A program made the position numbers and the translations under genes. Shown here piece by piece: positions 1-20,000 of a stretch of DNA of 20,000 nucleotides. Source of the stretch: an uncultured virus (IMG/VR IMGVR_UViG_3300025133_000091) (taxonomy: Duplodnaviria > Heunggongvirae > Uroviricota > Caudoviricetes > Crassvirales). Each line of letters starts with the position of its first letter. Position 1 is the stretch's first letter. Where the stretch lies: IMG/VR virus record IMGVR_UViG_3300025133_000091. One strand, given 5' to 3'. The notes under the pieces were generated by a model, which worked only from the letters and a program-made list of their open reading frames with translations, was not told the origin of the DNA and searched no databases.

Positions 1-300
1 ATCACCTGTGTCGACCGAACTAACCATTAGAATGTCTTTTTGACCATCAGCTGTGTTTAAAAACAAACCAGCTCCTCCGTTTAAACTTGTCGCTCTAACG
101 TTTATTACGTTTGATGTAGTGTTACTAGCGTTGATGTCTAGTGCTATTTGATCAACGTCAAGATTCGCTAGAGTTAATGCCGTTGCCCCACCATCGGTTG
201 GGTTTTCTAAAAAAAGCTGTCCCCAACTTTTCGCCGCTGTTCCTAATGTCCCTTGTTGATCTGCTCTAGGGACTATACTTTTTGTATCGCTTAATGCCAT
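1..300 (-). CDS. N-terminal part of a probable tail fibre/structural protein (runs off the window edge)
   Basis: Read manually: ATG at 300, open to position 1 (MALSDTKSIVPRADQQGTLGTAAKSWGQLFLENP...). The IxP...LG...KxW motif and G/T/A/N-rich composition resemble fibre proteins. Confidence 0.55.
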   Translation of the reverse strand, partial: MALSDTKSIVPRADQQGTLGTAAKSWGQLFLENPTDGGATALTLANLDVDQIALDINASNTTSNVINVRATSLNGGAGLFLNTADGQKDILMVSSVDTGD

Positions 301-320
301 GTTTTTTTAATTTTTTTTAT

Positions 321-587
321 TTATGCTTTTGGTATAATATCTCCATTCCCATCTACGTCAAACCAACCTTCTTCGTTTGGTGTTGATGCTGGTATTATAT
401 TGCTATCACCATCTAAATCCCAAATATCATTGTTATCAACAAAAGAATATTTTGGTTGTAAGTTTTGGTCACCATCTTCCTCAAAAAAGAAATCATCACT
501 AAGCGCCGCGGTGAACCCACCAGCCCCACCAGCAGAACCAATACTCTCTACTACTCCAGAAATTCCTAATCCTATACCAGGTGCCAT
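321..587 (-). CDS. Small acidic hypothetical protein, probably structural
   Basis: ORF track gives 321..647, but the ATG at 587 overlaps the upstream stop (TAATG coupling). Begins MAPGIGLGIS; internal W(D/F)xDGxxxIIP repeat. Confidence 0.65.
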   Translation of the reverse strand: MAPGIGLGISGVVESIGSAGGAGGFTAALSDDFFFEEDGDQNLQPKYSFVDNNDIWDLDGDSNIIPASTPNEEGWFDVDGNGDIIPKA

Positions 588-952
588 TACCTTGCGTCTG
601 CTAAATACAACAGCACTGAACCTGCTCCTAAATCTACTTTTGTCCACCTGCCAACTAAAGAAATACCGGCCTTGAAAGTTGTAGCTGTAGCTATAGGATC
701 TGCGTTTGTACCATTAGCACCAACTACTGATGTTCCTACATAAGCTGTTGAGCCATTGATATCAGCTCCCGTTGTACCATCTAAGTAACCAGCGGTGTCA
801 GGAACTAGTTCTGCGAATTTAGTTGTGTCAGTTAAGACTGTTATTGCTACTATTACTTTTCCTGCTGGCGGTTCGTAAGCGTCGGTATCAGCCAAATATG
901 CACTACCCATTTGCCCAAAGCCGTAAGCTACTTCTGTTGAATTTATTCCCAT
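587..952 (-). CDS. Hypothetical virion structural protein
   Basis: 121 aa, G/A/T-rich and beta-like, tightly packed in the minus-strand operon. Confidence 0.6.
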   Translation of the reverse strand: MGINSTEVAYGFGQMGSAYLADTDAYEPPAGKVIVAITVLTDTTKFAELVPDTAGYLDGTTGADINGSTAYVGTSVVGANGTNADPIATATTFKAGISLVGRWTKVDLGAGSVLLYLADAR

Positions 953-953
953 T

Positions 954-1346
954 TTATTTTTTTACTTTTTCTAATGATCGTCCGCCAAAATAAGCACCGA
1001 TCACGGTTATTAATACTATTTGTAGTAAGTCTGTCCATTTAGGTTCGACTATAAATTTTATTGTTCCAGCATCAATGAATATCATTAAAACTGTGGATAC
1101 TACCAAGAAAGCTAAAACCAACGGTCTTATGTTCTTAGCTAACCATGAATCAGACTTCATATCAGCCTCCCATCGAGATGTAATTTGCTTTTCCATCTCT
1201 ACTTCATAATCACTTATAAGTTGCTTGATTTTAAGCTCAGCAGCAAGTTTTTCTTCTTTTGATGTGTGTAGGTTATCTATAATCCCACCTACGCCTTTAA
1301 CGAGTTCAGTTGCTCCAGAAGAAAATATGTTTGATAATATACTCAT
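954..1346 (-). CDS. Holin, 3TM (GTA holin-like) family
   Basis: DSWLAKNIRPL motif, two clear hydrophobic segments, C-terminal GAYFGGRSLEKVKK typical of this family. Confidence 0.8.
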   Translation of the reverse strand: MSILSNIFSSGATELVKGVGGIIDNLHTSKEEKLAAELKIKQLISDYEVEMEKQITSRWEADMKSDSWLAKNIRPLVLAFLVVSTVLMIFIDAGTIKFIVEPKWTDLLQIVLITVIGAYFGGRSLEKVKK

Positions 1347-1349
1347 AAT

Positions 1350-1772
1350 TTAATGATTTCCGTTATTTGCGTCGTCCTCCCAAGGAAAACCAGTGTCTCC
1401 AGCTTCTTTCCACTCTCCATCTACCAATATAGAATCTATACCATCTATATCAGTTCTTTCAAACCTCTCACCATTATACATAACATGATCGTCATCATAA
1501 GCCAACTTACCAATCTTCATATCGGTAGCATGTCTCATTTCGTGATTAATCGTTTGTCTGTATTCAGGACTATTAGGATCTAGTAATTCATTCACGTATA
1601 TACTTCCATCCATATTAGCTTCACCCATAATACCTTCTTCTAAAGGCATAGGTATAATAGGTGTTCCAGGAATAGACTCTATACCACTAGGTTGTCTACC
1701 AAAACTTAACTTAGTCTTGATTTCACCGTTAGTAGCTTCTAATCCTCTTTCTTTACCTAGTTTAAATCCCAT
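1350..1772 (-). CDS. Small zincin-like (HExxH) metallopeptidase
   Basis: G-x-A...GSIYVN...TINHEMRH motif and downstream FPWE. Confidence 0.6.
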   Translation of the reverse strand: MGFKLGKERGLEATNGEIKTKLSFGRQPSGIESIPGTPIIPMPLEEGIMGEANMDGSIYVNELLDPNSPEYRQTINHEMRHATDMKIGKLAYDDDHVMYNGERFERTDIDGIDSILVDGEWKEAGDTGFPWEDDANNGNH

Positions 1773-1774
1773 AT

Positions 1775-2086
1775 TTAATCAACTATTGGACCAACTGGTT
1801 TTTTATACGGGGGTTTCATCTTTATATCAGATCTCACTGTGGCAAAGTTTGTTCCAACTTTTCTCTTTAATTTTGTCACCTTAGCCATCATTTCTCCTTT
1901 TGGCGGCGCCCAAATATTTGTGCCTTTTGTTTTTGTCCAACCTGGTCCAGGTGAAGTTTTAGAGACTACTTCTCCCTTATCTGCTAATGGAGAGTTTCCA
2001 AAATCCATTCCTTTCATTTTGAAACCAGATCTTTTTTGCAATGGATTGTCTCCGTAATCTTTTTGTGTTGATTTTGAATATGGCAT
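1775..2086 (-). CDS. Basic low-complexity hypothetical protein with FKMK motif
   Basis: 103 aa ORF in the operon; SGFKMKGMDFGNSPL. Confidence 0.65.
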   Translation of the reverse strand: MPYSKSTQKDYGDNPLQKRSGFKMKGMDFGNSPLADKGEVVSKTSPGPGWTKTKGTNIWAPPKGEMMAKVTKLKRKVGTNFATVRSDIKMKPPYKKPVGPIVD

Positions 2087-2087
2087 G

Positions 2088-2528
2088 TTATCTATCTTTA
2101 TCTTTAATCATATCATCTATAGCTTTATTGTAAACTTTATCTGTATATGATTTGTTATTGTAGAATACACTTCTATCTGAAGTGGGTAAGTCTTCCTCAC
2201 CTAATAGGATTCTATATATCCTACTTATTATTTGTGAACATTTAAATGAAGTTTTAAATACAGAGTATTTTATCGTTGTACGATTTCTTTGTCTCCAAAC
2301 CTCTATCCACCCTTCTTTTCTAAGTCTCTCCCAACGGTTCTTATCCCAACTCATGGTATAAACTCCATCTATAAACTCTTGTCGTGTAAATCTTTTTTTA
2401 CAATCTAAATAAATTAATAGTTCTAAATCTGCGTCTGTTAACCCGTAAGTTTTACAGACCCACTTTCTAGTGAGCCTGTAATACTTAAGGATATTCATTT
2501 CACGCAAATCTTGCGCGGTTAGTCTCAT
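2088..2528 (-). CDS. Hypothetical protein, possible winged-helix DNA-binding fold
   Basis: YGLTDADLELLIYL...FTRQEF...LRKEGWIEVW resembles a MarR-like wHTH pattern. Confidence 0.5.
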   Translation of the reverse strand: MRLTAQDLREMNILKYYRLTRKWVCKTYGLTDADLELLIYLDCKKRFTRQEFIDGVYTMSWDKNRWERLRKEGWIEVWRQRNRTTIKYSVFKTSFKCSQIISRIYRILLGEEDLPTSDRSVFYNNKSYTDKVYNKAIDDMIKDKDR

Positions 2529-2535
2529 TCAAGAT

Positions 2536-2901
2536 CTATGCCTCTGCCTGAATAGCTATCGTACAACCTGTGATGTCAGAATCAAGATATATTCCGTTAT
2601 TATCATCAGCTACAACAATAAAAGAACTTTTATGCGCGTCAGCACTTAAAGCGCTAACTATACTGTGTGCGACTTTTTTGTGTGTATCTGCTTTAATTGT
2701 TAAAACTACCGCGTCTGATATGTGATTAAAGTCATTTGAATCTGGTACAGAAACTTGAGATTCAAATGCCATTGTTAATGCAACAGAACTAGTTCCAGTA
2801 TTATACATACCTTTAAAAGTGCTTTCTCTAAAGGCACCAGCATCTCCTAGTGCTGCAAATGGGTCTGTTGCTGTTTCCATAAAATAAAGTGTTTTTTCCA
2901 T
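2536..2901 (-). CDS. Hypothetical protein, paralogue 3 of tandem triplet
   Basis: Shares LYFME, IV(I/V)ADD and C-terminal AEA with its neighbours. Confidence 0.8.
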   Translation of the reverse strand: MEKTLYFMETATDPFAALGDAGAFRESTFKGMYNTGTSSVALTMAFESQVSVPDSNDFNHISDAVVLTIKADTHKKVAHSIVSALSADAHKSSFIVVADDNNGIYLDSDITGCTIAIQAEA

Positions 2902-2926
2902 GTTTTTTATTTTTTATTTGTTAATA

Positions 2927-3289
2927 CTAGGCTTCTGCCGTTACTGTTATTGTACATCCACTAATATGTGTGCTAGCGTACTTACTCTCGTTGTCATCAG
3001 CGATAACAATAAAGCCATCACTGTGTACTCCGTTTATAGTGTCGATTATGTCTGCTATAGCCTCTTTGTTTTTGTTAGCTGTAGCTAAATCTAGAACAAC
3101 AAAATCGTGAACGATAGATGTATCATTTGAATCGTTAACGGTTTGCATTCCTTTAAAATCCATTTGGATTTTTCCATTTGCTAAATTATGAAAACCTTTA
3201 AAACTAGATAGTGGCCATACTGCCATATCACCAACTGCGTTAAAAGGATCTGTTGAGGTCTCCATAAAATAAAGATATTTTTCTGTCAT
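2927..3289 (-). CDS. Hypothetical protein, paralogue 2 of tandem triplet
   Basis: KYLYFMETSTDPF...FIVIADD...GCTITVTAEA. Confidence 0.8.
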   Translation of the reverse strand: MTEKYLYFMETSTDPFNAVGDMAVWPLSSFKGFHNLANGKIQMDFKGMQTVNDSNDTSIVHDFVVLDLATANKNKEAIADIIDTINGVHSDGFIVIADDNESKYASTHISGCTITVTAEA

Positions 3290-3314
3290 TTTTTTATTTT
3301 TTTTTTAATTTTTA

Positions 3315-3686
3315 TTAAGCCTCAGCTCTAACAGTAACAGCACAAGCAGTAATATTCGCGTCAGCGTATACACTATTTGAGTCATCTGCTATAACAATAA
3401 GTCCATTATTTCTTTTTCCAGCTCCACCATATATTAGATCGCTAATGCTTTCTATAACTGCTTTATGTGTGTCTGTTCCGATAGTTAATCTTACTGAATC
3501 CTTTTTAGAAGTAGTATCGTCTGAATCAGATTCCGTTAACTTTGGTTCAAAAGCTAAATCTAACGTCGTGTTGTTAACACTTTGAAATCCAACAAATCTT
3601 TCTAGTGGATAACAAGCCATATCCGCTAACGCATCAAAAGCCCCATCTGTTTGCTCCATAAAATAAAGATATTTTTTATGTTCCAT
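3315..3686 (-). CDS. Hypothetical protein, paralogue 1 of tandem triplet
   Basis: KYLYFMEQTDG...LIVIADD...ACAVTVRAEA. Confidence 0.8.
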   Translation of the reverse strand: MEHKKYLYFMEQTDGAFDALADMACYPLERFVGFQSVNNTTLDLAFEPKLTESDSDDTTSKKDSVRLTIGTDTHKAVIESISDLIYGGAGKRNNGLIVIADDSNSVYADANITACAVTVRAEA

Positions 3687-3760
3687 TTTTTTTGTTTTTT
3701 TTGTTAATAATTAATTTTGTTTGTGTTTCTAAGTTTAGGGTTTAAAGTTTATGGTTTAGG

Positions 3761-4018
3761 TTAATCTACTAGAACTACGTCACCATCACGAATGACCCGG
3801 TAAAGTACATCTTTCCATGATATGTCGTGTCCAGCATGTTTATCGTAATATATCGTATCTCCATCTTTTAGTCCTTCGACTAAATGTCCACACGATATTA
3901 TTTTTGCTTTTATATAACGGTTGTCTTGATCAGTCTCGTCTGTCATGATCAACCCAGCAACCTTTTTAGGCTCTGTCTTTATTCTGTCTACTATAATATA
4001 TCTATTGATTGCTTTCAT
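3761..4018 (-). CDS. groES: Phage co-chaperonin GroES (Cpn10)
   Basis: 85 aa; mobile-loop-like KKVAGLIM, GLKDGDTIYY, YRVIRDGDVV; overlaps the end of groEL. Confidence 0.88.
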   Translation of the reverse strand: MKAINRYIIVDRIKTEPKKVAGLIMTDETDQDNRYIKAKIISCGHLVEGLKDGDTIYYDKHAGHDISWKDVLYRVIRDGDVVLVD

Positions 4019-5570
4019 TCATTCTCATATTTGAAATTACACAATCTGCAGATATAATTGTTGATACTACACTCACTGCATTTTTAAGTGCGGACTTGGT
4101 TACAAGTACTGGATCTATGATACCAGCTGAGATCATTGTAGCTCTTTCACCAGTTATAACATCAATACCATAACCTTCGTGATCTTCGTATCCATCCATC
4201 ATAGTTATACCAGCATTATCAAGTACAGTGTAAAAAGGAGCTTGAATAGCTTTTAGTAGGATTTTCTCACCAGGTGTTTTAGCTTTAACCTTTTGAGACG
4301 CATTTAATAGTGCAACTCCACCTCCAGGAACAATTCCTTCTTTTAATGCTGCTTTAGTAGCGTAGATAGCATCTTCTATCCTATCTTTCTTTTCTTTAAG
4401 CTCTATCTTTGAATCAGCACCTACCTTAACCATTCCAACACTTCCCGATAGCATAGCTAGTCTTTGTCTGTGTTTCTTTTGTATAAACGGGTTTTTCTCC
4501 CATTTATCTATAGTTTTGTTAATACTAGCGATTCTCTCTTCCATTTCCTCCTCTGGAGTCTCTATAGTGAGAACTGTATTCTTATCATCAGTAATTGCTG
4601 AGTAAGCTTCTCCTAAACAATCTACATCGATTAAATCAAGATCATCACCCAATTGCTCGTTGATTACTTTAGCTCCAACTAAAAAAGCAAGATCTGCCAC
4701 GGTATCGTCTTTAGTAGGACCAAAACCTGGCAAATCAACTATGTTAACTTTAATATTACCTTTTACCTTATTCATAAGAAGAGCTGCTTTAACCTGTTGG
4801 TCAACTGGAGCAACGATTAATAAAGGACGTTTGTTCTTGATAACGTGCTCTAGTACTGTTTGTATTTTTCTTATGTTTGGTATTTCTGAAGACACTATTA
4901 ATACTAATGGGTTATCAAGCTCACAAATCTGCTTGTCCTTATCAGTAACGAAATGTGGGGATGTGAGTCCTGAATCTACCTGTACGCCGTCAACTACTTC
5001 GACATATGTTTCTTCAGTTGGAGACTCTTCCATTAATACCACACCATCTTTACCTACTTTAGTATAAGCTTCCGCTATAATCTTTCCTAGTTCTGTATCA
5101 TTATTACAACTTATTGAACTAACAGATTCCAGCATATCGCCCTCGATCTTGACAGAAATCTTATCTAGGTAATCATTTACCTTCTTAAGACCGGATTTAA
5201 TCCCGTCCTTAATTTCTCTAATGGTAGCATCGTTACCATTAACTTCTTTTAGCAATGATTCAGCAAGGACAGTAGCTGTTGTAGTACCGTCACCCGCTTC
5301 TCTCACTGTATTTCTAGCAGCCTCCTTAATTAAGGTAGCCCCCATGTTTTCTACCGGATCAAATAAGACAACAGATTCTGCTACTGTTACTCCGTCTTTT
5401 GTTATTACCGGTAAACCTCTAGCATCTTCGTATATTACGCATTTACCAGATGCTCCAAGGGTTGATTTTACTGCTTTAGCTAGTTTTTCAACACCAGCTA
5501 CTATTTTATTTTTTGCGTTATCGCCAAAGTTCACGTCTTTGACAATCTCGCTTGGATGATTGTATTCCAT
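4002..5570 (-). CDS. groEL: Phage chaperonin GroEL (Cpn60)
   Basis: ITKDGVTVA, AGDGTTTATVL, PGFG, EGIVPGGG and GIIDP motifs; no GGM tail. Confidence 0.97.
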   Translation of the reverse strand: MEYNHPSEIVKDVNFGDNAKNKIVAGVEKLAKAVKSTLGASGKCVIYEDARGLPVITKDGVTVAESVVLFDPVENMGATLIKEAARNTVREAGDGTTTATVLAESLLKEVNGNDATIREIKDGIKSGLKKVNDYLDKISVKIEGDMLESVSSISCNNDTELGKIIAEAYTKVGKDGVVLMEESPTEETYVEVVDGVQVDSGLTSPHFVTDKDKQICELDNPLVLIVSSEIPNIRKIQTVLEHVIKNKRPLLIVAPVDQQVKAALLMNKVKGNIKVNIVDLPGFGPTKDDTVADLAFLVGAKVINEQLGDDLDLIDVDCLGEAYSAITDDKNTVLTIETPEEEMEERIASINKTIDKWEKNPFIQKKHRQRLAMLSGSVGMVKVGADSKIELKEKKDRIEDAIYATKAALKEGIVPGGGVALLNASQKVKAKTPGEKILLKAIQAPFYTVLDNAGITMMDGYEDHEGYGIDVITGERATMISAGIIDPVLVTKSALKNAVSVVSTIISADCVISNMRMNESNQ

Positions 5571-5610
5571 GTATTAAATTAAATTTGATTAAATTGGTAC
5601 TGCTTTACTT

Positions 5611-5871
5611 TTACTCTTCGTTAAATATAGCTAATTCTTCGGCTGTAAGTTTTTGGCCACTCATGTATTTACGTATTATTTGGTCTTTTTTATTACCCTT
5701 GTTAGCGCCCTCTTCTATTACTTGTGTTTTCTCTAAATCCGCATCAGTTATCTCTGTAGTTCCTGGTGGAGTTGCTAATTTATCATCATCCTTTTTCTTC
5801 TTATCATCTCTAAAAGGTGCCCCAAAGTTCCTTGCCATCGGCGACCCCTTCATTTTAAATGGTCCTGCCAT
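5611..5871 (-). CDS. Small charged hypothetical protein with N-terminal PFKMKGSP motif
   Basis: 86 aa ORF in the operon. Confidence 0.7.
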   Translation of the reverse strand: MAGPFKMKGSPMARNFGAPFRDDKKKKDDDKLATPPGTTEITDADLEKTQVIEEGANKGNKKDQIIRKYMSGQKLTAEELAIFNEE

Positions 5872-5893
5872 AATTTCTGTTTGTTTTTAATTG

Positions 5894-6184
5894 TTATTCA
5901 AAGGTTTTAACCACTTTTGGTCCCTTTGTTGCTTCTAGTTTATCAGTAAAGTGTTTAACACTGCCATTTATGGCGGTTTCTGCACCTTCTATTGTCTCTC
6001 TACGCGTAACATCTTGCCATTGATCCTCTTTATCAGGGTTTAAGCATTCTGTTTGGTAAAATCCGTTAGGTAACTGTGTAATTCTCCAGTTTTTCTTCTC
6101 AGAGAGGTGTTTCCAATGTTTAATTGTTGTTTCATTCGGTTTTAGGTTGCCAGTTGAACTGGTCTTGTAGTATAAATAAGTCAT
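5894..6184 (-). CDS. Hypothetical phage protein
   Basis: 96 aa ORF, A-rich leader; NWRITQLPNGFYQTE, W.DVTRRETIEGAE. Confidence 0.75.
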   Translation of the reverse strand: MTYLYYKTSSTGNLKPNETTIKHWKHLSEKKNWRITQLPNGFYQTECLNPDKEDQWQDVTRRETIEGAETAINGSVKHFTDKLEATKGPKVVKTFE

Positions 6185-6233
6185 TTTATTTTGGTTTTAG
6201 GTTATTGACTTGGTGTAGGGTGTATCCCTATAT

Positions 6234-8093
6234 CTATTCTGGTATATAACCAGATTTTATCATGTTTTGTTGTACAGTTCCACCTTTCACAGCGTTTCTA
6301 TATATTCTATTATCACGCATTTCCATTGGACTTTTACCTTTTTTAGCTTGTTGAGCTTGATACCACTTGTCATTAGCTATTTTGTACTGTTCTTGCTTCT
6401 CCTTCCAAGTACCTTCAAAGTCACTTGGTTTAGGTTTTCTATCTGGAGTTGTAGTGACCTGTTCAACTACTGGTTTAGTTGTAGTTTCTTCAACTACTGG
6501 TTCGGTTTTTGTTTCTTCTTGTACTAAATCAGTAACACCTCCTCCGTGACCAGCTTCTATTTTATCAAGGTTCTGGTTTAGTAAGGCTTCTTCTTTTTCA
6601 GCTTTAATTCTTTCCTCTTCTGCCTTCTCAGCTGCCCACTGCTCTTCCATCATTAACTCCATTTCTTCCATCTCTTTATCCTCCTGCTCTTCTTTCTCTT
6701 GCTCGAGCTGAGCTTCATATGATTCCGGCAATGTGCCTTCGTTTTTCATTTTTACGTACGCGTCAAATCTTTCTTGAGTGGTAACAACATCATCCCCATA
6801 GTATGCTTTTGCTTCGGCTATATTTTGGGTCCTTAAAGCTTTCTCCGCTTTTTTCTCTTGTTGTGCTACAAGTTTGTCAGACGTTTCTTTAGATATCCTT
6901 TTACCCTCTGGGGTATAATACTTTTCCTTCCCATCGTCTAACCAGCCCATAGTTCCATCGCCCATATCTCCCCAAGTGTCACCGTAGTTACTTTTAGCAC
7001 CTTCTTTAGGCACCCACGTTCCGTCTTCTCCCACCTGCATATCTGTTTTTTCTACCCCGTAATTTTCAGAAGCAGCTTGCATGTTTTTATCAGTTTGTAT
7101 ATCCTCGGGACTCGTATATGCTCCAGCTAACACCCACTCATCTTTATCATCGTTATAGTGTAGTTGTGTGCCCTGTTTATTTGGATTTTCTAGCAGTTCC
7201 GTATACTCCTTTCTAATATCAGGATCATCAAGATCAAAGTCCTCTCCATATTGTTCTCTCATATACTTATCGGCTTTTTTCATTTGCCTATCAGTAAATT
7301 CGGTTGTAGCCACCGTCCCAGTTGATTTTTGCAATTCTAACTTTTGCTTATTTGTTGGTAATGGACGAATAGATTTCGGTTCTAGAGTAATAGGCTTATT
7401 AGCCTCTTGCTCTGCCTCAAATTCAGCTTTCTTTGCAGCCTCCTCTTCTTTCTTTTTTATATCTTTATACCCCTTAGTATTTTTGTAGTCCGTCTCAGGG
7501 TCGTCAATATGGCCCTTACCTACATAGTTAGCATCTTTCTCAGCTTGTATTCTAAGTTTTTCCGCTTCTTTTTCAGCCTTTATTTTCGCATTCTTTTCTG
7601 CTCTTTTCTTTTTACCTTCAGCGCCTTTAGTTTGTATATCTTCTATTGCACCCTCTACGACATTCCCAAGTTCATCAACAATATTCTCTCCTAACTTAAA
7701 TAAACCATTTCCTATCGCTACTGGAACTAACAAAGCTCCTCCAACTAAAGTGCTTACGCCTTCAACAATTTTACCACCTACATCTAGAAGATTTTTACCA
7801 AACTTTTTTCTTTTAGCTTTCCTCTCTTGTTTTCTAGCATCTTTCGCCGCTTGTTCCTCTGGTGTTAATTTTTTCTTCTCTTTCTTTTCAGGCACATCTA
7901 TATTTATCTTGTCAAGTTCGAAATCTATTGCTTGTGGTTTATATGATTTACCCAGAGCGTCAGCGGCACCAACCAAACTAGCATCCGCTTTAGTCCTAGA
8001 CTGAGATACCACAGATTGTGCTTTAGCTTTCGCTATCGATGCTTTATGATTTGCTGTACCCTTTATCACAGGGCGATTCATTCTAAATGCCAT
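6234..8093 (-). CDS. Large K/E-rich coiled-coil protein, candidate internal virion/ejection protein
   Basis: 619 aa, highly charged, one hydrophobic segment (TLVGGALLVPVAIG). Function inferred only. Confidence 0.6.
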   Translation of the reverse strand: MAFRMNRPVIKGTANHKASIAKAKAQSVVSQSRTKADASLVGAADALGKSYKPQAIDFELDKINIDVPEKKEKKKLTPEEQAAKDARKQERKAKRKKFGKNLLDVGGKIVEGVSTLVGGALLVPVAIGNGLFKLGENIVDELGNVVEGAIEDIQTKGAEGKKKRAEKNAKIKAEKEAEKLRIQAEKDANYVGKGHIDDPETDYKNTKGYKDIKKKEEEAAKKAEFEAEQEANKPITLEPKSIRPLPTNKQKLELQKSTGTVATTEFTDRQMKKADKYMREQYGEDFDLDDPDIRKEYTELLENPNKQGTQLHYNDDKDEWVLAGAYTSPEDIQTDKNMQAASENYGVEKTDMQVGEDGTWVPKEGAKSNYGDTWGDMGDGTMGWLDDGKEKYYTPEGKRISKETSDKLVAQQEKKAEKALRTQNIAEAKAYYGDDVVTTQERFDAYVKMKNEGTLPESYEAQLEQEKEEQEDKEMEEMELMMEEQWAAEKAEEERIKAEKEEALLNQNLDKIEAGHGGGVTDLVQEETKTEPVVEETTTKPVVEQVTTTPDRKPKPSDFEGTWKEKQEQYKIANDKWYQAQQAKKGKSPMEMRDNRIYRNAVKGGTVQQNMIKSGYIPE

Positions 8094-8335
8094 TAGTAAT
8101 TGTATTTTCGTTTAGTTGCACCTGATCTACTGTTCTTAGCTCTATTCTTACTAGCAGGAATACACTTTCCACTAGCGTGATCAAAATCATAACCTTTAGG
8201 ACAATTCTTCCTCTGTGCATCTCTTTTCTTCTTCTTTCCCCAAGCAGACATAGCCGACTTCTTGTCTCTAACAGCCTTTCTCTTAGCTGCTGCCGGTGAT
8301 AATTTCTGTTTTAGTTTAAATGGTGTACCTTTCAT
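8093..8335 (-). CDS. Small basic protein, minimal/degenerate HNH-like
   Basis: First gene of the left arm; GYDFDH...SKNRAKN resembles the DH...NRxxN pattern of small phage HNH proteins. Confidence 0.45.
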   Translation of the reverse strand: MKGTPFKLKQKLSPAAAKRKAVRDKKSAMSAWGKKKKRDAQRKNCPKGYDFDHASGKCIPASKNRAKNSRSGATKRKYNY

Positions 8336-8341
8336 ACTATG

Positions 8342-8371
8342 TATGATTACATGGTAAAGAATTTATTTACA
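8342..8371 (-). promoter_or_regulatory. Class II promoter candidate (TGTAAA-N14-TGTAATCATA) for the left arm
   Basis: Same boxes and spacing as 18605-18634; ends 6 nt before the ATG at 8335. Confidence 0.6.
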
Positions 8372-8372
8372 G

Positions 8373-8518
8373 TGTGACAATAGCCTGTTACTCCCTATCT
8401 CTACTAATCTATCTCTACTCCTAGATATTACTCTAGTAATATCCTTAAGTAGGAGTATTAAAAAACGAATACTGTGACAATAGCTAGTTACTCTAATACT
8501 TAGCTACCTAATGTCATA
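8373..8518. promoter_or_regulatory. Operator/iteron-like cluster of TGTGACAATAGC sites
   Basis: 21-nt direct repeat (19/21 identical) at 8373 and 8473, inverted half-site ending at 8518, and a hairpin at 8416-8457 between them. Confidence 0.6.
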
Positions 8519-8740
8519 TAAAAAGTATTGTGGATATAGGGGTAGAGTACAGTACCCTCCTCTATAGAAGGCCCGGCCTCAACTAAAACGCATCCTACTT
8601 TGCCCACCGCCCCTTCGTTTGACCCAAATCTCCAATATGTTTTCACATTACAAACTATAATATATCTCAACACAAATAATAATTTTTCTCTAACATTTCA
8701 GCAAATGCCCCCGCCCCTGGGCTCGCTGTATAGCATAGCT

Positions 8741-8774
8741 CACAAGCTAGTCACGTGTGTTGTTAGATAATATA
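8741..8774 (+). promoter_or_regulatory. Class I promoter candidate, copy 1
   Basis: CACAA-gctagtc-ACG-tgtgttgtta-GATAATATA. Confidence 0.75.
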
Positions 8775-8808
8775 TATGTAAGCAAAATGATTAGCTAACT
8801 GCACAGTA

Positions 8809-8842
8809 CACAAAGTTAATACGACTTATAATAGATAATATA
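8809..8842 (+). promoter_or_regulatory. Class I promoter candidate, copy 2
   Basis: CACAA-agttaat-ACG-acttataata-GATAATATA, upstream of the 8878 ORF. Confidence 0.75.
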
Positions 8843-8877
8843 AATGAAAATAATAACTAACTAAATTAAATTAAATT

Positions 8878-9123
8878 ATGTCAAAAGTAATGAAAGTTGA
8901 AGAACTTAAAACTAAAAGATTCGTAATCAGAAAAAGTCTGATCGGAAAGAATACTGTAATAACATTCGTAAACAAAAAGAATGAGACAGTAAAGTATAGT
9001 CATGACGAAGTATACAATACACACAAAGAACGATTTGAAAGTATGAACTGTTTCGCTAAGTACAAAAACTATACTAACACTAATGCGATGCCAGCATTCT
9101 GCAGAGACTTACAAATTAAGTAA
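8878..9123 (+). CDS. Small basic early protein, paralogue A
   Basis: 81 aa; aligns end to end with 9647..9901. Confidence 0.85.
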   Translation: MSKVMKVEELKTKRFVIRKSLIGKNTVITFVNKKNETVKYSHDEVYNTHKERFESMNCFAKYKNYTNTNAMPAFCRDLQIK

Positions 9124-9139
9124 GTTCTCTCTGTGAAAC

Positions 9140-9187
9140 TGTGACACTAGCCTCTTACTAGATCCTTATTAAGTGGCTTATGTCACA
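9140..9187. promoter_or_regulatory. Inverted operator-like site
   Basis: TGTGACACTAGCC...GGCTTATGTCACA. Confidence 0.6.
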
Positions 9188-9264
9188 CTTTTCACTACAC
9201 CTAAGATCGATCTAAAGATCGTGGTGTATAGCAGCATGTATAGCACTCGCCGCTCGCCACTTGT

Positions 9265-9298
9265 CACAAACTGATCACGATCACTAATAGATAATATA
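9265..9298 (+). promoter_or_regulatory. Class I promoter candidate, copy 3
   Basis: CACAA-actgatc-ACG-atcactaata-GATAATATA. Confidence 0.75.
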
Positions 9299-9300
9299 TA

Positions 9301-9381
9301 TGTAACGATAAAGACTGGACGTAGTAACGCCGCTGCACCGACTAACTTGAAAGAAAGTTGACTCGTCCACCTTTAGTTACA
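9301..9381 (+). ncRNA. Candidate small structured RNA
   Basis: Nested stems TGTAAC/GTTACA, TAAAG/CTTTA, TGGACG/CGTCCA plus two inner hairpins; starts immediately after promoter copy 3. Confidence 0.55.
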
Positions 9382-9406
9382 AATGTAAATAGTAAATAAC
9401 GCTCGT

Positions 9407-9440
9407 CACAATGTCAATACGAACACTATTAGATAATATA
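9407..9440 (+). promoter_or_regulatory. Class I promoter candidate, copy 4
   Basis: CACAA-tgtcaat-ACG-aacactatta-GATAATATA. Confidence 0.75.
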
Positions 9441-9471
9441 GTTGTAAAAACAAACAAACTGACAAGTATAA

Positions 9472-9506
9472 TAAGTTACAAATGTGAACTAAGTTACAAA
9501 TGTGAA
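9472..9506 (+). repeat. Tandem 17-nt direct repeat TAAGTTACAAATGTGAA x2
   Basis: Exact copies at 9472-9488 and 9490-9506. Confidence 0.9.
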
Positions 9507-9575
9507 TTGTACACTTGGAGAGTCAGAGTAGTACCTCGTAAGTAAATATATCACTTAAATGAAATATATACCTTA

Positions 9576-9609
9576 CACAATGTAAATACGATAAGTAAAA
9601 GATAATATA
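9576..9609 (+). promoter_or_regulatory. Class I promoter candidate, copy 5
   Basis: CACAA-tgtaaat-ACG-ataagtaaaa-GATAATATA, upstream of the 9647 ORF. Confidence 0.75.
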
Positions 9610-9646
9610 TATACAAACTAATTAATAAACTAAAAATAGTAAAGTT

Positions 9647-9901
9647 ATGAGCAAAATCGCTAAAAAAACTGAGAATCAGGTTTTAAAAAGTAAAAGATTC
9701 GTAGTACGTAAGTCGTTGGTAGGTAAAGGTCAAGTGATCGAATTTACTAACAAAAAAGGAGTGACTGTAAAGTATAACCACGATGTAGTGTTCACTATCA
9801 TGAAAGATGGTTTGGAGAAACTTGCTTGTTGGGCAAAGTACAGTTCTTACACTGCAACTAACAACATACCTACAATACTAAGAGGTAAAGAGTTAGTTTA
9901 G
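9647..9901 (+). CDS. Small basic early protein, paralogue B
   Basis: 84 aa; LKSKRFVVRKSLVGK...FTNKK...TVKY.HD shared with 8878..9123. Confidence 0.85.
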   Translation: MSKIAKKTENQVLKSKRFVVRKSLVGKGQVIEFTNKKGVTVKYNHDVVFTIMKDGLEKLACWAKYSSYTATNNIPTILRGKELV

Positions 9902-9910
9902 TAGTTAGTT

Positions 9911-9983
9911 AGGTCGGTAGATCGGTGGTCGCTGGACAAACAAAGTATACCAGTAGTAAACGTACCATCACTACCTTCCTTTT
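9911..9983 (+). terminator. Long imperfect hairpin with short T tract (terminator or processing site)
   Basis: AGG/CCT, GGTAG/CTACC, GGTGGT/ACCATC, GCTGG/CCAGT followed by TTT. Confidence 0.4.
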
Positions 9984-10085
9984 ATAAAAATACAATATAA
10001 TATGGCAAAGAAATTAGAAAATAGAGTGGCAGAGATAGTGATGATAACACTAACAATAATAGTAATAATATTAGCAAATTAAGAT

Positions 10086-10331
10086 ATGAATAGAGAAGAA
10101 TTAAAAAGATTATTTCTAACGTTTCCAACGTTGGATATACCAGAGAAAAAACAAATAATAGTAGAGATAGATAAGAATCCTCACTGGCCAGGTTATGGTA
10201 CCATAGAAATATTAAGAGATGGACCAAATGGATATTCTTCATTTAAAACTCACCAAGAGCTTCCAATGAAGTATGTGTTCAATTGTAACGAGTATAGGTC
10301 AGGTGAGTATGAACTAATAGTAAAAGAATAA
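10086..10331 (+). CDS. Hypothetical early protein
   Basis: 81 aa ORF in a tightly packed operon. Confidence 0.7.
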   Translation: MNREELKRLFLTFPTLDIPEKKQIIVEIDKNPHWPGYGTIEILRDGPNGYSSFKTHQELPMKYVFNCNEYRSGEYELIVKE

Positions 10332-10332
10332 T

Positions 10333-10566
10333 ATGAAATATCCAAGAATAGTAGGGTGGTCAGTAGTGATCGGTATGTGGAGTATAATGGGTTGTGCTAT
10401 GACAGAAATGAAGAATTCTGCTATACACGAAACAAGTAATACCGCGGAAGATATGATCGAGTGGATCGAGCACGATGTAGAGTCAGGTAAACTAGATAGT
10501 ACGATCGCGGACACTTATATAGAGAACTTAGAAGGAATAATAATAGATTTAGGATGTACGAGATGA
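10333..10566 (+). CDS. Putative lipoprotein/membrane-anchored protein
   Basis: Basic N-terminus, hydrophobic stretch, IMGC lipobox-like motif. Confidence 0.55.
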   Translation: MKYPRIVGWSVVIGMWSIMGCAMTEMKNSAIHETSNTAEDMIEWIEHDVESGKLDSTIADTYIENLEGIIIDLGCTR

Positions 10567-10775
10567 GTTGGAAAGGAGAAGATAAGTATCACTGGAATGA
10601 AGAGACTATAGAGACTCTTAGAAAACAAATGGATTGTAAAGCAGGTATAACCATTGATTTAGTGGAAGATGTAAACGAGTGGATAAAAGATAATATATCT
10701 AGTGAGTATGAAGAAGACTATATAGATATGGGAATACACTTAACAAAAATATTAATTGGAGATATAAAATTATGA
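10554..10775 (+). CDS. Hypothetical acidic protein
   Basis: ORF track; the true start may be the ATG at 10563 (ATGA overlap). Confidence 0.7.
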   Translation: MYEMSWKGEDKYHWNEETIETLRKQMDCKAGITIDLVEDVNEWIKDNISSEYEEDYIDMGIHLTKILIGDIKL

Positions 10776-11014
10776 GAGATTATAGTATAACAAGAAGAAA
10801 AGGTGAGTGGTATGACGCTAAAGTAACTGATAGTTTCGGTGTTGAGCATCAAAACTACTTTGAACACGCTCACGAAGCAAATGACTGGATAATGTACATA
10901 TGGGAAAAGGAATTACCACCATTAACTGATGCAGAACGCGAAGAATTACTCGCAAGTGCTATACACGATTGCAAGCAGATGGATAAGCGATCAGGCAGAA
11001 GAGCAATACTATGA
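10772..11014 (+). CDS. Hypothetical protein
   Basis: 80 aa, ATGA coupling. Confidence 0.7.
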   Translation: MRDYSITRRKGEWYDAKVTDSFGVEHQNYFEHAHEANDWIMYIWEKELPPLTDAEREELLASAIHDCKQMDKRSGRRAIL

Positions 11015-11107
11015 TAGTATTACTAATAACAATAATAGGTACGTTTCTACTAGGTAGATACGCTATTAAAAAAGGACAAGAAATAGAAGAAAATAAAAAG
11101 AAATAAT

Positions 11108-11275
11108 ATGAAAGAAGCAGTAATTATAGTAGGAACTTTACTTATCACTTCATGCGGAACATTTAGTAAGGTAACCGAACGAGAAAAAGAATTAAACTAT
11201 CAAATAGATAAAGCTTATTTCGAGTATACCACAGTGAGAGACTCTTTAATACTTAAGTACAATTACAATAAGTAA
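11108..11275 (+). CDS. Putative small lipoprotein (55 aa, not in ORF track)
   Basis: MKEAVIIVGTLLITSC-GTFSK: short signal peptide with an LITSC lipobox-like motif. Confidence 0.65.
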   Translation: MKEAVIIVGTLLITSCGTFSKVTEREKELNYQIDKAYFEYTTVRDSLILKYNYNK

Positions 11276-11330
11276 TGGTAGGTTGGGTGATAGTAACTGC
11301 CATAGTGATGTGGTTAATAAGAAAATTAAG

Positions 11331-11438
11331 ATGAAAGAAATAGATCAAATGCTCGACCAATGGATACATAATAGTATTATAAGAGCGAAATTAAGAGAAT
11401 TAATCGTTCACAAACTAAATACGACAACTAAAAGATAA
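11331..11438 (+). CDS. Micro-ORF (35 aa)
   Basis: MKEIDQMLDQWIHNSIIRAKLRELIVHKLNTTTKR; its 3' end overlaps promoter copy 6. Confidence 0.45.
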   Translation: MKEIDQMLDQWIHNSIIRAKLRELIVHKLNTTTKR

Positions 11439-11442
11439 TATA
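11409..11442 (+). promoter_or_regulatory. Class I promoter candidate, copy 6
   Basis: CACAA-actaaat-ACG-acaactaaaa-GATAATATA. Confidence 0.75.
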
Positions 11443-11463
11443 AATACATTAAAACAATAAACT

Positions 11464-11649
11464 ATGCAAAAAATTAAACACCTTAAAAAAGATTATGTAC
11501 AACTAGGTAATCTAATCTACAGACCGTACACTGTTTGTGCTATACCTGCCAACTTCGGTTGTATCGAGTTCAACGAGAAAGAAGGTATTAGCGAATGGTT
11601 TAACTACAAAGGATATACTTATATCTTTGATTCAATAGCTAAGTCATGA
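11464..11649 (+). CDS. Hypothetical protein
   Basis: 61 aa directly after promoter copy 6. Confidence 0.7.
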   Translation: MQKIKHLKKDYVQLGNLIYRPYTVCAIPANFGCIEFNEKEGISEWFNYKGYTYIFDSIAKS

Positions 11650-11798
11650 GTAAGTACGTAGACAGAATAATGGAAGAAGTTAATTTCAATTTTGATAGAC
11701 ACTTCCATGATAAAGAAGATAAAGTAGAATTCCTAGAGGAATTAATTGAAGAATTAAAAAATAGATTAGAACACGAAAAAGAAGAATATGAAATTTAA
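11646..11798 (+). CDS. Acidic micro-protein (50 aa, not in track)
   Basis: ATGA-coupled; MSKYVDRIMEEVNF...EKEEYEI fills the gap. Confidence 0.6.
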   Translation: MSKYVDRIMEEVNFNFDRHFHDKEDKVEFLEELIEELKNRLEHEKEEYEI

Positions 11799-12000
11799 TA
11801 TACAAGATAGGATAGTGCTAGACGAGATGGTAGACACTTTCACAGCGGAGATGCATAAGAATCAAGACGATGCAGAGTTAATGGACAAGAGACCAATCAT
11901 TACTAGAGAGTATTGGTTACAAATGATAGAGCAAGTTCAAAATAAATTAGATGACTTTACCACTAAAAAAGCGTTAAGTCATAGTAAAAGATATAGATAA
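11788..12000 (+). CDS. Hypothetical protein
   Basis: 70 aa ORF in the operon. Confidence 0.7.
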   Translation: MKFNIQDRIVLDEMVDTFTAEMHKNQDDAELMDKRPIITREYWLQMIEQVQNKLDDFTTKKALSHSKRYR

Positions 12001-12001
12001 T

Positions 12002-12298
12002 ATGAGTAAATACGGAGAATTATTAAGAAAACCACCAGTGTTAGAGGTATACGGTAAACCTAGAGAGATAAAGATCGATCTAGTAAGTGCAATGTGTGAC
12101 AACAGGTATAGGTGGACAATTAAAGAAAATAAGGATGGTGATTATAAGATAAGCACGAGTCCATTCGCTTACAGTAACTTCCAAATAAGGCACGGTAAAG
12201 ATGATATCGAGTGGATTGCTGATGAAGGCAATTGGGAAGAGGTTTTTGATATGATAAATACAGGAACTAGTAAAATAGAATCAATAAAATATAGATAA
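12002..12298 (+). CDS. Hypothetical protein
   Basis: 98 aa ORF in the operon. Confidence 0.75.
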   Translation: MSKYGELLRKPPVLEVYGKPREIKIDLVSAMCDNRYRWTIKENKDGDYKISTSPFAYSNFQIRHGKDDIEWIADEGNWEEVFDMINTGTSKIESIKYR

Positions 12299-12299
12299 T

Positions 12300-12896
12300 A
12301 TGAATAGAAAAAAATACATGGGCGACCCAAGGTACGCTAAAGTACTAGAAAAGATGGATTTATTAGGAATAATGGATATTACTACAACTAGACAAGACAA
12401 AAACGGCACGATAGTGTGGAAATTACCGATCAAGAACAGTTGGAATAATGGTAAACTGATCGAAGTAGCTAGTTTTAAAACTGGTTATGTAAGAAATCAA
12501 AACAGTGGATATAGTAATTATCAACTAAACAAGAGATGTGAGAGCGATCCACAGTACTACCCAGTATATGAGTGGTGTGATGAAAGAAATATGAGTGTTA
12601 AAACAGACAAGTTTAGACAATATACCACTAGATCTTGCGAGTTAATACCTATCGAGATCGAGAGACTAGAGTATTTAATAAGCTATTGTCTCAAAAACTA
12701 TTTCATAAAACGAGCTAATGAAGTGGCTGATGGTAAACTTATACCTAAATGGACACACGAGTGGAAATTAGAACAAGCAAAAGATAAATATAAGAAATTA
12801 GATGAGTTTAATGATGCGCTTATTGATTATAACAAAGCGATGAATACTCACGAGGTATCAGTAACAGTAAATGGACAAAAATATAAAGTAATATAA
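12300..12896 (+). CDS. Hypothetical protein
   Basis: 198 aa ORF in the operon. Confidence 0.8.
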   Translation: MNRKKYMGDPRYAKVLEKMDLLGIMDITTTRQDKNGTIVWKLPIKNSWNNGKLIEVASFKTGYVRNQNSGYSNYQLNKRCESDPQYYPVYEWCDERNMSVKTDKFRQYTTRSCELIPIEIERLEYLISYCLKNYFIKRANEVADGKLIPKWTHEWKLEQAKDKYKKLDEFNDALIDYNKAMNTHEVSVTVNGQKYKVI

Positions 12897-12897
12897 T

Positions 12898-13044
12898 ATG
12901 AAGAAATTTTTAAAAGACAAGTCAGGTCCCATAATGATGGGAATAGGGGCTATGCTATTAGTAGGTGATCTAATGGGTGTAGAAGGTATAATAACGTTCG
13001 CTGTTGGAATAATTTTAATAGTAGAAGGTGTAGATAGATTATAA
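12898..13044 (+). CDS. Small two-TM membrane protein (48 aa, not in track)
   Basis: MKKFLKDKSGPIMMGIGAMLLVG...IITFAVGIILIVEG. Confidence 0.6.
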   Translation: MKKFLKDKSGPIMMGIGAMLLVGDLMGVEGIITFAVGIILIVEGVDRL

Positions 13045-13088
13045 CATGGGAAAACAAGATAAAAAACTATTAAAAAATATAGAGAAAT

Positions 13089-13226
13089 ATGAAAAAGAGA
13101 AAGTTAAACAGCAAGAATCCAAAGTACTGGGACAAAAGCCAGTTAAACAAACAAGTGGAAAAGAAAAGAGTACACGCGTGCACAACTCCTAATGGATGTA
13201 AAGTATACGCTGTATGGTACAAATAG
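13089..13226 (+). CDS. Basic micro-protein (45 aa, not in track)
   Basis: MKKRKLNSKNPKYWDK...KVYAVWYK. Confidence 0.55.
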   Translation: MKKRKLNSKNPKYWDKSQLNKQVEKKRVHACTTPNGCKVYAVWYK

Positions 13227-13398
13227 TGCTATACACACATAAGTAACGTGAGAAACTGGTTAGAAGTCCACACGTGAAAATCTCCTAAAGCGATAATGTA
13301 GAGGAACTTAAAGGTTACTACGTAGTCAATATGGAGAATCTCTTACTGGTATTATGATGATACCTTTACACACAGCAATCATAGTGGTAAGAGATGGA

Positions 13399-13505
13399 TA
13401 ACTAGGTATGGTACGCAGTGCGCTTGAATCAGTAAACGTTTTTACGAGCTGATTAGCGAGGTCGTTACTGCTGACGAGTATGAGGTTCGATTCCTCACTA
13501 GTTAC
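13399..13505 (+). ncRNA. tRNA-like RNA 1 (acceptor plus T arm, non-canonical body)
   Basis: TAACTAG/CTAGTTA 7-bp stem; TGAGG-TTCGATT-CCTCA T arm. Confidence 0.65.
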
Positions 13506-13597
13506 AAATAATATACGAGGTGAGTACAAGTGGCCGACTGAGTTGGAAAAAGATTAAGTACAACAAATCAGGTACTACGAAAACTTCGTTTTATATA

Positions 13598-13798
13598 GCC
13601 CAAGTACAAGGTGAACAGTAAATCTATGGTAATGTGGGAACAACAACCGAAACTCGGTGGCTCTTATACTAAGAGACCGGCTGACCGAAACTCGGTAGAT
13701 TGTTAACAAAAATAGAGCCTTGTCACTGTGCCTGAAGAGTCTGAAGATGGACAGGTGTAGTACTAGGAGAATAGGTGGTTCGAATCCACCCTTGGGCA
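13598..13798 (+). ncRNA. tRNA-like RNA 2 (about 200 nt, acceptor plus T arm, large structured insert)
   Basis: GCCCAAG/CTTGGGC 7-bp stem plus A; GGTGG-TTCGAAT-CCACC T arm. Confidence 0.7.
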
Positions 13799-13801
13799 CA
13801 A

Positions 13802-13835
13802 CACAAACTAAATACGAATAAGTTTGGATAATATG
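13802..13835 (+). promoter_or_regulatory. Class I promoter candidate, copy 7
   Basis: CACAA-actaaat-ACG-aataagtttg-GATAATATG. Confidence 0.75.
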
Positions 13836-13860
13836 AATATAAATAATTAAATTAAATAGT

Positions 13861-14031
13861 ATGGTAGAAATTACACAAGAACAATTTGAAGCATATGAAG
13901 ATGTGCGAGAGTCTGGAGTTACTAATATGTTTGACGTTAGAACAGTTGGTCAACTATCCGGATTAGAAAAAGAAGAAATAATGACTATAATGAAAGGTTA
14001 TAGCGAATTAAAAGAAAAATACGATGAATAA
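13861..14031 (+). CDS. DUF5049-like small phage protein (56 aa, not in track)
   Basis: VRESGVTNMFDV motif. Confidence 0.65.
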   Translation: MVEITQEQFEAYEDVRESGVTNMFDVRTVGQLSGLEKEEIMTIMKGYSELKEKYDE

Positions 14032-14392
14032 GGAAGAACTAGAAAAAGAAGTCTTAACGCTAGAAAAGCAAATAGAGGCAAGTGAAACAGTGAGCAAGGC
14101 TTACCAAGCAGAGTTGGCGGCAGCTCAAAGAAAGTTAAAAGACATCAATAAACCAGAGTTAACTCCACTACAGTTTGACTTAATAAATGAGGCTATTGAG
14201 AGAGGTGTTGATGACTTTGATTTCAGTGATACAGCTAACTTTGATATTGAGTTCGGCATCGAATATGATAACAAGGTATATTGTGAAAGCCATGACCTTA
14301 ACGAGACTCGTGAGTTAATCGATAAGATAGCTGAAGAAGTTTACAAGTTATTCACTGAAGCTGAGTGTCCTGAAGAAGAAATATCAGAATAA
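14024..14392 (+). CDS. Acidic hypothetical protein with N-terminal coiled coil
   Basis: 122 aa ORF, D/E-rich. Confidence 0.75.
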   Translation: MNKEELEKEVLTLEKQIEASETVSKAYQAELAAAQRKLKDINKPELTPLQFDLINEAIERGVDDFDFSDTANFDIEFGIEYDNKVYCESHDLNETRELIDKIAEEVYKLFTEAECPEEEISE

Positions 14393-14393
14393 T

Positions 14394-14633
14394 ATGAAAT
14401 TAATAGACAAAGTAAAACCAGAAGTGTTAGATGCTTTAGCAGAGTCTAAAATAGAGTTTAGCTCTAGCTATAGACGTATAATCTTATCACTCAAAAGTGT
14501 AGATAGATACAAGCAACTAACAATAGATGAGATACAAACACTAATATGTTTTTTACCAGATGAGTTTAGGCCACAATGTGATATAGACTGGTATTATGGT
14601 GATAAAATATTACAAGAAAAATATAAATTATGA
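14394..14633 (+). CDS. Hypothetical protein
   Basis: 79 aa ORF in the operon. Confidence 0.7.
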   Translation: MKLIDKVKPEVLDALAESKIEFSSSYRRIILSLKSVDRYKQLTIDEIQTLICFLPDEFRPQCDIDWYYGDKILQEKYKL

Positions 14634-14884
14634 CGGGAAAACAAGTGGAAAAATATATTATGAGAGATCTTGGGTTTATACCAAAGCACGATTGCGAAGC
14701 GTTAGCTTCTGCTATACACATCATAGCTGAAGAATTAGATTACGATGAGTGCGAATTAATGTATCTATTACTAGAAAATAGACCAATAGATGCACTACAT
14801 ACCCATAGTTATGGTTTTCACACAGCGAATGGAAGAGAAATTATTAACAGATTAAAAGAAAAATATTATGAGTATGAAAACTAA
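14630..14884 (+). CDS. Hypothetical protein
   Basis: 84 aa, ATGA coupling. Confidence 0.7.
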   Translation: MTGKQVEKYIMRDLGFIPKHDCEALASAIHIIAEELDYDECELMYLLLENRPIDALHTHSYGFHTANGREIINRLKEKYYEYEN

Positions 14885-15122
14885 ACAAGAATTACCTAAA
14901 TGGTTCAATGGAGAACTATATGAAGAAGGAGCTACTGTACAGAACAGGTTTTCTGGAGAAGAATATGACTTAAACAACGTTGAGTTAAGTATGTATGATT
15001 TCGTTATAGGTGCAAATATCTGTATGGAAATGGGTATGCCTTGTAATGTAAATGAATTGAGAAAAGGTCTTAGTTGGTTTAGGAAGAATAATGCGGAGGC
15101 TTATATGATATTACTAGATTAA
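14868..15122 (+). CDS. Hypothetical phage protein
   Basis: 84 aa; VQNRFSGE...ELSMYD...WFRKNNAEAYMILLD. Confidence 0.75.
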   Translation: MSMKTKQELPKWFNGELYEEGATVQNRFSGEEYDLNNVELSMYDFVIGANICMEMGMPCNVNELRKGLSWFRKNNAEAYMILLD

Positions 15123-15211
15123 TGATAGCAAACATACTAATATATGCATTTGTATTTTATACATTAGTGGTAATAATATATCACAATGCAGCTGATAAAA
15201 AGAATAAATAA
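15122..15211 (+). CDS. Single-TM micro-protein (29 aa)
   Basis: TAATG-coupled at both ends; MIANILIYAFVFYTLVVIIYHN. Confidence 0.5.
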   Translation: MIANILIYAFVFYTLVVIIYHNAADKKNK

Positions 15212-15819
15212 TGAATTTACTAACACAAAATAGCAAGTTAAAGAAAACATCTAAAGCATTAGGTGTAAGAGTATTTAACTTCGGTATACCAGCGTATAAA
15301 TCAGCATCAGGTAAACTAACATGTCCGTTTGCGGATGAGTGTGTGAAATTCTGTTATGCTAAAAAAGGCGCTTATATATGGAGTAACGTACAACCAGCAT
15401 TTGAAAAGCGATACCAAATAACTAAGCAAGATGATTTTGTAGCACAGATGACAACTGAGATCGCTAAGAAGAAACCTGATTACATTAGAGTCCACGACAG
15501 TGGTGATTACTACTCAAAAGAATACTTAAGACGATGGTTGGAGATTGCTGCTATACACCCGGACATTAAGTTCTATAGCTACACTAACTGTGTAGAAATG
15601 TTTAAAAGCGTAGAGTTACCTGATAACTATGATATAATATACTCAGATAGTGGTAAGCAAAAAGCAATGATCGATCAAACGGTTGATAGGCATACTAGGA
15701 TATTTCACAGTCACACAGAATTGATCTCATATGGATACATAGACGCATCTAAGATCGATCTACACGCAACGAAATGGTTTAATAAAGATAATAATAACAT
15801 AGGATTAATAGCACATTAG
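15211..15819 (+). CDS. Gp88-like protein (radical-SAM-like Cys motif)
   Basis: NSKLKK, TCPFADECVKFCYA, IRVHDSGD, FYSYT. Confidence 0.75.
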   Translation: MNLLTQNSKLKKTSKALGVRVFNFGIPAYKSASGKLTCPFADECVKFCYAKKGAYIWSNVQPAFEKRYQITKQDDFVAQMTTEIAKKKPDYIRVHDSGDYYSKEYLRRWLEIAAIHPDIKFYSYTNCVEMFKSVELPDNYDIIYSDSGKQKAMIDQTVDRHTRIFHSHTELISYGYIDASKIDLHATKWFNKDNNNIGLIAH

Positions 15820-15829
15820 AATAAATAGA

Positions 15830-16222
15830 ATGAAAATATATACAAATCAAACCTGTCCTTATTGTAAGGCGGTAAAAGAAGAATTAGAGAAAGAAGATAT
15901 TAAGTTTATAAATATGGATACCACTGAACATGAAGTTGAGTATCAGATTGTAGTTAATTTAACTGGTATACCAACAGTACCAACAATTGAATATAACGAC
16001 GAATACTTTGTTCCTGGTAGAGATTTTGGTAATCCTCAACAGTTGGTTAGTATGCTTAGATCTCATGCCGACTCTCCATATAAGCAATCTAAAAGAACGT
16101 TTGAAAGAGTAAAAACTTTAAACTACAATATGGGTCAAGCATTTCAAAGAATGGACCAATTATTAAGACAAATAGAAACTAAATTAAATATAAAAGAAAA
16201 TGAGCACAAGAGCACAAGTTAG
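15830..16222 (+). CDS. Glutaredoxin/NrdH-like protein with C-terminal coiled-coil extension
   Basis: CPYC active site and TVP cis-Pro motif. Confidence 0.85.
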   Translation: MKIYTNQTCPYCKAVKEELEKEDIKFINMDTTEHEVEYQIVVNLTGIPTVPTIEYNDEYFVPGRDFGNPQQLVSMLRSHADSPYKQSKRTFERVKTLNYNMGQAFQRMDQLLRQIETKLNIKENEHKSTS

Positions 16223-16595
16223 ATTCGCAACACGCGAAGCTGGGCAATCATTCAATGAACACCCAGAAAAAATACACGCACAGTTTTATGTGCATAATGA
16301 TGGTTACCCTGAAGGTTTAGGTGTAGATATAGCTGAATCAATCACTGATAATATTAGTGTTGGCTTTGGCTGGGAAATAGAGCACGTACAAGATATACAC
16401 GATGATCTAGATTACATATACTATATATGGTCAGACTATGATAAAGAAACATGGATAAGTATATTTAAAGTAGGTTTTCCTCCATATTGCCCCACGTGTG
16501 ATCAAGAGGTGAAAGGAGATAAGTTAGATAAATGTATCTTTGTAGGTACACCAGAACAATTAATAGAGGAATACTCACAAACTAAAAACGACTAA
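16200..16595 (+). CDS. Phage hypothetical protein (MSTR...HxDGYP family)
   Basis: MSTRA, YVHNDGYPEGLG, DYIYYI. Confidence 0.7.
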   Translation: MSTRAQVRFATREAGQSFNEHPEKIHAQFYVHNDGYPEGLGVDIAESITDNISVGFGWEIEHVQDIHDDLDYIYYIWSDYDKETWISIFKVGFPPYCPTCDQEVKGDKLDKCIFVGTPEQLIEEYSQTKND

Positions 16596-16969
16596 TGACA
16601 GATAATAAAAGGGTATCAAACAAACAGATCTTAGATGAGATCAATAATTTAAAAGTAGTAAATGTAGAGGTCGATCCAATGACTGAAACAGAGCTTAACG
16701 CTTTGGCTATCAAGATAGTAAGTAGAATGGTTAAACTTAAGTCTATGGAAGACTGGTTCGATCACGTTAATAGATCTGATATAGCTGGCTCTGTTGCATA
16801 CCAAGATCTTGATTTAACTGAAGAGGAAGAGGCATTAGGTGAAGCTGCAAAGCTTATGACATTAATGAATTTATTTCAAGAGGAAGAGGAGTATGAAAAA
16901 TGTGCTATCATTAAAGGTAGGATGTCACAAGTAAATAAGATATTAAGAAAAGGAAATAAAAATGACTAA
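16595..16969 (+). CDS. Hypothetical protein with C-terminal UVR-like helix pair
   Basis: EEEYEKCAIIK resembles the UvrB/C EExYExAA motif. Confidence 0.6.
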   Translation: MTDNKRVSNKQILDEINNLKVVNVEVDPMTETELNALAIKIVSRMVKLKSMEDWFDHVNRSDIAGSVAYQDLDLTEEEEALGEAAKLMTLMNLFQEEEEYEKCAIIKGRMSQVNKILRKGNKND

Positions 16970-17066
16970 ATACGAACAAGAAATGTACCGTGACATTAGC
17001 CGGTTAACTAAAGCGGTTGAGAAACTAGTAAAAATATTAGAACAATTAGCAAAAGAACAATCATGA
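16962..17066 (+). CDS. Coiled-coil micro-protein (34 aa)
   Basis: MTKYEQEMYRDISRLTKAVEKLVKILEQLAKEQS; overlaps both neighbours. Confidence 0.5.
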   Translation: MTKYEQEMYRDISRLTKAVEKLVKILEQLAKEQS

Positions 17067-17194
17067 GTGAAGAATTAATGGAAAGAATAAAGATATTTAA
17101 TGAAATTAAATATGGTAATAATGATAATGAAACAAGAATTATTTTTACAACATTGAAACCATTGGGGACTGTGACAACAGCCCCTAAAGTATAA
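17063..17194 (+). CDS. Micro-ORF (43 aa)
   Basis: ATGA-coupled; MSEELMERIKIFNEIKYG.... Confidence 0.4.
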   Translation: MSEELMERIKIFNEIKYGNNDNETRIIFTTLKPLGTVTTAPKV

Positions 17195-17215
17195 TAGTAA
17201 TAGGCTAATGTCACA
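17170..17215. promoter_or_regulatory. Inverted operator-like site overlapping the 17208 start codon
   Basis: TGTGACAACAGCC...GGCTAATGTCACA. Confidence 0.65.
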
Positions 17216-17828
17216 CAATAGAAATTTAAAAGTACTAAACGACAGGCGCATCGTATATAAGAGAGATCCTATTGACGATGTACCAACTCATCAAACAGAT
17301 CAGTATATGTTCTTCGAACAGGGGACTTATGAATGCTATACACTGTTCGCATCCAAAGCTAAGATCACGACTTACAAGAGCCTTAAATGGCATCTATTAA
17401 CGTTATGGTATCTTAACCCAGATCTTGACCAAGATGAGTTCATGCAAATTGCAGAGATTATATCAATCAAAGAACAGGGTTTCACTTCATTCACAATACA
17501 CATCGATCTTCTTAGGAAGATGGTATATGACGTGAGCATGTTAGATTTAGATGAACCACCTAAAAATAAACTACGTAAAGTTATATTTAAATATGGTAGT
17601 GGTTTAACTAAGGAAGAGAAATTATCTATAGTAGGTGAATTGATCGGTAGAACTAAACGTATACATGAAGATGATATATACCAGTGTATGTTAGATATAA
17701 ACGACTGGGGTAAAAAAATTACAATAGATAGAGTAGCCGGACTATTAAACTGTTCAACTAGAACCATTCACAGAAATATGGGTGAAGAATTAAAACGAGA
17801 AAAAGAATTATTAAACCAACAATTATAA
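17208..17828 (+). CDS. DNA-binding protein with C-terminal helix-turn-helix
   Basis: ITIDRVAGLLNCSTRTIHRNM is a typical HTH pattern. Confidence 0.75.
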   Translation: MSHNRNLKVLNDRRIVYKRDPIDDVPTHQTDQYMFFEQGTYECYTLFASKAKITTYKSLKWHLLTLWYLNPDLDQDEFMQIAEIISIKEQGFTSFTIHIDLLRKMVYDVSMLDLDEPPKNKLRKVIFKYGSGLTKEEKLSIVGELIGRTKRIHEDDIYQCMLDINDWGKKITIDRVAGLLNCSTRTIHRNMGEELKREKELLNQQL

Positions 17829-18586
17829 TGAAACACTATAATATACAAAACTATATAAGATACAAGAAGGATTTAGAATCAACCTTAGCTAGACTAGAAG
17901 GCAAGATGTGGGACGAATATACTAGAGATGAGCTTGTTATCAAGTTCATGCCTTTAACAGAGAACTTAGCTAGAAAATTTGCAACATCACAACAAGCATC
18001 AGGTGTTATGGCAATAACAGATATGATACAAGAAGGTCACTTAAATTTAATTAAAGCAGTTGACCGCATTGATTGGGAAAGAATAAATACATCTGAAGAT
18101 CCTGAGAAAACTCTAAAGAGTTTTTTGTCTAAAAGAATTAAAGGTGGTATACGAAGAGAGATAGATAAAAACAGAGGACAAATGAGATTGCCTGAACACG
18201 TTACCAATAGTATACGTAAGAACTTTGGTAAAGACAAAAAAGCTGTAGCTATGTTTTTTAACTCTATATTCTTAAGCATTGATGCTGGTACTAGAGATGA
18301 TGACGATCTATTCTTACAGATTGAAGACAAATCAGAACCCTATAACCAAGTGTTCTTAAACATGTATTTAACAAGTTTATTGAAGCAGCACTTGGTTGAT
18401 AAGGAATATCATGTATTAAGATTAAGCTATGGACTTGATTGCGAAAAGCACTCAGCTAAAGAAATTGCAGAATACTTAGGTATCGAAGGTAGTGGTGCTT
18501 ATGTTAGGGTTTCACAGTTAAAAAAGCAAGCAGTTGACAAATTAATTGCTAACGTAGATCACTCACAAGTGCTTGACTATCTATAG
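17828..18586 (+). CDS. Phage sigma70-family RNA polymerase sigma factor
   Basis: Region 2 DMIQEGHLNLIKAVDRID, MRLPEH; region 4 LSYGL...SAKEIAEYLGI...RVSQLKKQAVDKL. Confidence 0.9.
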   Translation: MKHYNIQNYIRYKKDLESTLARLEGKMWDEYTRDELVIKFMPLTENLARKFATSQQASGVMAITDMIQEGHLNLIKAVDRIDWERINTSEDPEKTLKSFLSKRIKGGIRREIDKNRGQMRLPEHVTNSIRKNFGKDKKAVAMFFNSIFLSIDAGTRDDDDLFLQIEDKSEPYNQVFLNMYLTSLLKQHLVDKEYHVLRLSYGLDCEKHSAKEIAEYLGIEGSGAYVRVSQLKKQAVDKLIANVDHSQVLDYL

Positions 18587-18604
18587 GTTAGAGCAAGTGA
18601 CAAA

Positions 18605-18634
18605 TGTAAATTTATTAAAAAACGTGTAATTATA
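18605..18634 (+). promoter_or_regulatory. Class II promoter candidate (TGTAAA-N14-TGTAATTATA)
   Basis: Intergenic, upstream of erf; matches 8342-8371 on the minus strand. Confidence 0.6.
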
Positions 18635-18657
18635 TATATACACCAAAATACCAAATT

Positions 18658-19242
18658 ATGAAAGAATTAAATAAAAAATTAGCTATAGTTCAGACTAAGC
18701 TAAAAGCGAAAAAGTCTTCGTACAATTCGTTCGGTAAGTATTACTTCCGAAAATCAGAAGATATCTTAGAGGCTATAAAGCCTTTCTTAATCGAACACGG
18801 CGTTACAGTTACAATCAATGAAGAAATGATTTCAACTGACCCTGTTCCAACAATGCAAACAACAGCAACATTCTCAGATGGCGAAAGTGCTATACACGCG
18901 ACAGCCCTAGTAGGAGTAGACCTTAATCAAAAAGGCATGCAAACTGCTCAGCAATTCGGTGCGGCGTCGACTTATGGTAAGAAATATGCCTTAGGTAACC
19001 TATTGCTTATTGATGATACAGAAGATGCTGACTCAGGTAAGAAACCATCTAGTGCTATAGATAAGATTAAGAAAGCAGCTAAACCGGTTATGACTAAAGT
19101 TCAGTTTGATAAAGCTAAGGAGTATATAAAAGCTGGAGGTAAGTTAGAAGCAATTGAAGGTAAATACAAGATTAATACACAACACTTAGTTGAATTAAAA
19201 AAAGTAAATAATGAACAAAGCAAAGATACTAAAAAGGCTTAA
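18658..19242 (+). CDS. erf: ERF-family single-strand annealing protein
   Basis: YNSFGKYYFR.SEDILEAIKP, Q..GAASTYGKKYALGNLLLIDD..DAD. Confidence 0.9.
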   Translation: MKELNKKLAIVQTKLKAKKSSYNSFGKYYFRKSEDILEAIKPFLIEHGVTVTINEEMISTDPVPTMQTTATFSDGESAIHATALVGVDLNQKGMQTAQQFGAASTYGKKYALGNLLLIDDTEDADSGKKPSSAIDKIKKAAKPVMTKVQFDKAKEYIKAGGKLEAIEGKYKINTQHLVELKKVNNEQSKDTKKA

Positions 19243-19978
19243 GATAGACGAGGACTACTACGGAGATTTCGGTAACCAATTCTTATCCAACTCACATGTT
19301 GGAAGATTACTGAAAGATCCGTTAAATGTTTTTAAACCAATGAAACAAATACCAGCGTTTCTTGTAGGTGGATATTTCCACACGTGTATTTTAGAACCTG
19401 AGAAGTTAGATAAATATAAGGTTGTAAAATCTAGTACTAGAAACACTAAGGCCTACAAAGACGTAGCGGGTGGAGAGTTATGCTTACTTCAACATGAGGT
19501 AGATATGGTTGAGTTAATGAGAGAGAAGGTTATGGACAACGATATATGTAGAGATCTTATACAAGGTAGACCATTTGCGACAGGTGATACAGATCACGAA
19601 TATGGTTCTATTGAGTACGAAGTTCCAATGATCACAGAATTATTCGGTCAAACCTGGAAAGGTAAAGCAGATATAATTAATCATGAAGAGAAACTAGTCA
19701 TTGACTTAAAAACAACAGCTGATATTAGTAAGTTCCAATATTCGGCAAACAAATATAATTATGACTCACAAGCTTATATCTACAGTAAGTTATTTGGATA
19801 CGAGATGTTATTTATAGTTATAGACAAAACAACACATCAAGTAGGAATGTTTGATTGTTCACCAAAGTTCTATGAACGAGGTGAAGATAAGGTGCGTAGA
19901 GCAGCAGAAGCTTATGATCTGTTCTACAAGACCGAGGAATTTGATCCTAAACAGTATTTCATAAGCAAAACCCTATAA
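19211..19978 (+). CDS. PD-(D/E)XK exonuclease, RecE/exonuclease VIII-like (DUF3799)
   Basis: LSNS, GGYFHTCILEP, KGKAD, IDLKTT, YDSQAYIY. Confidence 0.88.
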   Translation: MNKAKILKRLKIDEDYYGDFGNQFLSNSHVGRLLKDPLNVFKPMKQIPAFLVGGYFHTCILEPEKLDKYKVVKSSTRNTKAYKDVAGGELCLLQHEVDMVELMREKVMDNDICRDLIQGRPFATGDTDHEYGSIEYEVPMITELFGQTWKGKADIINHEEKLVIDLKTTADISKFQYSANKYNYDSQAYIYSKLFGYEMLFIVIDKTTHQVGMFDCSPKFYERGEDKVRRAAEAYDLFYKTEEFDPKQYFISKTL

Positions 19979-20000
19979 AAATATAATCATGGGAAGAACT

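What the first reader, a model, noticed from the sequence alone, without database searches (positions are those of the whole stretch)
17170..17828. HTH protein whose start codon lies in an inverted repeat that recurs at the divergent control region
Seen: the half-site TGTGACAnnAGCC occurs as inverted pairs at 17170-17215 (right arm contains the ATG of 17208), 9140-9187 and 8473-8518 (degenerate right arm). Lone half-sites occur at 8373-8385, next to the class II promoter, and at 16990-17001. The TGTGACA cores are 32-34 nt apart, much wider than ordinary dimer operators, and the spacers are unconserved and AT-rich. Inference: the 206-aa HTH protein is the cognate autoregulated binder, acting as an early/late switch or as a replication initiator binding an origin near 8.4-8.5 kb.
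Basis: partly seen in the sequence, partly recalled or inferred. Interest (0 to 1): 0.72.

Follow-up and report, generated by a model that had tools for sequence, protein, structure and literature searches.

The report
Three-site operator of flavophage regulator
A 46-48-base two-fold symmetric DNA site lies over the start codon of an unstudied helix-turn-helix gene and again where the early and late gene arms diverge in a large group of uncultured marine phages, and it is likely the binding site through which that protein limits its own and the sigma-factor gene's expression and times the structural genes.

Summary
Each arm is 18-20 bp in three blocks (GTGAC / AG / TTA), so the inner DNA is partly conserved. 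The lone 16989 half-site occurs in no relative (1 of 180 loci). The site covers or directly precedes the HTH start in 187 of 192 homolog loci (44-100% identity). It recurs at the early/late junction in 71 of 75 loci long enough. Whole genomes hold 1-3 copies. Selection acts on DNA, not codons, and arms do not co-vary, so it is no hairpin. One copy abuts the -35 of the promoter-like motif heading the 50-kb late arm. Best reading: the HTH protein is the cognate binder (~0.85) and works as an early-to-late switch (0.5). Origin binding and melting stays open (0.27): the clade shows no initiator or DNA polymerase, and the N-domain resembles PriCT only at noise level. Binding is untested. The scan found this system before on another genome (e1-6309062).

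The parts
17170..17215 (.). Site C: 46-bp quasi-palindrome over the start codon of the HTH gene; far arm inside the 3' end of a 43-aa ORF
   Evidence: at or just before the start in 187 of 192 homolog loci
17208..17828 (+). 206-aa protein: N-terminal alpha/beta plus helical domain (1-128), linker helix, C-terminal HTH (about 154-190); predicted cognate binder
   Evidence: very large uncultured family
17828..18586 (+). Phage sigma-70-like factor, overlapping the HTH stop codon
   Evidence: conserved downstream in 58 of 58 loci
8473..8518 (.). Site A: 46-bp quasi-palindrome at the early/late junction
8373..8419 (.). Site A': intact 20-bp arm with decayed partner, 2 bp from the -35 of the late promoter motif; local duplication of A
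9140..9187 (.). Site B: 48-bp palindrome just after the first early gene, 90 bp before the next early-type motif
8345..8370 (-). Class II promoter-like motif GTAAA-N14-TGTAAT heading the ~50-kb late arm (inferred to be read by the phage sigma)
18606..18631 (+). Same promoter-like motif before the ERF/replication genes, without the palindrome
8519..8640 (.). Conserved block right of site A: A-tract, ATATAG, GTGTTGCCCC, then AAAA and a C-run at fixed spacing; function open (packaging site or origin)
   Evidence: (C-run in 65 of 75 A flanks, 6 of 57 B flanks)
8750..9620 (+). Cluster of early-type motifs (CGA-N8-AGATAATA; AGATAATA at 8765, 8833, 9289, 9431, 9600) around site B
8878..9123 (+). First early gene (KRFV family; paralog at 9647-9901)
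8093..8335 (-). First gene of the late arm

Best explanation
The 46-48-bp two-fold symmetric site is likely the operator of the 206-aa HTH protein, which would hold down early-arm transcription (its own gene and the sigma gene included) and likely gate the promoter-like motif that heads the late arm. Shown: the site, its three fixed positions, its restriction to this phage clade and DNA-level selection. Inferred steps: (1) two protein molecules bind, one per 18-20-bp arm, the HTH on the outer GTGAC block and the N-domain or linker on the inner AG and TTA blocks, which would explain the wide core spacing; (2) no early-type or class II motif was found at site C, so C and B would act as roadblocks on read-through early transcripts, giving negative feedback on HTH and sigma; (3) at A the protein sits directly upstream of the -35, more likely as a co-activator, so replication genes (same promoter motif, no site) need only sigma while structural genes need sigma plus HTH and start later.
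For: Site at or just before the start in 187 of 192 homolog loci and at the junction in 71 of 75 loci with >=9.9 kb upstream (loci are partly redundant); shuffled-DNA maximum 12.1 against a threshold of 17-18. 1-3 strict-pattern sites per genome in 14 of 15 near-complete genomes, all at the gene start or within 12 kb upstream. Codon 2 is TCA in 133 of 139 Ser-starting genes against 540 of 2117 other Ser codons. The site stays when the start codon moves downstream (L055, L082, L061/L078; L244-L248). Arms do not co-vary over 116 elements. A GTGAC>GCGAC change at C goes with the same change at A/B in 12 of 17 genomes against 2 of 63 (not corrected for kinship; at least 3 changes forced on the tree). 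Site A lies 2-7 bp from the -35 in 37 of 54 scored promoters; the ERF promoter has no site. In 596 Gb of prokaryote genomes 48 matches, 38 on contigs of this phage clade.
Against: No binding or expression data. The A-to-promoter distance runs continuously from 2 to 7 bp and up to 35 bp, loose for a contact activator, so the sign of the effect at A is uncertain. Site C is absent in 3 of 80 metagenome loci. Core motif and recognition helix (RTI[HY]RN) are both nearly invariant, so co-variation cannot pin the pair. Site A also sits beside a conserved C-rich block that this model does not explain. Promoter roles are inferred from motif position only.
Confidence: 0.5

Rival explanations
1. The protein is a primase-less, ColE2-Rep-like origin binder (PriCT-like bundle plus HTH): two molecules bind site A, open the AT-rich centre or flank and let the phage primase-helicase load; C is the autorepression operator and B a titration site, as in iteron plasmids.
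Confidence: 0.27
2. Site A is an accessory part of the packaging or terminus region, where the protein bends or marks DNA for terminase; B and C only control its level.
For: A conserved A-tract/C-run block with fixed inner spacing starts about 30 bp right of A (C-run in 65 of 75 A flanks, 6 of 57 B flanks). Nine pattern loci end within 800 bp on that side.
Against: The gene lies in the early arm with sigma, far from the terminase genes. Contig ends are scattered (39-771 bp) and assemblies also break at this repeated region. No terminus data.
Confidence: 0.1
3. Another protein binds the site (the 146-aa late-arm ORF at 2088-2528, the KRFV early proteins, or a host factor), and the HTH-sigma operon is only its target.
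For: B follows a KRFV gene in many genomes; the 146-aa ORF looks winged-helix-like by eye (not tested); one strong site lies in a Salibacteraceae MAG contig without clade genes within 1.5 kb.
Against: The site is practically absent from cellular genomes, against a host factor. A site on the start codon of an HTH gene, kept to 44% identity and moving with the start region, is the usual sign of autoregulation (established knowledge).
Confidence: 0.1
4. The element works as a hairpin or cruciform (RNA or single-stranded DNA), not as a double-stranded operator.
For: It is an inverted repeat, and at C it could mask the start codon.
Against: Arms match each other no more than independent draws (position 8: 0.10 against 0.27; position 12: 0.49 against 0.58; position 13: 0.50 against 0.43, 133 of 2000 shuffles, A and B sites only).
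Confidence: 0.03

Closest known systems
Bacillus phage phi29 p4 early/late switch (recalled; also named in e1-6309062)
   Same: A phage protein with inverted-repeat sites between divergent early and late promoters, repressing early and activating late transcription.
   Different: No sequence or fold match was found. Here there is a third site on the regulator's own start codon 8 kb away, and the late promoter motif is likely read by a phage sigma.
Lambdoid CI/Cro and other autoregulated HTH repressors (recalled)
   Same: HTH protein, two-fold symmetric operator, site at its own gene start.
   Different: Operator 46-48 bp with 18-20-bp three-block arms instead of about 17 bp; HTH is C-terminal; no integrase was noticed in the ORF list (not searched for).
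ColE2-P9 Rep DNA-binding domain (PriCT-1 + HTH; PDB 3vw4; PMC5862659 passages)
   Different: No primase domain; no profile match outside the HTH; the target is a symmetric site in three places.
phi38:1-like Flavobacteria podophages (Pervagoviridae, Panino, elemo; Nishimura 2017 'group 2', PMC5332604)
   Same: Capsid protein 40-47% identical in the rows shown, with Cellulophaga phages among the 85 hits; GroEL/GroES, portal and terminase families.
   Different: No record among 50,697 phages matches the HTH or sigma protein; Calle and Panino encode a DNA polymerase.

Membership tests
Autoregulated HTH regulator with operator | Helix-turn-helix domain | tested here: met
   39 of 42 members hit HTH_11 at E<=0.1; model helices and TetR-like HTH matches
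Autoregulated HTH regulator with operator | Conserved symmetric site at its own gene start, selected as DNA | tested here: met
Autoregulated HTH regulator with operator | Specific binding and repression | not testable with these tools
   needs EMSA, footprint and reporter
Autoregulated HTH regulator with operator | Motif and recognition helix co-vary | tested here: inconclusive
   both nearly invariant; GCGAC variant concerted between sites but clustered by kinship
phi29 p4-type early/late switch | Site next to the late promoter, between divergent arms | tested here: met
   2-7 bp from the -35 in 37 of 54 scored promoters
phi29 p4-type early/late switch | Fixed, helically phased spacing to the activated promoter | tested here: inconclusive
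   distance to the -10 is 21-26 in 36 of 52, the rest 29-54 without clear phase
phi29 p4-type early/late switch | Homology to p4 | tested here: inconclusive
   not among the listed rows
ColE2 / RepE-RepS primase-type Rep | N-terminal AEP primase domain | tested here: not met
   the gene is 204-213 aa in the 40 loci translated, with no primase family hit; fused longer forms were not searched for
ColE2 / RepE-RepS primase-type Rep | PriCT-1 domain | tested here: inconclusive
   weak fold and language-model hints; no HMM or profile support
ColE2 / RepE-RepS primase-type Rep | Origin binding and unwinding | not testable with these tools
   skew is confounded by coding strand
Hairpin or structured RNA element | Compensatory changes between arms | tested here: not met

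The most novel reading that the evidence does not exclude
The protein is a stand-alone PriCT-HTH module that has lost its primase domain and does two jobs at one site: it melts the AT-rich DNA at site A to load the phage primase-helicase for a host polymerase, and by the same binding turns on the late promoter next to it, coupling replication initiation to structural-gene expression in an abundant marine phage clade that has no polymerase or initiator of known type.
Probability: 0.15. Interest if true: 0.8.

Novelty: new variant of a known kind. Interest (0 to 1): 0.5.

Why it matters
The result gives an exact protein-site pair and a testable wiring diagram for how these marine Flavobacteria phages likely time their genes. 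The long three-block half-site suggests a two-domain reading mode and could serve as an orthogonal operator. If the origin reading is right, it would explain how a polymerase-less clade starts replication.

Tried and rejected
Pfam and PHROGs on the window protein: nothing significant. PDB sequence searches: only spurious hits. Foldseek PDB: no match at E<=0.001; BFVD: one unnamed homolog, A0A516MIB4. Homodimer prediction: no answer, score 0.00; no evidence either way. tblastn against cultured phages and plasmids: no match. No homolog in the 41 kb of MW202828 fetched or in 12 Panino ORFs tested. A distant homolog, P0239 (31%), gave no locus, so sites were not examined below 44% identity. Laid contigs from 4 runs showed no common start or end and cannot show termini; no usable RNA run was found. 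One search used a mis-built pattern (0 of 5) and was replaced; G008 has no strict-pattern match although L060 from it scores by matrix. The early-motif count used a wrong spacing and was redone in 136. A residue-153 link to the GCGAC variant (13 of 14 against 3 of 66) is not accepted as evidence: non-His residues also occur without the variant. Helical phasing of site A to the promoter was not clear. The 16989 half-site is rejected as chance. The ColE2 Rep structure paper (PMC4319026) was not available. Four paper searches listed no description of this operator or protein.

Full report
Setting. The window is the last 20 kb of a 66,856-bp virus record. A ~50-kb structural arm runs leftward from window 8335 and an early/replication arm runs rightward from 8878. 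The capsid protein is 40-47% identical to those of Panino, elemo and an uncultured spring phage, with 15 Cellulophaga phages among 85 hits. This fits the phi38:1-like 'group 2' putative Flavobacteriaceae phages of Nishimura 2017 (PMC5332604, passages seen). Runs holding the stretch are mostly marine metagenomes.

Observation. A two-arm matrix trained only on start-codon sites finds four places in the whole genome, 8373, 8473, 9140 and 17170, and scores at most 12.1 on 0.9 Mb of shuffled DNA. The arm is 18-20 bp in three blocks, GTGAC, AG and TTA, and both arms follow it. The 16989 half-site is not conserved (1 of 180).

Conservation. The site covers or directly precedes the start in 187 of 192 loci with a homolog, and 71 of 75 loci with enough upstream DNA carry further copies at the junction (loci are partly redundant). 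Core spacing is 32 bp in 71 of 100 distinct upstream sequences and 31-34 in 97. Fourteen of 15 near-complete genomes have 1-3 strict-pattern sites and none far from these positions. Searching from the DNA side gave 159 matches: 50 at the HTH start, 68 beside the first early genes, 41 unassigned, of which 32 had only 300-bp flanks and 9 lay near contig ends. In 596 Gb of prokaryote genomes 38 of 48 matches sit on contigs of this phage clade binned into MAGs; seven of the other ten score low, two are high-scoring without a recognisable neighbour, and one is discussed under passing notes. Three of 80 metagenome loci lack the start-codon copy, and the longest keeps both junction copies.

Nature of the site. 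It is selected as DNA: codon 2 is TCA in 133 of 139 cases (26% elsewhere), and the site persists when the start codon moves downstream. The arms do not co-vary, so a hairpin is unlikely. A GTGAC>GCGAC change tends to affect sites 5-9 kb apart in the same genome (12 of 17 against 2 of 63) and needs at least three changes on a quick tree of 103 of 169 proteins. That suggests one shared reader but is partly kinship.

Position. Site A abuts a GTAAA-N14-TGTAAT motif that heads the late arm (2-7 bp in 37 of 54 scored cases out of 75 A sites). The same motif precedes the ERF gene in 113 of 123 loci without a palindrome and scores at five places in this genome against 0-4 in shuffles. That it is the phage sigma's promoter is inference. 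To the right of A lies a conserved A-tract/C-run block. Site B follows the first early gene among early-type motifs. No early-type motif lies within 400 bp upstream of the HTH start (0 of 180), and no class II motif scores there in this genome, so B and C would be roadblocks in read-through transcripts.

Verdict. The protein is likely the cognate binder (about 0.85). An early-to-late switch is the best single mechanism (0.5), ahead of origin binding (0.27), packaging (0.1), another binder (0.1) and a hairpin (0.03). It works like the phi29 p4 or lambdoid operator systems (recalled) but belongs to no family tested. It is not a ColE2-type Rep, since the primase domain is missing. Four paper searches listed no description; papers were seen as search listings or passages only (PMC5332604, PMC5862659, PMC8776804), and their supplements were not read. 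An earlier agent reported the same system on another genome (e1-6309062); that is not independent evidence.

Noticed in passing
L371:1501-1547 (Salibacteraceae MAG, 1.29-Mb contig): A strong copy of the element (score 45) lies 380 bp after a tRNA-Ser gene and a partial repeat of its 3' end, with no clade gene within 1.5 kb; possibly a captured phage fragment at an island edge and a host hint.
   Followed up: partly
L009, L010, L037, L252, L254, L255, L276, L310, L316, L319 at about +640 to +690 from the HTH start: A further, degenerate site inside the 5' end of the sigma gene (11 of 187 loci, L071 at another offset included), like an auxiliary operator.
   Followed up: partly
window 8519-8640: Conserved A-tract / ATATAG / GTGTTGCCCC / AAAA / C-run block with fixed spacing across the clade; candidate packaging site or origin.
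   Followed up: partly
window 8765-11433: Repeated early-type motif CGA-N8-AGATAATA, only on the early side of site A in 34 loci with two junction sites; earlier scan notes describe promoter classes in such phages.
   Followed up: partly
window 8878-9123 and 9647-9901: Paralogous small early proteins (KRFV motif) without a Pfam or PHROG family, among the first early genes in most relatives shown.
   Followed up: no
window 2088-2528 (-): 146-aa late-arm protein (phrog_17028, unknown function) that looks winged-helix-like by eye; a possible second regulator.
   Followed up: no
window 2536-3686 (-): Three tandem paralogous ~120-aa ORFs without family hits.
   Followed up: no
G000:C1:8805-18956 (-): 3383-aa protein without a PHROG hit; possibly an ejection protein.
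   Followed up: no
G000 late arm: Only about three class II promoter-like motifs on ~50 kb, which raises the question of processive antitermination.
   Followed up: no
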